The translations under genes were made by a program, and so were the position numbers. A DNA stretch of 64,000 nucleotides from a virus. This document shows, piece after piece, positions 1 through 64,000 of this stretch (its first letter is position 1; every line of letters begins with the position of its first letter). The notes under the pieces were generated by a model. That model made no database searches. It saw only the letters and a program-made list of their open reading frames with translations, and was not told the DNA's origin. Location of the stretch: positions 32,001 through 96,000 of IMG/VR virus record IMGVR_UViG_3300033182_000538, one strand, 5' to 3'.

Positions 1-253
1 CACCTGGTGAATTGAGTAGAACATTAATGGTATCTAATTCACCATTAATTTTTTTGAGTAGTCTAACTTTAGATACTATATCAAATGTAAGTCCAGCTTG
101 AATCTCATCTTGAATCAAGATTACATTATCAGTTGTATCAATACCATAGTCAAATTCTCTATAATATCTACGTTGTGTATCATTGCCATCTACTGGCTCA
201 TAGTTTACTTCCATATTACCAGCCGATGTCGTGCTTCCGTATAATTCATCCAT
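1..253 (-). CDS. ClpP-like protease subunit, N-terminal part (runs off window)
   Basis: Manual translation from the ATG at 253 gives MDELYGSTT...DNVILIQDEI...DTINVLLNSPG, matching the ClpP (I/L)NSPGG motif. The catalytic Ser/His lie outside the window. Confidence 0.55.
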   Translation of the reverse strand, partial: MDELYGSTTSAGNMEVNYEPVDGNDTQRRYYREFDYGIDTTDNVILIQDEIQAGLTFDIVSKVRLLKKINGELDTINVLLNSPG

Positions 254-281
254 TATAAACGATATTTTTTTATTTTATTTA

Positions 282-316
282 ACTAAATATACAAAAATTA
301 TTTGAATAATCCAAAC
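282..316 (-). promoter_or_regulatory. Bacteroidota sigmaA-type promoter
   Basis: Minus strand reads TTTG-gattattcaaataatttttg-TATATTTAG upstream of the ClpP-like ORF. Confidence 0.55.
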
Positions 317-1408
317 TTATCTTCGGTATATATGTTTTATTCTTTTTTGAGATTTCTCGCCATATAGTTTTTTGGCTTCATCAGTTGTGGGTATAAACTC
401 TACATCTGACTTTTCAGTTTTTGTTTTTTCAGAAATTTCTGATACTTCTTCCACTTTTTCTTTTGGAGTTTTGCTTCCCTCTTCTCCCACTTCATCTTTA
501 AGTATTGATAGTTGCTCCCCGCTCGAATCAACATTGGGTGTAGGTAACACTTCATCAGTATCGCTGATATCAGTACTCCGAATATTATCTTCAATTCCAT
601 CCTCTTCCTTTTTTGTTAATTTGTTTAGTGCTATTACCATAGCAATCGCTAATGGGTCAAACACAAATACGATTAGTAATGTAAACCAATTTACAATCAC
701 ATTCATTGGTCTACCTGTTATTTGAGACATATATCTCAATGGGCCAATTTCACCCGCTACTTCATTGTTTGATTCTAAATCTAAAATTTGTAAATCTAAC
801 TTAGTTATAGAATCAGTTACAGCTTCCATTTTTATAGAAACTAAATTTCGTTGTTCTTTCATATCATCTAACTGAGCATTCAATACTCTACGAGTTGATG
901 AAGATGTTGTGGTGATAATCTCACCCGTTTCTTTATCTTTGTATTGAATAGTATTGTTAGATAACCCTTTCGTTAACTCTGATATAGATGTGTTTAGTTG
1001 TTCTCTTTCAATCTTATAACCATCTAATGATTCCGAAAACCTATCTTTCTTTAACTCAATTACGTTTATTTGTTTGTCCATAATTCCTAACTGGTCGGCT
1101 GTTTTTTGATATGCCGATGTTAAGAATCCATATATACCTGCGGATGTGATTACCATTAGTACACCAACCGCTATTGTTAGATACCACTTCATCCACCCAG
1201 CCTTTTTCCAATTGTTATGTAGGTATGATGCTACTACCAACTTAGATAACTCTAAAGCCCCAGCCATAATAATCACCTCGAATCTAGCTCCAGCAAAAAG
1301 AGAACTCAATCCGAAGACTGAGTAGTATGCCGCTGAACCAGCCAAGGCGAATGTACTTATAATCATCAAGAAGACAAAACCATTCCTCTTGTTAAAAAAT
1401 TTTTTCAT
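317..1408 (-). CDS. Membrane protein with long coiled-coil loop and acidic tail
   Basis: Three N-terminal hydrophobic helices, a coiled-coil middle, and a fourth TM helix near residue 245. Confidence 0.7.
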   Translation of the reverse strand: MKKFFNKRNGFVFLMIISTFALAGSAAYYSVFGLSSLFAGARFEVIIMAGALELSKLVVASYLHNNWKKAGWMKWYLTIAVGVLMVITSAGIYGFLTSAYQKTADQLGIMDKQINVIELKKDRFSESLDGYKIEREQLNTSISELTKGLSNNTIQYKDKETGEIITTTSSSTRRVLNAQLDDMKEQRNLVSIKMEAVTDSITKLDLQILDLESNNEVAGEIGPLRYMSQITGRPMNVIVNWFTLLIVFVFDPLAIAMVIALNKLTKKEEDGIEDNIRSTDISDTDEVLPTPNVDSSGEQLSILKDEVGEEGSKTPKEKVEEVSEISEKTKTEKSDVEFIPTTDEAKKLYGEKSQKRIKHIYRR

Positions 1409-1541
1409 TTTCTTTCCAAAATATAGTTTTATTAACTTTTAAATCTGTACTTATTATCAAACTACGTTTCGCTAAGCAGCTCAAGCTAATAACTTTTTGA
1501 TACACATAAATATCAAAAAACTTAATAATAAATAATTAAAA

Positions 1542-2471
1542 TCAAGCTTTCCCCATACTATGCCCTTTTGGGTGTTTACCAAAATTGGAAAGATAATCTA
1601 ATACAGTCAGTTCTTTCATCTTAGCCTCGACCTCAATATCGAGAGAATGACCATATGTGTTAATTTCAGAATAGATGTAATCAGAGTGAGCTTGTGGTTT
1701 TACACCCTCTTCTTCTAAGGTACGAGATTCAGAATAGTGTACCAATGGTTTGTAGTCACCCCAAGTTGACATAGCCAACTCAAGTGCCTCTTGTTCACTC
1801 AGTCCACCAGTATTGAACTTATGGTGGTGATAGTCAAAGGTAATCGGAATACCAATTCTCTCGTGTAGATACATAAGGTCTTTGACTGAGTACATACTAG
1901 CCTTGTCATCGTTTTCTACAACCAATCTTGATTGTACTGACTCAGGTAACCTTTCAAAGTTTTTACAAAACCTATCCATAGCGGATTGTTTGTCACCATA
2001 CACACCATTACAATGTATATTGATTGGGTTGTAGTGACTTCTCTCTAACCCCATAAGGTCAAAGTGTTCTCCGTGTATAGATAAGTCTTTGATGGTGTTG
2101 TCTACGACTCTCTGATTGGGAGATACAAGAACATTGAATGGGCCAGGATGTGATGTGATTCTCTGACCATACTTTTTAGCCAAAGTACCTGCTCCCTTGA
2201 GTACGTTACTAAACTTCTCATAGTCTGGCATATCCGACAACTTGAACTCACTAGCCCAAGGAACTAAGTCAGAAGACATACGAAAGAGTTTAAAGCCATT
2301 TCTTTCATTCCATTTGATAATCTCCACAAGGTCTTTTGCGTTTTGTAGAGCAAGGTCTGATGACCTTGTGATACCTTCTTTGAGGAAAGTCTTTTTAATC
2401 ATACTACGATTAGTAGTAATCTTGTCTTTCCGAAGGGTCATATTGATACAGCAATATCCGAGATTTGTCAT
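1542..2471 (-). CDS. uvsE: UV DNA damage repair endonuclease UvsE/UVDE
   Basis: LGYCC start, FRMSSDL, HPGPF, VENDDK, FDYHHH, HYSES, AHSDY and EVEAKMKE motifs. Confidence 0.93.
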   Translation of the reverse strand: MTNLGYCCINMTLRKDKITTNRSMIKKTFLKEGITRSSDLALQNAKDLVEIIKWNERNGFKLFRMSSDLVPWASEFKLSDMPDYEKFSNVLKGAGTLAKKYGQRITSHPGPFNVLVSPNQRVVDNTIKDLSIHGEHFDLMGLERSHYNPINIHCNGVYGDKQSAMDRFCKNFERLPESVQSRLVVENDDKASMYSVKDLMYLHERIGIPITFDYHHHKFNTGGLSEQEALELAMSTWGDYKPLVHYSESRTLEEEGVKPQAHSDYIYSEINTYGHSLDIEVEAKMKELTVLDYLSNFGKHPKGHSMGKA

Positions 2472-2485
2472 ACTTTTTTATTTTA

Positions 2486-2547
2486 CTATATAAAAGTACA
2501 AAAAAAAGGGGACTTATACAAGCCCCCAGTGTTAAATAATTGTTAAA
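2486..2547 (-). promoter_or_regulatory. TTAACA-box promoter element (variant) for uvsE
   Basis: Minus strand TTTAACAattaTTTAACA followed by CTTG...TACTTTTA. Confidence 0.5.
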
Positions 2548-2560
2548 TTTTAAACAAGTA

Positions 2561-2845
2561 CTACGTTACCTTCAATCCGGTTTTAGCAGTTATTCTCCCC
2601 CACAATGCGACTACTTGTCCAACAAAGAACATTACACCAGCAACCACATTGTCAGCTGACTCAACAACATTGTCAGCATTTAAAATTTCATTTGTAGCGC
2701 CTTGGATATCAACATTACCATCTGTCATTGAGAAAACGATAGCTGATACTGATGATATAACTAATCCAATTATAGTTTTGGATTTATACCAAGCTTTTGC
2801 TTCATTAAACTTTTCATTAACAATTCCATCCATAAAAAACTCCAT
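2561..2845 (-). CDS. Small two-TM membrane protein, holin-like
   Basis: KAWYKSKTI followed by two hydrophobic helices and a basic GRITAK end. Confidence 0.5.
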   Translation of the reverse strand: MEFFMDGIVNEKFNEAKAWYKSKTIIGLVISSVSAIVFSMTDGNVDIQGATNEILNADNVVESADNVVAGVMFFVGQVVALWGRITAKTGLKVT

Positions 2846-2970
2846 AGTTTTACGATACGAATATCAGATTAATAAATAATTTCACCGATAAGTAGTTCTA
2901 AAAAATTACCAAAAACATCTTTTTGGATAAAATTATACTATACGAACTAACTTAGATAAAATAGTATATA

Positions 2971-2999
2971 AAAAGGGGGATTCAAAAGAACCCCCCTTA
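2971..2999. terminator. Rho-independent terminator hairpin
   Basis: aaaagggggattc-aaaa-gaacccccctt inverted repeat with a U-tract on the minus strand, after the 3013..3204 ORF. Confidence 0.65.
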
Positions 3000-3012
3000 T
3001 GTTAAGTCCGTT

Positions 3013-3204
3013 TCAAATATCTTCCCACTCGACATCCGTAACTTCTTGGCAAAAATAGAAAAAGCCATCTTTTCGTAATACAATATCAGCGTTCAAGTGG
3101 GATTTCCAGGTAGCGACAATTGGTAAGTGGTCTTCTCTTATTTTCCTTAAAACCAAATAGAGTTTGTCATTAAATGTAACCTTGTCGTACCTAAACCAAT
3201 TCAA
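3013..3204 (-). CDS. Hypothetical protein
   Basis: ORF abutting hsp20 on the coding strand. Confidence 0.55.
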   Translation of the reverse strand: MNWFRYDKVTFNDKLYLVLRKIREDHLPIVATWKSHLNADIVLRKDGFFYFCQEVTDVEWEDI

Positions 3205-3205
3205 C

Positions 3206-3553
3206 TTACTTAACTTTTACTGTAATACTTTTGGATTTACGGTCTTCGTATTTTGGAATTTCAATACTCAACAACCCATCCTTAGCAACAGCACTTGTCT
3301 GATTTAAATCAAAGGCATCGTGGATTTTAAATTTCTTTTCAAACTTTCTATTACCACTTTCACCCTTGATAAGCAAGAATCGGTCTTCTACTTTCACCTC
3401 GATGTCTTTGTTTGACAAACCAGGAACTTCAAATTCCATAGTCAACACATCATCAAGAACTCTAGCGTTAGTAGTTGAAATTCGTTGGTCTTCTAAATCC
3501 CAATTCAAATAGGAATCAAAAACCTTGTTAAATGTAGAATCAAATAGTGTCAT
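3206..3553 (-). CDS. Small heat-shock protein (Hsp20/alpha-crystallin)
   Basis: EVPGLSNKDIEVKVEDRFLLIKGE...A-K-DGLLSIEIPK signature. Confidence 0.9.
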   Translation of the reverse strand: MTLFDSTFNKVFDSYLNWDLEDQRISTTNARVLDDVLTMEFEVPGLSNKDIEVKVEDRFLLIKGESGNRKFEKKFKIHDAFDLNQTSAVAKDGLLSIEIPKYEDRKSKSITVKVK

Positions 3554-3590
3554 ATATTACCCTTTTTAATGTTAATTTGTTATTAAAAGA

Positions 3591-3652
3591 ACAAAAGTAA
3601 TACCAATAGTGTATTTTATTACACTTTGTCAGGTTGTCAGACATTTTGTCAG
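3591..3652 (-). promoter_or_regulatory. Candidate sigma54 (-24/-12) promoter with TGACA-repeat upstream sites
   Basis: Minus strand TGGTATTACTTTTGT fits TGGCAC-N5-TTGC spacing. Three CTGACAA repeats lie upstream. Confidence 0.4.
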
Positions 3653-4044
3653 TTCATTGACACTGGATTACTATGACCAATCAAATTGTAAATCATAACA
3701 TCATCGCCGTTTGAATCTAAGTACTCTAATATAAAACCATCCATCATAAACATTCTAACAGTGTTTTCCAAAACTGTTCTATTAGGACATTTTATAATAA
3801 ATGTTGTGTCATCGATAATCACATCTACGGCTACTTTACGAGATTTCTCTGAATCTTCTAAGTAGGAAATGTCATCCTCATCGAGTTCAAAATCTACCCA
3901 AGGTTCATCTTCATCTAATTCTAATTCACCATACAAGTAGTCGTGAAGATAATAAACTTTAGTAACATCATCTAAATGCATAAAGTAGTTGTATTCAGAC
4001 TCATCCCAATCCATAATATCTCCTTTACTATAAATATTACTCAT
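3649..4044 (-). CDS. Acidic hypothetical protein
   Basis: ORF tiles with its neighbours. Confidence 0.6.
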   Translation of the reverse strand: MSNIYSKGDIMDWDESEYNYFMHLDDVTKVYYLHDYLYGELELDEDEPWVDFELDEDDISYLEDSEKSRKVAVDVIIDDTTFIIKCPNRTVLENTVRMFMMDGFILEYLDSNGDDVMIYNLIGHSNPVSMN

Positions 4045-4390
4045 ACCTAGCTTTCCAAAGATTATTTAAAAAATACAATGCTTCTTTGTTTAAAACACCT
4101 TTATCTGAATTGATAAACTCTTTAAAGATGTCAATGAGGTTTAGTACATATTCAGAAGTATGAACTGTTGTTATCCTTACCAACCTATCGTTAGCGTTGT
4201 CTCTATAAGTTAAATTAGATTCGGATATGGTTTCATCTCGAATGATATTTTTTATGTTGTTCTTAGCTAATGTATAATACGGGTCTTTTTTTTCTACAAT
4301 AACATCCCGTACTGTAATTAGATAATCGGACAAGCCGCTAGACTCATCCGATTTATCAAACATACTAAAAATATCAGTTTTCTCAGACAC
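4037..4390 (-). CDS. Hypothetical protein
   Basis: Overlapping start/stop with neighbours. Confidence 0.6.
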   Translation of the reverse strand: MSEKTDIFSMFDKSDESSGLSDYLITVRDVIVEKKDPYYTLAKNNIKNIIRDETISESNLTYRDNANDRLVRITTVHTSEYVLNLIDIFKEFINSDKGVLNKEALYFLNNLWKARYE

Positions 4391-4676
4391 CTAACCTATA
4401 CTTTTTCCTTGCGGTATCCATCGCTTGGGAAACAGTATGTAAAATACGATTACACTCAGCGTATGTTAACTCAACCTCAATGTTACCTAAATGTAGATAC
4501 CCTATCTTTTGAGGGCCGGATGGGTATTCATCGAAGTCAAAATCTTCGTGCATTTGAAAGTCGATAGTTGGCCATAACTTACCATATCTCTTTTCTTGCT
4601 TCTCCCTAAACTCTTCAGTAATACCGAATGATTGATTTACAAAACCACCTCTGTGTTTTTTGTTGAACTTCTTCAT
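4383..4676 (-). CDS. Hypothetical protein
   Basis: ORF tiles with its neighbours. Confidence 0.6.
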   Translation of the reverse strand: MKKFNKKHRGGFVNQSFGITEEFREKQEKRYGKLWPTIDFQMHEDFDFDEYPSGPQKIGYLHLGNIEVELTYAECNRILHTVSQAMDTARKKYRLGV

Positions 4677-4727
4677 AAACTAAAAATAATTTGTTTCCTA
4701 TAAATAGTTTTTAGAAGATTAATAAAC

Positions 4728-5024
4728 TTACTTTTTTCTATTTCTTCGAGAAACTCTATTAAATTTCTTTTCATCAAAAGACATATCGCTTCTCATTGGG
4801 TGGGTTCTATTTAAATTTTGTTCCAACTGAACAGTTCTTGAAGCCCAATACCAAGCCATAGCAACATCTTTTTGTGGTGGAATCATAAACTCATCACCAA
4901 CCGTTGAACCAAATCCATCGGATATATAAAACTCACCAGATGAATTCATTTGTGTTTTAGCTTGTGGATATTTCTTTAGAACTTTTCTTTTGAAACTTTT
5001 AAACTTTTTAGTATCAATTTGCAT
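4728..5024 (-). CDS. Basic hypothetical protein
   Basis: ORF tiles with its neighbours. Confidence 0.6.
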   Translation of the reverse strand: MQIDTKKFKSFKRKVLKKYPQAKTQMNSSGEFYISDGFGSTVGDEFMIPPQKDVAMAWYWASRTVQLEQNLNRTHPMRSDMSFDEKKFNRVSRRNRKK

Positions 5025-5226
5025 TGTTAAATTGTTTTGTAAGACTTCTACTTATGTGACACGATGAAAGGTCTTTGTTTACCGAACACCTGTCTACTAT
5101 CTTTCCGTTCTCCAAGAGGACTTCATAAATGAGCCCTCTCTTCAAACGAGTCTTCTTTAGCACTTCACCTACTCTGAAAGTACCATTGAGTTTTACTATT
5201 ACTGTATCACCTTTTTGGTATATCAT
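5014..5226 (-). CDS. Small SH3/KOW-like hypothetical protein
   Basis: YQKGDTVIVK...GEV...YEVLLE pattern; ATGA overlap with the upstream gene. Confidence 0.55.
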   Translation of the reverse strand: MIYQKGDTVIVKLNGTFRVGEVLKKTRLKRGLIYEVLLENGKIVDRCSVNKDLSSCHISRSLTKQFNNAN

Positions 5227-5423
5227 TTAATAACACTCACGATTTTAGTTTCGACTACTGCCGTAACTTCGAATTCTAAGTTACTCCCTTCAAAGTCTTT
5301 TACAACCTTTGTCTCAGCATCAGTTACCGATACTGCGTTAACGAGGTACTGCTCAGTTACCTTCTTTACTCTACCTTTGTCATCTTCGTGATGAACTTTT
5401 ACTTTTGCAATATAATATGCCAT
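5223..5423 (-). CDS. DUF4494-like protein (Bacteroidota family)
   Basis: KGRVKKVTEQYLVNAVSVTDAE resembles the DUF4494 KKVTE-YLVDA-SFTEAE pattern. Confidence 0.7.
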   Translation of the reverse strand: MAYYIAKVKVHHEDDKGRVKKVTEQYLVNAVSVTDAETKVVKDFEGSNLEFEVTAVVETKIVSVIK

Positions 5424-5440
5424 AATGTAATAATTAAAAT

Positions 5441-5659
5441 TTAGTTTATATAATTAGTGTCCAGCATTTGATTCAATTCAAATTCTGTAACAAGTTTGTA
5501 CTCTCCATTGGATTCTCCATAATGATAATCCTCAAAAATGGTGTGATAGTATTGAATCCACTTCTCACCATCGTGTTGTTTTCCGGCTGGTATAACTATG
5601 ATTGCATAATTATCACCATTGTCTTGGTATCTCTTACCCTCGAATTCAAATCTCTTCAT
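5441..5659 (-). CDS. Hypothetical protein (start trimmed to MKRFEF)
   Basis: The internal ATG at 5659 avoids a large overlap with 5646..6008. Confidence 0.55.
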   Translation of the reverse strand: MKRFEFEGKRYQDNGDNYAIIVIPAGKQHDGEKWIQYYHTIFEDYHYGESNGEYKLVTEFELNQMLDTNYIN

Positions 5660-6008
5660 TACCCAACATTTTATTAGCGATATCGCCAAGTTCCGTAGTT
5701 TCATATACCAATTCACCTGATTGGTTTACTGACATCTTGATAAGTCCTTTGTCAATCAAATTCATAAGAGCCCTATCCGTTTCAAATATTTGATATTCTT
5801 TGTATGATGATGTCAAAATTTGAGATACGATATCAGCCATATCTTCTTTTGTAATATCATCAACATCAAGATTTGATTTAGAAATATTTGCTTTCAAAAT
5901 ATCTTGAAAGTCTTTGGGAGATTCAATCATATCCCAAACATCAGTACGAGACACATCATCCATTATCATAAGAGATAAAGTCTCAATTTGTTTATTAGTT
6001 AGATTCAT
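5646..6008 (-). CDS. Hypothetical protein
   Basis: ORF tiles with its neighbours; the C-terminus LIDKGLIKMSVNQSGELVYETT resembles a winged helix. Confidence 0.6.
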   Translation of the reverse strand: MNLTNKQIETLSLMIMDDVSRTDVWDMIESPKDFQDILKANISKSNLDVDDITKEDMADIVSQILTSSYKEYQIFETDRALMNLIDKGLIKMSVNQSGELVYETTELGDIANKMLGNEEI

Positions 6009-6180
6009 AGTTCTTTTTTAGTGTCTCCAAAAATTCAAATGAGTCAGTATTACCTACAAGAGCGTCTACCTTCGGCCCATAATATATTTTAAGTACATAC
6101 TCTGCTCCATAATCATACACGAGTTGTTTAAGTTTTTCTTTTGATGGCAAATGTCTTTTGTTAAATCCCATATTAATCAA
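5995..6180 (-). CDS. Hypothetical protein
   Basis: ORF tiles with its neighbours. Confidence 0.55.
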   Translation of the reverse strand: MINMGFNKRHLPSKEKLKQLVYDYGAEYVLKIYYGPKVDALVGNTDSFEFLETLKKNYESN

Positions 6181-6514
6181 ACCACTGTGTTCTATTAGTT
6201 TTTATATTTTTTATACCTTCATCTGAATGTTTAGGGTGATTCTTCTCATACTCAGCTATCGCTTCATTAGCTTTTTGTTCATTCTCCTTACCAACCTTTT
6301 TAGCAAACTCATATTCCTTATCAGTCATATCGTTACCACTCATCTTAGCAGCCATAGCAGCAAATCTTTTTGTGTGATATGAACTCAATGGTTTAGCGAA
6401 TTGTTTTAGATACTCGGTCTTAGAATCTAAGTACTCTAAGAACAACTCAAAGTCTTTTTCAGCCAACTCATCAATCTCTTTATCACTTAATGGGTTATTT
6501 GGGTCGTATTTCAT
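6173..6514 (-). CDS. Hypothetical protein
   Basis: ORF preceded by a sigmaA-like promoter (6519-6550). Confidence 0.6.
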   Translation of the reverse strand: MKYDPNNPLSDKEIDELAEKDFELFLEYLDSKTEYLKQFAKPLSSYHTKRFAAMAAKMSGNDMTDKEYEFAKKVGKENEQKANEAIAEYEKNHPKHSDEGIKNIKTNRTQWFD

Positions 6515-6537
6515 AATTCAAATATACAAAAAAAATA

Positions 6538-6972
6538 TTAAACATCCAAACCTTTTCTACGCATTTTCTCTTGACAATAGTAATCGTAGAGTTCTTCTAA
6601 GTCCATTGGTTTTTCATTCATCATCTTGTCCCAAAGACAAAACCCAAATTCATTAGATAGGTCTTTTTTTAATTTTAACAATATCTTCTGCTCATCTTTG
6701 TAACCTTCTTCATCCAACTTTAGAGCTCTGACATTCTTCATTCTGGCGGTGTGTCTTGCTTCATTCTCATATTGAAAATATCCTTCACCGCCTTTGTACT
6801 TACTCATTATACTTTGGAAGATGGAGGAGTACTCTTTACGAGCCTCCTCCGCTTCCGCGTAATATTGAGAATAATCATAATCCCCATTTTGTATCTTGTC
6901 AAACAAGTGAGCGTTATGGGGCAAACGCTTTTTCTTTCCTTTAGTATACCATCTGAACGGATTGTATCCCAT
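6538..6972 (-). CDS. Hypothetical protein
   Basis: ORF directly downstream of tRNA-Gln. Confidence 0.6.
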   Translation of the reverse strand: MGYNPFRWYTKGKKKRLPHNAHLFDKIQNGDYDYSQYYAEAEEARKEYSSIFQSIMSKYKGGEGYFQYENEARHTARMKNVRALKLDEEGYKDEQKILLKLKKDLSNEFGFCLWDKMMNEKPMDLEELYDYYCQEKMRRKGLDV

Positions 6973-6986
6973 ATTATCTTTTTTAG

Positions 6987-7058
6987 TTACCCGATTAGGA
7001 TTCGAACCTAAAATGACTGGACCAAAACCAGTAGTGTTGCCAATTACACCATCGGGCA
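6987..7058 (-). tRNA. tRNA-Gln (anticodon TTG)
   Basis: TGCCCGA TG GTGT AATTGGC AACAC T ACTGG TT-TTG-GT CCAGT...TTAGG TTCGAAT CCTAA TCGGGTA A cloverleaf. Confidence 0.92.
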
Positions 7059-7071
7059 GTTACTCTAACCC

Positions 7072-8337
7072 TTAAAAAGGATTAGAGATGTCATCAGTTT
7101 CAACGTTGAACAAATCCTCATCTTCAGGTGTTGAACCCAAGAACTTCTGAACGTATTGTTTCATATAAACTCGTTCTGAGTCAGCCCCACCACTTTGGTC
7201 AAACATTGGGTAGATGGTGATTTCAGCAGCCTCTTCAAGAGAGAACCCATCGTAAAGGAGAGACCCAATTTCAACAGCCGAACGGGTTGAAAGGGAGTTT
7301 GACAATCGTGGTGATTCAGACAACAAGTCAGTTCGAGTCATCGAAGTAATCTCAGCAACAGCCTTGAGAGTATCTACTTCTACTGAAGGATACATCATTG
7401 AAAGAAGAGAAGTTTCCTCATCCATAGTCAGAGTATCCATTTCAATGACAGTGAATCGGTCAAGGATAGCTCGGTCAAGAGCTTTGGTAGCGGTGTACTC
7501 ATTACCAATGTTAGCCGATGCGATGAAGGAAACACCTTCAGCAACCTTGACAACAGGCGAGTCAGCCGCCTCATCAAGTCGTAGGTATCGTTGACCTTGG
7601 TCAAGAACCGTCATCAAAATGTTGTGAGCCTCAGGGTGAGCTCGTGTCAACTCATCAAGGACAACCACGGTATTTGGAGTGGAGATTGCCTTGACAAAAG
7701 GACTTGGGTTAAAGACCGTACCCTTCTTGGCCTCAAACTGAGTATTACCAATCAGAGTAGTTCGTGGGTCTTGAGTAGCCCCCAAGTTAATAATGAAGGT
7801 GTTGTAACCCTCAATTGAATTTGCAGCCGCCTTGGCCGCCATAGTCTTACCACAACCGGCAGGACCAGTCATCATAATATTTTTACCTCGAATGATGTTT
7901 CGAATCAAGTACTTCCACTTGAGAGGATTCATAAACAACATTTGTGGTTTAAGACCCGTGGAGTCTTCGTGGATGAACTTGAGAATGTCATCACCCATCT
8001 CAGCCGAAACAACTGGTGGTGGGGGGGTCATCTCATATTTCAAAGCCACCAACCCACCATTAGGTTGGTTGAAGTTACCAACAGGAGTAGGATTCTCTTC
8101 GACCTTCTGAGCCGGAACACGAGTAAACCCAAGTTCACCATCAGACAATCGACCTACTACTCGGATTTTGAATCCGTATTTCTCGGGCTTCTTAGCCGCC
8201 TGGCGGGCCCGAACATAAAGTGAAGTTCCCTCTTCATTGAGTTGAGGAACATTGAACTGAACTCCAGCGGAGTCCTCGAAAAGGAACAAATCATCAACCT
8301 TGACAATCTTTCCAAAAACTGATTTTTGTGCTTTCAT
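7072..8337 (-). CDS. MoxR/CbbQ/CobS-type AAA+ ATPase
   Basis: Walker A GPAGCGKT, Walker B VVVLDELTRA, ASANIG sensor, LDRAILDRF and LSTR motifs. Confidence 0.9.
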   Translation of the reverse strand: MKAQKSVFGKIVKVDDLFLFEDSAGVQFNVPQLNEEGTSLYVRARQAAKKPEKYGFKIRVVGRLSDGELGFTRVPAQKVEENPTPVGNFNQPNGGLVALKYEMTPPPPVVSAEMGDDILKFIHEDSTGLKPQMLFMNPLKWKYLIRNIIRGKNIMMTGPAGCGKTMAAKAAANSIEGYNTFIINLGATQDPRTTLIGNTQFEAKKGTVFNPSPFVKAISTPNTVVVLDELTRAHPEAHNILMTVLDQGQRYLRLDEAADSPVVKVAEGVSFIASANIGNEYTATKALDRAILDRFTVIEMDTLTMDEETSLLSMMYPSVEVDTLKAVAEITSMTRTDLLSESPRLSNSLSTRSAVEIGSLLYDGFSLEEAAEITIYPMFDQSGGADSERVYMKQYVQKFLGSTPEDEDLFNVETDDISNPF

Positions 8338-8377
8338 AGAAAACTGATTTTATTATTATTATCTCTCATTATTACTT

Positions 8378-8441
8378 TACTAAAGTACGAATAATTTTTG
8401 ATACTTCCAAATTTCTAATGTTAAGAAATTGTTAAATCTTT
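8378..8441 (-). repeat. 64-bp TTAACA-box promoter repeat, identical to 10564..10627
   Basis: tactaaagtacgaataatttttgatacttccaaatttctaatgttaagaaattgttaaatcttt occurs at both positions. Confidence 0.9.
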
Positions 8442-10546
8442 ACTTCAAACTTTTTGTTCAAAGTCTTAGCGAGTAGAGTCATATTGTTGGTATCAATAAA
8501 CTCAGCATCCTTACCATACATTTTCTTGAACTGGTCGATTCCCCAATCCATACCACTATCAGAGACAAAGTAAGACAACACTTTGACGCCTGATTGTTTC
8601 ATCTTCTTAACTTGAGCAGCCGTATGTTCACAAGCTTGTTGACCACTATATGAGATTTGACTATTGTCGAAACCTGGCCACCCATCTGAGAAGTTGATGA
8701 GGTAAGTATCAGTACCATTCTTAGTTTTGGTAATCTCCTTCATCACAGCCTCATAACACAATCCTTCAGGAGTAGTACCATCGAAAGTGATGTACTTGAA
8801 CAATTGTTGAATCTTAGCAAACTTATCTTTTCGAGAATCATAAGCCACCAACATCAATGGTTGACAATTACTCCAATTACCAGCCGAGTAGTAGACACCT
8901 CGATAAGAAATCACAACATCAATGTTTTGAGTCATCGAAGCCGCCTTAGCGATAGCGACAGCAGCCGTTTGAGTGTTGTTCCATTTCTTACCACTCATTG
9001 AAGAACTGGCATCAATTGAAATGTGGAGGAGAACTGGAGTAGACTTGTTGACCAAGGTTTGTTCGAAGATGTTGAAGTTACCAAACCCAATCTCGTGAAT
9101 CATACTGCCGGTCAACTTACCACTCTTCATTCGTGGAGTTGTTAGAACTCGTTCCTCGTTTCGAGTCTTGAGTTTCTTACCAAGAAGAGTTCCCAACTGA
9201 ATACCTTTCTTGATATATTCGTTAGCTTTGTCAACTCTCCACTCGTGAGTACACAACATACCAACCAAGCCAGAGTTAATCAGACCTTTGTTCAAATTAT
9301 TGATTACATATGTCTGAACACCTTTTGAACCAAGAGACCAACTCGATTGACCAAAACCCTTACCAGTTACTTCAGACTTGATATCAGCTTTGTCAAGTTG
9401 GTCAATCTTATTTTTGTCAGCCTTAGAAAGTTTCTTCTTCTTAATCTCACCATCCATAAACTCTTCTTGTTTCTTGATAGCGTTATCCAACATTTTCTTT
9501 TGTCGGTCTGACAATGGTTGATACTGACCACCAGCCCCATTAGGATTACTCATCCCACTTGGAACACCACCTTTGTCGGTAGTTTCTTCAGACTCTTGAC
9601 CACCCTCAGCGTCACTCTTAGAAGTATCTCCACTACCTTGAGAAGACATACCACCACCACTTTGTTGGTCGTTAGTGTCACCAGTCATCGGTGAGTTACC
9701 ATTTTGGTTACCACCTTCTTGTTGGTCACTCTCATTGTCTGAAGATGATTTACCATTTTGAGAAGATGATATTTCAAGATTCTTTTCAACAACCATCAAA
9801 ATCTGACCAGCCACATCAAGTGCATCCCAAGATGATTTTAGTCGTGAAATGTTACCAAGGTCAAGAATCTTCCAAATCTCACGAAGACCTTTCAAAGCGT
9901 TGAGGTCACGATTCTTATTGGTCAAGTTGATGATGCGGAACATATAAGAGTCCCAATCCTCAGTACGATACTCAGAAGACTGAAGACCTTTGTCGATTAA
10001 CTTAGAGTGGAAGTACTTATCGTACATCGACTCGTAGTAACCACGATAGCCAGGAGCCGAAGCGTAAATGTGGTTATCAATTCTTCGGTCTTCAACATAG
10101 TTAAATAGTGACTTCAACTTATCAGAAATAATAAGCGGAAGTTCATTGTACAAACATTGATATCGTTGAGTCATCCAATCCGTATCAATAGTAGATGGGA
10201 TGAATCCGTGTTTCATTTTTGTTAAGGTTTCAAAATCGGTCAATGCGATGTGAGACCCCTCGTGGAGAGCCAGACCAACAACAGGGTCAAACTCTTTATC
10301 ATCCAACTTAGCCGAGATAACCACTTGGTTACCATCGGTATAAGAATCATCACCACGACCATCAAAGGTCACAGGAATACTCTTACCAGTTACGATAGAA
10401 ACGAAGTTACCGATGCTTCTCTTATAAGACATCAACTTCATTAGGTCATTTGACTTTTTCTCGACAATTGTCAAGTCATCGTTTTCCTCATCCCAAATGG
10501 ATTTGTCAAGCCAGAACGATGAATAGGACATTGATTTTTTACTCAT
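8432..10546 (-). CDS. VWA-domain protein with N-terminal HExxH metallopeptidase-like domain (CobT-like partner of the AAA+ ATPase)
   Basis: LALHEGSH and NYVEDRRID in the N-terminal part; S/G/Q-rich linker; MIDAS motif IDASSSM, GTTPEG and NFSDG. Confidence 0.85.
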   Translation of the reverse strand: MSKKSMSYSSFWLDKSIWDEENDDLTIVEKKSNDLMKLMSYKRSIGNFVSIVTGKSIPVTFDGRGDDSYTDGNQVVISAKLDDKEFDPVVGLALHEGSHIALTDFETLTKMKHGFIPSTIDTDWMTQRYQCLYNELPLIISDKLKSLFNYVEDRRIDNHIYASAPGYRGYYESMYDKYFHSKLIDKGLQSSEYRTEDWDSYMFRIINLTNKNRDLNALKGLREIWKILDLGNISRLKSSWDALDVAGQILMVVEKNLEISSSQNGKSSSDNESDQQEGGNQNGNSPMTGDTNDQQSGGGMSSQGSGDTSKSDAEGGQESEETTDKGGVPSGMSNPNGAGGQYQPLSDRQKKMLDNAIKKQEEFMDGEIKKKKLSKADKNKIDQLDKADIKSEVTGKGFGQSSWSLGSKGVQTYVINNLNKGLINSGLVGMLCTHEWRVDKANEYIKKGIQLGTLLGKKLKTRNEERVLTTPRMKSGKLTGSMIHEIGFGNFNIFEQTLVNKSTPVLLHISIDASSSMSGKKWNNTQTAAVAIAKAASMTQNIDVVISYRGVYYSAGNWSNCQPLMLVAYDSRKDKFAKIQQLFKYITFDGTTPEGLCYEAVMKEITKTKNGTDTYLINFSDGWPGFDNSQISYSGQQACEHTAAQVKKMKQSGVKVLSYFVSDSGMDWGIDQFKKMYGKDAEFIDTNNMTLLAKTLNKKFEVKI

Positions 10547-10563
10547 ATCTCTTAATCTTACAC

Positions 10564-10627
10564 TACTAAAGTACGAATAATTTTTGATACTTCCAAATTT
10601 CTAATGTTAAGAAATTGTTAAATCTTT
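10564..10627 (-). repeat. 64-bp TTAACA-box promoter repeat
   Basis: Identical to 8378..8441; near-identical to 21218..21297. Confidence 0.9.
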
Positions 10628-10774
10628 TTTGTGTTTCTCTTTACGAGAATACGTTTTCTTGCTTTTGTGAGTCTTCGCAGTAGTCTTCTTACCAATATGA
10701 TGTGCTGCTTCACCACGAGTCCACTGCCCGTTGAAGTCAAGTTTTTCTTGGTATGTCTTTTTCTTCTTTCCCAT
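10607..10774 (-). CDS. Small very basic protein (55 aa, below the ORF-track cutoff)
   Basis: MGKKKKTYQEKLDFNGQWTRGEAAHHIGKKTTAKTHKSKKTYSRKEKHKKDLTIS, with its own promoter at 10785-10853. Confidence 0.55.
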   Translation of the reverse strand: MGKKKKTYQEKLDFNGQWTRGEAAHHIGKKTTAKTHKSKKTYSRKEKHKKDLTIS

Positions 10775-10784
10775 CACAAATACA

Positions 10785-10853
10785 TACTAATGTAATGAAA
10801 AAAGCTTAGACTGCCAAATTCTAAATGTTAAAAAAATGTTAAAAAAATGTTAA
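10785..10853 (-). promoter_or_regulatory. Promoter with three TTAACA boxes at 11-bp period
   Basis: tgttaa at 10826, 10837 and 10848; TTTG...TACATTAG downstream on the minus strand. Confidence 0.65.
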
Positions 10854-11161
10854 AGTTTTCCTTCGGAGCGAAGTTGATTTCGAATCTTAGTAGCGGATAT
10901 TTCCTTAATTTCTTGCGGAGGAACGTGTTCGTTTATATGATAACCAACACCTCTACCATAATTTACTGATTCAATGTCTGGTATAATCATTAACTTTATT
11001 CTACCTTCCTTAGAGTAGTCAGTATTATTAAATATACTTCTCATCTCATCACCATCAATGTGTTGTACAACTCGGTGATTGTTGTACTCTAAGTGTTCTT
11101 TCAATGCTCTTGCCAACGTAGTCTTTCCAGCACCAGGTTGACCATAAAACCAATATATCAT
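10850..11161 (-). pseudogene. Chimeric ORF: APS kinase (CysC) N-terminus fused to a cytidylyltransferase C-terminus
   Basis: WFYGQPGAGKTTLA...IDGDEMR...DYSKEGR (CysC) runs straight into IIPDIESVNYGRGVGY...EISATKIR (HIGH-family C-terminal ISAT motif). Only 103 aa. Confidence 0.6.
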
Positions 11162-11163
11162 AA

Positions 11164-11451
11164 TTAAAATGGTGGTTCTAATAACCACTCCTTAATGTCT
11201 TCCTTTACAGATTTATCTTTTTGAAACTCCCAAGCTACATCCCATTCTTGGCGTAGATACTTTCTATGATGTTCTAACAATTCATCACCACGTTCAAGGT
11301 AAGATACAATACCTTTTATTACAGCGTATATTTTTGTTTTACGAGATTCTTCGTGAGTTGAATTATCAATAAGTTGATACATCACCAATACGATTTCCGC
11401 TGGTGATTTCTTGTTCCATAATTCTTTAACACGTTTAGCTTTAGTTGTCAT
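11164..11451 (-). CDS. Hypothetical protein
   Basis: ORF tiles with its neighbours. Confidence 0.55.
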   Translation of the reverse strand: MTTKAKRVKELWNKKSPAEIVLVMYQLIDNSTHEESRKTKIYAVIKGIVSYLERGDELLEHHRKYLRQEWDVAWEFQKDKSVKEDIKEWLLEPPF

Positions 11452-12073
11452 TTAACCACGAATCTAATTCATCTATTTGTATTAACCCAAGGTCTTCTTC
11501 ACGATTAGCATCCATAATATTAAACTCATAAAATGGATTATGATTCTCTACAAGTTTAGTATCGAGAGATTCATTTTGTTTAACGATACCAATACCCCAA
11601 TCAGTATCAACAACACACACTCTTAAATCAGTCCTTCGTGTTCTTAGATTGTATATCGCTTTCCAAACAGTACCATTCCAAGGTTCGTAATGACCATTTA
11701 CCAGATAATCCTCTCGTGCCATATGACTTGTTGGTGGATTACAATCGTGTAATAGAATATAACCATTTGGATTTAAAAACTTCAAGGAATTCTCAATGTC
11801 CTTTTTTACTTGATACGATTTATGTAATCCATCAATAAAAACTACATCATACGTTCTGTTAGGGTCATTCTTTTCTAACCATACAAAGAACTCATCAGAA
11901 GTCATTTTGTATTCAACAGGATTCTCTTCAAACTCCACACCGGGGTCTACACCGTGTTTAATTTCACAATCTACTAAATCAAAACAATGTCGTGGGTCAC
12001 ACACTCCGATTTCAAGGTAACGTGTAAACTCGTTCTCACTAATTATCTTATTGATGATGTCGTATCTAAACAT
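11441..12073 (-). CDS. Class I SAM-dependent methyltransferase (Methyltransf_24-like)
   Basis: YLEIGV, GVDP, YDVVFIDGLH and GYILLHDC motifs. Start reset to MFRYD because the longer ORF overlaps tRNA-Gly. Confidence 0.85.
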   Translation of the reverse strand: MFRYDIINKIISENEFTRYLEIGVCDPRHCFDLVDCEIKHGVDPGVEFEENPVEYKMTSDEFFVWLEKNDPNRTYDVVFIDGLHKSYQVKKDIENSLKFLNPNGYILLHDCNPPTSHMAREDYLVNGHYEPWNGTVWKAIYNLRTRRTDLRVCVVDTDWGIGIVKQNESLDTKLVENHNPFYEFNIMDANREEDLGLIQIDELDSWLNDN

Positions 12074-12088
12074 ACTTTTGGACTTTTG

Positions 12089-12161
12089 AGCGAAAGACCG
12101 GGTTCGAACCGGCGACCCTAACCTTGGCAAGGTTATGCTCTACCAACTGAGCTACTTTCGC
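12089..12161 (-). tRNA. tRNA-Gly (anticodon GCC), canonical
   Basis: GCGAAAG TA GCTC AGTTGGTA GAGC A TAACC TT-GCC-AA GGTTA GGGTC GCCGG TTCGAAC CCGGT CTTTCGC T. Confidence 0.95.
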
Positions 12162-12166
12162 AAAAT

Positions 12167-12244
12167 GAGGATAGACATTTGCAACTATCTACCCTCGTAA
12201 AAGACTTACCCTGGTACGCTAATCTAACGAAAAGCGTGGTAAGT
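12167..12244 (-). ncRNA. Candidate structured RNA between tRNAs (two hairpins, possible pseudoknot)
   Basis: ACTTACC/GGTAAGT encloses ACGCT/AGCGT, followed by a GAGGGTAGATA/TGTCTATCCTC hairpin. Confidence 0.4.
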
Positions 12245-12251
12245 ACTGTTG

Positions 12252-12323
12252 AGCGGAGAGGTGGCTCTGCCCCACCATCTTCGTACTGGAAGTACAACGA
12301 GTTTCTCTTAACTCCTCCCCCGC
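12252..12323 (-). tRNA. Non-canonical tRNA-Gly(TCC)-like RNA, copy B
   Basis: GCGGGGG AG GAGT TAAGAGAA ACTC G TTGTA CT-TCC-AG TACGA AGAT GGTGG GGCAGAG CCACC TCTCCGC T. Full cloverleaf with an atypical core. Confidence 0.8.
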
Positions 12324-12329
12324 ATTGTT

Positions 12330-12415
12330 AGGTAGTAATAGCCGGTAACCCATACTTTAGGCAAGGCCTTTAGCAATCGATGTAACGGCTTTATCCACAC
12401 CTTTAATTACTACCT
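12330..12415 (-). ncRNA. Candidate structured RNA (~86 nt) between the two atypical tRNAs
   Basis: Perfect 10-bp closing stem AGGTAGTAAT/ATTACTACCT, stacked AGCCG/CGGCT, and an inner AGGC-CTT-GCCT hairpin. Confidence 0.45.
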
Positions 12416-12418
12416 TTG

Positions 12419-12490
12419 AGCGGGAGGTTGGTACTGCCCCAACACCTCCTATCTGGATGATAGGCGACTTTCTTTTAAGTCTTCTCCCGC
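12419..12490 (-). tRNA. Non-canonical tRNA-Gly(TCC)-like RNA, copy A
   Basis: GCGGGAG AA GACT TAAAAGAA AGTC G CCTAT CA-TCC-AG ATAGG AGGT GTTGG GGCAGTA CCAAC CTCCCGC T. All four stems are perfectly paired. Confidence 0.8.
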
Positions 12491-12496
12491 ATTTAG

Positions 12497-12581
12497 CAGA
12501 GGAAGAGGGATTCGAACCCCCGGTACCTTTCGGTACGCTGGTTTTCAAGACCAGTCCATTCGACCACTCTGGCATTCCTCT
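12497..12581 (-). tRNA. tRNA-Ser (anticodon TGA)
   Basis: AGAGGAA acceptor stem, CTGGT CT-TGA-AA ACCAG, long variable arm GTACC GAAA GGTAC, TTCGAAT T-loop, G73. Confidence 0.93.
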
Positions 12582-12588
12582 AACTGAA

Positions 12589-12846
12589 TTACCCTTTTAG
12601 TAATTCCTTATCGTTATCATCAAACCCCCCATACTCATCACCAAAGTTATCACGAAGTGTGTGTAGTCTGCCAGTAGCTGATTCTAACTGACCTAACAAC
12701 TTATCAATCTCTTCAGTATGTTGTGGGTGTTCTCCGATTGCCACGGGTGATTCAAAGTATACGGATAGTCTTGCTCTAGCATCCATAATGTCTGCTGTAT
12801 ACTTAGCTTCTAACGCTTGAAATAGTCTTCTCGAAATTTTACTCAT
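12589..12846 (-). CDS. Conserved-type phage hypothetical protein
   Basis: [10 protein letters not shown]...[10 protein letters not shown] pattern, recalled from myophage small proteins. Confidence 0.6.
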
Positions 12847-12910
12847 AACTTTACAATTTAGTCTTATATAAATAGTTTATTCAAATTTAATAAACATAGT
12901 ACTTTATTTG

Positions 12911-12982
12911 TACCTCCACCTGGACTCGAACCAGGAATAGAGCTTTAGAAGAGCCCGGTTATATCCCTTTAACTATGGAGGC
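12911..12982 (-). tRNA. tRNA-Arg (anticodon TCT)
   Basis: GCCTCCA TA GTTA AAGGGATA TAAC C GGGCT CT-TCT-AA AGCTC...CCTGG TTCGAGT CCAGG TGGAGGT A. Confidence 0.92.
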
Positions 12983-12990
12983 ATACTCGT

Positions 12991-13013
12991 ATATCCAGCT
13001 GAGCTACGGGTTC
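12991..13013 (-). pseudogene. 5' remnant of a deleted tRNA gene
   Basis: GAACCCG TA GCTC AGCTGGATA gives the acceptor 5' strand plus the D-arm start, then breaks off. Confidence 0.55.
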
Positions 13014-13021
13014 ATATCTTG

Positions 13022-13107
13022 TACCAGAGGCCGGACTCGAACCGGCACGAACATTACTGTTCAAGGGATTTTAAGTCCCTCGTGTCTACCTATTTCACCA
13101 CTCTGGC
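13022..13107 (-). tRNA. tRNA-Leu (anticodon TAA)
   Basis: GCCAGAG...AGGGA CT-TAA-AA TCCCT, long variable arm, GCCGG TTCGAGT CCGGC CTCTGGT A. Confidence 0.93.
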
Positions 13108-13118
13108 ATAACTTAGGA

Positions 13119-13153
13119 TACAAATATACGAAAGAAAAATTTAAGAACCAAAC
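13119..13153 (-). promoter_or_regulatory. Bacteroidota sigmaA-type promoter of the tRNA cluster
   Basis: Minus strand TTTG-gttcttaaatttttctttcg-TATATTTG matches TTTG-N20-TAnnTTTG exactly. Confidence 0.7.
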
Positions 13154-13157
13154 ACCT

Positions 13158-13538
13158 TTACCAATTGTTTTCGTATTGGCCATTTGCTTTTACTTCAAAC
13201 CCACCATACTTAGTCCACTCTGGGTTTGGTACACCTACTTGAATCCAAGACTCTTCACCTTTGTTACGAGAATCAAAGAACGCTTCCATATCGTACACCT
13301 CTTCCATACACAACTCGTATACCTCATCTTTACCATATACTTCTATGTTGGTTTCATTATCGTAGAAGTCATAGTTCATATACACATTATCAAATAGGTA
13401 TTGTGCCAACTCCTCATCCGAGTTACCCTCGTATGGTGGTTCACACTTACGAAGTGCCTCTACATTAACCTCAATCGGTTCACTTGCTGCTGAGATTGTC
13501 CAAGTCTCTACTTTACGGACATACACCTTTTCAGACAT
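13158..13538 (-). CDS. Acidic hypothetical protein
   Basis: ORF on the coding strand. Confidence 0.6.
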   Translation of the reverse strand: MSEKVYVRKVETWTISAASEPIEVNVEALRKCEPPYEGNSDEELAQYLFDNVYMNYDFYDNETNIEVYGKDEVYELCMEEVYDMEAFFDSRNKGEESWIQVGVPNPEWTKYGGFEVKANGQYENNW

Positions 13539-13541
13539 ATC

Positions 13542-13859
13542 TTAGTACTTATTTAATTGTTGTTTTATTTTTACTTCAAGGTCAGAATCAGTTATGTATG
13601 GTAAGACCTCATTTAATAAATTCTGAATAGACTCTTTACTCTTTCGTTTTGCGTGTATACGATTTTCCTTCTCAACCATATACAACTTAAAAGCAATCTC
13701 ATCAGTATCTCTTAGTTTGTTTTCATACTTTGAAATACGACTATCTACAATACGATTACTCGTTGAGGTGTTATGTGGTACATAACCTTTGTAAAGTTCA
13801 TCCAATCTACCTTTAAGGTATTGGATTTCCATCAACTTATTGATTTCATTATCAGTCAT
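13542..13859 (-). CDS. Hypothetical protein
   Basis: ORF tiles with its neighbours. Confidence 0.6.
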   Translation of the reverse strand: MTDNEINKLMEIQYLKGRLDELYKGYVPHNTSTSNRIVDSRISKYENKLRDTDEIAFKLYMVEKENRIHAKRKSKESIQNLLNEVLPYITDSDLEVKIKQQLNKY

Positions 13860-14598
13860 TGGTTGGTTGTGTTAATGAGTTATTAAACATTTCAGTTCTT
13901 AATTGTTCTACTACTTGTTTATTTAATGAGAAAGCATTTATGTCTTTCACGAATATGTTATTTAATTCCTCTCTTGGTGTCCAACTATATAGCGCGGGCA
14001 GAAACTCATCGACAGGAAACAACATCTTTTTATAAACAGGTAAATGGTTTTCTATAATTTTTTTGATACCACTCTTACTCAACATATATCCGTGAGTTTG
14101 ATACGAGTAGCCAGGAATACATAAGTTATCATTTAATGGTTTATCAACCACTCCTCGGAAACCATCTTGAATCAATCTACCAAGATATAACAAATCGTAG
14201 TTTAGTGTTTGTGCTTCTTTTACGATATCCCAATCCATATCATTTACTTTGGTGATATCATCCTCATAAATCAAAATGTTTTCGTATCCATTTTTATATG
14301 CGTCTTCCCATATACCAATATGAGATAAAGCACATCCAACTTCACCAACAGTTACATCTCTATGCCAGAATCGGTTTTCATCATCTGATAGTTTAACTAC
14401 ATTGGTGTCAAGATTCCAATCCTTATAAATCTTATAACCATTCTCAGGCAGATAACTATCTTCTAAAAGATATCCATTAACACCAACAAACTCGTATGGA
14501 ATTTCGTGTGGTAGTCCGACACGGTTTACCTCTTCCAAAACTCGATTGATGTTCTCTTGAGTTAAATCGATTGATACAATATATAACTTATCTATCAT
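13852..14598 (-). CDS. Glycosyltransferase family 25
   Basis: GEVGCALSH, ILIYEDD, YDLLYLGR, THGYMLS and PVDEFL motifs. Confidence 0.88.
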   Translation of the reverse strand: MIDKLYIVSIDLTQENINRVLEEVNRVGLPHEIPYEFVGVNGYLLEDSYLPENGYKIYKDWNLDTNVVKLSDDENRFWHRDVTVGEVGCALSHIGIWEDAYKNGYENILIYEDDITKVNDMDWDIVKEAQTLNYDLLYLGRLIQDGFRGVVDKPLNDNLCIPGYSYQTHGYMLSKSGIKKIIENHLPVYKKMLFPVDEFLPALYSWTPREELNNIFVKDINAFSLNKQVVEQLRTEMFNNSLTQPTND

Positions 14599-14753
14599 AC
14601 TTTAATACTCCGTAAATATTTAAAAAACTTTTTAACGACAATTGTTTAATCTTAGAAAACTTCTTAGCAGCACCCAAACGACTTACAGCGTAAGTTTTAC
14701 TGATAGGTTCTTCAGTACTATCATTTTTTGAATAAAAGAAGAATTGTCTCATA

Positions 14754-15083
14754 TTAGTTTTTACGTTTTAGTTCAGTAATTAAATCAACAACGAAGTCAC
14801 CTGCGTATACTTTACCAGCAATATTCCAAGTAGACAACATTGTAGTGGTATATGTCTCATCATATGTTTTCCAATCATACAAAGTGAACACAGCGTTATC
14901 AGACTTTCTAATAAACACCCATTCTTTTTGTATTTTGTTGTCACCACTTGGTGTATCAAATGTAGGATTGCCAAAAGCGGCTACAAGTTGTTTGTAGTTC
15001 CAACCCACCAACCTATCTTTTAGAGATGTTCCTCCAATGTGTTTTAGGGCTTCTTCCTTATTAACTAGCTTTTTATATTTCAT
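14754..15083 (-). CDS. Conserved-type phage hypothetical protein
   Basis: GTSL...YKQLVAAFGNP...K..EW...FTLYDWK pattern. Confidence 0.6.
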   Translation of the reverse strand: MKYKKLVNKEEALKHIGGTSLKDRLVGWNYKQLVAAFGNPTFDTPSGDNKIQKEWVFIRKSDNAVFTLYDWKTYDETYTTTMLSTWNIAGKVYAGDFVVDLITELKRKN

Positions 15084-15160
15084 AATTCTTAATTTACGAT
15101 ATCAATATACGAAAAATATTTGAGATATCAAAATTATTTTTGTTAAATTATCCAGCATTC

Positions 15161-15535
15161 TCATTTGTTCTTAAAGTACTTGATTAGGATATGACCCATT
15201 TTATAGTTTGTAGCAAGTGGTACATCGTGTACATCACACAATCTCATTAACATAGATACATCCACTTCGTGTGGGTGTTTCCCAAGTGGGTCTCTAAAGA
15301 ATACTACTCCATCAATCTTTCCACGAGTTACCATAGCAGCAATCTCAGCATCTCCACCAAGAGGGCCGGAGTGTACTTGTTCAACCTTGTCAACGCCAGC
15401 GTGTTTGATTCGTTCACCAGTAGTACCAGTTGTTACAATCTCTACATCTTCTCTATTAAAAAATTCCAATCGTTTCATAACGAAAGCAACCATATCTGCT
15501 TTCTTACCATCGTGTGCGATTAATGCTAACTTCAT
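15161..15535 (-). CDS. mgsA: Methylglyoxal synthase
   Basis: ALIAHDGKK, TGTTG, SGPLGGD, FFRDPL, PHEVDV and PLATN motifs. Confidence 0.95.
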   Translation of the reverse strand: MKLALIAHDGKKADMVAFVMKRLEFFNREDVEIVTTGTTGERIKHAGVDKVEQVHSGPLGGDAEIAAMVTRGKIDGVVFFRDPLGKHPHEVDVSMLMRLCDVHDVPLATNYKMGHILIKYFKNK

Positions 15536-15665
15536 ATACTAAAACTTATTCCTCGGTTTAACCATCCAATAATTAATTCTAAATCACCATTCAAGGCTCT
15601 ATCGTGAGTGATTTTAACAAATGGGATAATATAAATTTGGTCACATACTTTAAATGTATTTATAC

Positions 15666-16070
15666 TCATATTGTTTCTGATATTAATTTTTTAAACTTCG
15701 TGGTTGACCATCCGTGGTCTCGATTCAAATAATGAATTGGAATATTTAATTCGAAGCCGGTGTATGTCTTACCTTTGTAATCATCCCCCAAGAATCTAAT
15801 ATCAGGCGATGTTGATTTCAACAAATCTAACAAGTCAGTTTCATAGGTATAGGTTTGTACACCATCGATATACTTTATAGATTCTAAGATTTCAATTCTT
15901 TCACCCACACTTAGTATTGGTTTGAGTTTGTGTGGTCTTTCGATAGATGGGTCGGTATGTAGTAGTACGATAAATTGATTACAATAATCTTTACACTCCT
16001 TAAACATCTTTATGTAGCCAGGATGAATCACATCAAAGTTTCCAGCTATAACTCCCTTTTTATACATCAT
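15666..16070 (-). CDS. Cytidylyltransferase (TagD/RfaE-like HIGH family)
   Basis: GNFDVIHPGY, ERIEILESIKYID, GDDYK and WSTT motifs. Confidence 0.85.
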   Translation of the reverse strand: MMYKKGVIAGNFDVIHPGYIKMFKECKDYCNQFIVLLHTDPSIERPHKLKPILSVGERIEILESIKYIDGVQTYTYETDLLDLLKSTSPDIRFLGDDYKGKTYTGFELNIPIHYLNRDHGWSTTKFKKLISETI

Positions 16071-16639
16071 TTTAAAAACGCCATTATATCGTAGTAGAAT
16101 TCCTCACAATGATATCCGTTAGACATTAAGTAATTTCGGATTTCATCTTTTCTACCACTATGTTTATGTTCTATTTTAATAATCTTTGGTTGAATTTCTT
16201 TGAGGTCGATTTGTTTGAGGACTTCCCAATCGTGACCTTCAGTATCAATCTTTAGATAATCGATGTGGTTGATATCACACATATCAATAAGAGTTTCCCA
16301 AGTAATTGTTGGAACTTCAATTTTGTATGTGTGAACGGGCTTACCCTCATCATCCAAGAGCTCACCACCAGCTACACTACCATTATGGATGTCACGATAA
16401 AATGATGACATACCTTTGTAGTCGTTACTAATCTCGTGATATTCATCGGGACAAATCCACAAGTCTCGGTGACCATTCTTTGTATCAATCGCTGCGTTTA
16501 CATAATCAATACTTGGATGTTGCTCCAATCTATCTAAATATCTTTTTACAGGTTCTACAATAACTCCTCTCCAACCATCGTAATACAAATGATTCAGAGT
16601 CCCAAAATCACAAGAACCTATTTCTACAAATGTCTTCAA
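16067..16639 (-). CDS. FkbM-family methyltransferase
   Basis: FVEIGS, GVIVEP and IDYLKIDTEGHD motifs. Confidence 0.85.
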   Translation of the reverse strand: MKTFVEIGSCDFGTLNHLYYDGWRGVIVEPVKRYLDRLEQHPSIDYVNAAIDTKNGHRDLWICPDEYHEISNDYKGMSSFYRDIHNGSVAGGELLDDEGKPVHTYKIEVPTITWETLIDMCDINHIDYLKIDTEGHDWEVLKQIDLKEIQPKIIKIEHKHSGRKDEIRNYLMSNGYHCEEFYYDIMAFLK

Positions 16640-16797
16640 TATCTATCGTGTTACTTAAAAAATTTTTCGTGTGTCAAAAGGGAACTGGCGTTCCCCCCCT
16701 TTTCCCCTTAATGCCTTAATTCCTTGATATAGGACTTTAACCAATTCGCCTGTTGGGTTGTGGGACAATTTTAACTTTATGTCTCTATGTAAAGCTT

Positions 16798-17001
16798 TCA
16801 TTTGTTTATCCAACTCTTTATAAAGTTAAACCAAAATACAAAAGTAAATATGGGCCAGAGAAAAATCATTATGATTCTAAGGGGTGTTGTAAATTGGATT
16901 TTGTTTTCCATACCCCCTTCGATTCGTTTGTCCACGAAATCCAATACCCACTCGATAATGAATATGTTTATCGTTCCGTACATAAGATATAACCAAATCA
17001 T
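16798..17001 (-). CDS. Small membrane protein
   Basis: Two hydrophobic segments and a WP motif; ATGA overlap with the upstream gene. Confidence 0.5.
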   Translation of the reverse strand: MIWLYLMYGTINIFIIEWVLDFVDKRIEGGMENKIQFTTPLRIIMIFLWPIFTFVFWFNFIKSWINK

Positions 17002-17447
17002 TTAACAATCTTTTTATATTCGGATTCTGACATCATAACTATCTCCTCGTATTCCCATTCGTTGAAGGGTAACTCAAGATGAACTTTATTTGCGTAATAG
17101 TCTAATATAAGGTCTTCTATACTATGTGACTTTAATAAGTCTGATATAGTAGGTTCTCCTACATCTATGTTAAATACTTCTAATTGTTCTGAAGTAATGT
17201 TGAATACCTCTGAATGTATAATAGAGTCACCGGAGTTGTAGAAGGTGATGATTCCTTGGAATGAATCTTTGATGTCACCAAATTTTTCATCACCACCACC
17301 TCGTTTTAGAATCTCTTGTTCATAGATTTGTTCTTGCCAATCCACAAATTCTTTGGATGATAAGAACTTATCCCACTCTTTACATTCCTCATCGGACATA
17401 ATAAAGAGTTCGGTATTGTCTCTATCTAACATTGATTTGTAATTCAT
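16998..17447 (-). CDS. Acidic hypothetical protein
   Basis: ORF on the coding strand. Confidence 0.55.
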   Translation of the reverse strand: MNYKSMLDRDNTELFIMSDEECKEWDKFLSSKEFVDWQEQIYEQEILKRGGGDEKFGDIKDSFQGIITFYNSGDSIIHSEVFNITSEQLEVFNIDVGEPTISDLLKSHSIEDLILDYYANKVHLELPFNEWEYEEIVMMSESEYKKIVK

Positions 17448-17621
17448 ATTAGTCGATGTATTGTTCAGTTACTATCTTGAAAGCTTTCTCATATGCTTCT
17501 ACTTTCCCCATACGAGGATTAGAACCCATAATTTTTCTTGCTTCATTCAGAACCTCAATCCGTAAACCAAACGAATGAGACTCCATTAAGATTTCTTCAA
17601 TTTGTTCTTCTTGTGTCATAG

Positions 17622-18008
17622 TTATTCCTTGTCTTTGTTTCTTAGACTAAACCAGTTAGATATAGATATTGTAGTTAATGTAATTAACATCATCCCAATA
17701 AGATATCCCAATCCAACATAATCACCAAGCGATTCGTGTTGTGATGTTATATATATTGAAAATCCACCAACAGCGAACAACCAAACAAATGGCCAGATAA
17801 AGAATGGTATTTTGTTTACCACCTTGCTTACTTGAACAACCCTACCATCGTGTACTACTCTTGATAGAGCATCTTGTAAGTCTTTCCCATAAGCTGGGAT
17901 TGTTTCTTGTGTACCATCTTCATTAAGAAGAGTTACTTCGTACTTCATCCAATTAGGAAAAGTTTCTGAGTCTTTACGATACGTTACGTTAATTACTTTC
18001 TTTTTCAT
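17622..18008 (-). CDS. Membrane protein
   Basis: Soluble N-terminus and two C-terminal TM helices. Confidence 0.6.
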   Translation of the reverse strand: MKKKVINVTYRKDSETFPNWMKYEVTLLNEDGTQETIPAYGKDLQDALSRVVHDGRVVQVSKVVNKIPFFIWPFVWLFAVGGFSIYITSQHESLGDYVGLGYLIGMMLITLTTISISNWFSLRNKDKE

Positions 18009-18013
18009 ATCAC

Positions 18014-18901
18014 TTAATTGTTTAATGTCGCTTTTAATGTTGGGTGATGATTATAATCAGTTAGTTCATAATCAAATTCACCACCTAAAATATCTACATT
18101 GGATACCTTCAATTCAGGAAGTTCATATCCAACTCTATTGATTTGCTCTTTAGCTACTTCAATATGATTGTTATATATATGACAATCTCCAAGATTACCA
18201 ATCAGTTGACCTGGCTTATATCCAGTTTCTTCACATAGTAGTAAAAGTAATGTGCCATATGATGCGATATTAAATGGTAGACCAAGGAATACATCCACAC
18301 TTCTTTGATTCCACATCAACGATAATTCATCACCATCAACATAACATTGAAACGAATAGTGACACGGAGGTAGAGTCATTCGTGGTAGGTCTTCTACATT
18401 CCAAGCAGAAACTAAATGTCTCCTTGAATCAGGATTAGTTTTCAATCCAATAATCAAATCATTAATCTGGTCGATGTATCCCTTGTTACCCCAACTTCTC
18501 CATTGTTTTCCGTAAATGGGCCCAAGGTGTCCGTGATGATACCACATCGGGTCGTTTTGTACTTTATCAATAAATTCTTTTTTAGATAGAGGTACATCAA
18601 TACCTTTTGACTTTTCTTTGTCAAAGTATGCTTTGTATGCATCACCATCCCATATGTGACAATTGTTATCCAACAAGTATTGGATAGAAGAGTCACCCTT
18701 TAGAAACCACTTGAGTTCAGTCATCATAGTTTTGACTGCCATCTTCTTTGTGGTTAATAGAGGAAACCCATCACACATACAATGTCTAAACTGATATCCG
18801 AAGATTGATTTAGTTCCTACGCCAGTTCTATCAGTTTTATCAGAACCAAGCTCAAGGATGTTTTGTATTAGTGTTGCATATTGTGAATCTACTCTATTCA
18901 T
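18014..18901 (-). CDS. thyA: Thymidylate synthase
   Basis: DRTGVGT, FPLLTTKK, LGPIYGKQWR, PDSRR, LPPCH and QRSVDVFLGLPFN motifs. Confidence 0.97.
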   Translation of the reverse strand: MNRVDSQYATLIQNILELGSDKTDRTGVGTKSIFGYQFRHCMCDGFPLLTTKKMAVKTMMTELKWFLKGDSSIQYLLDNNCHIWDGDAYKAYFDKEKSKGIDVPLSKKEFIDKVQNDPMWYHHGHLGPIYGKQWRSWGNKGYIDQINDLIIGLKTNPDSRRHLVSAWNVEDLPRMTLPPCHYSFQCYVDGDELSLMWNQRSVDVFLGLPFNIASYGTLLLLLCEETGYKPGQLIGNLGDCHIYNNHIEVAKEQINRVGYELPELKVSNVDILGGEFDYELTDYNHHPTLKATLNN

Positions 18902-19337
18902 TTATTGTCCTTTGTCATTTTATAATATAGATGTATCTCCCATAGTATAAGAATAGTACCAACGATTACCCATTCAAGAATTTGTAGTGTTTTCATTTCT
19001 CTTTAGTGTTAAAAATTATAGAGTAAGGTGTGAGGACTTTCTTTATTCCAAAAAATGGGTGGTTCTCCTCAAGCATTTGCAACTGCTCTTTACATATCAT
19101 ACCAACAAGTTTTGCCTTACTCATTTCTCTTTTGTTTTTGAAATAATATTACCATCATCATCAACCTCTGGTGCTATATGAATCTCATAAGCAATCCACA
19201 GCCATAAAACAAGTAATATGCCTACAACTATTTTTACCATCTTTAAAATTTACCCCAACCAGTTTTACCACTAAGATACAACTCAGTTGATAGTTTAAGA
19301 CCTAACCAACAATCCTTAAAAAACTTTTTTATCTTTT

Positions 19338-19571
19338 TCATTCTACTGCGTATAAGTCTACGTTATTCTCATTCATAATACGATTGAATTCTTCTCTTAC
19401 CTCTTCAAGTGCATCATATTTCTCTTGACTCATTTCATCAGGAGCATATTTGATTTGTGCTCGTAAGTATTGGCTCATCTGCCAACAAACGCATTTCCAA
19501 TCACTGCCTTGAAGTGCAGCGTTGAATTCGGGTCGGTCTTCAGGTAGATTGAATTCTAAGATTGCTTTCAT
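19338..19571 (-). CDS. Hypothetical protein
   Basis: MKAILEFNLPED start, typical of small phage proteins. Confidence 0.6.
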   Translation of the reverse strand: MKAILEFNLPEDRPEFNAALQGSDWKCVCWQMSQYLRAQIKYAPDEMSQEKYDALEEVREEFNRIMNENNVDLYAVE

Positions 19572-19731
19572 TTCTCTTTGGTGTTTTCATTTCTCTCTCT
19601 TGTTTCTATTATTTCCTTAACTACTTTCATCACATCGTAAGATTCACTCTTAGTTAAAAAATATCCACTTTTAGAATGGAATGTATTACGAATCATCTCA
19701 TAGATTTCACAACCACCATCTTTTAACTTAC

Positions 19732-20130
19732 TCATTTCTCTATAACTATTTCGTACCCATTTTTGTTAGGGATAAATCCATTTACCTTACCTTCCATTTC
19801 AAAGAAAGACATATCAGCACCCTTACTGATATACGGGCCACCACTTGGGTCTACCATTGTAATGGTATTCCAATCAGAGTATACCAACTCACGATATGCT
19901 TCAGCAATCTTTGACCATTTACGAGTTTCCACATCGTAGTGGTGAACTTCCTTAATGAACTCTTTCATAGATAGTGTACCACCATCTTTCTTGTATTCAT
20001 TGTATGCATCATCATACACATTAGCAACTCCAAAGCGACAATTTTTAAAATTACCACTCCATTGGATGTTACCTTTCTCATTGTATTCAAACGTGAATAC
20101 ATCATTGTATCGGTTGATAAACTGTTTCAT
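19732..20130 (-). CDS. Hypothetical protein
   Basis: ORF behind a sigmaA-like promoter (20149-20181); MVDPSGGPYI motif. Confidence 0.6.
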   Translation of the reverse strand: MKQFINRYNDVFTFEYNEKGNIQWSGNFKNCRFGVANVYDDAYNEYKKDGGTLSMKEFIKEVHHYDVETRKWSKIAEAYRELVYSDWNTITMVDPSGGPYISKGADMSFFEMEGKVNGFIPNKNGYEIVIEK

Positions 20131-20338
20131 TTCTCTTTTATATTATATTACAATATACAAAAAATAATTTACATTTCCAAATTTGAATATTGTTTAAATC
20201 CAATAACTTTCACAGGCCCTGCCACCTTGAGTCTCCTCTTGTCAATAGCCAGTTTAGTTAGGTCTAACAATTCAACATCGGTTTCGTTGTCCAACCACTC
20301 GGTGAACAACTTTGTCAGTAGTTTTCTTTTTAACTTAT

Positions 20339-20830
20339 TCATATAACTTGTTTTGCGTATTTCTTGATTTCAGAACTTGAAAGTGAAGCCCCCAACCTTG
20401 GGTCTTTTTGTGCTTTCTTGTTGTGGAACGCCTTCTTGAGTTTAGGTACAAGACACGTTAACACATCATCACACGACATCTTCCAACACTCGACAATACC
20501 TGTACTATCAAATCTAGCGATGTAGTGATTCTTATACTTACCTATCTTTTCGTTGTGGAGGTAATTCAATTGTTCTTCCCAAGTGTTGTGAACTGATATA
20601 CCATTATACGTTCCACTAATTCTTTTACCAATCGTGGATTTGTATTCACACTCACCATCTTCATCAATACCATCAGCTCCACTTAGTGTGTCAGAAACTT
20701 TGTGACCAAGTTCAACGGCCATCAAAATCTCTCTACTCCTTGCGTATGAGAATGGGTCACCCCATCCACCTTCTGAACAGGCCTCCATCATAAGACCCCA
20801 TCCTTGTTTAAATTTCTCTGCTGTTGTCAT
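20339..20830 (-). CDS. Putative PD-(D/E)xK nuclease, restriction-endonuclease-like
   Basis: RE...GH...GADGIDEDGECEYKST fits the D-x(n)-E-x-K catalytic core. Confidence 0.5.
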   Translation of the reverse strand: MTTAEKFKQGWGLMMEACSEGGWGDPFSYARSREILMAVELGHKVSDTLSGADGIDEDGECEYKSTIGKRISGTYNGISVHNTWEEQLNYLHNEKIGKYKNHYIARFDSTGIVECWKMSCDDVLTCLVPKLKKAFHNKKAQKDPRLGASLSSSEIKKYAKQVI

Positions 20831-20833
20831 ATA

Positions 20834-21220
20834 TTAAATAAACAATTTATAATCCGATTCAGCCTTTATAGCTGCAACCTCATATGGGTGGTCGTTGTAA
20901 TTGTAACCCATATTGTAATATCTCTTGAACCAACTCGGACTTTGTAAGTAGTGTTGGTATTCGTGAATCAAGGTTTCGATAATCATCTTTCTACTTTTCA
21001 TCTGAGGCCAGTAGATAGTGATTTCGTTCATCATCCAACAATACTCACCGTCACAAGAATCCTCCTCACCTTGAGCACCTTCCTCACCAGAATACTTTTC
21101 GTAAATGTTCTTGTGTAACTCAATATAAGGAGTACACTCTTGAAACTTTGAGAATCCGTAGTGTTCTTCTATCTTCGGAAGAACCTCGTTAACTATCTCT
21201 TGAACTTTTGATTTTGTCAT
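20834..21220 (-). CDS. HExxH zinc metallopeptidase-like protein
   Basis: TLIHEYQHYLQ...HPYEVAA motif. Confidence 0.7.
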   Translation of the reverse strand: MTKSKVQEIVNEVLPKIEEHYGFSKFQECTPYIELHKNIYEKYSGEEGAQGEEDSCDGEYCWMMNEITIYWPQMKSRKMIIETLIHEYQHYLQSPSWFKRYYNMGYNYNDHPYEVAAIKAESDYKLFI

Positions 21221-21297
21221 ATCTCTTAATCTTACAGTACTAAAGTACGAATAATTTTTGATACTTCCAAATTTTTAATGTTAAGAAATTGTTAAAT
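21218..21297 (-). repeat. TTAACA-box promoter repeat
   Basis: About 80 bp, differing from 10544..10623 at two positions. Confidence 0.85.
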
Positions 21298-21458
21298 TTT
21301 TAGGACACATAGATAATACTACTACCTGAAAGAACTCATTGTAGTTATCTTTTAAGTTGTAACACTTTTCTTGTGCTTCTTCTAACTCGGTGTAGATGTG
21401 ACTGTTAACTAACTTATAATCCTTATCTACTATTTGATATACACTTTCCATATTAATT

Positions 21459-21767
21459 TTACTTTAAGTATGAGGGGCCGTAGAAACCCCATTGGTCAGT
21501 ACCTTTAAAGATATTACCTCTACTATGTTTAGCGGGAGCGTTCCAACCGGCAGCCATTAATAAATCTCCCATAGAAATAGGACAACCTTTAAGAACTCCA
21601 TCTTTCATAGAGACAAATCCCCATACTGAAGTTCCATCGATAATCTTAACATACTTCTGCCCCTTCTTAAAAGTTAGGGGTTGATACTCGGTGTGTGTGA
21701 AATTACTATCCCAATACACTTTTCTTTTTTGGTTGACTTCATCCAACCACTTTTCAAATTGTGTCAT
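21459..21767 (-). CDS. Conserved-type phage early protein
   Basis: GQKYVKI...SVWGFV...GDLLMAAGWNAPAKHSRGNIF motif, recalled from large phages. Confidence 0.65.
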   Translation of the reverse strand: MTQFEKWLDEVNQKRKVYWDSNFTHTEYQPLTFKKGQKYVKIIDGTSVWGFVSMKDGVLKGCPISMGDLLMAAGWNAPAKHSRGNIFKGTDQWGFYGPSYLK

Positions 21768-21944
21768 ATTAATATACTATAAAATCAATTAATTCTTCTC
21801 CGATACCCACTCCATTCTTAGTGACCTCATAATTAGGGTCAGCGCCTGACTGAAGAACATAGTCAGTAAGTTCATCAATAGAATTGAAACTTTCGTTGAA
21901 GTGGGGATTATTTAGTGAATACATATCTTTTGTTTTTCTCATCA

Positions 21945-22030
21945 TTACATAGTAAATGTAGTGATAATATTTTTAATAAACAAATTTTTAATGTTAAATT
22001 TATGTTAAATTTATCAACAAGTTATTAACA
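21945..22030 (-). promoter_or_regulatory. TTAACA-box promoter with two adjacent DnaA-box-like 9-mers
   Basis: tgttaa at 21992 and 22003; TTATCAACA at 22011 and TTATTAACA at 22022. Confidence 0.55.
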
Positions 22031-22032
22031 CT

Positions 22033-22800
22033 TTAATCTTTGATTTCTCGTGAAGAACGGCTGTTTGATGTACTTGAACCCCTATTGATGTTACCTCTAT
22101 TGGGCACGGATGGGGGTGATACCCTATTTGAACGACTGTTGATGGTATTAGAGTTATTGTTGTTATTTATTGGATTTCCTCTAACTCCCCTATTTATTTC
22201 ATTTGAATTAAAATCAGGTCGTGAAATAAAATCAGTATCTCTTGGATTCACTCGTGTGTTATTGAAATTTATGTTACGATTTGGATTTGGGTATCTTCTG
22301 ATTTTTCGTTTCTCAGAGATGTTATCTTCTATATTACTATTAACATCAAACAATCGAGAACCTCTCCTACCATTGACCCTAACTATGTCTATGTCGCTAT
22401 TAAGAGGCGAAAATGTAACCCATTGATAATGAGATGGATAGAAATTTAACCAAGGTCTATACCAACTATTATGATACCACCAAGGTCGATGATACCACCA
22501 ATTATAGTTCCAAGACCAATCGCTCCACATCCAATTTGGAGAAAAATATAAATCAAATCTATTGTAAGGTCTCCAATACCAAGACATTGGCTGAGATAGT
22601 ACATAGGTTTCATAGTCCCATCTAAATCTAAAATCGTTTTTAAACTTCCATCTCAGTTCTGATAATGTGGTGATGGTCTCTACTTTTTCGTGAGTACGAT
22701 ATATAGAATCTATGTGACCTGTATGATTTAAAGTACTATACTGCCATTGTACACCACAACTTGTGAGGATAAAAAACACTATAAATAAAATATACCTCAT
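22033..22800 (-). CDS. Lipoprotein with W/Y-rich middle and N/R/S-rich disordered tail
   Basis: Signal peptide II with lipobox LTSC. Confidence 0.7.
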   Translation of the reverse strand: MRYILFIVFFILTSCGVQWQYSTLNHTGHIDSIYRTHEKVETITTLSELRWKFKNDFRFRWDYETYVLSQPMSWYWRPYNRFDLYFSPNWMWSDWSWNYNWWYHRPWWYHNSWYRPWLNFYPSHYQWVTFSPLNSDIDIVRVNGRRGSRLFDVNSNIEDNISEKRKIRRYPNPNRNINFNNTRVNPRDTDFISRPDFNSNEINRGVRGNPINNNNNSNTINSRSNRVSPPSVPNRGNINRGSSTSNSRSSREIKD

Positions 22801-22818
22801 ATACTAATATATATTATT

Positions 22819-23214
22819 ATGAAGAGAATAACACTAATACTACTCCTTTTACTCTATATACCTACACAAGGACAAACAAACTCTTATAATCCTACTATAC
22901 TATTACAAGAAGAAGATAAACAATTACACTTTGGAGCTGGTATGTTATCAGCAAGTATAGGATATCATCTATCATATAAGAAACATAAGAATAAGAAGAG
23001 GGCTCTTATCACAGGCATTTGTACAGCCTTCGCCACAGGGGTAGCAAAGGAACTCTTCGATGGAGGTATACAAAATGAATATGTAGACCCAAGAGATATA
23101 TGGGCAACTACATTAGGGGGTATGGGTATATCAGTAACCATTCCCATTCTCCAACCAAAAAAAATTCGATATAGAAAATTAGATAAATGGAATGGTGGTT
23201 ACGATTATAACTAA
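22819..23214 (+). CDS. YfiM/DUF2279-like membrane protein (only credible + strand gene)
   Basis: Signal peptide; EDKQLHFGAG, GVAKELFD and DIWATTLGG motifs; no overlap with minus-strand genes. Confidence 0.7.
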   Translation: MKRITLILLLLLYIPTQGQTNSYNPTILLQEEDKQLHFGAGMLSASIGYHLSYKKHKNKKRALITGICTAFATGVAKELFDGGIQNEYVDPRDIWATTLGGMGISVTIPILQPKKIRYRKLDKWNGGYDYN

Positions 23215-23477
23215 AAAGGTAGATTATCTACTTGTACTCTATACCAAGTATCGTACAACCGCTTAAACACATCCCTATATAGAGAGGGTAACTTATCATC
23301 CATCATAAAGGTCATAGGTGGAACAATATTGTCGTGATTACAATGTATGTACACTCGTGTCAAGGTACTATTAGAAGTTACCTCAACAGGTACTCCCTTG
23401 TAGTGTCCAAGGTAAGTATTATCCTTAGATGTAGATTGTGTCATCCTAATTAAGGCTTTCCATTCTTGTGTAGTCAT
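23211..23477 (-). CDS. Hypothetical protein
   Basis: ORF; N-terminus QEWKALIRM resembles that of the neighbouring gene. Confidence 0.5.
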   Translation of the reverse strand: MTTQEWKALIRMTQSTSKDNTYLGHYKGVPVEVTSNSTLTRVYIHCNHDNIVPPMTFMMDDKLPSLYRDVFKRLYDTWYRVQVDNLPF

Positions 23478-23514
23478 AAAAAAAGTGAAATAAAAACAAA
23501 TTAGCTAAATACTA

Positions 23515-23754
23515 CTATATAGACATATACTCATTGTACATATAACGAAGATAAGTTAAATCTGTATTAGAAGGAGGAACATCCTTCTTTAAGGTTACTA
23601 TATGAGTAGGGTACTCTAACTCATAGTGGGAAGATACTTTACTTAACCTAACCTTCCCTATACTCAAAGATACATCTAAACTCCCATTAAGCCCTACCAT
23701 TCTTCGTAAAGCTTCCCATTGTTTGTCAGTCCAATACAAATATTCTTTCTTCAT
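23515..23754 (-). CDS. Hypothetical protein
   Basis: ORF behind a sigmaA-like promoter (23761-23792). Confidence 0.5.
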   Translation of the reverse strand: MKKEYLYWTDKQWEALRRMVGLNGSLDVSLSIGKVRLSKVSSHYELEYPTHIVTLKKDVPPSNTDLTYLRYMYNEYMSI

Positions 23755-24014
23755 AGAATTACAATATACAAAATTCCTTACACATAACCAAATGTAGCTA
23801 AATAAATTTCAGCGCCATCGTGATTTCACGAGCGTGGAGGGGAGTTTCCCTAAGAGAGAAAAACCGGGCTCCGCATATAAATCGACCACAGCCCACCGTA
23901 ACTTATTGATAACCAGTGGATTACACTAAAATGCCCCACCCCCCCTGCGCGAGTATCTTTCATCGCCTATAACGGCTTATGGGGGGTTTCGGGCGGTTTA
24001 GTCTCTTCCCCTAC

Positions 24015-24212
24015 CTAATAGGTGGGATGCCCTAAGGCATTGGGGGTGTAGGGGGTTTGGGATTCCTTCACAACTTGTCTGGCGGTGAAGTACGCCAGTT
24101 TTTTAATGGCAAACTCGGCCTGTTCCAACTGACCCTCGTTGATGAACTTGTTCACCTTGTACTGCCAGTACTGAATCTTAGGGAGATACCCCTGTGGATA
24201 CTTCTTACTCAT
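24015..24212 (-). CDS. Hypothetical protein
   Basis: ORF downstream of the LPD29-like gene. Confidence 0.55.
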   Translation of the reverse strand: MSKKYPQGYLPKIQYWQYKVNKFINEGQLEQAEFAIKKLAYFTARQVVKESQTPYTPNALGHPTY

Positions 24213-24239
24213 ATACTATATAATTTAGCTATTTAATTT

Positions 24240-24815
24240 TTATTTCACTTCAATTCCTAATCCCTCCAAGATAACCTTGGCTCTTTCTGGGTTCTTCTTA
24301 GTACTACTATCAGTATAGTACTTAACCACTTCAGAGAACTCACGACCCTCACTAATCACCTCATAGAGGATAGCTTCCACCGTACCGAACTTAGCTCGGT
24401 TGTTTACATTCACATACTTAACACCGGCTTGAATCTCGTTTCCGTTGTCAGACACCGCTCCGGATGACTCATAGCTCTCGTAGATGTCGAACATTCCGTT
24501 GAACTTACCATACTCCCATTGGTGGGCGAATCGGTTAATATTGTCGTAAATGTCTTGAGCGATGGGGTTACCCAATTTGTCGTGGACATAAACATCAAGA
24601 GAGTTACCACCACTAAAGGAGGATGAACTCACCTTACATACTACATTAGGATAATTCTTCTTAACAAATTGTTTCACCAAAGACCCAGCATCAGCGTGAC
24701 TGATGTAGATATACTTACCTTGTTTACCACTCCAAGAGGAGTAGTTACGAACACACTTGTCAGACAACTCGTAGATTTCACCACCGAGGGCGATTTGGAT
24801 TTTTTTGTTCTTCAT
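24240..24815 (-). CDS. LPD29-like (large polyvalent protein domain) protein, paralog 1
   Basis: SSFSGGNSLDVYV...WEYGKFNGMFDIYE...KYVNVNNR. Start trimmed to lie downstream of the promoter repeat. Confidence 0.6.
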   Translation of the reverse strand: MKNKKIQIALGGEIYELSDKCVRNYSSWSGKQGKYIYISHADAGSLVKQFVKKNYPNVVCKVSSSSFSGGNSLDVYVHDKLGNPIAQDIYDNINRFAHQWEYGKFNGMFDIYESYESSGAVSDNGNEIQAGVKYVNVNNRAKFGTVEAILYEVISEGREFSEVVKYYTDSSTKKNPERAKVILEGLGIEVK

Positions 24816-24834
24816 AACTTTCATATTTCTCATT

Positions 24835-24900
24835 CTTACACTACTAAAGTACGAATAATTTTCCACATATACAAGCCTTTAATGTTAAATAATTGTTAAA
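24835..24900 (-). promoter_or_regulatory. TTAACA-box promoter repeat
   Basis: cttacactactaaagtacgaataat...taatgttaaataattgttaaa. Confidence 0.75.
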
Positions 24901-24991
24901 TATCACCATCGTACAGCCCAACGGTGGTGGGGGTTCGCACGGCTTTTTGTGCTCCATAAGCTCTTTTTTTTATATAAACAGCACTCCCACG

Positions 24992-25064
24992 ATACTAATA
25001 TACGACAATATATGCAACCAGCCAAAAAAAGTATGTTAAATTTATGTTAAATTTTTGTTAAATT
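24992..25064 (-). promoter_or_regulatory. Triple TTAACA-box promoter with no ORF directly downstream
   Basis: tatgttaaatt-tatgttaaatt-tttgttaaatt plus TTCG-like/TATATTAG elements on the minus strand. Confidence 0.55.
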
Positions 25065-25089
25065 TTAGCTCTCAGGCCTGTTACAAATG

Positions 25090-25160
25090 TGACATCGTGT
25101 CAGGTTTTGTGTTACAATTGTAACCAAAAAAAGTTATCCACAAAGGGCTGTTAATAACTT
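25090..25160. other. Palindrome and DnaA-box cluster (candidate origin-like site)
   Basis: TGACA-tcg-TGTCA at 25090, GTTACAATTGTAAC palindrome at 25111, perfect TTATCCACA at 25134 facing TGTTAATAA at 25149. Confidence 0.4.
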
Positions 25161-25470
25161 CTCTGTCAGAAATTTTGCTTTTCCGCGCAAAAAACGTATG
25201 AGCCCTCCCCAATTTCTAGCTATACCTTATCACCCCCCTAATCCCTTTGTGTGTTTGTGTTAATTGTGGTAAAATTAAACCTTTGTGAGATTCGGTGGAT
25301 TCTTTGACCCTTACGGCTAGATTCCAATAATGGTAAACAAGGTGTTGTAGTGTATTAATAGTGTGGTGTTTTACTGTAAAGTGGTAAAAGGTGGGAGAAA
25401 ATGGGGGAAATAACACCCGATTTGTGGGGATTCGGAGGGATACGGAGGGCTGAAGGAAGATTTAAAGCAT

Positions 25471-25495
25471 AAAAAAGCCCTCGTGGTGAGGGCTT
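25471..25495 (-). terminator. Rho-independent terminator
   Basis: Minus strand AAGCCCTC-accac-GAGGGCTT-TTTT. Confidence 0.7.
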
Positions 25496-25596
25496 GGAAA
25501 GTTTGGTGGTACGGAGGGGTCGTTCTACCCTTGTTCCAGCGTTATTCAGCTAAAATAATTCTTTCTAATTACGAGGTAATTAGTGTCTCGTAAATA

Positions 25597-25815
25597 CTAC
25601 TCTTGTAGTATTATACGACCGTAGTTATGGTCTTCTCTGAACCATTTATAGTCGTGTTCGTGTAGAAAGTTCTCTACTATCTCTATCATATAAGGTGAAT
25701 TGCCTGTAATGATTGACCATCCTTCAGTAGAATGGTATCCTAATAGGTTCTCTTCTAATAAGGGAATTACTTCTTTGTGTGTTACTCCGTGAAGGTCTAT
25801 TCTATTATTTTTCAT
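25597..25815 (-). CDS. Smr/MutS2-domain small protein
   Basis: IDLHGVT...IITGNS...N-G motifs. Confidence 0.7.
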   Translation of the reverse strand: MKNNRIDLHGVTHKEVIPLLEENLLGYHSTEGWSIITGNSPYMIEIVENFLHEHDYKWFREDHNYGRIILQE

Positions 25816-25870
25816 ATATAGACCTTCTTTAAAGAATCCTCGTAGAGGATTATATGTAAATCTACTTGTC

Positions 25871-26071
25871 TCATACTATATGTCCCTTATACATTCTGTT
25901 CATATATTCATAATCCCACAAATTTCTTTCTATCCTATATTGATGGAAATATCTTAGAGACATCAACGAACCTTTCCATTTGAGGGGTCGTTCAATGTAA
26001 AATTGAATAGACTTTGTATGGTGGTCTACGTTAACCCATATCTCTATATCTTTTGGGATTCTCTGCTTCAT
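25871..26071 (-). CDS. Hypothetical protein
   Basis: ATGA overlap with the upstream ORF. Confidence 0.5.
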   Translation of the reverse strand: MKQRIPKDIEIWVNVDHHTKSIQFYIERPLKWKGSLMSLRYFHQYRIERNLWDYEYMNRMYKGHIV

Positions 26072-26256
26072 ATCTTGTATTTCTTCTTGTATTTATCCAC
26101 AAAACCTTCACCCATTCCTACATCCAATATCTCGTATTTATGAGGTATGGGAGGCTTTCGTGTGGTGGTGGAAATTATTCTATCAACCGTCTTATCATCA
26201 AAGGTCTCCATATATACCTTTCCACCCTTTCTTTTCCTATATGTAACTACAATCAT
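26068..26256 (-). CDS. Hypothetical protein
   Basis: ORF on the coding strand. Confidence 0.5.
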   Translation of the reverse strand: MIVVTYRKRKGGKVYMETFDDKTVDRIISTTTRKPPIPHKYEILDVGMGEGFVDKYKKKYKI

Positions 26257-26464
26257 ACTTTAAATCTTTGATTTATATTAGAGACGCTAGTCTCATTATA
26301 TATTAGTGTCTCCAAACCAGTCATCGTACTCATCTTTTAATCCATCCATTAAGGTGGAGTCCCAGTCCTGTAATTCATTTAGAATAGAAGGATTTGGAAG
26401 TTTATCTTCCAAATTTTTCTTGGACACACGATATCGTTCGTGTCCTCCACGATGTGGGTCGGTC

Positions 26465-26665
26465 TTACTCATCTCTACCTTGATTTAAATCATTAAGGAT
26501 TTCTTCTTCGGTAATCTTAATTGAAATGTAAGGTCGTTGTGCGTTGTCTACGATTCTTGACCATTCATCTTCTTGGACTTCTTCGATGTGGGTGTTTGTG
26601 GGCTGTGTCTTGTTTCCGAATGACTTCTTCTTGAACTCGTTGATTAGTTCATAGATGTTTTTCAT
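26465..26665 (-). CDS. Hypothetical protein
   Basis: Abuts the Nudix gene. Confidence 0.5.
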   Translation of the reverse strand: MKNIYELINEFKKKSFGNKTQPTNTHIEEVQEDEWSRIVDNAQRPYISIKITEEEILNDLNQGRDE

Positions 26666-26666
26666 A

Positions 26667-27065
26667 TTACTCCTTTGTTTTATTTAAAAATATATAATAG
26701 CTCCCTTTAACTATATGTATTACTTCTCTACTAATTGGAGTTAATTTATAGTCTTTTATTTCACTAAAAGTTACAAATTTAACAGACTGATGGTCATTCA
26801 TCTTTGCTTTCCCACTCTCGTACTTCAATAAGAATGGATACACCATTATATCTTTTATCTCTCGTTCGGGTATTAAGTAGTATGGTATCACCCCAATTTC
26901 TAACTCTTCCATCCACTCTCTTTTGACAGCCTCATCGGGCGTCTCATTGGGTTCTATTTTACCACCTGGCAATTCCCACAAATCTGGATATGATATATTG
27001 TCTGACTTTCTCTGACCTATAAGGAATCTATCCTCATCTATTAACATACCCGTTACTATTGTCAT
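26667..27065 (-). CDS. Nudix hydrolase (MutT-like)
   Basis: Nudix box WELPGGKIEPNETPDEAVKREWMEELEI. Confidence 0.9.
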   Translation of the reverse strand: MTIVTGMLIDEDRFLIGQRKSDNISYPDLWELPGGKIEPNETPDEAVKREWMEELEIGVIPYYLIPEREIKDIMVYPFLLKYESGKAKMNDHQSVKFVTFSEIKDYKLTPISREVIHIVKGSYYIFLNKTKE

Positions 27066-27250
27066 ACTACTATAATTCCTGCTGCTTCGTAATCGAATGG
27101 TATTCCATATTTTTCACTTTGTGTAATCATTACCTCCGTAATCATCCACATTTTTTCTGGTTGTGTATTCCATAAAAGGGAAGTCACAAAGAACTCCCCT
27201 AATATACAATCATCATTTGGAATACCTGCGTAGTGTATCACAAATACCCC

Positions 27251-27628
27251 CTATCGTTTCAATTCTACTTCTACTTCATACTCACTCACGCGTGAGTGTA
27301 CGAATTTAATAATAGAAAGAGCTCTTTTATTGAATTTTGAATCGACAAGGACAAATGTAGCTTCTCTTACGATTTTACCATTATCATATGCCAATTCAAC
27401 CGCTGATAGTTCAGCACACAACTCCCCATTATAATACACATCCGTTCCATCATATGTTAGCCCACTTGTATCAACATTCTTTAATGGATTAACTGCACAA
27501 CTTGTTAGAAATAGAAAGAAAAGTATTAGAATCGCTCCAACGAAGCCAAGACCTACAATCCTATACGAATCTTCCATTTGTTTGGGAGTTCTCCCTTGGG
27601 TACTTCTATATTGTCTTTTATTATTCAT
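27251..27628 (-). CDS. Probable lipoprotein or membrane-anchored protein
   Basis: Hydrophobic helix ending in LTSC. Confidence 0.55.
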   Translation of the reverse strand: MNNKRQYRSTQGRTPKQMEDSYRIVGLGFVGAILILFFLFLTSCAVNPLKNVDTSGLTYDGTDVYYNGELCAELSAVELAYDNGKIVREATFVLVDSKFNKRALSIIKFVHSRVSEYEVEVELKR

Positions 27629-27637
27629 ATTATTAAT

Positions 27638-28243
27638 TTATTGTTCGATTATAAAACTAAACCAATCTTCACCAGCTACGTTAATATTTGGAAAATAGAA
27701 CTTCCAATGATTACCTTTGAAATGTATGGTCTTATAGAATCCTCTTGGGATTGCTGCACCACCTGGCACTCGTTCTGGATTTTCCGTGAAATCCACCTCA
27801 ACGACTACCACCACCTCAAAGAACTTAGCAAGGTCTCTCTCAAATCTCTCCAACTCTTTCCACGGCCCTCTATTGAGTCCTTCGTGTTGTAAAGCACAAT
27901 TTAGATAGGTAAATGTTTTTTTGATTGTTTCTTTATCACAATTGAACGCATTAGCGGGTGCAAGGTGACCTCTATCCCATTCGTTGTCTTTGTAATCTTC
28001 GTTATCTGAAGTATGAACATTATCATATCCATACCACGAGATTCCACTTCGGCCTTGTTCGCCAGTTGGACATTCTACTCTATATTTTAGTTTGATTGGT
28101 TGTTCATAATCCTCAGAGTAGGTAACTGTAAAGATATCAGTTACGATTGTTTTTCTGTCTTGGCCTACTGATGTAAATCCACAAGCCAAGGAGAATCCCA
28201 CAAACAATAGCAACACCCATTTACTCTTCATCATCATCCCCAT
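27638..28243 (-). CDS. Secreted DNA/RNA non-specific endonuclease (NucA/EndoG family)
   Basis: Signal peptide; DRGHLAP, TFTYLN..LQ..LNRGPW..LE and IPRGFYK motifs. Confidence 0.88.
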   Translation of the reverse strand: MGMMMKSKWVLLLFVGFSLACGFTSVGQDRKTIVTDIFTVTYSEDYEQPIKLKYRVECPTGEQGRSGISWYGYDNVHTSDNEDYKDNEWDRGHLAPANAFNCDKETIKKTFTYLNCALQHEGLNRGPWKELERFERDLAKFFEVVVVVEVDFTENPERVPGGAAIPRGFYKTIHFKGNHWKFYFPNINVAGEDWFSFIIEQ

Positions 28244-28808
28244 TTTCTAAATAAACATCCGTTCGTGCTTCTGCCATAAGTTCATCCTTAGCATCGGCTA
28301 CATTATCCCAAAGAGAGTCCCATTTTTCATCGTAGTTCTCATCTTCTGAATTTGGTATTTTATCACTCCAATCCTCAGAGTAATCAACCATCTCACCTCT
28401 CCACATACATCCACCTCCAATGAAGTTTAATCCCTCATCTTCAAATGTGAATGAAATCTCTACATCTTCATCGACCTCGGAAAGAACATTCCATAGTTGT
28501 TCAATCGCTTCCTTTGGCCAAGACCAAGCTGAAGTGGTGTTGATTTCACAATATTCATCTTCGATTTGGGAATCATCAATATAACACCATTTAGCTCCCA
28601 TATCTTCGGTATATTCTCCTCGGTCATATTCTACCGATTCATCAAGGTCGTATAATTTTTTATACCACCACATAGTTTGTTGTTGGTCTTCCCAACTGGC
28701 ACCTCTGAACATATCTATCATTTTTTGATAGACTTCATTGTTGTCAGATGTTACCTCAATCCAAGTCGAAACGTGATTTGCCATTTTATTTTGTATTTGT
28801 TGAACCAC
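28221..28808 (-). CDS. DUF1281/YubB-like ferredoxin-fold protein
   Basis: MANHV start, GAKWC, TSAWSWP and FEDEG..F.G pattern. Confidence 0.5.
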   Translation of the reverse strand: MVQQIQNKMANHVSTWIEVTSDNNEVYQKMIDMFRGASWEDQQQTMWWYKKLYDLDESVEYDRGEYTEDMGAKWCYIDDSQIEDEYCEINTTSAWSWPKEAIEQLWNVLSEVDEDVEISFTFEDEGLNFIGGGCMWRGEMVDYSEDWSDKIPNSEDENYDEKWDSLWDNVADAKDELMAEARTDVYLENGDDDEE

Positions 28809-28877
28809 TTATTGGTGTAATATCATCCCAATAAATGAAAATTTGTTTATTATTCATTCTAATATACGAAATTATTT

Positions 28878-29533
28878 TTAATTATCCAAAAGTTTTGGGT
28901 CTTCTTTTTCTTCTGGCTTTAAATCATCAGGTAAGTCTTCATTAGAAACCTTTTGTTTGGTTTCTTCTTCTACACGTTTTACACAAAACAATCTATCCTT
29001 TTTATTACCAGTTCCCCATAACCATCCAATTGTTCCTTTGATTCTACTTATTTCTTCTTCTATCTGATTTAAATTCTTTTGTAATATCACCTCATCGTTA
29101 TTGTCTAACTCGTAATCAATATCATATTCCCCAGCGTAAGATAACATAGAGGCCAAGTCTTGTGATTGATATGCATTATTCAATTTCTGAAATGATTCAT
29201 CCGTACCACCTCGGTCAGGATGAAGTTTCGCGGCTAATTTCTTATATAGGTTTTTTACTTTTTTTGGAGCGTTTCTTAACAACTCACGTTGTTCTTCCAA
29301 CTCCTTTTGGCGAGCTTTTCTATCCTCTTCTGCTTTTTTGTAGTGTTCGGTTGGGTCTTCGAATCTGACCTCACCCGTATCTTCATTTACCCAAGCTTCC
29401 TTCGGAGATTGATAGTACTTGGAAAAATACTTATCAAAATCCGAAGTGTAAGTAATCATATCTTCTTTTACAATATCTAATTCAAGTTGGAGATATTCAT
29501 ACTTCAGTTGAAGCATTTTGAGTTTTTTGTTCA

Positions 29534-29534
<1 letters not shown>
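28878..29534 (-). CDS. J-domain co-chaperone with coiled coils
   Basis: LYKKLAAKLHPDRGG...FQKLNNAY motif. Confidence 0.8.
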
Positions 29535-31132
<1,598 letters not shown>

Positions 31133-31729
31133 TTATTTACCTTTTTGTTTTTCTCTTGCTTTTTTAATTTGTTCTGCTCTCCATTGTGGTTGTTTACCAC
31201 GAAGGTTTCCTCTGAGATTGTGGAAACAATTATAACATAAAAATCTTATGTTGTCTTTTTTGTGATTTGTCCAGTCATCATCCATATGGTCAAGAATCAA
31301 TGGTATTGTACCATCAGTCAATCTTTTCTCATTGTAACCACATTGGTGACATTCGTGGGGGAAATCTAAATCTTTTTTATGTGAATTATTAATTAATCGT
31401 TTTTTCAATAGGAATACAGGATATTCAGGATATTTACCATCCAAAATGTCATCCAAAGCGTATTTACCTTGACTAACATTGTATGGTTTTTTAACACCCT
31501 TACCTCTCTGATTCTTGTGTAAGTCCCAAAGAGTTTTTCCTGTTTCTTCATCAATGTATAATTTGGAATACTTTTGATAGGTGGTCAAAGATACATTTAG
31601 GAATCTAGCACCACCTGAGTTTGACTTTGAGTTCTTCATAGCGTATCTAATCTGAGCCTCGGTCAAATTCAAGGGAGTTCTGCCTTTCCCAAGAACGTAT
31701 CCGTTTGATAATTTTTGACCTTTTTTCAT
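31133..31729 (-). CDS. HNH endonuclease with N-terminal HTH
   Basis: CHQCG...LILDHMDDDWTNHKKDNIRFLCYNC motif. Confidence 0.8.
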   Translation of the reverse strand: MKKGQKLSNGYVLGKGRTPLNLTEAQIRYAMKNSKSNSGGARFLNVSLTTYQKYSKLYIDEETGKTLWDLHKNQRGKGVKKPYNVSQGKYALDDILDGKYPEYPVFLLKKRLINNSHKKDLDFPHECHQCGYNEKRLTDGTIPLILDHMDDDWTNHKKDNIRFLCYNCFHNLRGNLRGKQPQWRAEQIKKAREKQKGK

Positions 31730-31759
31730 TTTCGTAACTCCATTTATAATAAATATGGA

Positions 31760-31999
31760 CTAAGCGTATTTTAAGACTATACTTTCTAAAAATTGGAAAT
31801 CTTTAAATGATAGTGTTATGTTATCCACTCTTACCTTTTGTTCCAAATCATACAACTTTCGTTTGTCTTTATAAGATAGTACTCCTTTTATATGTTTTGG
31901 ATTTGAATATAGTATTGATTTTACACCACTAATCATCATAGAGTGGCGATGTAGTTCATTATGGATAAGTTCACCTATTTCCATAACACTTGAATACAA
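31760..31999 (-). CDS. Hypothetical protein
   Basis: ORF on the coding strand. Confidence 0.5.
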   Translation of the reverse strand: MYSSVMEIGELIHNELHRHSMMISGVKSILYSNPKHIKGVLSYKDKRKLYDLEQKVRVDNITLSFKDFQFLESIVLKYA

Positions 32000-32319
32000 A
32001 TCAATAAGGTTGCTAGAATCAAAGATATTACAGTTTTAGGAGTCATACCTTGATTAAACAAGGCTGACACCCCAATAGCGTAAATAATCATTCCGATTCC
32101 AAATCCAATAAATCTGGCTGGCCAAAACATACCACCTAATCCATCGATGGTATATCTTGTAGCCCAAATGTAACAAAATGAAATAGGTACACCAAGTATG
32201 GCAAGTATTAGTGAATTTTCTTTAGCCCAATCCCATTTGAATTGAGAGTTCAATTGTAAAAATACAGCGATGTGTCCTATAAAGAACCAAAAAATTCCTA
32301 TGAGTAATCTAATATTCAT
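31975..32319 (-). CDS. Four-TM membrane protein (EamA/SMR-like)
   Basis: Four hydrophobic helices; start trimmed to MNIRLL. Confidence 0.6.
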   Translation of the reverse strand: MNIRLLIGIFWFFIGHIAVFLQLNSQFKWDWAKENSLILAILGVPISFCYIWATRYTIDGLGGMFWPARFIGFGIGMIIYAIGVSALFNQGMTPKTVISLILATLLICIQVLWK

Positions 32320-32474
32320 CATCATCAATAATTTCACCATCATCATATGCTTCGGTTGATGGTAGTCCCGAATAGTGACAATATTGTTCATACCAATATA
32401 CATCATCCACAAAATCTTCGTGGTCTTCGTTAAGAGGGTCGTTCCCCTTCATCTTTTCGGATTCAATCCAGCGT

Positions 32475-32765
32475 TTAGTTAGACCCATTGATTAACATTA
32501 AAATTTCTTGTTCACGATACATATTGTACTTCTCACCATCCAACTTCATTTGGATGCCGGTGTTGGGGACAATTACTTTGTCACCTTCTTTAAGGTTCAT
32601 TGGAATGAGTTTACCATTGGCTGTATAGATACCACTACCTATAGCGACTACTTCACCCTTCATCTGCTCTTTAGCATCCGATGGTTTGTATAGCCCACCT
32701 TTAGTTTTCTCTTCTTCTTTGATTACTTTAACCAGTACATAATCGTTCAAAGGTTGATATTTCAT
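32475..32765 (-). CDS. groES: Co-chaperonin GroES
   Basis: PLNDYVLVK, EEKTKGGL, GEVVAIGSG, LKEGDKV and REQEIL motifs. Confidence 0.95.
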   Translation of the reverse strand: MKYQPLNDYVLVKVIKEEEKTKGGLYKPSDAKEQMKGEVVAIGSGIYTANGKLIPMNLKEGDKVIVPNTGIQMKLDGEKYNMYREQEILMLINGSN

Positions 32766-32812
32766 AACTTGTTTTCTTTTATTTTAAACTAATATACGAA
32801 AAATATTTCGTA

Positions 32813-33055
32813 TTACAAAATTCTTTTTAATATTTCTATGAAATCCCAAATATCTGATGAGGTATTGAATTTTACTTCAGTATCCATTATCTCAACAAAG
32901 ATACCATCTGAATCCCATTCATCGGATGCGTTTGATATAAGTGTTAACCCACCCAAGTCTAAATTGTAGTAGCACCAATCTTGTGGTGACCCACTACTTT
33001 CTGCGGTTTCATCGACCCTTTCGAATCCAAGGTCGATTAAATCTTGTTCGTTCAT
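32813..33055 (-). CDS. Hypothetical protein
   Basis: MNEQDLIDLGFE start. Confidence 0.55.
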   Translation of the reverse strand: MNEQDLIDLGFERVDETAESSGSPQDWCYYNLDLGGLTLISNASDEWDSDGIFVEIMDTEVKFNTSSDIWDFIEILKRIL

Positions 33056-33068
33056 TATGTGTCCTCCT

Positions 33069-33269
33069 TTACCTAACTATACTAAAAGATACAATTCCAT
33101 CACAATTTGTACAAATTTTTGTGTCAATTCTTCCTCTAACACAAGAATCGTGCTCCCACAACTCTACTACGTTCTGAGAAGTACACTCACATTTGGAATC
33201 CGTACATTTCTTCCAACCATACTTTTTTAGGTTAGGATGTTTAGCCCACTCTTCCCTTAAATAAATCAT
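33069..33269 (-). CDS. Small Cys-rich (zinc ribbon-like) protein
   Basis: CxxxxC...CxxC motif. Confidence 0.5.
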   Translation of the reverse strand: MIYLREEWAKHPNLKKYGWKKCTDSKCECTSQNVVELWEHDSCVRGRIDTKICTNCDGIVSFSIVR

Positions 33270-33619
33270 AGACTTACATTTTCAAAACCACCATTCTTTG
33301 GAACAGTGATTGCTTTAGCTCTGACTTCGTTAGGGGTTCTTTCACTATTGTTATTGATTAGGATTCTCTCGGCTCTCCCAACCCCCATCACAAGTTGGTG
33401 GAATGGAATACCTAACAAATCCATCTCTTGAATAGTGTCATCCCTTAGTTCTTCAGGTCTAGCAGTCGTTAAGACTATGTGGTGACCTTCTTTGAACCAT
33501 TGAGTCATCTTCTCTACAACGCCTGGCAAAGCCACACTTAGAAAAGGGTCTAACTCTTCGAATTTGACTTGATGTACTAATGTTCCATCAATGTCGGTGA
33601 AAATAGTTTTTGGTTTCAT
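33266..33619 (-). CDS. HAD-superfamily phosphatase-like protein
   Basis: TDIDGTL, LTTARP and FHQLVMG motifs. Confidence 0.8.
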   Translation of the reverse strand: MKPKTIFTDIDGTLVHQVKFEELDPFLSVALPGVVEKMTQWFKEGHHIVLTTARPEELRDDTIQEMDLLGIPFHQLVMGVGRAERILINNNSERTPNEVRAKAITVPKNGGFENVSL

Positions 33620-33639
33620 ATTTTTAAATTATTATCTCT

Positions 33640-33705
33640 CATTACAGTACTAATATACGAAAATATCTGTATATATCCAAATATTAATGTTAAGAAATTG
33701 TTAAG
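33640..33705 (-). promoter_or_regulatory. TTAACA-box promoter repeat
   Basis: ttacagtactaatatacgaa...ccaaatattaatgttaagaaattgttaa. Confidence 0.75.
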
Positions 33706-33707
33706 TT

Positions 33708-34355
33708 TTACCAATTTTCTTTGGCTTTTTGTTGGTCTGATTCTACCCAACTGAACAATCTTGTATCTTCAATATCGTGAAGAACTATTGTTTTATCAGT
33801 AACTCTATTATCATAGAAATATTCATAACCAAACAAAGCCACATCAGAATCACAATATTTAATGATTTCATCTGAAAACATTTTACACCCGTTTGCCCAA
33901 TAAATGTCGGTGTAAGTATCCAAACATACATTTACAATTCTTGAATTAGGAGCCGACCCATACACGGTACAATCAACTAATGTGTTGTTGTCTTGTGAGG
34001 GTTTCATACCTGAAAAGAATGTATGATTTGGATTTAGTTTGTCAAGAATTTTATCAAATGACTGAATTGGGTTACAATCCACATCAACGTAGATACCACC
34101 ATAGTCTCTCAACAATAGCAATCTAATCCTATCACAAATAAAAGCCCATTTATATAATTGAGGGTCTTTTGTATATTCTTTAAGAAACGGGTCATCCTTG
34201 TAAAGTTCCGTAAATACTTCGTTACCCCACAATTTATGCTCGTAATCAGGATTTACCAAAGACATTCTCTTGACAAATTCTTGACAATGTTTTGGCATTT
34301 CGTTGTCCCCAATCCACAACTGATGGATTATCTTGGGTATTTTTATTTCACTCAT
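33708..34355 (-). CDS. Glycosyltransferase family 32 (DXD, OCH1-like)
   Basis: IPKIIHQLWIG and DRIRLLLLRDYGGIYVDVD motifs. Confidence 0.88.
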   Translation of the reverse strand: MSEIKIPKIIHQLWIGDNEMPKHCQEFVKRMSLVNPDYEHKLWGNEVFTELYKDDPFLKEYTKDPQLYKWAFICDRIRLLLLRDYGGIYVDVDCNPIQSFDKILDKLNPNHTFFSGMKPSQDNNTLVDCTVYGSAPNSRIVNVCLDTYTDIYWANGCKMFSDEIIKYCDSDVALFGYEYFYDNRVTDKTIVLHDIEDTRLFSWVESDQQKAKENW

Positions 34356-34390
34356 ATCAACTTGTTTCGTATAAATATGTTTTTTTAAAG

Positions 34391-34579
34391 TTAGTAAGAC
34401 AAGTGACTTAACTTTGTACCAAGTCTTTTCATATGTTTACAAGGAGTATATCTACTAAACTCTCTAGCTTTACACTCACAATCTACAATTCTATAATCTT
34501 CTACCGTAACATTGTAATAAGACAACTTACCTGTCTTTTTGTTACGAGACCCCATTTCTCTATACTGCCACCTTTTCAT
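34391..34579 (-). CDS. SWIM zinc-finger small protein
   Basis: CECKAREFSRYTPCKH (CxC-x-CKH); start trimmed. Confidence 0.65.
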   Translation of the reverse strand: MKRWQYREMGSRNKKTGKLSYYNVTVEDYRIVDCECKAREFSRYTPCKHMKRLGTKLSHLSY

Positions 34580-34898
34580 TTTGTTTCTGAATTTTTTCAA
34601 GTTCCACTTCCAACCCACCGACTTTATCGGGAGCACTCCATTGAATCTCGTGACCAAGATACTCAAACTTCTCAGCTATCGTATTTTGTTTCTCTAAAAC
34701 AACCTTGATAGCAGCCTCCAAATCGGCTGTATCAGCGTACATAATCTCATCCGAATCAATCGGCATCAGAAAATAGTGGCCACCTTTCGGTTTCCAGTAA
34801 GGAACTTCACCGAACCCCTCAGGTCCGACATTATAGTTCTCGTAATACTGACACTCTACTAATAGATTAACCTTCATTTTTGACAAGTTTAAATTCAA
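34560..34898 (-). CDS. Hypothetical protein
   Basis: QYYENY...YWKPKGG pattern. Confidence 0.6.
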   Translation of the reverse strand: MNLNLSKMKVNLLVECQYYENYNVGPEGFGEVPYWKPKGGHYFLMPIDSDEIMYADTADLEAAIKVVLEKQNTIAEKFEYLGHEIQWSAPDKVGGLEVELEKIQKQNEKVAV

Positions 34899-35061
34899 TA
34901 CTCATAAATCCCCCAACCCCAATTAGAAAGGACATAAAACAAAAGAACATCTCATTCAATGGGTCATCGAATTTAATTACTTCTTGAACGTGGCCGGTCA
35001 TTGTACCAATACCGATAACAATTCCGAGAATACCAACTAAAATAGATTTGAAATTATTCAT
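34867..35061 (-). CDS. Small two-TM protein
   Basis: Two hydrophobic helices. Confidence 0.5.
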   Translation of the reverse strand: MNNFKSILVGILGIVIGIGTMTGHVQEVIKFDDPLNEMFFCFMSFLIGVGGFMSIEFKLVKNEG

Positions 35062-35062
35062 A

Positions 35063-35614
35063 TTACTTGTTTAGGATTAGACTAGCTTTTTGAATCACTT
35101 TTTGATTAGAAAGATATTTCGTAGTGTCCTCAAGAGTTCTACCAATGTTCTTTACTTCATTAACAATCCACTCAACAGTTCCGAACTGAGGTCTATTGTT
35201 TACCATAACGTATTTACAATTACCTTCAAGGTCATTACCATTGTCAGTTTTGTAATTTGCATCTTCGTGTTCGTACATATCAATCATACCATTGAAACTT
35301 CCGTACTTCCACAACTGAACAAAGTTTTTGATTGTGTTGTAATCTTCGGTAGGAATCTCACTACCATCTTGGTTAGTGACATAGACATCAAGTGAGTTAC
35401 CCCCACTAAACCAACTAGCTTTGACCTTACAAAGGTAGTTTTTGTTGAGGTTCTTTACGAATTGTTTAGTCATTTGACCAGCCTCAGTTGGGCCGATGGA
35501 AAGGTATTTTTTACCTTTGTTATCACCCCAAGTATATTCTCTTAGAGCGGTCTTTCTTACTTTGTAAGTCACACCTTGGAAACTTACTTCAATGTTTGGA
35601 TTTTGTTTTTTCAT
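35063..35614 (-). CDS. LPD29-like protein, paralog 2
   Basis: FSGGNSLDVYV...WKYGSFNGMIDMYE...KYVMVNNRPQFGTVE, colinear with 24240..24815. Confidence 0.6.
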   Translation of the reverse strand: MKKQNPNIEVSFQGVTYKVRKTALREYTWGDNKGKKYLSIGPTEAGQMTKQFVKNLNKNYLCKVKASWFSGGNSLDVYVTNQDGSEIPTEDYNTIKNFVQLWKYGSFNGMIDMYEHEDANYKTDNGNDLEGNCKYVMVNNRPQFGTVEWIVNEVKNIGRTLEDTTKYLSNQKVIQKASLILNK

Positions 35615-35632
35615 ATCTTTATTATTAACTCT

Positions 35633-35702
35633 CAATCTTACAGTACTAAAGTACGGATAATATTTGAATTATCCAAACTTTTAATGTTAAGAAATTGTTA
35701 AG
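35633..35702 (-). promoter_or_regulatory. TTAACA-box promoter repeat
   Basis: aatcttacagtactaaagtacgg...ccaaacttttaatgttaagaaattgttaa. Confidence 0.8.
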
Positions 35703-35934
35703 CTTTCATCCACATTTCGTAGATGGTAGTGTAACTTAATCGGAGTTGTTTTGCCAATTCTTCAAACACTCGTTCTCTGATAATGCTATCAAATACTCCA
35801 AGAAAGTCGTACACATCAGTACGAGGTTTAGTTTGTAACATCCAAAGTAACCCAATGAAAGTTACATCCTCATTAATCTCATTACCCAACTCATCACTTG
35901 GGTAGTTCTTCAAATAAAACTCTTTAATTGTCAT
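35698..35934 (-). CDS. Hypothetical protein
   Basis: Stop codon lies inside a TTAACA box. Confidence 0.6.
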   Translation of the reverse strand: MTIKEFYLKNYPSDELGNEINEDVTFIGLLWMLQTKPRTDVYDFLGVFDSIIRERVFEELAKQLRLSYTTIYEMWMKA

Positions 35935-36136
35935 AACTCTTATTTTAAAACTCCAATTACTTTACCCAGCGTAACGAAGTCTTTATTGGACAATGCCTTT
36001 ACCCAATCCGCATCCACATCATCTATGTGAACACCATTGTCAAGGCCATCAAACTTTGCGTGAACTAACATTGTCTTTGTGTCAATCACACTTCCTACTG
36101 AACTTAAATCTACTAACATAACTTATCTCTCTTATT

Positions 36137-36202
36137 ATTACATTATAAATGTAGTGAATAATTTTGTGAATTCCAAACTTTTAATGTTAAATTTGTGTTA
36201 AA
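36137..36202 (-). promoter_or_regulatory. TTAACA-box promoter repeat
   Basis: ttacattataaatgtagtg...ccaaacttttaatgttaaatttgtgttaaa. Confidence 0.7.
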
Positions 36203-36449
36203 CTTTTCCCATATTCATTGTATGGATACCTAACTCACGATTAAGGGCCCGAGTCTCGGCGTTGTCTAACATATGAGTTGGAACGATGTAAGACTCGTAT
36301 CGTGAATTGGTTCTGACAATATCAAGTTTACCTATCGTGTAAAGGTACTTATGGTCGTAGTAATGTTGAACCTCCTTCTCACGATATATCTTATTTTCTT
36401 CAGCGATATCTTGGAGGGCCATTTGTTGAACTGACATCTTGTTTTTCAT
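36198..36449 (-). CDS. Hypothetical protein
   Basis: Flanked by two promoter repeats; stop codon lies inside a box. Confidence 0.6.
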   Translation of the reverse strand: MKNKMSVQQMALQDIAEENKIYREKEVQHYYDHKYLYTIGKLDIVRTNSRYESYIVPTHMLDNAETRALNRELGIHTMNMGKV

Positions 36450-36450
36450 C

Positions 36451-36525
36451 TCTCTTAATCTTACAGTACTAATGTAAGGAATAAGTTTGAGATATCCAAA
36501 TTTTAAATGTTAAATTTATGTTAAA
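36451..36525 (-). promoter_or_regulatory. TTAACA-box promoter repeat
   Basis: tctcttaatcttacagtactaatgta...ccaaattttaaatgttaaatttatgttaaa. Confidence 0.75.
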
Positions 36526-37147
36526 GTTTTCGTAGTGGAAACAAGGGCTGTTTGGGTTTAGAATCCCATAAATGGTCATAATTATCCCACTTACCATACC
36601 CTAACTTATCATAGTCAACTTTAAATCGTTTGTAAACCGCTTCTCTTAATTGCTCTTCATCCCAATTATATCCTTTAGGAATATATGTTCTTCCAACTGA
36701 TGGGACATCTAATACATAATCATCTGGCATAAATGGTAATAACCGAATGTCATCTTGTATCGTTTCAGCGTGAATAATATAATCTATTCGTGGATTTGTA
36801 TTTATTGATATCCCATATGAAGTCCAAGCTTGAAACCAATCATTGTTCATTTCAAGTATGGCTGTTAATGGGTCAACATTAACTCTTTTTAATTCATTTC
36901 TATCATTTTGAGCATACTTCCAATATGATAACCATCGATAATACGGGTGTCTTACTAAAGTAATGTGTAAGTAATCATCTTCGGCTTCTTCAGGCCAAAG
37001 ATTAGCGTGAGTAAAATCCGATGGGTGGTCTTCACTTGGCCAATGTGGGTTGAGGTCGCAGTGTTTTTTGAAAATGTCTCTGACAGTTCTACTACCCACT
37101 TTAGGAGGGGCTGTCCATACAAATCTATTTTTGTGACTTATATTCAC
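36521..37147 (-). CDS. Sulfotransferase family 2-like protein
   Basis: 5'-PSB motif PPKVGSRTV, 3'-PB motif VRHPYYRWLSYW, and D..LGY end. Confidence 0.75.
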   Translation of the reverse strand: MNISHKNRFVWTAPPKVGSRTVRDIFKKHCDLNPHWPSEDHPSDFTHANLWPEEAEDDYLHITLVRHPYYRWLSYWKYAQNDRNELKRVNVDPLTAILEMNNDWFQAWTSYGISINTNPRIDYIIHAETIQDDIRLLPFMPDDYVLDVPSVGRTYIPKGYNWDEEQLREAVYKRFKVDYDKLGYGKWDNYDHLWDSKPKQPLFPLRKL

Positions 37148-37731
37148 TACTTTTCAGTATCAAAAAAGAATGTTTGAAATAATCTACCATCAAGTAGACC
37201 TTGACCAAAATAGTCCATAGACATATGAAAGTGGTCACCTCTATATAATACAAGTCTATTGTATTTGTTTGCTAATCTATCTACCAACTCCCATTTAGTC
37301 ATATCTTGAGAGTCATTATAGATTTCAGATAGTAACTCATTATTGTATGACCCATCTTCATTTTTTGGAGCCATAGTAAGTCCTGTTGGTTTGTGTCTAA
37401 ATAAACCAGTCCCACTACTTAAAGGTGCATCGGGTGTCAAATAACAAACTCCCGCCCACTTTGTAGTTTGGTCTGCGTGAATCCAACTTCTATCTCGTGA
37501 AGTTGTGTATTGGTAAGCGCCGGTGTATTGTTCATCTGACCAATAAGTTACACTACCATAAAATGGTTTTACTACATTTTCGATTGTACCTTTTATTGAA
37601 TCATTTAAAAACGAAGTAGTTCGTGGGCCTGGATAATTTCCACGAACTGAAAAGTCTTGTTCTAACGCTTGTTCTCTGACTGAATCTACATCTGAGTAGA
37701 AATCATCAATAATATACGCTGATATTTGCAT
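37147..37731 (-). CDS. 2OG-Fe(II) oxygenase (DUF6445-like)
   Basis: IIDDFY, GNYPGPR, WIHAD, WAGVCYLTPDAP..GT, NRLVLY...FH and RLFQTFFF motifs. Confidence 0.8.
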   Translation of the reverse strand: MQISAYIIDDFYSDVDSVREQALEQDFSVRGNYPGPRTTSFLNDSIKGTIENVVKPFYGSVTYWSDEQYTGAYQYTTSRDRSWIHADQTTKWAGVCYLTPDAPLSSGTGLFRHKPTGLTMAPKNEDGSYNNELLSEIYNDSQDMTKWELVDRLANKYNRLVLYRGDHFHMSMDYFGQGLLDGRLFQTFFFDTEK

Positions 37732-37879
37732 AACTTAGATTGTTCTATATCTTCTTTTGTTGTTTAGTTTAAGTCTATACGACTTACCCATATAACTTTT
37801 TGATTGTACTCTATCGTTAAAATCGTTTCTAATGGTATTTAATTGTGTATTACCATTTTCTTGATTATTATTATTCATA

Positions 37880-38809
37880 TTACATATTTTTAGTGATAAC
37901 ATCAGGTGCGTTATCTTTCACCCATTGGAACAACTTGTCCTTCCAAACCTTCTCAGGTAGAATTCCACTACCAGCCTTTTTAACTGGTAATGATAAGAAT
38001 CCTTTTGCTATACCTTTTACACTTTTACCTTCAGCGTCTTTGTAGAATACTGTATGTTGTGGGTTATTAAGAATAACATCAACTCTACCATTCATACCCT
38101 TTGGTAATGCTCTTGTTACTAAAGACCAAACCGTGTTAGCAGCACCTTCGTGAGTTTTCAATAGAATATCTTCAGGCACCATTCTTTCACGACCTTTGTT
38201 ATTTTCCATAGCAGTTACATAATTCGTAAGAATCCAAGTAAGGTGAATATTCTTTGAATCATATCCTGCTTTTTTCAACTGAGGAAGTACATCAGTAACA
38301 TCTGATAAATCCTTAGCCGTGATATCAAACATAATGTTAGGTAATGTATCAGGATTATCTTTTCCTTTTAACAAATACATTAAAGAGTTATCCTTGATAC
38401 CCATAGCTTTTACTAAGTTATGTAAAACACTAACGTGGTCAGGATTCTTTAGATTTAAGTTACGAAGAGTTTGTTTAATACCAGTTGGAGTTTCCGAATT
38501 GAATACCTTTTGTACAAGTTTCATATCTTTTGGTTTAATGTTTTTACCATATTTTCTAATAATAGTACCAACATCAATTTTACCCAAACGATTCAATCTC
38601 TGAAGTTGTTTCTTTATTTTATCAACATCACGAACTTTGAATCCGGCGGAATCCAAGAAGTGTGACCCTGCGAATCCTTTACCAGAACCAGCACCACCAG
38701 CCAAGAATACCACTTGACCATAAGGTTTTCTATTACCATAAGTAATCAACTTTTCATCAAGTTGTTCTTCATTGATTACTTCCATTATTAATTTTTTAAT
38801 AAAATTCAT
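37880..38809 (-). CDS. P-loop kinase (zeta-toxin-like) with N-terminal propeptide-like segment
   Basis: VFLAGGAGSGKG, DVD, MFDITA, LKKAGYD and RERMVP motifs. Confidence 0.7.
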   Translation of the reverse strand: MNFIKKLIMEVINEEQLDEKLITYGNRKPYGQVVFLAGGAGSGKGFAGSHFLDSAGFKVRDVDKIKKQLQRLNRLGKIDVGTIIRKYGKNIKPKDMKLVQKVFNSETPTGIKQTLRNLNLKNPDHVSVLHNLVKAMGIKDNSLMYLLKGKDNPDTLPNIMFDITAKDLSDVTDVLPQLKKAGYDSKNIHLTWILTNYVTAMENNKGRERMVPEDILLKTHEGAANTVWSLVTRALPKGMNGRVDVILNNPQHTVFYKDAEGKSVKGIAKGFLSLPVKKAGSGILPEKVWKDKLFQWVKDNAPDVITKNM

Positions 38810-38976
38810 ATTACTCCTTCGACCTGTATGGGAACATACGATTTAGCTTTTCTCTACGCTTATTACAACCACAGTCTTCTTTACCAGCAACCTCAGCAAT
38901 TTTTTCTGCTAGTTTATCTAATTTAGTAGCTGATGTGATTTTAGCGACTGTGTCACCTAATCCTTTTGATTTGTTG

Positions 38977-39204
38977 TTACTCATATTCAGTTCTAAGCTC
39001 TACATTAAATCCATATTCTCTAAAAACTTCATATAATTCCTCAGCAGTAGGGCCTTCGTATATCCTACACTCACCTGATGTGTGAACTATATTAGCGATA
39101 GACATCCCTTGAGTGGTAGGATATGATAGATACTTTCTACACATAGATACTACCTCATCAAAAGAGTGTACGTTATCATTTAATAAATATAGTGATGCTT
39201 TCAT
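38977..39204 (-). CDS. clpS: ClpS-like Clp protease adaptor
   Basis: LYLLNDNVHSFDEV...IANIVHTSG.C.IYEG motif. Confidence 0.7.
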   Translation of the reverse strand: MKASLYLLNDNVHSFDEVVSMCRKYLSYPTTQGMSIANIVHTSGECRIYEGPTAEELYEVFREYGFNVELRTEYE

Positions 39205-39392
39205 TAAAGGTCAAAATATATAACTTGTTTAATATTGTACTCTGATTTAAAGGTTTGTATACGCTCGGCTAACTCCGATTCTTTACAAACCTCTGCTTTT
39301 ACATTTATACCATCTTCGGTTTGGACATATATTAGTCGGTCACCTTTTAAACTCTTTACTTCTTCATCGAGTCTTTTTATTATCAGATTCAT
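39204..39392 (-). CDS. Hypothetical protein
   Basis: ORF tiles with its neighbours. Confidence 0.5.
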   Translation of the reverse strand: MNLIIKRLDEEVKSLKGDRLIYVQTEDGINVKAEVCKESELAERIQTFKSEYNIKQVIYFDL

Positions 39393-39579
39393 TGTTATTC
39401 TCCAATGTACTCATAAGTTCAACAATATGTTGACACTTTTTGTAGTCTTCTATCGTTTCATAGTAGTCTAACATTTTTTTCAAAACACGTTTTTTAGTAG
39501 ATAAATCGACCATCTCAGGATTATACAATAAAATATCGTATACTTCATCGATAGCCTTATCTATGTACTCTTCACTCAT
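39364..39579 (-). CDS. Hypothetical protein with UVR-like E-YE-C motif
   Basis: LDYYETIEDYKKCQHI. Confidence 0.5.
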   Translation of the reverse strand: MSEEYIDKAIDEVYDILLYNPEMVDLSTKKRVLKKMLDYYETIEDYKKCQHIVELMSTLENNNESDNKKTR

Positions 39580-39617
39580 AAATATATTTTGGAAAATTAA
39601 TAAAAACTAATTTTTGA

Positions 39618-39992
39618 TTATTTTAATGCTTCTGATAGAATCCAACCTAACAAACCAATGATACCGCTGAAAAGAACCCATAATGCTCTACTTACACCAG
39701 ATTTCCAATCTTGTAACTTTTCTATCTCAGTTTCTAACTCAAGAATTCGTTCGTTACTACCTTCAGAAGCTTCTCTATGTTCTGTGTTTTTATTTACACG
39801 AACGATTACACCATTTTCTGGATTAAGTAATGTATACTTAATATCGGACATATCTTCTTTTAAATCGTGATACACATTCTTGATTTCAGTAATATCACTT
39901 TCCATTCGTTTCAACTCACCATTTGGGAGTTTAGTTTTCATTACTGATAACTCATTAAGAATATTTTCTAATATGTCTTTTTGTGTAGCCAT
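39618..39992 (-). CDS. Coiled-coil protein with C-terminal TM helix
   Basis: Heptad-rich body and ALWVLFSGIIGLLGWIL tail. Confidence 0.6.
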   Translation of the reverse strand: MATQKDILENILNELSVMKTKLPNGELKRMESDITEIKNVYHDLKEDMSDIKYTLLNPENGVIVRVNKNTEHREASEGSNERILELETEIEKLQDWKSGVSRALWVLFSGIIGLLGWILSEALK

Positions 39993-40009
39993 TTTAAATC
40001 CTCTTAGTA

Positions 40010-40276
40010 CTATGTCCAAATAGCGGATGCGATTGATTGTACTAACGAGTTTTCACCAGAGACATCAGTAGCATCACCATTATCTTCAACAAATCTATAA
40101 ATAAATCTATGAATTTTATTTTCTACTGGTAAATCATTATCAGAAACATCATCAATTGTAACCTTTTCGTGAATGAGAATATAAGGATGAGCTATATTCA
40201 TACCAGCGTCACCATCAGGGTCTTCTGCTAAATATACATCAGCGTGTAAAAAGTCGATTGTTTTTGTTATTGCCAT
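40010..40276 (-). CDS. Small tail-fibre-associated-like protein
   Basis: MAITK...HR...DVSGE..VQSIA.AIWT pattern, recalled from small phage structural genes. Confidence 0.45.
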   Translation of the reverse strand: MAITKTIDFLHADVYLAEDPDGDAGMNIAHPYILIHEKVTIDDVSDNDLPVENKIHRFIYRFVEDNGDATDVSGENSLVQSIASAIWT

Positions 40277-40304
40277 AATTTATAAATTTATATACTAATA
40301 AGTA

Positions 40305-40874
40305 TTACAAACATTCCAAGAACGTATCGGAAATATAATTTTCTAATAGTTCTTTCTTTTCATTAGAATTTAAGTGTTCAACGGTTAGAACCGATTTGAT
40401 TCTAACATTAGGATATTTCTTTTGTAGACTAGCAACTGCTCTTACATTTTTGATTGAGTCATCCATAAATGCAATATCAGTATATCCCTTTGAAATATGT
40501 TTTTCAATCCAACGAGCTTTATCCATTGGGTCGTTAGAACCAAGAGTTACAGGATAAACATTCAACCCATACTCATCTTTGAAGAATTTTCTGATAGGGA
40601 ATCCTAACTTCCTTGCAGTTAGAATAGTCACCTTCTTTTGTGGATTCTTCAACATTCGTTGGAGTAGTTTGAAGTTCTTCTTGATGACTTGTGGATTATT
40701 TAACATACGATTAAAGTCTCTGAAATCGTACTCATCACCTGGCTTTTCATTATACTTTGCGTATTCTTCTGGTGAAAGGGCAGTCTCAGTCCCATCTTTG
40801 TGTTTTACATAGATGTACGATGCAGTCGTTGCCAACGTGTCATCAAAATCAAATACTCTTAATACTCTAGCCAT
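40305..40874 (-). CDS. HAD-superfamily phosphatase (Swiss-Army-knife RNA-repair-like)
   Basis: VFDFDDTL, ILTAR, K and FMDDS.KN motifs. Confidence 0.8.
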   Translation of the reverse strand: MARVLRVFDFDDTLATTASYIYVKHKDGTETALSPEEYAKYNEKPGDEYDFRDFNRMLNNPQVIKKNFKLLQRMLKNPQKKVTILTARKLGFPIRKFFKDEYGLNVYPVTLGSNDPMDKARWIEKHISKGYTDIAFMDDSIKNVRAVASLQKKYPNVRIKSVLTVEHLNSNEKKELLENYISDTFLECL

Positions 40875-40875
40875 A

Positions 40876-41157
40876 TTATTCGTTTACAAATATAATCTCA
40901 TCACCAACGTGCATATGAGCCTTCTTTAATGTTGGTGCTAATAAAGGATGTTCTGCCATCGAACTATGCGCAGCGTGAACACAGTATGGGCAATTTTCCT
41001 CATATACCTTATCAAGAGTTTCAATCACATCTTCAGTTTTAAGTTTGATTTCAACGATATCTTTTTGAATCTCTAATGTTGTGTTTAAAACCCAAGCACA
41101 TACACCTAATATAAGTGTACCTGCAAGTCCTGTTATTATTTTACTATCTAATTTCAT
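40876..41157 (-). CDS. N-terminal TM and coiled-coil protein with CPYC/His-rich tail
   Basis: TM helix, heptads, then CPYCVHAAH. Confidence 0.55.
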   Translation of the reverse strand: MKLDSKIITGLAGTLILGVCAWVLNTTLEIQKDIVEIKLKTEDVIETLDKVYEENCPYCVHAAHSSMAEHPLLAPTLKKAHMHVGDEIIFVNE

Positions 41158-41172
41158 AAAATATCTTCTTTC

Positions 41173-41931
41173 TTAATTTAATGTTGGAAGTCCACCAATC
41201 TTTGGGATTCGTTTCTTCCATTTGTTGTAAATCAATTCTCTATTCTTCTTACTGATAATACCATCATCAACAAGCGAATCTAAATAATCATCAACCACTT
41301 TCTGATATGGTTGTTTGATTGTCTTTGCTTTAGAATACAATCCGTGGATGTTAGCATCTACCTCTTTTGGTAACAAGAAATACTTGTAGAACAACTTTTC
41401 ATCACCACGAATCTTTTGTCTCATTTTGAGGTCACCCCTCATCCACTTGGATGGTTTTGAACCATATGAATTTCTTCCGTGAGTTAGGTGTTCGAGTTCG
41501 TGTCTTACCAAGTCACGAAGGACTGGCTGAATCTTTGAAAAGATTCTCTCACCATCTTCGGGATGAACTCCAATAATTACTTCCATACTTGGAAAGTCCT
41601 TATCAGTTTCGGCAGCACCATCGATGTAAAATGTTCCCTTCTTTACACCATCTTCGGATACAGCCAACTTCATTTCAACATCTACCGACAACCCACTAAT
41701 ATTATCTGAAAATTCACCAACATAGATTGTTCGGTCTTCTTTCTCGAACATATTCTTTAATGAGGTCATTGGGATTGGGTCTTTACGAACTTCGTACCCC
41801 TTGTACTTCTTTGGTTTCTCTTGAGTACCACTAGCTTTAATTGCGTCTTTAACCTTCTTAAAGATTGCCTTGTTGATTTCACCCGTGAGTTTATCGTACA
41901 TTCCTTCTAATATGAGTTCTTTGAGTTTCAT
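41173..41931 (-). CDS. HExxH metallopeptidase-like protein, probable virion-internal
   Basis: MKLKELILE start; VRHELEH and Y..LPKEVDA motifs. Confidence 0.6.
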   Translation of the reverse strand: MKLKELILEGMYDKLTGEINKAIFKKVKDAIKASGTQEKPKKYKGYEVRKDPIPMTSLKNMFEKEDRTIYVGEFSDNISGLSVDVEMKLAVSEDGVKKGTFYIDGAAETDKDFPSMEVIIGVHPEDGERIFSKIQPVLRDLVRHELEHLTHGRNSYGSKPSKWMRGDLKMRQKIRGDEKLFYKYFLLPKEVDANIHGLYSKAKTIKQPYQKVVDDYLDSLVDDGIISKKNRELIYNKWKKRIPKIGGLPTLN

Positions 41932-41952
41932 TACAAATATACGAATTTTTTA

Positions 41953-43023
41953 TTAAATCTCCAACTTTTTGTCGGGAGTTTTGAAATCTTTTTTACGCAT
42001 TACAGTCTTTGCAATGGCTTTGTTTGCCTGTTTCATAAATGGAATGTTGATGTTTGTTCTATCATCAACTGCAACCAATGAGTTGTATTTGTTGAGGAAT
42101 TCAACGAACTCTTTCTTATGTTTAGATAGTCTCTTAAAGAATCCAATGAGTTCTGCTTGTGAGATTTCCTTACCATTACGAGGGTCGTTCAATCTATCAA
42201 AGAAGTGTTTGTCGGTTAGTACCACATCTACTGGATTGAGTTTCTTATCAGCAAATTGGTCAATCTTCTGAAGGTCTCCCATTGGGATTTCGTTGATTGG
42301 TAGTTTATTCCAACCTTTTTCTTTGACTATTTTTCTACCACTATCTTTTACAGTCATCAAGTGGTTTTTGTCGTGGTATATCTTTACATACTCAACACCC
42401 TTACCACTTTTGAATAGTTTCTCAGAACCATACTTAGCTACATCTTTTAAAAATGAGTCTGATGACCTTTTGGTTGTCTTTAGTACTGGTTTGTTATTAC
42501 TATCATATCCAACCAAATCAAATCTAACACCACCAAACTCGTTGATTGTTGATTCATCAAGAAGTCTATATTTTAGAAGTGGTTTACCATTGATTGTGAT
42601 GTCACCCTTTTCGTTTTTACCGATTGACTTCACTACGATTCTCTTATTCTTGAATTTACCACCAAGGATTGTATCACCAACTGAAATAGGAATGTTGATG
42701 TCTTCACCAATCGGTTTCATCCCAGCAGACTTTCTCAATTTGTTGAGTTGGTCGAGTGTCTTCTTTTGAGCAGGTGAGCCAGGCATTTGTCTCATTGCCT
42801 TGTTGATAAGTTTCATCATCTCAAGGTCAGTACCTTCTTGAATCTTGGCGTTCATATGTTTCTTATACAAATACATAAGGAATGGAGTGAGCTCCTTTAC
42901 CATCTTCGCCTTTTCTTTCTGAAAATTGTGCGATACCGTCACCTTATCCCCTGCTTTAGGTGGATGGTGGATGGTCTGAACAGCTGACCTTTTTATTTGT
43001 TTTGTAGTGATTCCAAGCGGCAT
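41953..43023 (-). CDS. Multi-module basic protein, probable virion-internal polyprotein
   Basis: Unrelated short modules separated by IQE, IGE and INE sites; C-terminal KHFFDRLNDPRN...KTVMRK module. Confidence 0.55.
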   Translation of the reverse strand: MPLGITTKQIKRSAVQTIHHPPKAGDKVTVSHNFQKEKAKMVKELTPFLMYLYKKHMNAKIQEGTDLEMMKLINKAMRQMPGSPAQKKTLDQLNKLRKSAGMKPIGEDINIPISVGDTILGGKFKNKRIVVKSIGKNEKGDITINGKPLLKYRLLDESTINEFGGVRFDLVGYDSNNKPVLKTTKRSSDSFLKDVAKYGSEKLFKSGKGVEYVKIYHDKNHLMTVKDSGRKIVKEKGWNKLPINEIPMGDLQKIDQFADKKLNPVDVVLTDKHFFDRLNDPRNGKEISQAELIGFFKRLSKHKKEFVEFLNKYNSLVAVDDRTNINIPFMKQANKAIAKTVMRKKDFKTPDKKLEI

Positions 43024-43042
43024 TACAATCGTTCCATTAATT

Positions 43043-43372
43043 TTATTTGTGTTTTGCGTTTTCTATTTCTAACTCTTTTACTACTTTTCTTAGTTCATCT
43101 ACTTCTTTTTGTAAGTATTCGATTCTAAGGTCTTGTTTTGCGTCATCAGGTAATGCACCCATTTCACCTCTTGGCCACTTTACTCTAAATTCGTGATTTA
43201 ATTCAACATCATCTTGCATTCTAATTATATCTAATTGTAATTGAGAAATCTCTGCGGTTAAACTAAACCAAACACCTGCGACAGATACAATACCTAATAC
43301 CATTCCTATCAATGCTTTAATGTCTAATTGTACTTTAGACTTTTCACCTATTATGTTTTCTTGCGCTTCCAT
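43043..43372 (-). CDS. TM and coiled-coil protein (paralog of 44593..44877)
   Basis: IGEKSKVQLDIKALIG...GVWFSL.AEI. Confidence 0.65.
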   Translation of the reverse strand: MEAQENIIGEKSKVQLDIKALIGMVLGIVSVAGVWFSLTAEISQLQLDIIRMQDDVELNHEFRVKWPRGEMGALPDDAKQDLRIEYLQKEVDELRKVVKELEIENAKHK

Positions 43373-43401
43373 CGGTTATTTATCTCCTATTAATATAAAT
43401 G

Positions 43402-44046
43402 TCATAACCGTTGCATCTTTTTTAGATACTTGAACATTTCGTTACCAAGTTTCTCACCAAATCGTGAATCTGATGGGTAGTGAGCCCTTGCTATATTTCT
43501 TGAATAAGATATATCCTTACCAATACTCATAAAATTGTATTGATGGTCAGGATACATATCACCCAATACTTTAGCAATCAGTATACCCTGAGTAGAGTGA
43601 CCACTTGGATAAGATGGAGTTTTCATCGACTCCAACTCATTACCTCTTAGTGGTATGTTTACCAAAGGGTGTTTCGCCAATTGTGTTGGTCTTGGTCTAT
43701 TATATAAGTATTTAAGTGTAGTGATAATAATTGAAGAATCATCTAACAAAGTTTCAACTAATTGTTTAGGAAAGTCCAATCCAGCCGTATCACAATATTC
43801 TTTGAATACTTTAGAAACATTATCCATCTCTTCAACAAACTTTTTATCAGATGGTAATTGTGATAATTGTTGTAATTCTATCTTTACTTTAGATGAATCA
43901 TTACAATGTGGTGGTTGTCCTGCGAACTGTTTCCATTCAAAATCCTTCAACATAGATGGAGTTTGTTTCATTCTCTTGAGATGTTTAGATTTTATCTCTT
44001 CAGAGTATCCCATTGTTTTTAGTTGAACGATGTCTGATAATTTCAT
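43402..44046 (-). CDS. PAP2-family acid phosphatase/haloperoxidase-like protein
   Basis: KYLYNRPRP, SYPSGH and SRNIARAHYPSD motifs. Confidence 0.85.
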   Translation of the reverse strand: MKLSDIVQLKTMGYSEEIKSKHLKRMKQTPSMLKDFEWKQFAGQPPHCNDSSKVKIELQQLSQLPSDKKFVEEMDNVSKVFKEYCDTAGLDFPKQLVETLLDDSSIIITTLKYLYNRPRPTQLAKHPLVNIPLRGNELESMKTPSYPSGHSTQGILIAKVLGDMYPDHQYNFMSIGKDISYSRNIARAHYPSDSRFGEKLGNEMFKYLKKMQRL

Positions 44047-44180
44047 CTTCCTTGTCCGTTGTAAGGTTTTTTGTAATTCTTAGCATTCTTACTCTTACTA
44101 TTCTTAGTTTTTGCGTGAACACCTGGTTTTTTTCTTTTGTGACTCTTTAGTTTTGTGGATGATATAATTTTTGCCATAAT

Positions 44181-44588
44181 TTAAAATTTAGAAGATTCTT
44201 TGATTTCATCTATTGTTTCTTGGAGTTCTTCTAAATCAACAGGACACTCCAAATCCAATCCTGCCTTAAAGGTCTCCTGTAAAATACCATCTTTAAAAAT
44301 TAAGATAGTGGGAGCCATTCTGATTCTATATTTCTTTTTAGCTTCAGGCGATACAGCAACATCACATCTATAATAGTTACTAATTCCTTTTACTTTATTC
44401 CAATCTTGAAATGCGTTTATATCATTGAACTTTGCCCAAAATTCAACAACTACTATTGATACTTCATCATCTCCAAATGCTGACTTCTCGTGTATCTTTT
44501 CTTCGTATGTTTTGTCACTTATCCATTCTTGACCGTGTAAATTAAATACACTCATTAATAAGAAACTGATTAATAACAATTTTTTCAT
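44181..44588 (-). CDS. Secreted thioredoxin-fold protein lacking CxxC
   Basis: Signal peptide; VVVEFWAKFN where FWA.WC..C is expected; cis-Pro motif MAPTILIFKDG. Confidence 0.7.
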   Translation of the reverse strand: MKKLLLISFLLMSVFNLHGQEWISDKTYEEKIHEKSAFGDDEVSIVVVEFWAKFNDINAFQDWNKVKGISNYYRCDVAVSPEAKKKYRIRMAPTILIFKDGILQETFKAGLDLECPVDLEELQETIDEIKESSKF

Positions 44589-44592
44589 TTCA

Positions 44593-44877
44593 TTACCTCG
44601 TTTGTTGTATCTGATACAATCTCTCATCTATTTTATCAAGCTTTTCTTTGATTTCATCAACATCATCTTGAGTATCCATAATTGTTTGGCGGATGAGCTC
44701 ATCTTTCATATCAAATTCCATTCTATCAATAACAGGTGCGGGTAACTCTTTAGCTTCTTGTATATCGGCTTGAAGGGCAAACCACATACCAACCACTGTC
44801 GCTACAGCGAAAAGAATGATACCTATCGTTTTAAGGTCAAGTGTGATTTTAGTATCTTCACCAATTTGCTTTGCCAT
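44593..44877 (-). CDS. TM and coiled-coil protein
   Basis: IGEDTKITLDLKTIG...GMWFALQADI followed by heptads. Confidence 0.65.
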   Translation of the reverse strand: MAKQIGEDTKITLDLKTIGIILFAVATVVGMWFALQADIQEAKELPAPVIDRMEFDMKDELIRQTIMDTQDDVDEIKEKLDKIDERLYQIQQTR

Positions 44878-44888
44878 TTTTATCCTTA

Positions 44889-46130
44889 TTACCTAAATGT
44901 ATAGTTAATACCAAATGTTGTTATGAAGAACTTAGAATCCCACATTCTTGTGTATTCACCTTCAGCGAATAATCCAACGGATTTACTCAACTTCCAACCT
45001 AAGTTAGCGCCAACTTGGAAATCCCACCATTGTTCACCAGTTGCGGCATCAGCCAAACCATACTGGTCCCAATCGTTTCTGAATAAGTAAGATAATGGAA
45101 CTCTACCATATTCATCGGTGTCACCCATCACATATTTGTGCATTGGTAAAAATGCCGTTCCGTATGCGTGAACCCAAAACTTTGAATCATAGTGATAGTA
45201 ATCAAACCCAACTACTGGCGATATCACTCCGAATAAACTTGTGTTTCCTAATACTTCTTGATTGTATAATGAAATTAGTCTCTTGTAAGCTCCATCTCTA
45301 AATTCTAAATCTGAAGATGCGATTCTATTTCCATCCGGGTCCCACCAAAAATATCCGTATATTTGTTCTTCTTCACCCGTGATTGGGTTGTTGATGGTAG
45401 TAGTGTAAAATGCGTCTTGATATCCGTATTCATACGCTAATTCATACCAATAGTTTACTTGGTCGCCATTTGCGTCTAAAGCACTTACCCAAATTTCATA
45501 TGGGTTTACACCATATACTCTTTCGTGAGTTCTAAATGCACCGCCTGCTGATAGTGAGAATTTTTTACCTATTGGTATTCTTCCCCTAACATCAACTGCA
45601 TCATAATTAAAATCAATAGCACCTTGATATCTTCTTTCTAATTTAACAATGTGGTGTTTACCTGTATGTCTAAGGAAGTATCTTTCGTTTTCCCATACCT
45701 CACCTCTTCTTCTTTCCTTTTCCCAATGAAATATATATTCCCATCCCATTACAGCAGAAGTGGGTGCGATTAGTGCGTTTTGTCTTTCTAAGTTTTGGTC
45801 ACCAGTCCAGAAATTACCTGGCTTTCTTTCGTAATCAAATCTACCAAGTTTACGAATACCAAATCCGATTCTATAATCGGCTGGGAAGTATTCAGTTACA
45901 TCAACAACTTCAGGTACATCATAAATACCTTGCCCATCAGGTGTTCTAATTAAATATTTCTTATCCGATGATTCGTATGGCGCTCTATAATCACCTGCTC
46001 CGTATACCGTAGCATACTTAAAGAAACTATCGTAAAATTGTTTTAAAATGCCATCATCCTTCTTTTTACTTTGAGCACTAGCAGGAAGGATAAATAATAT
46101 ACTGATTAAAATTGTTATGAACCTTTTCAT
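44889..46130 (-). CDS. Putative outer-membrane beta-barrel protein
   Basis: Signal peptide, alternating amphipathic strands, and a BAM-type C-terminus FGINYTF. Confidence 0.65.
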   Translation of the reverse strand: MKRFITILISILFILPASAQSKKKDDGILKQFYDSFFKYATVYGAGDYRAPYESSDKKYLIRTPDGQGIYDVPEVVDVTEYFPADYRIGFGIRKLGRFDYERKPGNFWTGDQNLERQNALIAPTSAVMGWEYIFHWEKERRRGEVWENERYFLRHTGKHHIVKLERRYQGAIDFNYDAVDVRGRIPIGKKFSLSAGGAFRTHERVYGVNPYEIWVSALDANGDQVNYWYELAYEYGYQDAFYTTTINNPITGEEEQIYGYFWWDPDGNRIASSDLEFRDGAYKRLISLYNQEVLGNTSLFGVISPVVGFDYYHYDSKFWVHAYGTAFLPMHKYVMGDTDEYGRVPLSYLFRNDWDQYGLADAATGEQWWDFQVGANLGWKLSKSVGLFAEGEYTRMWDSKFFITTFGINYTFR

Positions 46131-46155
46131 AACTCCCCTTTTCTAAATGTTTATC

Positions 46156-46410
46156 TTATTTTTTTGCGAACTTTTCTAATCCCGCGATACCAAAACAGCC
46201 AAGGGTGATGAATACAAAAGAGTTATAGATGAACTCATTGATTACTAAATCTTTTCCAAAGTAACCAGTTGCTAAATCTACCGTTGCGAACACTACCATC
46301 ACAGCAAACGACATAAATCCGATTACGTTTTTTTCGTTTACATCGTTGTCATCTTTAAAAATGTCTTTAAAAGCCATCCAACTCCTCCTAATATAGTTTA
46401 TCATACCCAC
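46156..46410 (-). CDS. Holin-like two-TM protein
   Basis: Two TM helices and a charged EKFAKK end, next to the putative endolysin. Confidence 0.55.
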   Translation of the reverse strand: MGMINYIRRSWMAFKDIFKDDNDVNEKNVIGFMSFAVMVVFATVDLATGYFGKDLVINEFIYNSFVFITLGCFGIAGLEKFAKK

Positions 46411-46488
46411 AACTCTTTTTATAATAATTATACTGATTTTTTGTAAAGATGCTCAGCGAATCCTATTTTTACTGTTAAATCGACTATA

Positions 46489-47100
46489 CTATACAATATC
46501 ATTTGAATTAATTAATGTATATGTAAATGAGTTACCCCACACATCTCGTGCTTTTCTACAAATCTCCATAAATAATTTGAAGTCATCATTTGCGGCTATC
46601 ACTTGACATCCAGCAGACCACTTATCTACCTGTACTGATTTACCACCTTCTCTAGCAGTTGCTCTATGGATATTGATGCCATAGATACCTTCGGTTACAT
46701 TCTCTTCGATAAAGTCATAGGTGTCATCTCTATCACCATCACGATATACCTTTAGTGGTTTTTTCTGCCCCAATGCTTCGTACTTACCTTGGTGAAGTCT
46801 AATTTTATGTGAACCTCTGTATTGACCCTCTTTAAGAATTGCTACTCCGTTTTTATTTAGAAGTTGTTTCTCAGTCCAATGTGAACCAGGGTCGGTTGTT
46901 GCCTCAAAGCAGTGGAAGTTCCACTCACCATTCTCATCTTTGTAAGAGATAGTAATGTGGTCATCAAACTTGTTTGTGACCTTACCATTTGTGTCAGCAT
47001 TTCTAACACCAACGATGTTTACATCATAATTGTCTGAAGTGAACCACTTATAACCTTTTCCTATTACAGCGGCTTCGATTTGTTCTCTTGTGTAACGCAT
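46489..47100 (-). CDS. Putative endolysin / YkuD-like L,D-peptidase
   Basis: GINIHRA...WSAGCQV fits the Hx(n)SxGC catalytic motif. Confidence 0.6.
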   Translation of the reverse strand: MRYTREQIEAAVIGKGYKWFTSDNYDVNIVGVRNADTNGKVTNKFDDHITISYKDENGEWNFHCFEATTDPGSHWTEKQLLNKNGVAILKEGQYRGSHKIRLHQGKYEALGQKKPLKVYRDGDRDDTYDFIEENVTEGIYGINIHRATAREGGKSVQVDKWSAGCQVIAANDDFKLFMEICRKARDVWGNSFTYTLINSNDIV

Positions 47101-47412
47101 TTATTTCCTTTTCTTTTTACCTGCACAATGTGCTTTTTGACTAAATCCTTTTGGATTATTACAATCTATTGATTTCTTATACTTGTCTGACCACTTCTCA
47201 TCAACTGAGTTAATAAGTCTTTCTAATGCTTGTTCTAACTTATTAGGTAAGTTTTTATGTTTAGTTGAAGCGTACTTTTTCAAGTCAGCTTTAGACATAC
47301 GTTTAGCCGTATCTCTAATATCCTTAGAAACATTAGATGGTTTTACATCACCCTTTTTTAGAGCGTATGCTAATCCCATATATTTTTGTTGTTGTTTAGA
47401 TTTAGCTGGCAT
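47101..47412 (-). CDS. DUF3008-like protein fused to a KWS-KYK-SIDC module
   Basis: MPAKSKQQQK.MG...YASTKHKNLP, then VDE|KWSDKYKKSIDCNNPKGFSQKAHC. Confidence 0.6.
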   Translation of the reverse strand: MPAKSKQQQKYMGLAYALKKGDVKPSNVSKDIRDTAKRMSKADLKKYASTKHKNLPNKLEQALERLINSVDEKWSDKYKKSIDCNNPKGFSQKAHCAGKKKRK

Positions 47413-47664
47413 ATAAACTCCTATACTAATAAATATGTAGGAATTCAAAAGGAACTGACCATTCCATATCAAAAGGGTCGCTAACTACGGCTTCTCCCCT
47501 TTGTTCTCTGAGTGATATAAGAGTCACCTTTTCGCCCTCTACCAGACTTCCCTTGAATGTTGAGTAAGTCTTCTTCAGTATGACTTTTTTTCCTATTAGA
47601 TTTTCCAAATTTTTCATAAGTTTCGTAATTATCCTCTTCCCAATCGAAAGAGTTTAGATTGAGT

Positions 47665-47910
47665 TTACCCATTTCGGATTACCTTTAAATTTTTGAGTTT
47701 GTCCAAGAATTCTTCCACGGAATAAGATTTTGATTTTTCATCTTTGATTATCACCTCTTCTAAGGTGTCGGGATACTTTTCTACCAATCTGACTAAGATT
47801 TCGAACCCTTGGTCTGCCCAAAAGTTTTTAAACGAAACCTCGCCTAAGATGTTTGTTGAGTAGTTTACATCTTCTTCTGAATCTTCTGGTAGTAATATAA
47901 AGTATCTCAT
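47665..47910 (-). CDS. Hypothetical protein
   Basis: ATGA overlap with the GT2 gene. Confidence 0.55.
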   Translation of the reverse strand: MRYFILLPEDSEEDVNYSTNILGEVSFKNFWADQGFEILVRLVEKYPDTLEEVIIKDEKSKSYSVEEFLDKLKNLKVIRNG

Positions 47911-49064
47911 AGATTAATTAAGTCGTTTTCGTAATGTTTTACACGATTGACCTTTATATTAAATATGTCAAATTCATACTCACCACTATCAAATTCATTA
48001 AAATCAAAAATTTCCGATAAGTTTTGGATGAACTGAAATGAGTTCTGATTCAGAGCTTTAGCATCAAAACTGACCTCTATATCTGAATCAATATCTACAT
48101 TAATTCGTTTAGTCAAATCAATTGTTGTATTTGGTTGTTCGAAATCAATGTATTGTTTGATTGCATCTGAATCAAGGTCAGTTACAATCCTATCACACCA
48201 AGGTTCTAATGCATTTAGAATCTCAATGGTACAATTTTCTATATTAAACTGAACATCATACTTGTGTGGTATGATTGGTTTCATTAATTTATCGTGTTTG
48301 ATGAAGTGACCCCATTTTCTAACAAAGTTTCTTCCATTTTTAGTAGTAGTGTGAATCCACTCATCGGAGTTTTTACCAGCAGCTCCACCAGAATGTTTGT
48401 TGAATCTACTACCCCTTGAAGTAAAGTGATACACCAAAGCATCCCAACTCTGAACCAACGTATATCCATTTAGAAAGAACCTATTGAACAGGTCAGAATC
48501 TTCTTTTGATTGAGGAGCAAATAATTCATCGTGGCCCCCAATTGATAGAAAGTCTTCTTTGTACATACACCAAGGAGCAAAGATACCCTCAGTTGTTTTA
48601 TCTTCTTTTAGAGATTCACTCTGAGTGTACCAATCTTCAAATTTAAATTCTTCAACCTCAACACCAAAGTTTTTCATAATTTTTTCAGGCCCATCGGGAT
48701 GAAGTGGTGGTTCTACTCTTGTCGCTGATACCACGGTGAGTGGTTTCAAGTGTTTAAGTATGTTCTTATCAAAGTCCTTACATACTACCATATCAGCGTG
48801 AAACGCCATTATGATTTTAGTACGGGCCATTTCAATACCTTTGTCAAACATCCCTACAATACCAATACGTTCTGGACCAGGATTATGATAAACAATTAAG
48901 TCTTCATCATTCTGAGCCCCAATCCATTCAGCAGTACCATCCGTACTAGCATCATTCAAAACCAATACTTCGTGTTTAGTATCTAAATCACGAATTGATT
49001 TATATGCTAATTGTAGAAACTCTAAGTTGTTTCTTGAAGGTATAACAAATGTAATTTTTTCCAT
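47907..49064 (-). CDS. Glycosyltransferase family 2
   Basis: ITFVIPSRNN, LNDASTDGT, FHADM, GGHDELF and KEDSD motifs. Confidence 0.88.
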   Translation of the reverse strand: MEKITFVIPSRNNLEFLQLAYKSIRDLDTKHEVLVLNDASTDGTAEWIGAQNDEDLIVYHNPGPERIGIVGMFDKGIEMARTKIIMAFHADMVVCKDFDKNILKHLKPLTVVSATRVEPPLHPDGPEKIMKNFGVEVEEFKFEDWYTQSESLKEDKTTEGIFAPWCMYKEDFLSIGGHDELFAPQSKEDSDLFNRFFLNGYTLVQSWDALVYHFTSRGSRFNKHSGGAAGKNSDEWIHTTTKNGRNFVRKWGHFIKHDKLMKPIIPHKYDVQFNIENCTIEILNALEPWCDRIVTDLDSDAIKQYIDFEQPNTTIDLTKRINVDIDSDIEVSFDAKALNQNSFQFIQNLSEIFDFNEFDSGEYEFDIFNIKVNRVKHYENDLINL

Positions 49065-49065
49065 T

Positions 49066-49902
49066 TTATAGATTCTTTATATAATCCTTAATATCAATCT
49101 CAGGATTCCATCCTAAGATTTCTCTAGCACTTGTATCAGTATTCAACGTATGTCTAGCTTCACCCGGCTTTGGGTCTTTGTATACAGCATCAATTCCAAA
49201 GAATTCAGCTATCTGATTTACTGAATAGTTTTCACCTCTACCTAATTCAAAAATATGACCATATGCTTTTTGTTCCATAATTCTAACCAAAGCATCTACG
49301 ATATCTTCAACGTGGGTAAAGTCTCTCCTTTGTTCTCCATCACCATAGATTTCACATTGGATTTCGTTTTTGATATTGTTAATCCATCTACCAATCAAAG
49401 TAGTATGACCACCCTCAGTAAGTTCATACGGGCCATATACATTGTAAAATCTTGTGATACTAGCTTGTAGGTTAAAATGTTTCTGATAAAGTTCTACCAC
49501 ATCCTCACCGATGTCTTTAGTAAAGGTGTATGGGTTTTTATACTTTCCACTATGTTTAGATGATGTACCAGCGTAAACCAAAGGTACGTTGTTTCTTGAA
49601 CACCAATCAACCAAATTCAAAGTAGCATTAGCATTGGTTGTAAAATAATTTTTAGGGTCTTCAAATGATGGTTGGATTCTAGCAATAGCTGCTAAGTGAA
49701 ACACTATATCAACTTGAGGAAACTCTGATAGATTCCTCAGGTCGTGATTCATATACTTACAACCAAATTGATGATTTTTCTCTAAACCTGTATGATAGTT
49801 ATCTATTGATATTACTTGGTGTCCTTCCGACAAAAGTCTTTTGATGAGGTTTGTTCCTACAAATCCTGCACCACCTGTTACTAATATTTTCATTTTATCC
49901 AT
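49066..49902 (-). CDS. NAD-dependent sugar epimerase/dehydratase
   Basis: VTGGAGFVG, HLAA, YxxxK (YTFTK), RFYNVYG and RDFTHV motifs. Confidence 0.92.
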   Translation of the reverse strand: MDKMKILVTGGAGFVGTNLIKRLLSEGHQVISIDNYHTGLEKNHQFGCKYMNHDLRNLSEFPQVDIVFHLAAIARIQPSFEDPKNYFTTNANATLNLVDWCSRNNVPLVYAGTSSKHSGKYKNPYTFTKDIGEDVVELYQKHFNLQASITRFYNVYGPYELTEGGHTTLIGRWINNIKNEIQCEIYGDGEQRRDFTHVEDIVDALVRIMEQKAYGHIFELGRGENYSVNQIAEFFGIDAVYKDPKPGEARHTLNTDTSAREILGWNPEIDIKDYIKNL

Positions 49903-50635
49903 ATAATTTGTTAAATGTTTTCTCCATCCAAAAACCTGGAGTTGGTTTTATACCCGCGTTAAAGTGACAAACATATCCATATTTTGTGAATAGTAAATCT
50001 TCCCCTATAAGTTCAGACCTATTCAAATCTTGCATATTCCACTCGTACCCAAGTACTTTATATTCATCACCCAAGTCTTTATTAACAAAAAAGTTGAACA
50101 CAGGTTGGTCGTGACCCACACCATAGTTATTTTGCATCCAAACTATTTTTTGTTGATTCTTGTTGTAAAATTCTTGTATATTCTTAAAGAAGTCTTTATG
50201 TGATTTGTTAAACAATAAGAAACCAGAGTTGAAATATTTGTAGTATGGAAGTTGGTATCCGTTGAACAACTCAAGAGAGTATGCCTCTATACTTCTCAAC
50301 ATCCAATCCGAATCTCCAAAGTTTGGAACTGCACAAAACTTATGCTCACTCAATTCAAATATGTTTGGAGCATTTGGCGTTACAATCGTATCTGAATCTA
50401 CATACAGTACTTGGTCATAGTCTATTTCATTTGCATCTAATACATCAAGTATATACATTTTAGTCCAATGTGGTTTCATATAAGATATATCAGCCACAGG
50501 TTGATTTAGAATGAATAATTCACAATCGTATTTATCAGCATATTCTTTCCAACTTTTGATTGAAAACTCATATCCCTGATTCCTACTTCGTTCGTTGTGA
50601 ACGATGTTAATCATAAAGATAACATTTTTACTCAT
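49895..50635 (-). CDS. GT-A fold glycosyltransferase (GT8/GT34-like)
   Basis: LYVDSD, YFNSG, HDQ and HF motifs. Confidence 0.75.
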   Translation of the reverse strand: MSKNVIFMINIVHNERSRNQGYEFSIKSWKEYADKYDCELFILNQPVADISYMKPHWTKMYILDVLDANEIDYDQVLYVDSDTIVTPNAPNIFELSEHKFCAVPNFGDSDWMLRSIEAYSLELFNGYQLPYYKYFNSGFLLFNKSHKDFFKNIQEFYNKNQQKIVWMQNNYGVGHDQPVFNFFVNKDLGDEYKVLGYEWNMQDLNRSELIGEDLLFTKYGYVCHFNAGIKPTPGFWMEKTFNKLYG

Positions 50636-51407
50636 ACCTATCCTTTATAATGTCCCACGTTTGTTTCATAAGAGAATTACGCTGTCTCCTATCAAATCCT
50701 GAAAACTTCCAAATCTTACCATATTTTATAAAGTACGGAGTTTTGTCATTTCCAAATTGCCAGTTGTGGTTAAACCACCCAAACCTTGTCATATGATTTA
50801 TGTTAAATGATGGGTTTAATTCAAATCTAAAATCAATTCCTAACTCTTGTAACATATAATTATAAACCGGCTGGTCAGTTCCTTTTTTTACATCTTTCTC
50901 AAATATACAAATTTTTTCGTAATTATCAAAGTAAAATTCTTTTAATTTGTTTAGAAACTCTAAGTGGGATTTTGTAAATATTTGAAATCCACAATCTATA
51001 TACTCTCTGATATTGAATGTTGTGTTTGGAAACATAGTTTGATAACCAGCGATACCTTCAGATATCCATCTTAAATTTTCTAAACTTTTAAATACACTAA
51101 GGTTATCCGATGTTTGGTCGAAGAAATTAGGCGTATCCCATTTTATCATATAACTAGCATCTACCACAGCAACTTTATTCCAATCTAAATGTGATAGTTT
51201 AGAATCTAAATCAAACCAACGAGTCCAAGTCACTTTGTGCTTTGATGTATCATAATTTGTGGAATCATATTCATAAAACTCTACATTGTTTTTATTACAC
51301 CAATCTTTCCAAGTTCTTTTTGAGTACTCGAAGTAATCGAAGTTTCCGTGTTTTTCTAATACAGTAGGATTATCACTTTTTACACCTACCCAAAATACTA
51401 CATTCAT
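50628..51407 (-). CDS. GT-A fold glycosyltransferase-like paralog
   Basis: VVDAS, YIDCGF and TDQPVYN; similar layout to its neighbour. Confidence 0.6.
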   Translation of the reverse strand: MNVVFWVGVKSDNPTVLEKHGNFDYFEYSKRTWKDWCNKNNVEFYEYDSTNYDTSKHKVTWTRWFDLDSKLSHLDWNKVAVVDASYMIKWDTPNFFDQTSDNLSVFKSLENLRWISEGIAGYQTMFPNTTFNIREYIDCGFQIFTKSHLEFLNKLKEFYFDNYEKICIFEKDVKKGTDQPVYNYMLQELGIDFRFELNPSFNINHMTRFGWFNHNWQFGNDKTPYFIKYGKIWKFSGFDRRQRNSLMKQTWDIIKDRYE

Positions 51408-51422
51408 AACTTACTATATTTA

Positions 51423-52337
51423 TTAGACTTTCCAATTCTTATCCATCCATTCTAAAATAGATGAAAATGTATTTAGTTGTACTACGTTACTACCAGATAA
51501 ATGTTTTAACCAAGAGTTTGTTTTAAATATCCCACGTTCACCACGTTTGATTCCATATTTTACACCAGAACCATACTTCCAAGTCTCACCCAAATATATT
51601 ACAAGGTCTCCACCGAAGTAAGCGGATACAGTACAATTACCACCGATTGTAGAAAGGTGTTTGTCCGATGTAGCTTCAAGTTCCATTTGACATATGTTAT
51701 ATGATTTTCCGGTAACTTCCATATGTTCTTTGATTGTATATACTTCGGGTAGATTCTCTTGAATATATTCAAAATCATTTAAGTCTAATAAGTGATTATC
51801 ATCTTTAAAGTAGTTCTTATCAACAACAGGTGATATATAAATTATTTTGTAATCATCAGAAAATCTACGAACAACCTCGGTCAAGAATTCCATACTGTAA
51901 TGGTTCATTGAAACGTGATTACCATTCTTTCTTTTAACGTATTGGGTAAGTAACGGATTATAACTCATATCCAAGTTTGGATATGCTTTTTTACATTCAT
52001 CTATCTGGCTCTCAGACAAATCTGCACTTACACGGTTGTTTACAACAATTGTCGGTTTATCAAAAGTTACTTTACCTTCAAACATTTCTTGAAGTGGTGG
52101 TGGTGTCCACCCACTCAACGTAAAGCTTGGTCGTTGGTGGTTATAAAATTCTGAAGGATTGTTGGGTGTAAAGTTTTGTGTCGCCTTGAGATTATCAGTT
52201 ACTAACCCATACAACTCTAAGAGATTTTCTTTAACATATACAATATGTTTTTCACCATTTATCTTAGAGTGGTATGCTCTTGGTAATCCTCTAAGCATAT
52301 CCAACCCAAATTCAGTAGTTTCGTTTATTACTTTCAT
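51423..52337 (-). CDS. Hypothetical protein in the glycosylation cluster (possible GT-B)
   Basis: EFG...WTPPPL...GG..SAYFGG; assignment rests largely on context. Confidence 0.5.
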   Translation of the reverse strand: MKVINETTEFGLDMLRGLPRAYHSKINGEKHIVYVKENLLELYGLVTDNLKATQNFTPNNPSEFYNHQRPSFTLSGWTPPPLQEMFEGKVTFDKPTIVVNNRVSADLSESQIDECKKAYPNLDMSYNPLLTQYVKRKNGNHVSMNHYSMEFLTEVVRRFSDDYKIIYISPVVDKNYFKDDNHLLDLNDFEYIQENLPEVYTIKEHMEVTGKSYNICQMELEATSDKHLSTIGGNCTVSAYFGGDLVIYLGETWKYGSGVKYGIKRGERGIFKTNSWLKHLSGSNVVQLNTFSSILEWMDKNWKV

Positions 52338-53332
52338 TTTAATACACCTGTTTTGACTAAAAATTCATAAGCTTCATCAAACCCCATAAGTGAATTTTTA
52401 GAATTGTACGAGTCAATCTCCTTAGTTTTTGAATTCGTGGGTGATGGTTCGCCTGGTGCAAAGAAGTCCAAACGCTCTTGATTGATAAGATAGTTCTCAC
52501 CACCATCTTCCGTGCGTAACCACTCTTCCGTAGAAATCATTTCTTCGTGAATTTTTTCACCAGGCCTAATACCAACTTCGTGCAATTCACAATCAGCATT
52601 CGAATATTTGATTAAACATCTTGCAATATCAGTAATCAAAAATGATTTCACTTTTGGTATAGCAATCTTTCCGTGTGACTTTTCATTATCATATGACCAT
52701 TGAATTAAGTCAGTCGCCTGTTCAAGGGATAATAAAAACCGTGTCATACCATAATCTGTAATTGGTAATGATTTCTCACCACTCTCTATCAATCTTTTGA
52801 AAAATGGTATAACAGACCCCGTAGACTCCAACACATTTCCATATCTAACAAGACAAACCTTGATATCAGTTTGCTTTCTAGCAAAATCCAAATACAACTT
52901 TTCTGAAATAGCTTTACACATACCATAGATGTTGATTGGCTTACAAGCCTTATCGGTAGATATGAAAATCAAAGTTTCTATTTTATGAGTACTTCTGCGT
53001 ATAGAATCAATCAAGTTCTGATGTCCTATAATATTTACATTTACTGATTCAAGTACATTACTTTCACAAATTGGAACGTGTTTCAATGCGGCTGTATTTA
53101 TTACGACATCTGGCTTAAACTCATCAATAGAATTTCTAATAGAATCAGCATCTTTAACATCGCCAATTTTATATTGTATGTCTGAGTTGAACTCAGTTAA
53201 TTTTTGCATATTAACGTGTTTGTGTTCATCTCGTGAAAACACAATTATTTTGTTATTGTCTTGGTATCTACGAATGAGAGTCTTTCCCAATGCACCAGTA
53301 CCACCTAATATTAATATCGTTTTATTCTTCAT
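52334..53332 (-). CDS. UDP-GlcNAc 4,6-dehydratase (PseB/CapD family)
   Basis: GGTGALG, SRDEHK, AALKHVP, ISTDKA, RYGNV and GIRPGEKIHE motifs. Confidence 0.9.
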   Translation of the reverse strand: MKNKTILILGGTGALGKTLIRRYQDNNKIIVFSRDEHKHVNMQKLTEFNSDIQYKIGDVKDADSIRNSIDEFKPDVVINTAALKHVPICESNVLESVNVNIIGHQNLIDSIRRSTHKIETLIFISTDKACKPINIYGMCKAISEKLYLDFARKQTDIKVCLVRYGNVLESTGSVIPFFKRLIESGEKSLPITDYGMTRFLLSLEQATDLIQWSYDNEKSHGKIAIPKVKSFLITDIARCLIKYSNADCELHEVGIRPGEKIHEEMISTEEWLRTEDGGENYLINQERLDFFAPGEPSPTNSKTKEIDSYNSKNSLMGFDEAYEFLVKTGVLK

Positions 53333-54041
53333 AACTACACTCTACTTTTTTTCCATTAAAATTAAAGTAAGGTCTTGGTCTGTCTTTAAAACTCCAAGCT
53401 CTTACAAAGTTGTAAACCTCTTTGAGGGTCAATTTTTCATAATTCATTTCTAAGTTTTTATTAGAATCTATGTCATAGTAATATGAATTTGGATGTGGTT
53501 CAATGAATTCAATAACTTCATCATTTAATATTTTGTGATATGTGTTTGTGAACATCGTATATGCCAACTCCTCGACTCTATTAAATAATGTTTCAGAAGT
53601 ATCAGTATCTTCTATTTCACATTTGTAACTTTCTATTATTGGGCCATCATCTAATTTATCTGTAATATAATGTAATGTTGTACCGTGATAAGTTTCACCA
53701 TTAGCAATAGCCCAACTACACATATATCTACCTTTATATTTTAGTCTATATGAATGATGTAAATTAATAATACGACCCCTCATACGATGAATGTGCTCTT
53801 TTGTGATTAATTTCCAATAGTTGATTGAGAATATTATATCTGGATTTAAATCTATAACTTGACTTATATCATCAAATACTGGAATTCCAAGTTCATCTGC
53901 TGTTTTTTTCAACTGGTCGTTCCACCAGGTTTTGTAGGTTGGAGCTACAACCCCAACTACTTCAGAATCATTTTGTTCGAGAATCCATTTGAGTATTCGT
54001 ATTGAGATATCTCTACTACCTAATATGGCGATTCGTTTCAT
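53322..54041 (-). CDS. Sugar N-formyltransferase
   Basis: IINLH...YKGR, GTTLHY and LDDGPII motifs. Confidence 0.85.
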   Translation of the reverse strand: MKRIAILGSRDISIRILKWILEQNDSEVVGVVAPTYKTWWNDQLKKTADELGIPVFDDISQVIDLNPDIIFSINYWKLITKEHIHRMRGRIINLHHSYRLKYKGRYMCSWAIANGETYHGTTLHYITDKLDDGPIIESYKCEIEDTDTSETLFNRVEELAYTMFTNTYHKILNDEVIEFIEPHPNSYYYDIDSNKNLEMNYEKLTLKEVYNFVRAWSFKDRPRPYFNFNGKKVECSYEE

Positions 54042-55168
54042 AACTTTTCTATCAACTTTTCTGCGATAAATTCTATATCTTCCCTATCCAACCACCATCC
54101 ACACGGTAATGATATCTGATGCTTGTGGAAGTAATCAGTTTCTTTTAGTTCAACAAAACTGTCATCAAAACAGGTGTAGTAATGATTTGGTGTGTGTACA
54201 AGTCCTGCGTTAATACCTATATCATTTAACTCTTGAACTATTGAATCCCTATCTAAACTAGCATCTAAAATCAAAGTATACACCCAAAAAGTAGGTTCTG
54301 TACCTTGTGGATATTTTAATGATTGTATTTTAACATTATTACTAAATAAAGATTCATACAATTTACCATTTCTTTTATGTGCTTCTATGATAGAATCCAT
54401 ATAGTCAATCTGAGACAATCCAATAGCGGCAGTAATATTGTTCATATGAAATTTGAACCCAGCTTCAACAACATCCATTTCCCAACGCTGTCCCTTCCAC
54501 TCCCCCTTTTCATCTTTTGTAGCATCACGGTCGATACCAAACCATTTCAATGCCTTTGCTCTCTTAAAATCTTTTTCATTAGTATTGACTACTAAAATAC
54601 CACCATCGCCTGTTGTAATGTGTTTAATTGCTTGTAAACTATAACAGGTGTAATGTGCATAGTCGTGAATTTGATTACCATCTACCTTTGCACCCATAGA
54701 ATGCGCTGCGTCTTGGATAAATTTTAATCCATTAGATTGGCAAATACTATATATTTTCTTTAAATCAGCAGGTAGCCCCGACCAATTAACACACAACACC
54801 GCTTTTGTTTTTGGAGTAATTAATTTTTCTATCTGAGATGGGTCTATATTACCAGTCATATGGTCAATATCAGCCCAAACTACCTTAGCACCAAAAGTAT
54901 GTATTGGTGTATTTGATGCGACACAAGTCATCGATGTAGCTATTACCTCATCTTCTGGACCAACATCAGACAACTTTAGAGCTAATGTCAAAGCGGATGT
55001 ACAGCTATTTAACATTATTGTTTGGTCGTGATTCAACCAATTTTTGAAGTGGTTATTTAGTTTTGTTACTTGCTCACCCTCATTAACAAACCCACTATCT
55101 AATACAGGTTTTAACTCATTTAGTGCACTATTCGTATCAATATGCACTTTAAACATTGGATATTTCAT
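54038..55168 (-). CDS. DegT/DnrJ/EryC1/StrS sugar aminotransferase
   Basis: NSCTSAL, QDAAHS, SLQAIKHITTGDGG and GFKFHM motifs. Confidence 0.92.
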   Translation of the reverse strand: MKYPMFKVHIDTNSALNELKPVLDSGFVNEGEQVTKLNNHFKNWLNHDQTIMLNSCTSALTLALKLSDVGPEDEVIATSMTCVASNTPIHTFGAKVVWADIDHMTGNIDPSQIEKLITPKTKAVLCVNWSGLPADLKKIYSICQSNGLKFIQDAAHSMGAKVDGNQIHDYAHYTCYSLQAIKHITTGDGGILVVNTNEKDFKRAKALKWFGIDRDATKDEKGEWKGQRWEMDVVEAGFKFHMNNITAAIGLSQIDYMDSIIEAHKRNGKLYESLFSNNVKIQSLKYPQGTEPTFWVYTLILDASLDRDSIVQELNDIGINAGLVHTPNHYYTCFDDSFVELKETDYFHKHQISLPCGWWLDREDIEFIAEKLIEKL

Positions 55169-55175
55169 AATTTAT

Positions 55176-55913
55176 TTATTTATGCACATCACTTACTTGT
55201 GCTCGTTTTTTACCTAATTCACTTATCTCGTTACTATCTTGTGGTCTTGATACAAATAGAGCTTTACTTCTGTCTGATGATTTTCCAGATTTCAATACAC
55301 TCCAAGTTATAGACCTACGTTCTTTTTTAACATCAGGAACACCGTGATATGATGTTTCAGAGTTTAAAAAAACAACGAGTCGATTTGAAATAGGGTCAAT
55401 TTTATGGGTACATTCAGTCATATCATCATTCCAAATTTCAAAAGTACCAGTATCATCTACTGACCAACCTTCGTTGAAATAAATTAAACACGTTAATTCT
55501 TTTCGTAATCCTGAGTCTGGACTTACTCTGGCATCACTATGTACAGCTTGAAACCCACCACTTAACATAGTTCTGATACCAGACCATCTCATATGCTTAT
55601 CGGGTAACAACCCATCTATATTAGTTAATTTAGCCAATTGCTGAGTAAACTCATCAGAATGTAAATGATGTAAAAATTGAAACATAGAGCCGGTGGTGTG
55701 TTTTATGTCATATGACATCATACCTTGCTCAAGTATATTTACTTTGTTTTCAATATTATCTCTAACCCCGTGCCATTTTGCATCATTTGAATCTGGCCAA
55801 TTGTTTAGCACATCAATATAGACATCATTGTGGAGGAAGTTATCAAATACCCATACTGGATATGGCTCTTTAATTGCTTGTGTTAATTTTATATTATCGT
55901 TTATAACCTTCAT
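55176..55913 (-). CDS. 2OG-Fe(II) oxygenase
   Basis: HSD...LIYFN...NRLVVF...YHGV...RRS motifs. Confidence 0.8.
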   Translation of the reverse strand: MKVINDNIKLTQAIKEPYPVWVFDNFLHNDVYIDVLNNWPDSNDAKWHGVRDNIENKVNILEQGMMSYDIKHTTGSMFQFLHHLHSDEFTQQLAKLTNIDGLLPDKHMRWSGIRTMLSGGFQAVHSDARVSPDSGLRKELTCLIYFNEGWSVDDTGTFEIWNDDMTECTHKIDPISNRLVVFLNSETSYHGVPDVKKERRSITWSVLKSGKSSDRSKALFVSRPQDSNEISELGKKRAQVSDVHK

Positions 55914-55924
55914 TATTTTTTACC

Positions 55925-56596
55925 TTATCGTTTGGCTTCCCTTACATCTTGTATATGAAGTGTAACTTCATCTAAAGGACAAGCTTGTTTTATCTTTTTA
56001 TCTCTATAATTGTTTGATATTTTTTCACAACCATCAATTTGTTTCATAGCGGATTGACCTTTGTATGTACTTTTTACATCTCGTAGTACATCCAAAAATA
56101 ATTCCTTATCCCATATTCCGGCTAATGGATAACAACAATCATATGGTACATTAAAATCAAAGGTTCTAATGGTTTCAAGTTCTTTAAATTTTGTTTTTTT
56201 CCATAAATTTGGGTTAGAGTACTTTCCAGTTTTACCTAACATCAAATGTTTAGCATCAGAGGTATGAAACTCATCAAACATTTTATGAAAATATTCATTG
56301 GTTACGATATTACTAAAGTCAGCATCTTCAAACAAATAATATATGTATGGGGTATTTGAACTTTCGACCATCTCGATAGTTTTATCTACCCATTGAGATT
56401 CTACATCTGATGAGAAATCACAATCTGGTACATTAGTTTCATATAACTTTTTAATCGATTCATAATGTTCTGGCGAATCACAATTGATTATAAATTTATA
56501 ATCTTTAAGTACCTTCATCCAATTTGGAAATATTTTATGTAATGTATCAAGCCTACTTTTATGACTACATTTAAAATTTAATACTACTGTTATCAT
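55925..56596 (-). CDS. Hypothetical GT-A-like protein
   Basis: TPYIYYLFEDAD, together with cluster context. Confidence 0.5.
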   Translation of the reverse strand: MITVVLNFKCSHKSRLDTLHKIFPNWMKVLKDYKFIINCDSPEHYESIKKLYETNVPDCDFSSDVESQWVDKTIEMVESSNTPYIYYLFEDADFSNIVTNEYFHKMFDEFHTSDAKHLMLGKTGKYSNPNLWKKTKFKELETIRTFDFNVPYDCCYPLAGIWDKELFLDVLRDVKSTYKGQSAMKQIDGCEKISNNYRDKKIKQACPLDEVTLHIQDVREAKR

Positions 56597-57576
56597 TTGT
56601 TTTGTTTTTTAAAGAAGTCCAACCAGTAATCTGCCATTTCTTCCATCATTTGTTGAAAAGTATAAGTTGGAGCCCACCCCATTTCTGTTCTAAGTTTAGT
56701 AGAATCTCCTCTTAAATAAGGTAATTCTTCTGGTCTTAAAAATTTAGGATTTTGTATAACATAATCTTTATAATTTAATCCCAAGTGACTAAATACCACA
56801 TCACACATTTCTCTAACTGAATGTGTTTCCATTGTTGATACTATCCAATCTCCTGGCGTGTCATTTTGCATCATCAAATGTATAGCTCTTACATAATCAA
56901 AAGAATGCCCCCAATCTCTATAAGAATCCATATTACCCAATTCTAAGGTATCTTGTAATCCTAATTTGATTTTTGCAGCTGCTTTTGCTACCTTATTAGT
57001 TACAAAATTAGTTCCTCTTCTCGGAGATTCGTGATTAAATAAAATACCATTTGTAGCGTGTAATCCATATGCTCTTCTGTAATTCCTTACGATATTGTAA
57101 GCGAATACTTTTGAACATCCATATGGAGATACTGGATTCATTGGTGTAGTTTCTCTTTGAAAATTATCATCTTCAACAGACAAACCAAACATCTCAGATG
57201 AACTTGCTTGATAAAACTTAGCTTTTGGACAACTTCTCCGGTATGCTTCTAAAATATTTAATACTCCAATCGAGTTTGTCTCTACTGTAAATTGTGGTAT
57301 ATCAAAACTAATTCTAACGTGGGATTGTGCAGCTAGGTTATATATTTCATCGGGTTGTATTTTATCTAATAATTTATACAATCTGGCTTGGTCTAACAAA
57401 TCACCATAATATGTATGTATTTTACTATGAATTTGTGATATTCTATAATCTTGATATTCGGGCATAGAGTTTCTTCTCACAATACCGTGAACTTCATATC
57501 CTAACTCTAATAAGTATTCCGCTAAATACGACCCATCTTGGCCTGATATTCCGGTAATAAATGCTTTTTTTATCAT
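56593..57576 (-). CDS. gmd: GDP-mannose 4,6-dehydratase
   Basis: ITGISGQDGSYLAE, NLAAQSHV, YQASSSE, NHESPRRG and RDWG motifs. Confidence 0.95.
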   Translation of the reverse strand: MIKKAFITGISGQDGSYLAEYLLELGYEVHGIVRRNSMPEYQDYRISQIHSKIHTYYGDLLDQARLYKLLDKIQPDEIYNLAAQSHVRISFDIPQFTVETNSIGVLNILEAYRRSCPKAKFYQASSSEMFGLSVEDDNFQRETTPMNPVSPYGCSKVFAYNIVRNYRRAYGLHATNGILFNHESPRRGTNFVTNKVAKAAAKIKLGLQDTLELGNMDSYRDWGHSFDYVRAIHLMMQNDTPGDWIVSTMETHSVREMCDVVFSHLGLNYKDYVIQNPKFLRPEELPYLRGDSTKLRTEMGWAPTYTFQQMMEEMADYWLDFFKKQNK

Positions 57577-58160
57577 CTAAATAATTCCATTTTTGTTAAA
57601 TCTGGCCAATCTTCTACAACCCATTTTTGTGGGGTTGTTTTAATTGCCAGAGGTAATTTTTCTAAACCTAAGCGTGCAGTTTCAGGTGTCATATAATAAT
57701 GATATCCCATTGAATTTATATTTTGGTCTCTCCAAGGAACATCAGGCAATCTACCATCATAACTCATTTTCTTTAATTTCAAAGCAACTTCTTTATTGTC
57801 TGTTAGTATAACTCCACCCCTACCTAATGATAAATGTTTTCTGAACTGAAATGACACACTCATTAATGTATTAGATATATAACTATTAGGTTTCCACAAT
57901 ACAGCGGCATCAATCACATTATCAGTTACATAATAATAATCACTCCAATTCTCATCTTTCCACTCTAAATCAATACCAAGTTTACGAGATAACATAGGTA
58001 TAGATAAGTAAGTACGTTTAGGGCATTGAATCTTGGTAGCATTTGTAAGTCTTAATGATAATTCTACTCCGTGAGTACAACAATCTACAGCCACAGCATA
58101 TGGAGCTCCAAAGAACTTAGCTATTTCGGATTCAAAATTTTTAATTGTATCAAAATTCAT
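57573..58160 (-). CDS. Compact DegT-like PLP-dependent enzyme
   Basis: FES..A.FFGAPYAVAVDCCT, IDAA, SFQFRKH.S.GRGG and GYHYYM motifs in only 195 aa. Confidence 0.75.
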   Translation of the reverse strand: MNFDTIKNFESEIAKFFGAPYAVAVDCCTHGVELSLRLTNATKIQCPKRTYLSIPMLSRKLGIDLEWKDENWSDYYYVTDNVIDAAVLWKPNSYISNTLMSVSFQFRKHLSLGRGGVILTDNKEVALKLKKMSYDGRLPDVPWRDQNINSMGYHYYMTPETARLGLEKLPLAIKTTPQKWVVEDWPDLTKMELFR

Positions 58161-58683
58161 ATCCTAGCTTTTTCGCGTTTTTAATTATGATATCTTTATC
58201 TCGTGTTTTTATTGGTTTAGCTGGCGAACCTACATAAATTGTCCAAGGTTCTAAATCCTTTACTGCTAGAGAGTTTGCTCCAAGAATAGCACCTTCACCA
58301 AATTTAACACCAGGCATTATAGAGCAATTTACACCACATCCTGAAAATCTTTCGAATTTTACTTCAGAAAACATAACTTCTCTATACTCTATTGGTATTG
58401 TGGGGCCTACTAACCCTTTACCAGTATAATCTTCACTTCCAGCAACAACGCGTGTACCAGCTGCAATGAATGTAAAATCTTCCAATGTTACTTTAGAAGC
58501 CTTACCCCCAATAAAGGTTACATTTGGGGCTATATGTACATAGTCACCTATTTCTAAGGCTGTTGAAACTGATACCCCATTGTCGATTGCACAATGATTA
58601 CCAATAGAGACTAAATCTGGGTTTTTAATAAGCGCTTGGTCACTTATAAAAACATCATTTCCAATTGATTTGAAGTTATTCAT
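58150..58683 (-). CDS. Left-handed beta-helix acyltransferase
   Basis: Hexapeptide repeats; GAILGANS and YVGSPAK motifs. Confidence 0.85.
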   Translation of the reverse strand: MNNFKSIGNDVFISDQALIKNPDLVSIGNHCAIDNGVSVSTALEIGDYVHIAPNVTFIGGKASKVTLEDFTFIAAGTRVVAGSEDYTGKGLVGPTIPIEYREVMFSEVKFERFSGCGVNCSIMPGVKFGEGAILGANSLAVKDLEPWTIYVGSPAKPIKTRDKDIIIKNAKKLGYEF

Positions 58684-59092
58684 CTATAAACACTTTATCT
58701 AATGATTGACCTTCATATGGGCCCGTTTTGTATTCATACACTAAAGTATTATCCTCTAATATAGTATATGTATGCCCACCCTCTAACGTAAAAGAAGCAT
58801 CACCAGCCTTTAAAATGGGTTCTACTATAATAGTATCATCAATATCAAAAAAAGTACATTTTACAGAACCATCAACTACAATCCAACTCTCTTGAGCAAT
58901 AACATTTTGTGTTCGTTCTTTAAAAATGTGTCTATGTGGTTTAAATGTTTTACCTTCATTCATATTTAGAAGAGCACATTGAATAAAGTTGTTTTCAGGA
59001 ACAACATCCACTCTACCTGGAGTTAAATCAGATTTTCGTACCACTATATGTAATAGTTTAGATGGGTCTTTTTTTGAATAAACTTTTTCCAT
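58676..59092 (-). CDS. Cupin, WbuC-like
   Basis: PHRH...QE..IVVDG...GGH...YEYKTGPY motif. Confidence 0.75.
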   Translation of the reverse strand: MEKVYSKKDPSKLLHIVVRKSDLTPGRVDVVPENNFIQCALLNMNEGKTFKPHRHIFKERTQNVIAQESWIVVDGSVKCTFFDIDDTIIVEPILKAGDASFTLEGGHTYTILEDNTLVYEYKTGPYEGQSLDKVFIDE

Positions 59093-59115
59093 AATATTCT
59101 TTAGTGTATATTATA

Positions 59116-60078
59116 CTAATATACGAAATTTTTTATTAAGTTCCAACTGTTTTTATAAGTAGTTTCACTAAAATGTTTGTTATAGTTTTCAACAGAAAGT
59201 TTCGACATTTCTTCATAAAAGTCAGAATCTTCTTTTAATCTCTTAGCTAACTCCTTTGCTTTTTTCAAATCATTATGCTCTACTGATAACTCAGGAAAAC
59301 ATAATCGTTGAGTATTACTATGTATGTTACCAATACAAGGTATACCAAGATAACCACAATTCAAGGAAAATGTTCCACCGATTGTATTTGGATTTAAATG
59401 TACAGCGTACTTAAAGTTATTCAACTCTTTCATCCAATCGTACCATTCTAAATATGGTAAGTGGTTGATATCTTCAACATTTAGTTCAGCCTTATCCATT
59501 CGACCCATTTGAGGAGCTGATATCTTCTCTCCCATTTCCGATGCTACCATATATGAATCGATACCACCATACCATCTCCCCAAATTACCACCAATAATCA
59601 CACCACTACGTTCTACTTTTGGTATATCCTTCAATGAATCTTCAATCATTAGAGTTGGATTGATGTATGTTGGTTTTTCTAATAACCCTTCATAGTATTT
59701 TTTATCAATATCATTATGTGCAAATACAACATCAACCGACATCATTTGATTCAAAAACCACATAGATTCATACAAAGGTAAACTTTGATAGTACCAACTC
59801 GGGCCCTCTTGCATAAAGGCTACCTTCTTACAAATACGTTTCATATCTGAAACAATATCCATATTCATAAAATTCTTAACATTCTTTGGAATGATTAGAA
59901 CACCCAAATCATAAGTTACACCATTTTCAGTTGGTATAGATTTTATTGGGATGTGGTCTGCATCTAAGGCTACGAACCAAGCAAACTCAGTTCTCATATT
60001 CTTGTGGGTTCTTGGTGTTTTACCCATAAACCCCATCTCACTAAAAAATGCTATTTTACCTTCCATACATCTTCCCAA
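59116..60078 (-). CDS. GT-B-like glycosyltransferase
   Basis: KYAVHL...GTFSLNC..LGIPCIG C-terminal GT-B pattern. Confidence 0.55.
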   Translation of the reverse strand: MGRCMEGKIAFFSEMGFMGKTPRTHKNMRTEFAWFVALDADHIPIKSIPTENGVTYDLGVLIIPKNVKNFMNMDIVSDMKRICKKVAFMQEGPSWYYQSLPLYESMWFLNQMMSVDVVFAHNDIDKKYYEGLLEKPTYINPTLMIEDSLKDIPKVERSGVIIGGNLGRWYGGIDSYMVASEMGEKISAPQMGRMDKAELNVEDINHLPYLEWYDWMKELNNFKYAVHLNPNTIGGTFSLNCGYLGIPCIGNIHSNTQRLCFPELSVEHNDLKKAKELAKRLKEDSDFYEEMSKLSVENYNKHFSETTYKNSWNLIKNFVY

Positions 60079-61016
60079 GTTTTAGATTTGTAATTAGGGT
60101 TGAATAAATTGTAAACATTTTGTTCACATAGTTTATTCGCTGGTTTATACCAATTGTGTACACCTCTTTGAGCACCAGTATCAGTCTTATCAATATTTTC
60201 TTCACCCAAGACATATGTTCTTTTGTTTGGGTGTTTTCTATTGTGTACAAGTAATATATTCTTAAAATGATATTGTGGAATGTTACCAAGTACTTTTTGT
60301 GTCATCAACATAAACGCTGTATCTTCGTGTACAAAGAATACTGAACGTGGAATGTTTACTCCTGCTTTGATTACTTCCGATGATATTACCAACCCACAAC
60401 CATTAAATTTGTGTGGAGATACTAAAGTTAAATCAAGGTCAGTAACCTTTGAGTTTATCTCATTCATCTCATCAGCATTCATCTTATATCTAAGACTCCA
60501 CCAATTTTCAGTATCACCTTCTATAAAAGGTTTATCAGTAAAATCAACGTGTTCTAATGGTTTCCAACTATTGTCCCACATTTTACAAATTCCAAACGTG
60601 GCTAAATATTTTGGAGTTCCTTCTGAATAAGACTGATGAAGTAGATTCAAAGACCCAAACATTTCTTTAGGTACTAACATATCAGATTCACCCCATACAA
60701 GAACATCTACTAAATCACAAAAATCTTCGTTAAAGTTTCTACGATAATCGGCTATGGTAACCAATTTATTTGACATCGTGTAATTCGACCTAAATCCAGC
60801 TTCATTCAAAATCTTTTGGATTTCAGTTACAGCCGTTGTTTTGTCAGACACCGATGTAGGTTTCTCCAACTCTTCATTTGTAGTAATCAAAAAGTCAACA
60901 AGAACTTCACCATCGTATTTTTCGATAGCTTCTTTTAAGGTACTAACGTATTCTGAGATTATCCCAACCTCATACCATTGAACCAAACACCCTATTGCAA
61001 ATTTTGTATTACCCAT
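60051..61016 (-). CDS. Hypothetical GT-A-like protein
   Basis: VWGESD and HEDT motifs, together with cluster context. Confidence 0.5.
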   Translation of the reverse strand: MGNTKFAIGCLVQWYEVGIISEYVSTLKEAIEKYDGEVLVDFLITTNEELEKPTSVSDKTTAVTEIQKILNEAGFRSNYTMSNKLVTIADYRRNFNEDFCDLVDVLVWGESDMLVPKEMFGSLNLLHQSYSEGTPKYLATFGICKMWDNSWKPLEHVDFTDKPFIEGDTENWWSLRYKMNADEMNEINSKVTDLDLTLVSPHKFNGCGLVISSEVIKAGVNIPRSVFFVHEDTAFMLMTQKVLGNIPQYHFKNILLVHNRKHPNKRTYVLGEENIDKTDTGAQRGVHNWYKPANKLCEQNVYNLFNPNYKSKTWEDVWKVK

Positions 61017-61851
61017 CTGATACGGCTCTTCCTTCCATTTGTTCCCAATCTCTATTGTCTCTAACTACATTATTTTTAGAATCAGTAGCCATCAACATAG
61101 TAGGAGTTATCCCTAAACCCTTTGCTACATTAATCATAGCTTTTACATCTTTAGGAAAACAATGACCACCATACCCAAAATAACCATCAGGTCCTGGCAC
61201 AGCCCAATGTGACTTACCCAATCTATCATCGTATGTTGCGTATTCTACGACCTTATCAAAGTCCAAATCTAACTTATTACAAATTTGGTACATCTCATTA
61301 GCAAAGGATACCTTTGTAGCTAAGAACGAATTTGTAACATATTTTACCATCTCTGCGTGTGTAGAACCTGTTTTGATGATGGGTGTAGTAGGAAACACCA
61401 AACGATAAATTTGTTTGAGTAAAGTCGTTCCTTTTCTTGGCCCACCTAAAATAATCTTTGATTGATTCTCAAAATCTTGTACTGCGTTTGCTTCCGTTAA
61501 AAACTCTGGATTAAAGATAATGGTAATGTTACCAAATCTATCATTAAAATTTTCCGTGGTTGTTGGTGGAATTGTTGACTTGATAACAACAATAACATCT
61601 TTACCAACTTCATTGATTTCATTCAAGACCGAAGCGACAATAGAAGTATCACAAGTACCATCCGACCTTTTCATTGGAGTAGGTAAACATACAAATACAA
61701 CTTCGGAAGCTTGGACTACCTCTTCTAAGGTATCCGTATTTCGTTTAGTTTCATCAAGGTCATAAGTTAGAACGCTAAAGTAGTTCTTGAACTTTTGGTA
61801 TATAGCATTACCAACAAACCCTTGACCAATAATTCCAATATTATGTTTCAT
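61009..61851 (-). CDS. UDP-glucose/GDP-mannose 6-dehydrogenase family (short form)
   Basis: IIGQGFVG, VCLPTP, IKSTIPP, FNPEFL, KYVTNSFLATKVSFANE and GYGGHCFPKD motifs; start reset to MKHNIG. Confidence 0.9.
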   Translation of the reverse strand: MKHNIGIIGQGFVGNAIYQKFKNYFSVLTYDLDETKRNTDTLEEVVQASEVVFVCLPTPMKRSDGTCDTSIVASVLNEINEVGKDVIVVIKSTIPPTTTENFNDRFGNITIIFNPEFLTEANAVQDFENQSKIILGGPRKGTTLLKQIYRLVFPTTPIIKTGSTHAEMVKYVTNSFLATKVSFANEMYQICNKLDLDFDKVVEYATYDDRLGKSHWAVPGPDGYFGYGGHCFPKDVKAMINVAKGLGITPTMLMATDSKNNVVRDNRDWEQMEGRAVSDG

Positions 61852-61903
61852 AATAAAAATGTAAATTTTTCTTTCGACACACGATATCGTTCCCAAAATG
61901 GAA

Positions 61904-62530
61904 TTACACGAGGGTGTCGTAATATTCGTTTTGTCGTTCTTGTCTATCGATTGTCTTTGGGTGATATAGAGCCAACTCTTCTGCCCAAGGTAGATTTGAA
62001 ATAGTTTCGTAACCAACGAGTTTCTCGTGTACCTTATTTTCCCAACGAATGGATTCTGAATTTTTATAAATTCTCCATTGAGGGTCTGGAAAGTTTACCC
62101 AACCGTGTTCATTAACCTGCCACCCCCATTTCTGAATGTGTTCTTGAGTTAACCCTTCGACTGTATTTACTCGTGGGACAAGAATTACATCTACATTATT
62201 TGCTTCCAAGATTTCGTGAATGTTATCCATCAAGGTTTTATTTGGGTATTCATCTGCGTCAATCTGAAAGATATAATCACCACTACAATGTTTGGTAAGT
62301 TCATTCTTCAAATCTGCGAAGTGTCCATCAAACTCATATGGGTGCCACACGAACAATGATTTTTCAACATTCATTTTTCGTAAATAAGTTTCGATATCCT
62401 TAGAACCATTTTTTGAATCCCACAAAACCACAATCTCATCTTGTGGTTGTTTGAGTGTCAATAACTTTTGAAGTAATGTTTGGATTTCAAGAAACTCATC
62501 CTTGACTGTAACTGCGTAACTAATTTTCAT
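61904..62530 (-). CDS. Glycosyltransferase family 2
   Basis: ISYAVTV, IFQIDADE and KVHE motifs. Confidence 0.85.
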   Translation of the reverse strand: MKISYAVTVKDEFLEIQTLLQKLLTLKQPQDEIVVLWDSKNGSKDIETYLRKMNVEKSLFVWHPYEFDGHFADLKNELTKHCSGDYIFQIDADEYPNKTLMDNIHEILEANNVDVILVPRVNTVEGLTQEHIQKWGWQVNEHGWVNFPDPQWRIYKNSESIRWENKVHEKLVGYETISNLPWAEELALYHPKTIDRQERQNEYYDTLV

Positions 62531-62533
62531 ATT

Positions 62534-63046
62534 TTATATTTCTTTTAGAAAGTCTGGCATATCATCATCCTTTTCTACTTGTTCCCTCTGCCTTCTTTCT
62601 GCTTCCGATGGAACTCTATCGAATATACCATAATCATAATTGTATACCGTAACCGTAGAAATGTTTTTTTCGACTAATGTTCTATATGCTGTTTTTAGAT
62701 TCTTATTTCTATCTTTACCTTTGATTTCTCTGATGTAAAATTGTTTAGAATTCAAATCCAATTGTAACTTTGTTAAATCTAACTTTCGTACTTTAGGAGT
62801 CCTACTTATAACCTCATCTAACCCCTTAGCCAAATTAACCATATCGGTTAATGTTATATGTTTTAAGTCTAAACAATGAAAGTAAGTTTTAAAATTAGGT
62901 TGTAATACAAACACATAATAGTCACGAGATTTACCATCCACTTTTTTATAACGGATTTTAGCTACCATTCCCCTCTCTAACTTTGTTTTGGGGATTCTGA
63001 AAGCATCTGATAATTTGTTCCTATGTTGTGCCGTATAATCAGCCAT
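62534..63046 (-). CDS. Hypothetical protein
   Basis: ORF on the coding strand; AYRT motif. Confidence 0.55.
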   Translation of the reverse strand: MADYTAQHRNKLSDAFRIPKTKLERGMVAKIRYKKVDGKSRDYYVFVLQPNFKTYFHCLDLKHITLTDMVNLAKGLDEVISRTPKVRKLDLTKLQLDLNSKQFYIREIKGKDRNKNLKTAYRTLVEKNISTVTVYNYDYGIFDRVPSEAERRQREQVEKDDDMPDFLKEI

Positions 63047-63047
63047 A

Positions 63048-64000
63048 TTACACTTTCTTTAGTTTAGGTAATTTCAAACCAACTTGAGTTGGGCCTTGAC
63101 CAGCACTATGAGTGTCAAGTATCTTTGACAATTTACTTGTCATATGTTCCTTCGTAAAGTTAGTTTTTACATAATGTCTATTCTTACGAGATTGCTCGTG
63201 AGCTTTCTTGTAGTTAGTATAAATAGCCTTCATTGTACCAGAAGCTTGTCCATAATTAATTTTAAACCACTTTGAACCCTTTCTAATCCAATCATTAGTA
63301 GCGGATGGATGTACATCTTGTAGTTTACCACCAACTAAAAAGTTGAAGTTTGGATTCAAGAAGTCTAAGTGACCTGACCAAGCAGATACAGCAATTGGCT
63401 TTCCACTTACACAAGCTTCTAACAAGGGTCTACCAAACCCTTCACCGTGAGTAAATGAAACGTGTGCTTTTACCTTCGGATGATTGTATAATGAATTCAT
63501 TTCCTCATCTGATAAATCACCATCAAGGATGTATACGTTAGGTAGATTTTTAGAACCAAGTGAATTACTAATCACCTCTATACGTTTTTTGATTTCGTGT
63601 ACACTTGTGATAGATGGCCCACCAATAGATGTTTTCAAAATGAGAGCTGGTTTTACTTTCTTATTTTTAAATGTGTTTAAGAATGTGTGAATCAGCCCAC
63701 CAACATTCTTTCTATCTTCACCAGGTATACCTTGTAACCAATGACCTACAAACAAGAAAGCAAACGATTCATCTACTTGTGACATCATATCTTTTACAGA
63801 CTGATGTACTTCAAGCTTATGGTCATATATTTTTGAGTCAAATCCTTCAAACAAAACTTCAACGGGTTTGGTAAGACCAATCTCACCGATTTTTTGTTTT
63901 GTCTTATCATCTACTTTATCATATTTAACTGATAATGTTTTTGCCGAATGATTCGAAGATACGATGTTTAAATCCATACGATTACACCCCTCGATAAACT
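63048..64000 (-). CDS. GT4-family glycosyltransferase (5' end outside window)
   Basis: FLFVG...RKN and SFTHGEGFGRPLLEA...GKP motifs. Confidence 0.85.
   Translation of the reverse strand, partial: FIEGCNRMDLNIVSSNHSAKTLSVKYDKVDDKTKQKIGEIGLTKPVEVLFEGFDSKIYDHKLEVHQSVKDMMSQVDESFAFLFVGHWLQGIPGEDRKNVGGLIHTFLNTFKNKKVKPALILKTSIGGPSITSVHEIKKRIEVISNSLGSKNLPNVYILDGDLSDEEMNSLYNHPKVKAHVSFTHGEGFGRPLLEACVSGKPIAVSAWSGHLDFLNPNFNFLVGGKLQDVHPSATNDWIRKGSKWFKINYGQASGTMKAIYTNYKKAHEQSRKNRHYVKTNFTKEHMTSKLSKILDTHSAGQGPTQVGLKLPKLKKV

Follow-up and report, generated by a model that had tools for sequence, protein, structure and literature searches.

Phage-encoded tRNA-Gly(UCC) paralogs with an exchanged tertiary core co-occur with Mom-family genes and may donate glycine for DNA adenine modification

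To our knowledge, staphylococci are so far the only organisms with tRNAs dedicated to a non-proteogenic role, and there these serve cell-wall synthesis. The tRNA cluster of phage T4 carries a canonical tRNA-Gly(UCC). In staphylococci, the tRNAs NP1–NP3 donate glycine to FmhB, FemA and FemB, of which FmhB reads their D and T arms, and the NP lineage is restricted to these bacteria (PMC7826273); the EF-Tu affinity calculated for staphylococcal non-proteogenic tRNA-Gly is −9.5 kcal/mol (PMC3239215). Mom of phage Mu moves glycine from its co-substrate Gly-tRNA-Gly onto adenine in DNA, and the glycyl group at N6 of adenine in double-stranded DNA rearranges to N6-carbamoylmethyl-adenine, which gives protection from restriction (PMC13219725). 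Each of the three tRNA-Gly isoacceptors of E. coli is accepted by Mu Mom, which probably reads the acceptor end only; the work on Mu, with which aminoacyl-tRNA-dependent DNA hypermodification was demonstrated only in 2026, also pointed to a problem, namely the co-opting of the translation machinery by Mom (PMC13219725).

The locus described here lies in a window of 64,000 nt, positions 32,001 to 96,000 of the 167-kb virus record IMGVR_UViG_3300033182_000538. The source is a marine T4-like phage with Bacteroidota as presumed hosts; its CobS-like and capsid proteins point to Flavobacterium-phage relatives and away from cyanomyoviruses, and psbA is absent from the genome. A tRNA array on the minus strand of the window starts with tRNA-Leu(UAA) (13021..13107; Rfam 57.4 bits) and includes tRNA-Arg(UCU) (12910..12982; 53.5 bits), tRNA-Ser(UGA) (12496..12581; 56.2 bits) and tRNA-Gly(GCC) (12088..12161; 69.6 bits), all canonical and all called by ARAGORN. 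Between the last two lie two atypical tRNA-Gly(UCC) genes on the same strand, copy A of type A (12419..12490), 5 nt downstream of tRNA-Ser(UGA), and copy B of type B (12252..12323). Each comprises 72 nt including the discriminator U73 (5′ to 3′, 12490..12419 and 12323..12252, respectively), and neither encodes CCA. An earlier sequence-only reading had placed two 72-nt cloverleaf genes at 12252-12490, and this was exact, the cloverleaf being the minimum free energy (MFE) fold of both copies (−31.1 kcal/mol, z = −4.4 for copy A; −27.7 kcal/mol, z = −2.0 for copy B). The family covariance model R1 scored them at 98.2 and 92.6 bits, respectively. As that reading had expected, standard tRNA finders failed on these genes: ARAGORN called neither copy with default or permissive (-ps80) settings, and the Rfam model RF00005 matched neither at E ≤ 10.

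Bacterial GlyRS recognizes the identity set G1-C72, C2-G71, G3-C70, U73, C35 and C36, which is present in full in both copies. The tertiary core is altered in the same way in both genes, with A8/U14, D-loops devoid of GG (UAAAAGAA in copy A and UAAGAGAA in copy B) and the T-loops GGCAGUA and GGCAGAG, respectively. The anticodon loops, CAUCCAG in copy A and CUUCCAG in copy B, share C32 and G38, and copy A has A33. The T-stems differ (GUUGG/CCAAC in copy A and GGUGG/CCACC in copy B); both contain U51-A63, whereas the neighboring tRNA-Gly(GCC) has C51-G63. Apart from the full anticodon-loop and T-stem sequences, these features had been named in the sequence-only reading, and all that it named were verified in the sequence. 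The A15-U48 pair that it also named is present in the two window copies and is not conserved in the family, where position 48 is more often A than U (A15/A48 in 64 of 112 sequences).

The two copies belong to a large phage-only family, which spans 126 viral and metagenomic loci with 112 unique sequences among them and occurs in marine, estuarine and freshwater samples. The first search pattern used loop positions only, leaving the stems unconstrained and the anticodon free, and led to 23 viral contigs whose stems paired in 100% of cells, compared to 45–59% when the 3′ partners were slid; compensatory pairs made up 10 of 21 in the first 14 sequences. Across the whole family, 2350 of 2352 stem cells (99.9%) are paired, with abundant compensatory changes. 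G1-C72, C2-G71, G3-C70, U73, C35 and C36 are found in 112/112 sequences, while variation is seen in pairs 4–7 and in the anticodon stem; every anticodon has the form NCC, though free in the search pattern, and A37 is kept. The altered core is equally invariant, with A8/U14, A18-G19, G54-G55-C56 and G58 in 112/112 sequences and a GGCRG T-loop, and G19-C56 is the only canonical core pair kept. In type C copies, GG occurs together with U55 and AG together with G55 (two sequence pairs). The canonical elbow is a stack of A58-G18-G57-G19-C56 (PMC4810234), which appears to be replaced by the purine stack G58-A18-R57-G19-C56, suggesting an elbow kept by covariation.

Two intermediate forms (L072:784-855 and L043:5445-5516) link the family to normal tRNA-Gly, and the family has phage intermediates of its own (types C and D). 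A BLAST search of 50,697 GenBank phage records found no family member, nor did the covariance model in Flavobacterium phage immuto and Microcystis phage Mel-JY01; in 185,579 cellular species genomes, the family pattern gave 6 matches, all rejected by the covariance model. Judged from the sequences, copies A and B are most likely phage-encoded paralogs derived from tRNA-Gly(UCC). The proposal that like deviations in two diverged copies reflect selection and not decay holds at the family scale, with 112 sequences, an invariant altered core and covarying stems: the covariance search of related contigs revealed a conserved altered core, not random loop changes.

Family members are always co-oriented with their tRNA arrays and often lie 4–10 nt from their neighbors. 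Their U34-type companions include Leu-UAA, Arg-UCU, Ser-UGA and Gln-UUG, and canonical Gly(UCC) is missing from nearly all these arrays. The processing signatures are those of ordinary tRNAs: C74 is found in 137/137 atypical and 222/225 canonical tRNAs, and the CAA/CUA trailers and the preference for U(−1) equal those of the canonical neighbors. The atypical genes are present in two to three copies and are accessory; the pair is missing from L199 and L200, two close relatives, which have no canonical Gly(UCC) in its place. In the window, copies A and B are separated by a 95-nt structured spacer (12324..12418, minus strand) that folds into a long hairpin with the outer stem GGUAGUAAU/AUUACUACC. 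This hairpin is kept in related loci, where 6 of 10 outer-stem pairs are compensatory, and it is not required for the atypical tRNAs, since it is absent where the copies are only 4–5 nt apart. The 90-nt structured spacer between copy B and tRNA-Gly(GCC) (12162..12251, minus strand) forms two hairpins (folded as 12162-12252, MFE −32.8 kcal/mol, z = −5.75, with 0 of 200 shuffles equally stable); in most relatives this spacer measures merely 6 nt. The conserved flanking genes (vWA/CobT-like, AAA+, Methyltransf_24, P-loop kinase-like, GT25, MGS-like and small ORFs) contained no candidate for a partner enzyme.

The anticodon loops differ sharply from those of canonical tRNAs in the same arrays. U33 is found in 43/112 atypical (38%) versus 195/196 canonical tRNAs (99.5%), and C32-G38 in 108/112 (96%) versus 1/196 (0.5%), the remaining atypical sequences having U-A; some members have 8-nt anticodon loops. 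Position 34 is solely U or A, with ~8 independent switches. The wobble base was dropped as evidence for decoding: position 33 is likewise limited to A and U, so that compositional bias suffices. The published model for EF-Tu affinity from the T-stem (Table 2 of PMC3239215), whose calibration used canonical tRNAs and the EF-Tu of E. coli and Thermus, predicted −9.5 kcal/mol for the atypical T-stem versus a Gly-UCC class mean of −10.8 kcal/mol (sd 0.68). The T-stem of tRNA-Gly(GCC) (G49-U65/C50-G64/C51-G63) gave −10.7 kcal/mol, and 16 canonical classes from the same arrays, used as a control, followed the bacterial means (r = 0.83, mean deviation 0.31). A weaker T-stem alone does not exclude translation. 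The suggested avoidance of EF-Tu is supported by the predicted affinity and that of the ribosome by the anticodon loop, which has lost U33 and is closed by C32-G38; on these features, the atypical Gly-tRNAs should be kept largely out of both. GGT makes up 63% of the Gly codons and is read by the canonical GCC tRNA, and the two ORFs with ~30% Gly in the genome likewise use mostly GGT. Thus, demand from collagen-like proteins or Gly codons was rejected as the reason for two extra UCC genes.

The sequence-only reading had proposed a tRNA-dependent glycyltransferase acting on DNA, amino-sugars or lipids and had seen no partner enzyme in the window. The candidate partner was missed because it lies outside: two tandem Mom-family GNAT genes are located 13.5 kb beyond the window (G000, 109,472-110,999; 109,472-110,260 and 110,247-110,999 for the single genes), ~65 kb from the atypical tRNAs and not adjacent to them. 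The two paralogs match phrog_1384 (E = 1e-48 and 1e-52) and the structure of Mu Mom, 8BV8 (E = 3e-11 and 1e-9). Both are full-length, with 29–30% identity to Mu Mom, and the catalytic R111 and S124 are invariant. The search of the rest of the genome that had been suggested for GNAT transferases thus returned these two genes, and for Fem and WbqC transferases it returned none: FemAB (PF02388), Acetyltransf_6 (PF13480), LPG_synthase_C (MprF), Leu_Phe_trans (L/F-transferase) and WbqC were absent from the 167-kb record, and each of these searches had a control that came out positive. Phage-encoded GlyRS (class-II aaRS core) and a phage-encoded CCA-adding enzyme were also absent from the genome. 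Many ORFs have no recognizable family, and of the enzyme families that the genome does encode, only Mom has been demonstrated to use Gly-tRNA-Gly, as shown for Mu Mom. The proposed glycyl transfer to DNA is supported by the use of Gly-tRNA-Gly in the Mom family (PMC13219725), for which the atypical RNAs, if charged, may serve as donors; amino-sugar and lipid acceptors gained no support.

The atypical tRNAs and Mom also occur together. Among the near-complete genomes, 11 had both, 2 had Mom only, 4 had neither and none had the atypical tRNA without Mom, so that the tRNA was present only together with Mom (Fisher p = 0.006; 0.011 dereplicated). The genomes compared are few and structured by phylogeny, and they contain only about two joint changes that are independent. 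The capsid tree showed two supported clades carrying both, with negative lineages between them, indicating at least two joint changes; sampling on the Mom side took in only fairly close relatives of paralog 2. The numbers of atypical tRNAs and Mom genes are 2 and 2 in some genomes and 1 and 1 in G028, while G004 has one atypical tRNA in the fetched stretch and two Mom genes in the genome. A strict one-to-one match of tRNA paralogs to Mom paralogs was rejected on account of such differing copy numbers. Because Mu Mom accepts all three isoacceptors, a special tRNA is not required by Mom, and the two Mom-positive genomes without the atypical tRNA (G051 and G052) are consistent with this.

We propose, at a probability of roughly one half, that the atypical tRNAs hand glycine to the two Mom enzymes of the phage for DNA adenine modification. 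They would be transcribed as part of the tRNA array and would mature in the same way as the neighboring tRNAs, by 5′ cleavage, 3′ trimming after C74 and completion of CCA by the host enzyme. As the complete glycine identity set is kept, host GlyRS would be expected to charge them with glycine, and the RNAs appear built to become Gly-tRNA-Gly, the co-substrate of Mu Mom. With the elbow exchange A8/U14, A18/G55 and G54/G58 and the retained G19-C56, the L-shape should persist; the anticodon loop would be closed by C32-G38, with U33 no longer needed, and the T-stem pair U51-A63 would bind EF-Tu weakly. The two Mom-family GNATs would then transfer glycine from the atypical Gly-tRNA to N6 of adenine in double-stranded DNA, where the adduct would rearrange to N6-carbamoylmethyl-adenine and shield the DNA from restriction. 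Such a private donor pool could allow many genome copies to be modified without EF-Tu competition for host Gly-tRNA. An orthogonal donor system, in which each Mom paralog evolved together with one tRNA paralog (type A or B) and takes the rebuilt elbow of D- and T-loop as a positive determinant, much as FmhB does with the D and T arms of the NP tRNAs, is a rather unlikely extension of this proposal; its pairs could differ in sequence context or in the group installed, outside host translation.

The genes could instead be working decoders, unusual tRNA-Gly(UCC/ACC) in the Gly slot of a T4-type array, a possibility that we take seriously but consider doubtful. They do occupy the tRNA-Gly(UCC) slot among the U34-type tRNAs of T4-type arrays, nearly all of which are without canonical Gly(UCC), and they retain the glycine identity set, A37 and the G19-C56 elbow. 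Position 32 governs four-way reading by UCC (PMC7826273), and with C32 and unmodified U34 or A34 the RNAs might read all four GGN codons, topping up Gly-tRNA for Gly-rich late proteins, such as the two ORFs with ~30% Gly, or against the drain by Mom; the rebuilt core might serve to evade a host factor that recognizes canonical tRNA. The loop statistics speak against decoding, with U33 at 38% versus 99.5% and C32-G38 at 96% versus 0.5% in canonical tRNAs of the same arrays, 8-nt-loop members and a wobble base switched between U and A ~8 times. So do the predicted EF-Tu affinity, which falls short of the class mean by 1.3 kcal/mol whereas the other phage tRNAs show normal tuning, the service of GGT (63% of Gly codons) by the canonical GCC tRNA, and the loss of the atypical pair without replacement in close relatives.

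A role outside translation need not involve Mom. Decoys or sponges for a host defence acting on tRNA-Gly or Gly-tRNA-Gly (toxSAS such as FaRel2, a GNAT toxin or a tRNA nuclease) would fit the accessory distribution in two to three copies. There are phage tRNAs that counter tRNA-targeting defences, and FaRel2 selects tRNA-Gly via G1-C72, C2-G71, G4-C69 and Pu5-Py68 (10.1101/2024.07.05.602228), which the family keeps. However, a decoy for an acceptor-stem reader needs no invariant C35, C36 and A37, a decoy for an anticodon nuclease needs no invariant acceptor end, and charging best accounts for a GlyRS set kept in full. A decoy role would leave the exclusive link with Mom unexplained, and we know of no tRNA-Gly-targeting defence in Bacteroidota, the presumed hosts, which makes this reading improbable. 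We likewise give little credence to glycine donation to some other, unrecognized phage or host transferase acting on a sugar, lipid, peptide or protein, with the Mom link reflecting shared ancestry. The non-ribosomal signature supports a donor role generally, many ORFs have no recognizable family and the Mom association has limited phylogenetic independence, but FemAB, Acetyltransf_6, LPG_synthase_C, Leu_Phe_trans and WbqC are absent with positive controls, the conserved neighbors give no candidate, and Mom alone in the genome belongs to a family with demonstrated Gly-tRNA-Gly use. Rejection by standard tRNA finders would suit decaying, functionless pseudogenes, a reading refuted by the conservation pattern: the altered core is invariant in all 112 sequences, be they of marine, estuarine or freshwater origin, and 99.9% of their stem cells pair, with abundant compensatory change.

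If glycine donation to Mom is correct, the staphylococcal solution arose independently in viruses for another chemistry, aminoacyl-tRNA-dependent DNA hypermodification, and a private, EF-Tu-evading pool of Gly-tRNA would answer the co-opting of the translation machinery by Mom, a proposition that is directly testable. The family is also a natural experiment in which nearly all “universal” elbow nucleotides were exchanged in step with the fold apparently kept, and could inform T-loop/D-loop rules and orthogonal tRNA design. Because standard tRNA finders miss it, inventories of phage tRNAs undercount this family, which is common in marine, estuarine and freshwater viromes, and its covariance model could mark Mom-type DNA modification in uncultured phages.

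Like NP1–NP3, the atypical tRNAs are tRNA-Gly(UCC) paralogs found in several copies beside a proteogenic tRNA-Gly, have lost the TΨC motif and the G18 interaction, and can have an anticodon stem of 6 bp with a 5-nt loop (PMC7826273). Both groups have a weak EF-Tu T-stem, calculated at −9.5 kcal/mol in each (PMC3239215), and the logic would be the same, a non-ribosomal demand for glycine separated from translation. Unlike NP1–NP3, the atypical tRNAs are encoded by a virus and not by a cell, have a GGCRG T-loop versus the staphylococcal UGC/UGU, carry A18 with G19 retained and the A8/U14 swap, and have lost U33; the phage has no Fem partner, and the proposed acceptor is DNA adenine versus a peptidoglycan precursor. 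The confinement of the NP lineage to staphylococci and the intermediates of the phage family (types C and D) argue against common descent. With canonical tRNA-Gly(UCC) of the T4 type, they share the place in the array among U34 tRNAs, the acceptor stem type and the anticodon, but they replace U8/A14, G18/Ψ55, T54/A58 and, in most members, U33. As in the phage tRNAs countering PARIS and Retron-Eco7 (cited in 10.1101/2024.07.05.602228), the changes would be driven by a non-decoding pressure; those tRNAs, however, decode and show small changes in the anticodon loop, whereas the atypical tRNAs are changed in the core, U33 and EF-Tu tuning. The phage resembles Mu in that its two homologs of Mom (8BV8) keep R111 and S124, with Gly-tRNA-Gly as the co-substrate in Mu (PMC13219725). 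Mu itself encodes no tRNA and scavenges any host isoacceptor (PMC13219725), whereas in this phage the Mom gene is duplicated and accompanied by dedicated tRNA-Gly paralogs seemingly insulated from translation.

The IMG/VR virus record (166,988 bp, 35.7 % GC, 87 % complete by CheckV) whose bases 32,001-96,000 form the window encodes a capsid protein of T4 gp23 type, nearest to that of Microcystis phage Mel-JY01 (61.5 %) and then to the Flavobacterium phage immuto group (57 %); psbA was looked for and was absent, and the sequence points to a likely Bacteroidota host. Its minus-strand tRNA array contains canonical tRNA-Leu(UAA) (13107-13021), tRNA-Arg(UCU) (12982-12910) and tRNA-Ser(UGA) (12581-12496), then two rebuilt 72-nt tRNA-Gly(UCC)-like genes (odd tRNA-Gly; copy A, 12490..12419, and copy B, 12323..12252, each including U73), and ends with canonical tRNA-Gly(GCC) (12161-12088). 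The minimum-free-energy fold of both copies was a cloverleaf, and every sequence feature listed for them in the sequence-only reading was correct on inspection. That reading had anticipated a low score or a pseudogene call; ARAGORN called neither copy, also when its threshold was relaxed, and a search with Rfam's tRNA model had no match at E <= 10.

The 95-nt spacer between the two copies (12324-12418, minus strand) is itself a conserved structured RNA, with a 10-bp outer stem in which 6 pairs vary in a compensatory way among six loci, and with the conserved internal motifs UURAAG, GAUAA and ACCGG-UAU; it is absent from loci in which the odd copies lie only 4-5 nt apart. Copy B is separated from tRNA-Gly(GCC) by a further spacer (12162-12251, minus strand), which forms two hairpins of high stability (-32.8 kcal/mol, z = -5.75, folded as 12162-12252); since most relatives have just 6 nt there, it is a phage-specific insertion. 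Directly downstream of the array are a Methyltransf_24 protein gene (11441-12085, minus strand) and a P-loop kinase-like ORF with a Zeta_toxin/APS_kinase/KTI12-type N-terminus (10850-11188, minus strand), the latter present as two paralogous ORFs in many loci; both kept their adjacency to the array across many relatives.

A pattern fixing loop positions only, with all stems unconstrained, retrieved 23 IMG/VR contigs carrying 14 unique sequences, in which no stem cell was unpaired and compensatory double changes affected 10 of 21 pairs; when the 3′ partners were slid as a control, pairing fell to 45-59 %. Extension with a covariance model (R1), a second pattern with the anticodon free and a metagenome scan brought the family to at least 112 unique core sequences at no fewer than 126 loci (50 viral, at least 75 metagenomic, and the window), the metagenomic loci among the matches listed coming from TARA Oceans, coastal, estuarine and freshwater samples. 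The 112 unique sequences among the matches listed had 2350 of 2352 stem cells paired. The family was not found in 50,697 GenBank phage records. Among 185,579 genomes of cellular species the pattern matched six times, and R1 rejected each of these matches, which are thus due to chance. By its pairing and compensatory changes this is a large family under selection; the sequence-only reading had argued for selection from the two copies. Decaying pseudogenes are excluded.

Invariant in all 112 listed sequences were G1-C72, C2-G71, G3-C70, U73, C35 and C36, together with A8/U14, A18/G55, G19-C56, G54/G58 and U51-A63, and A37 was present in 111; free covariation was seen at acceptor pairs 4-7, the middle D-stem pair and pair 50-64, and throughout the anticodon stem. 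The anticodon was NCC throughout (UCC in 97, ACC in 15 of those listed), though this was no condition of the search. In the acceptor and the anticodon, the invariant positions coincide exactly with the glycine identity set of bacteria, and their constancy is best explained by selection for predicted charging by GlyRS. Neither a class-II synthetase core nor a CCA-adding enzyme was found in the phage genome, so charging and CCA addition must fall to host enzymes. The ACC anticodon (L026:6653-6724 and 14 other unique sequences among those listed) arose about eight times independently, in one lineage within an otherwise canonical anticodon loop, UUACCAA; A34 is very rare in natural tRNA-Gly.

Several signatures indicate that the odd elements are handled as tRNAs. 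At every locus they lie within a tRNA array and share its orientation, often with 4-10 nt between them and a canonical tRNA (as in Ala <48> odd <4> odd <10> Glu, or odd <6> Gly(GCC)). The discriminator is followed by C74 in 137/137 odd elements versus 222/225 canonical tRNAs, and both sets favour U at −1 and the trailers CAA and CUA. The exposed G19-C56 pair, recognised by RNase P, RNase Z, the CCA enzyme and the ribosome (PMC4810234), is retained, and the canonical stack A58-G18-G57-G19-C56 is swapped for another all-purine stack, G58-A18-R57-G19-C56. Nearly all genes in all the tRNA arrays (e.g. 12088-13107 and contig loci L002-L148) encode C74, A/U, A (CAA/CUA) rather than CCA, which suggests a common 3′-maturation rule in these phages, trimming after C74 and then CCA repair. 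Some arrays (L007, L009) include tRNA-Ile(UAU), an isoacceptor seldom seen in bacteria, which matches the all-U34 make-up of these phage tRNA sets.

Some contigs carry a third copy, type C (L025:4964-5035, L043:5445-5516, L072:784-855, L141:1051-1122), with A8/U14 and an odd anticodon loop already present and a T-loop still near-canonical. Two pairs of close type C sequences, with GG D-loops and U55 (UUCAAAU, UUCAAUU) or AG D-loops and G55 (UGCAAAU, UGCGAUU), evidently record a change on both sides of the presumed 18-55 tertiary contact. The more divergent type D, from other Mom-bearing genomes (Mom, a GNAT-family DNA-modifying enzyme of phage Mu type), has U8, lacks GG, and carries the anticodon loop CGUCCAG or CAUUCCAG and a T-loop that is GGCAGCA, AGCGAAA or of canonical form. 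These intermediates indicate that the odd family descends from a normal phage tRNA-Gly(UCC), the fold being kept while universal nucleotides were exchanged. Two GC-richer contigs (L053:6482-6552, L056:1379-1449) carry a T4-like canonical tRNA-Gly(UCC) alongside an odd copy; the canonical gene there likewise has U51-A63, together with G50-U64 (nominally -8.1 kcal/mol), and an anticodon stem that, parsed by eye, seems ill-paired.

U33 was found in 43 of the 112 listed odd sequences (A in 65, G in 3, C in 1) compared to 195/196 unique canonical tRNAs of the same arrays. Positions 32-38 were C-G in 108 and U-A in 4 of those listed, with no mismatch, while C-G occurred in 1/196 canonical tRNAs; this pairing gives a 6-bp anticodon stem with a 5-nt loop, an arrangement described for the staphylococcal non-proteogenic (NP) tRNA-Gly (PMC7826273). 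The wobble position has changed from U to A or back about eight times. Several members (L072:706-778, L133:1146-1219, L037:1-49 and type C L043:5445-5516 and L141:1051-1122) have 8-nt anticodon loops (UAUUCCAA, CAUUCCAG), a size associated with frameshift-suppressor tRNAs. Under Schrader and Uhlenbeck's additive model for the T-stem (PMC3239215, Table 2), the odd T-stem (G49-C65, U50-A64 or G50-C64, U51-A63) gave a predicted EF-Tu affinity of -9.5 kcal/mol, which equals the calculated value marked as abnormal in that paper for the staphylococcal NP tRNA-Gly, versus a bacterial Gly-UCC class mean of -10.8 kcal/mol (sd 0.68). The neighbouring tRNA-Gly(GCC) gave -10.7 kcal/mol, and 16 canonical classes of the same phage arrays stayed close to the means of the corresponding classes in bacteria (r = 0.83, mean deviation 0.31 kcal/mol). 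The deficit should matter because glycine makes the smallest amino-acid contribution to EF-Tu binding (PMC7826273). Avoidance of EF-Tu and the ribosome, proposed from the sequence alone, thus finds good, if indirect, support: the odd tRNA-Gly are probably kept out of translation.

The sequence-only reading had also pointed to the rest of the genome for an aminoacyl transferase. Searches that succeeded on positive controls each time found no FemAB, Acetyltransf_6, MprF C-terminal domain, L/F-transferase or WbqC, and the genes flanking the array offered no candidate. Two tandem Mom genes, the only ones in the record, were confirmed at record positions 109,472-110,260, ~13.5 kb beyond the window end (phrog_1384, E 8e-48; 8BV8, E 3e-11), and 110,247-110,999 (phrog_1384, E 1e-51; 8BV8, E 1e-9). 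The alignment of each with 8BV8, the structure of Mu Mom, spans nearly the whole length, and in alignment to the native Mu protein both keep R111 and S124, which are essential in Mu Mom. Silva et al. (Nat Commun 2026, PMC13219725; preprint 10.1101/2023.03.24.534169) showed that Mu Mom takes glycine from Gly-tRNA-Gly and attaches it to N6 of adenine in double-stranded DNA, where the glycyl group rearranges to N6-carbamoylmethyl-dA; every E. coli tRNA-Gly isoacceptor works and Gly-tRNA-Ala fails. The authors remark that co-opting translation may have adverse effects; the paper has no mention of phage-encoded tRNAs, and a literature search found no other paper linking these to Mom. Several relatives have one more, distant Mom-like ORF (partial match at 30-37 % identity, ~210 aa) a few kb from the tandem pair (G002:132979-133425, G003:139183-139452, G004:130636-130908, G007:112476-112868). 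The present record has none; it also carries, outside the window at 146,550-150,288 and 150,307-153,571, ORFs of 1245 and 1087 codons with 27-30 % glycine, encoded mostly by GGT.

Whole records were scored with the RNA covariance model and a Mom paralog. Both traits were present in 11 near-complete genomes (G000, the present record, and G001, G017, G018, G002, G003, G004, G005, G028, G053 and G054), the odd tRNA alone in none, Mom alone in two (G051, G052), and neither in four (G012, Flavobacterium phage immuto, Microcystis phage Mel-JY01 and LR756508, whose tRNA-Gly(UCC) is canonical); fragments of 46-63 % completeness with an odd tRNA and no visible Mom carry no information on this point. 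Fisher's exact test gave p = 0.006, or 0.011 with near-identical genomes merged, both values ignoring phylogeny. On the capsid tree the doubly positive genomes formed two well-supported clades with negative lineages on the path between them, so the traits changed together at least twice; the odd tRNA was also lost within a Mom-bearing clade, and among near-complete genomes was never seen alone.

The most coherent explanation, to which we give a probability of about 0.5, is that the odd tRNAs would be insulated from translation and dedicated to donating glycine for DNA hypermodification of the Mom type. The RNA family is secure, as are its structure and glycine identity; use by Mom is suggested by the known biochemistry of a homolog and by co-occurrence in a small sample. 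Points against the donor role are that Mu Mom can work without a special tRNA, that two Mom-bearing relatives have no odd tRNA, and that the odd tRNA and Mom genes are unlinked. That the odd tRNAs are instead working but unusual GGN decoders seems doubtful given the scarcity of U33, the universal 32-38 pairing and the weak predicted EF-Tu binding. Moreover, the close relatives L199 and L200 (74-76 % identity in a neighbouring protein) have neither the odd pair nor a canonical tRNA-Gly(UCC) in its place (in L200 Gly(GCC) follows Ser(UGA) after 34 nt; L199 has neither), and GGT, 63 % of phage glycine codons, is read by the canonical GCC tRNA; on this comparison the pair is not an essential decoder. 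If the odd tRNAs were decoys for a defence that targets tRNA-Gly, such as FaRel2, retention of the acceptor pairs which that enzyme reads (10.1101/2024.07.05.602228) would fit; we regard this reading as improbable. Donation to another, unrecognised transferase appears similarly improbable after the empty searches for other transferase families and among the flanking genes.

The proposed donor role for Mom would make the odd tRNA and Mom a viral counterpart of the staphylococcal arrangement, in which NP tRNA-Gly supply glycine to Fem enzymes. The FmhB of S. aureus has to compete with EF-Tu for Gly-tRNA and recognises NP tRNAs by their D and T arms (PMC7826273); the invariant rebuilt elbow could, by analogy, be the feature through which the Mom paralogs recognise the odd tRNAs.
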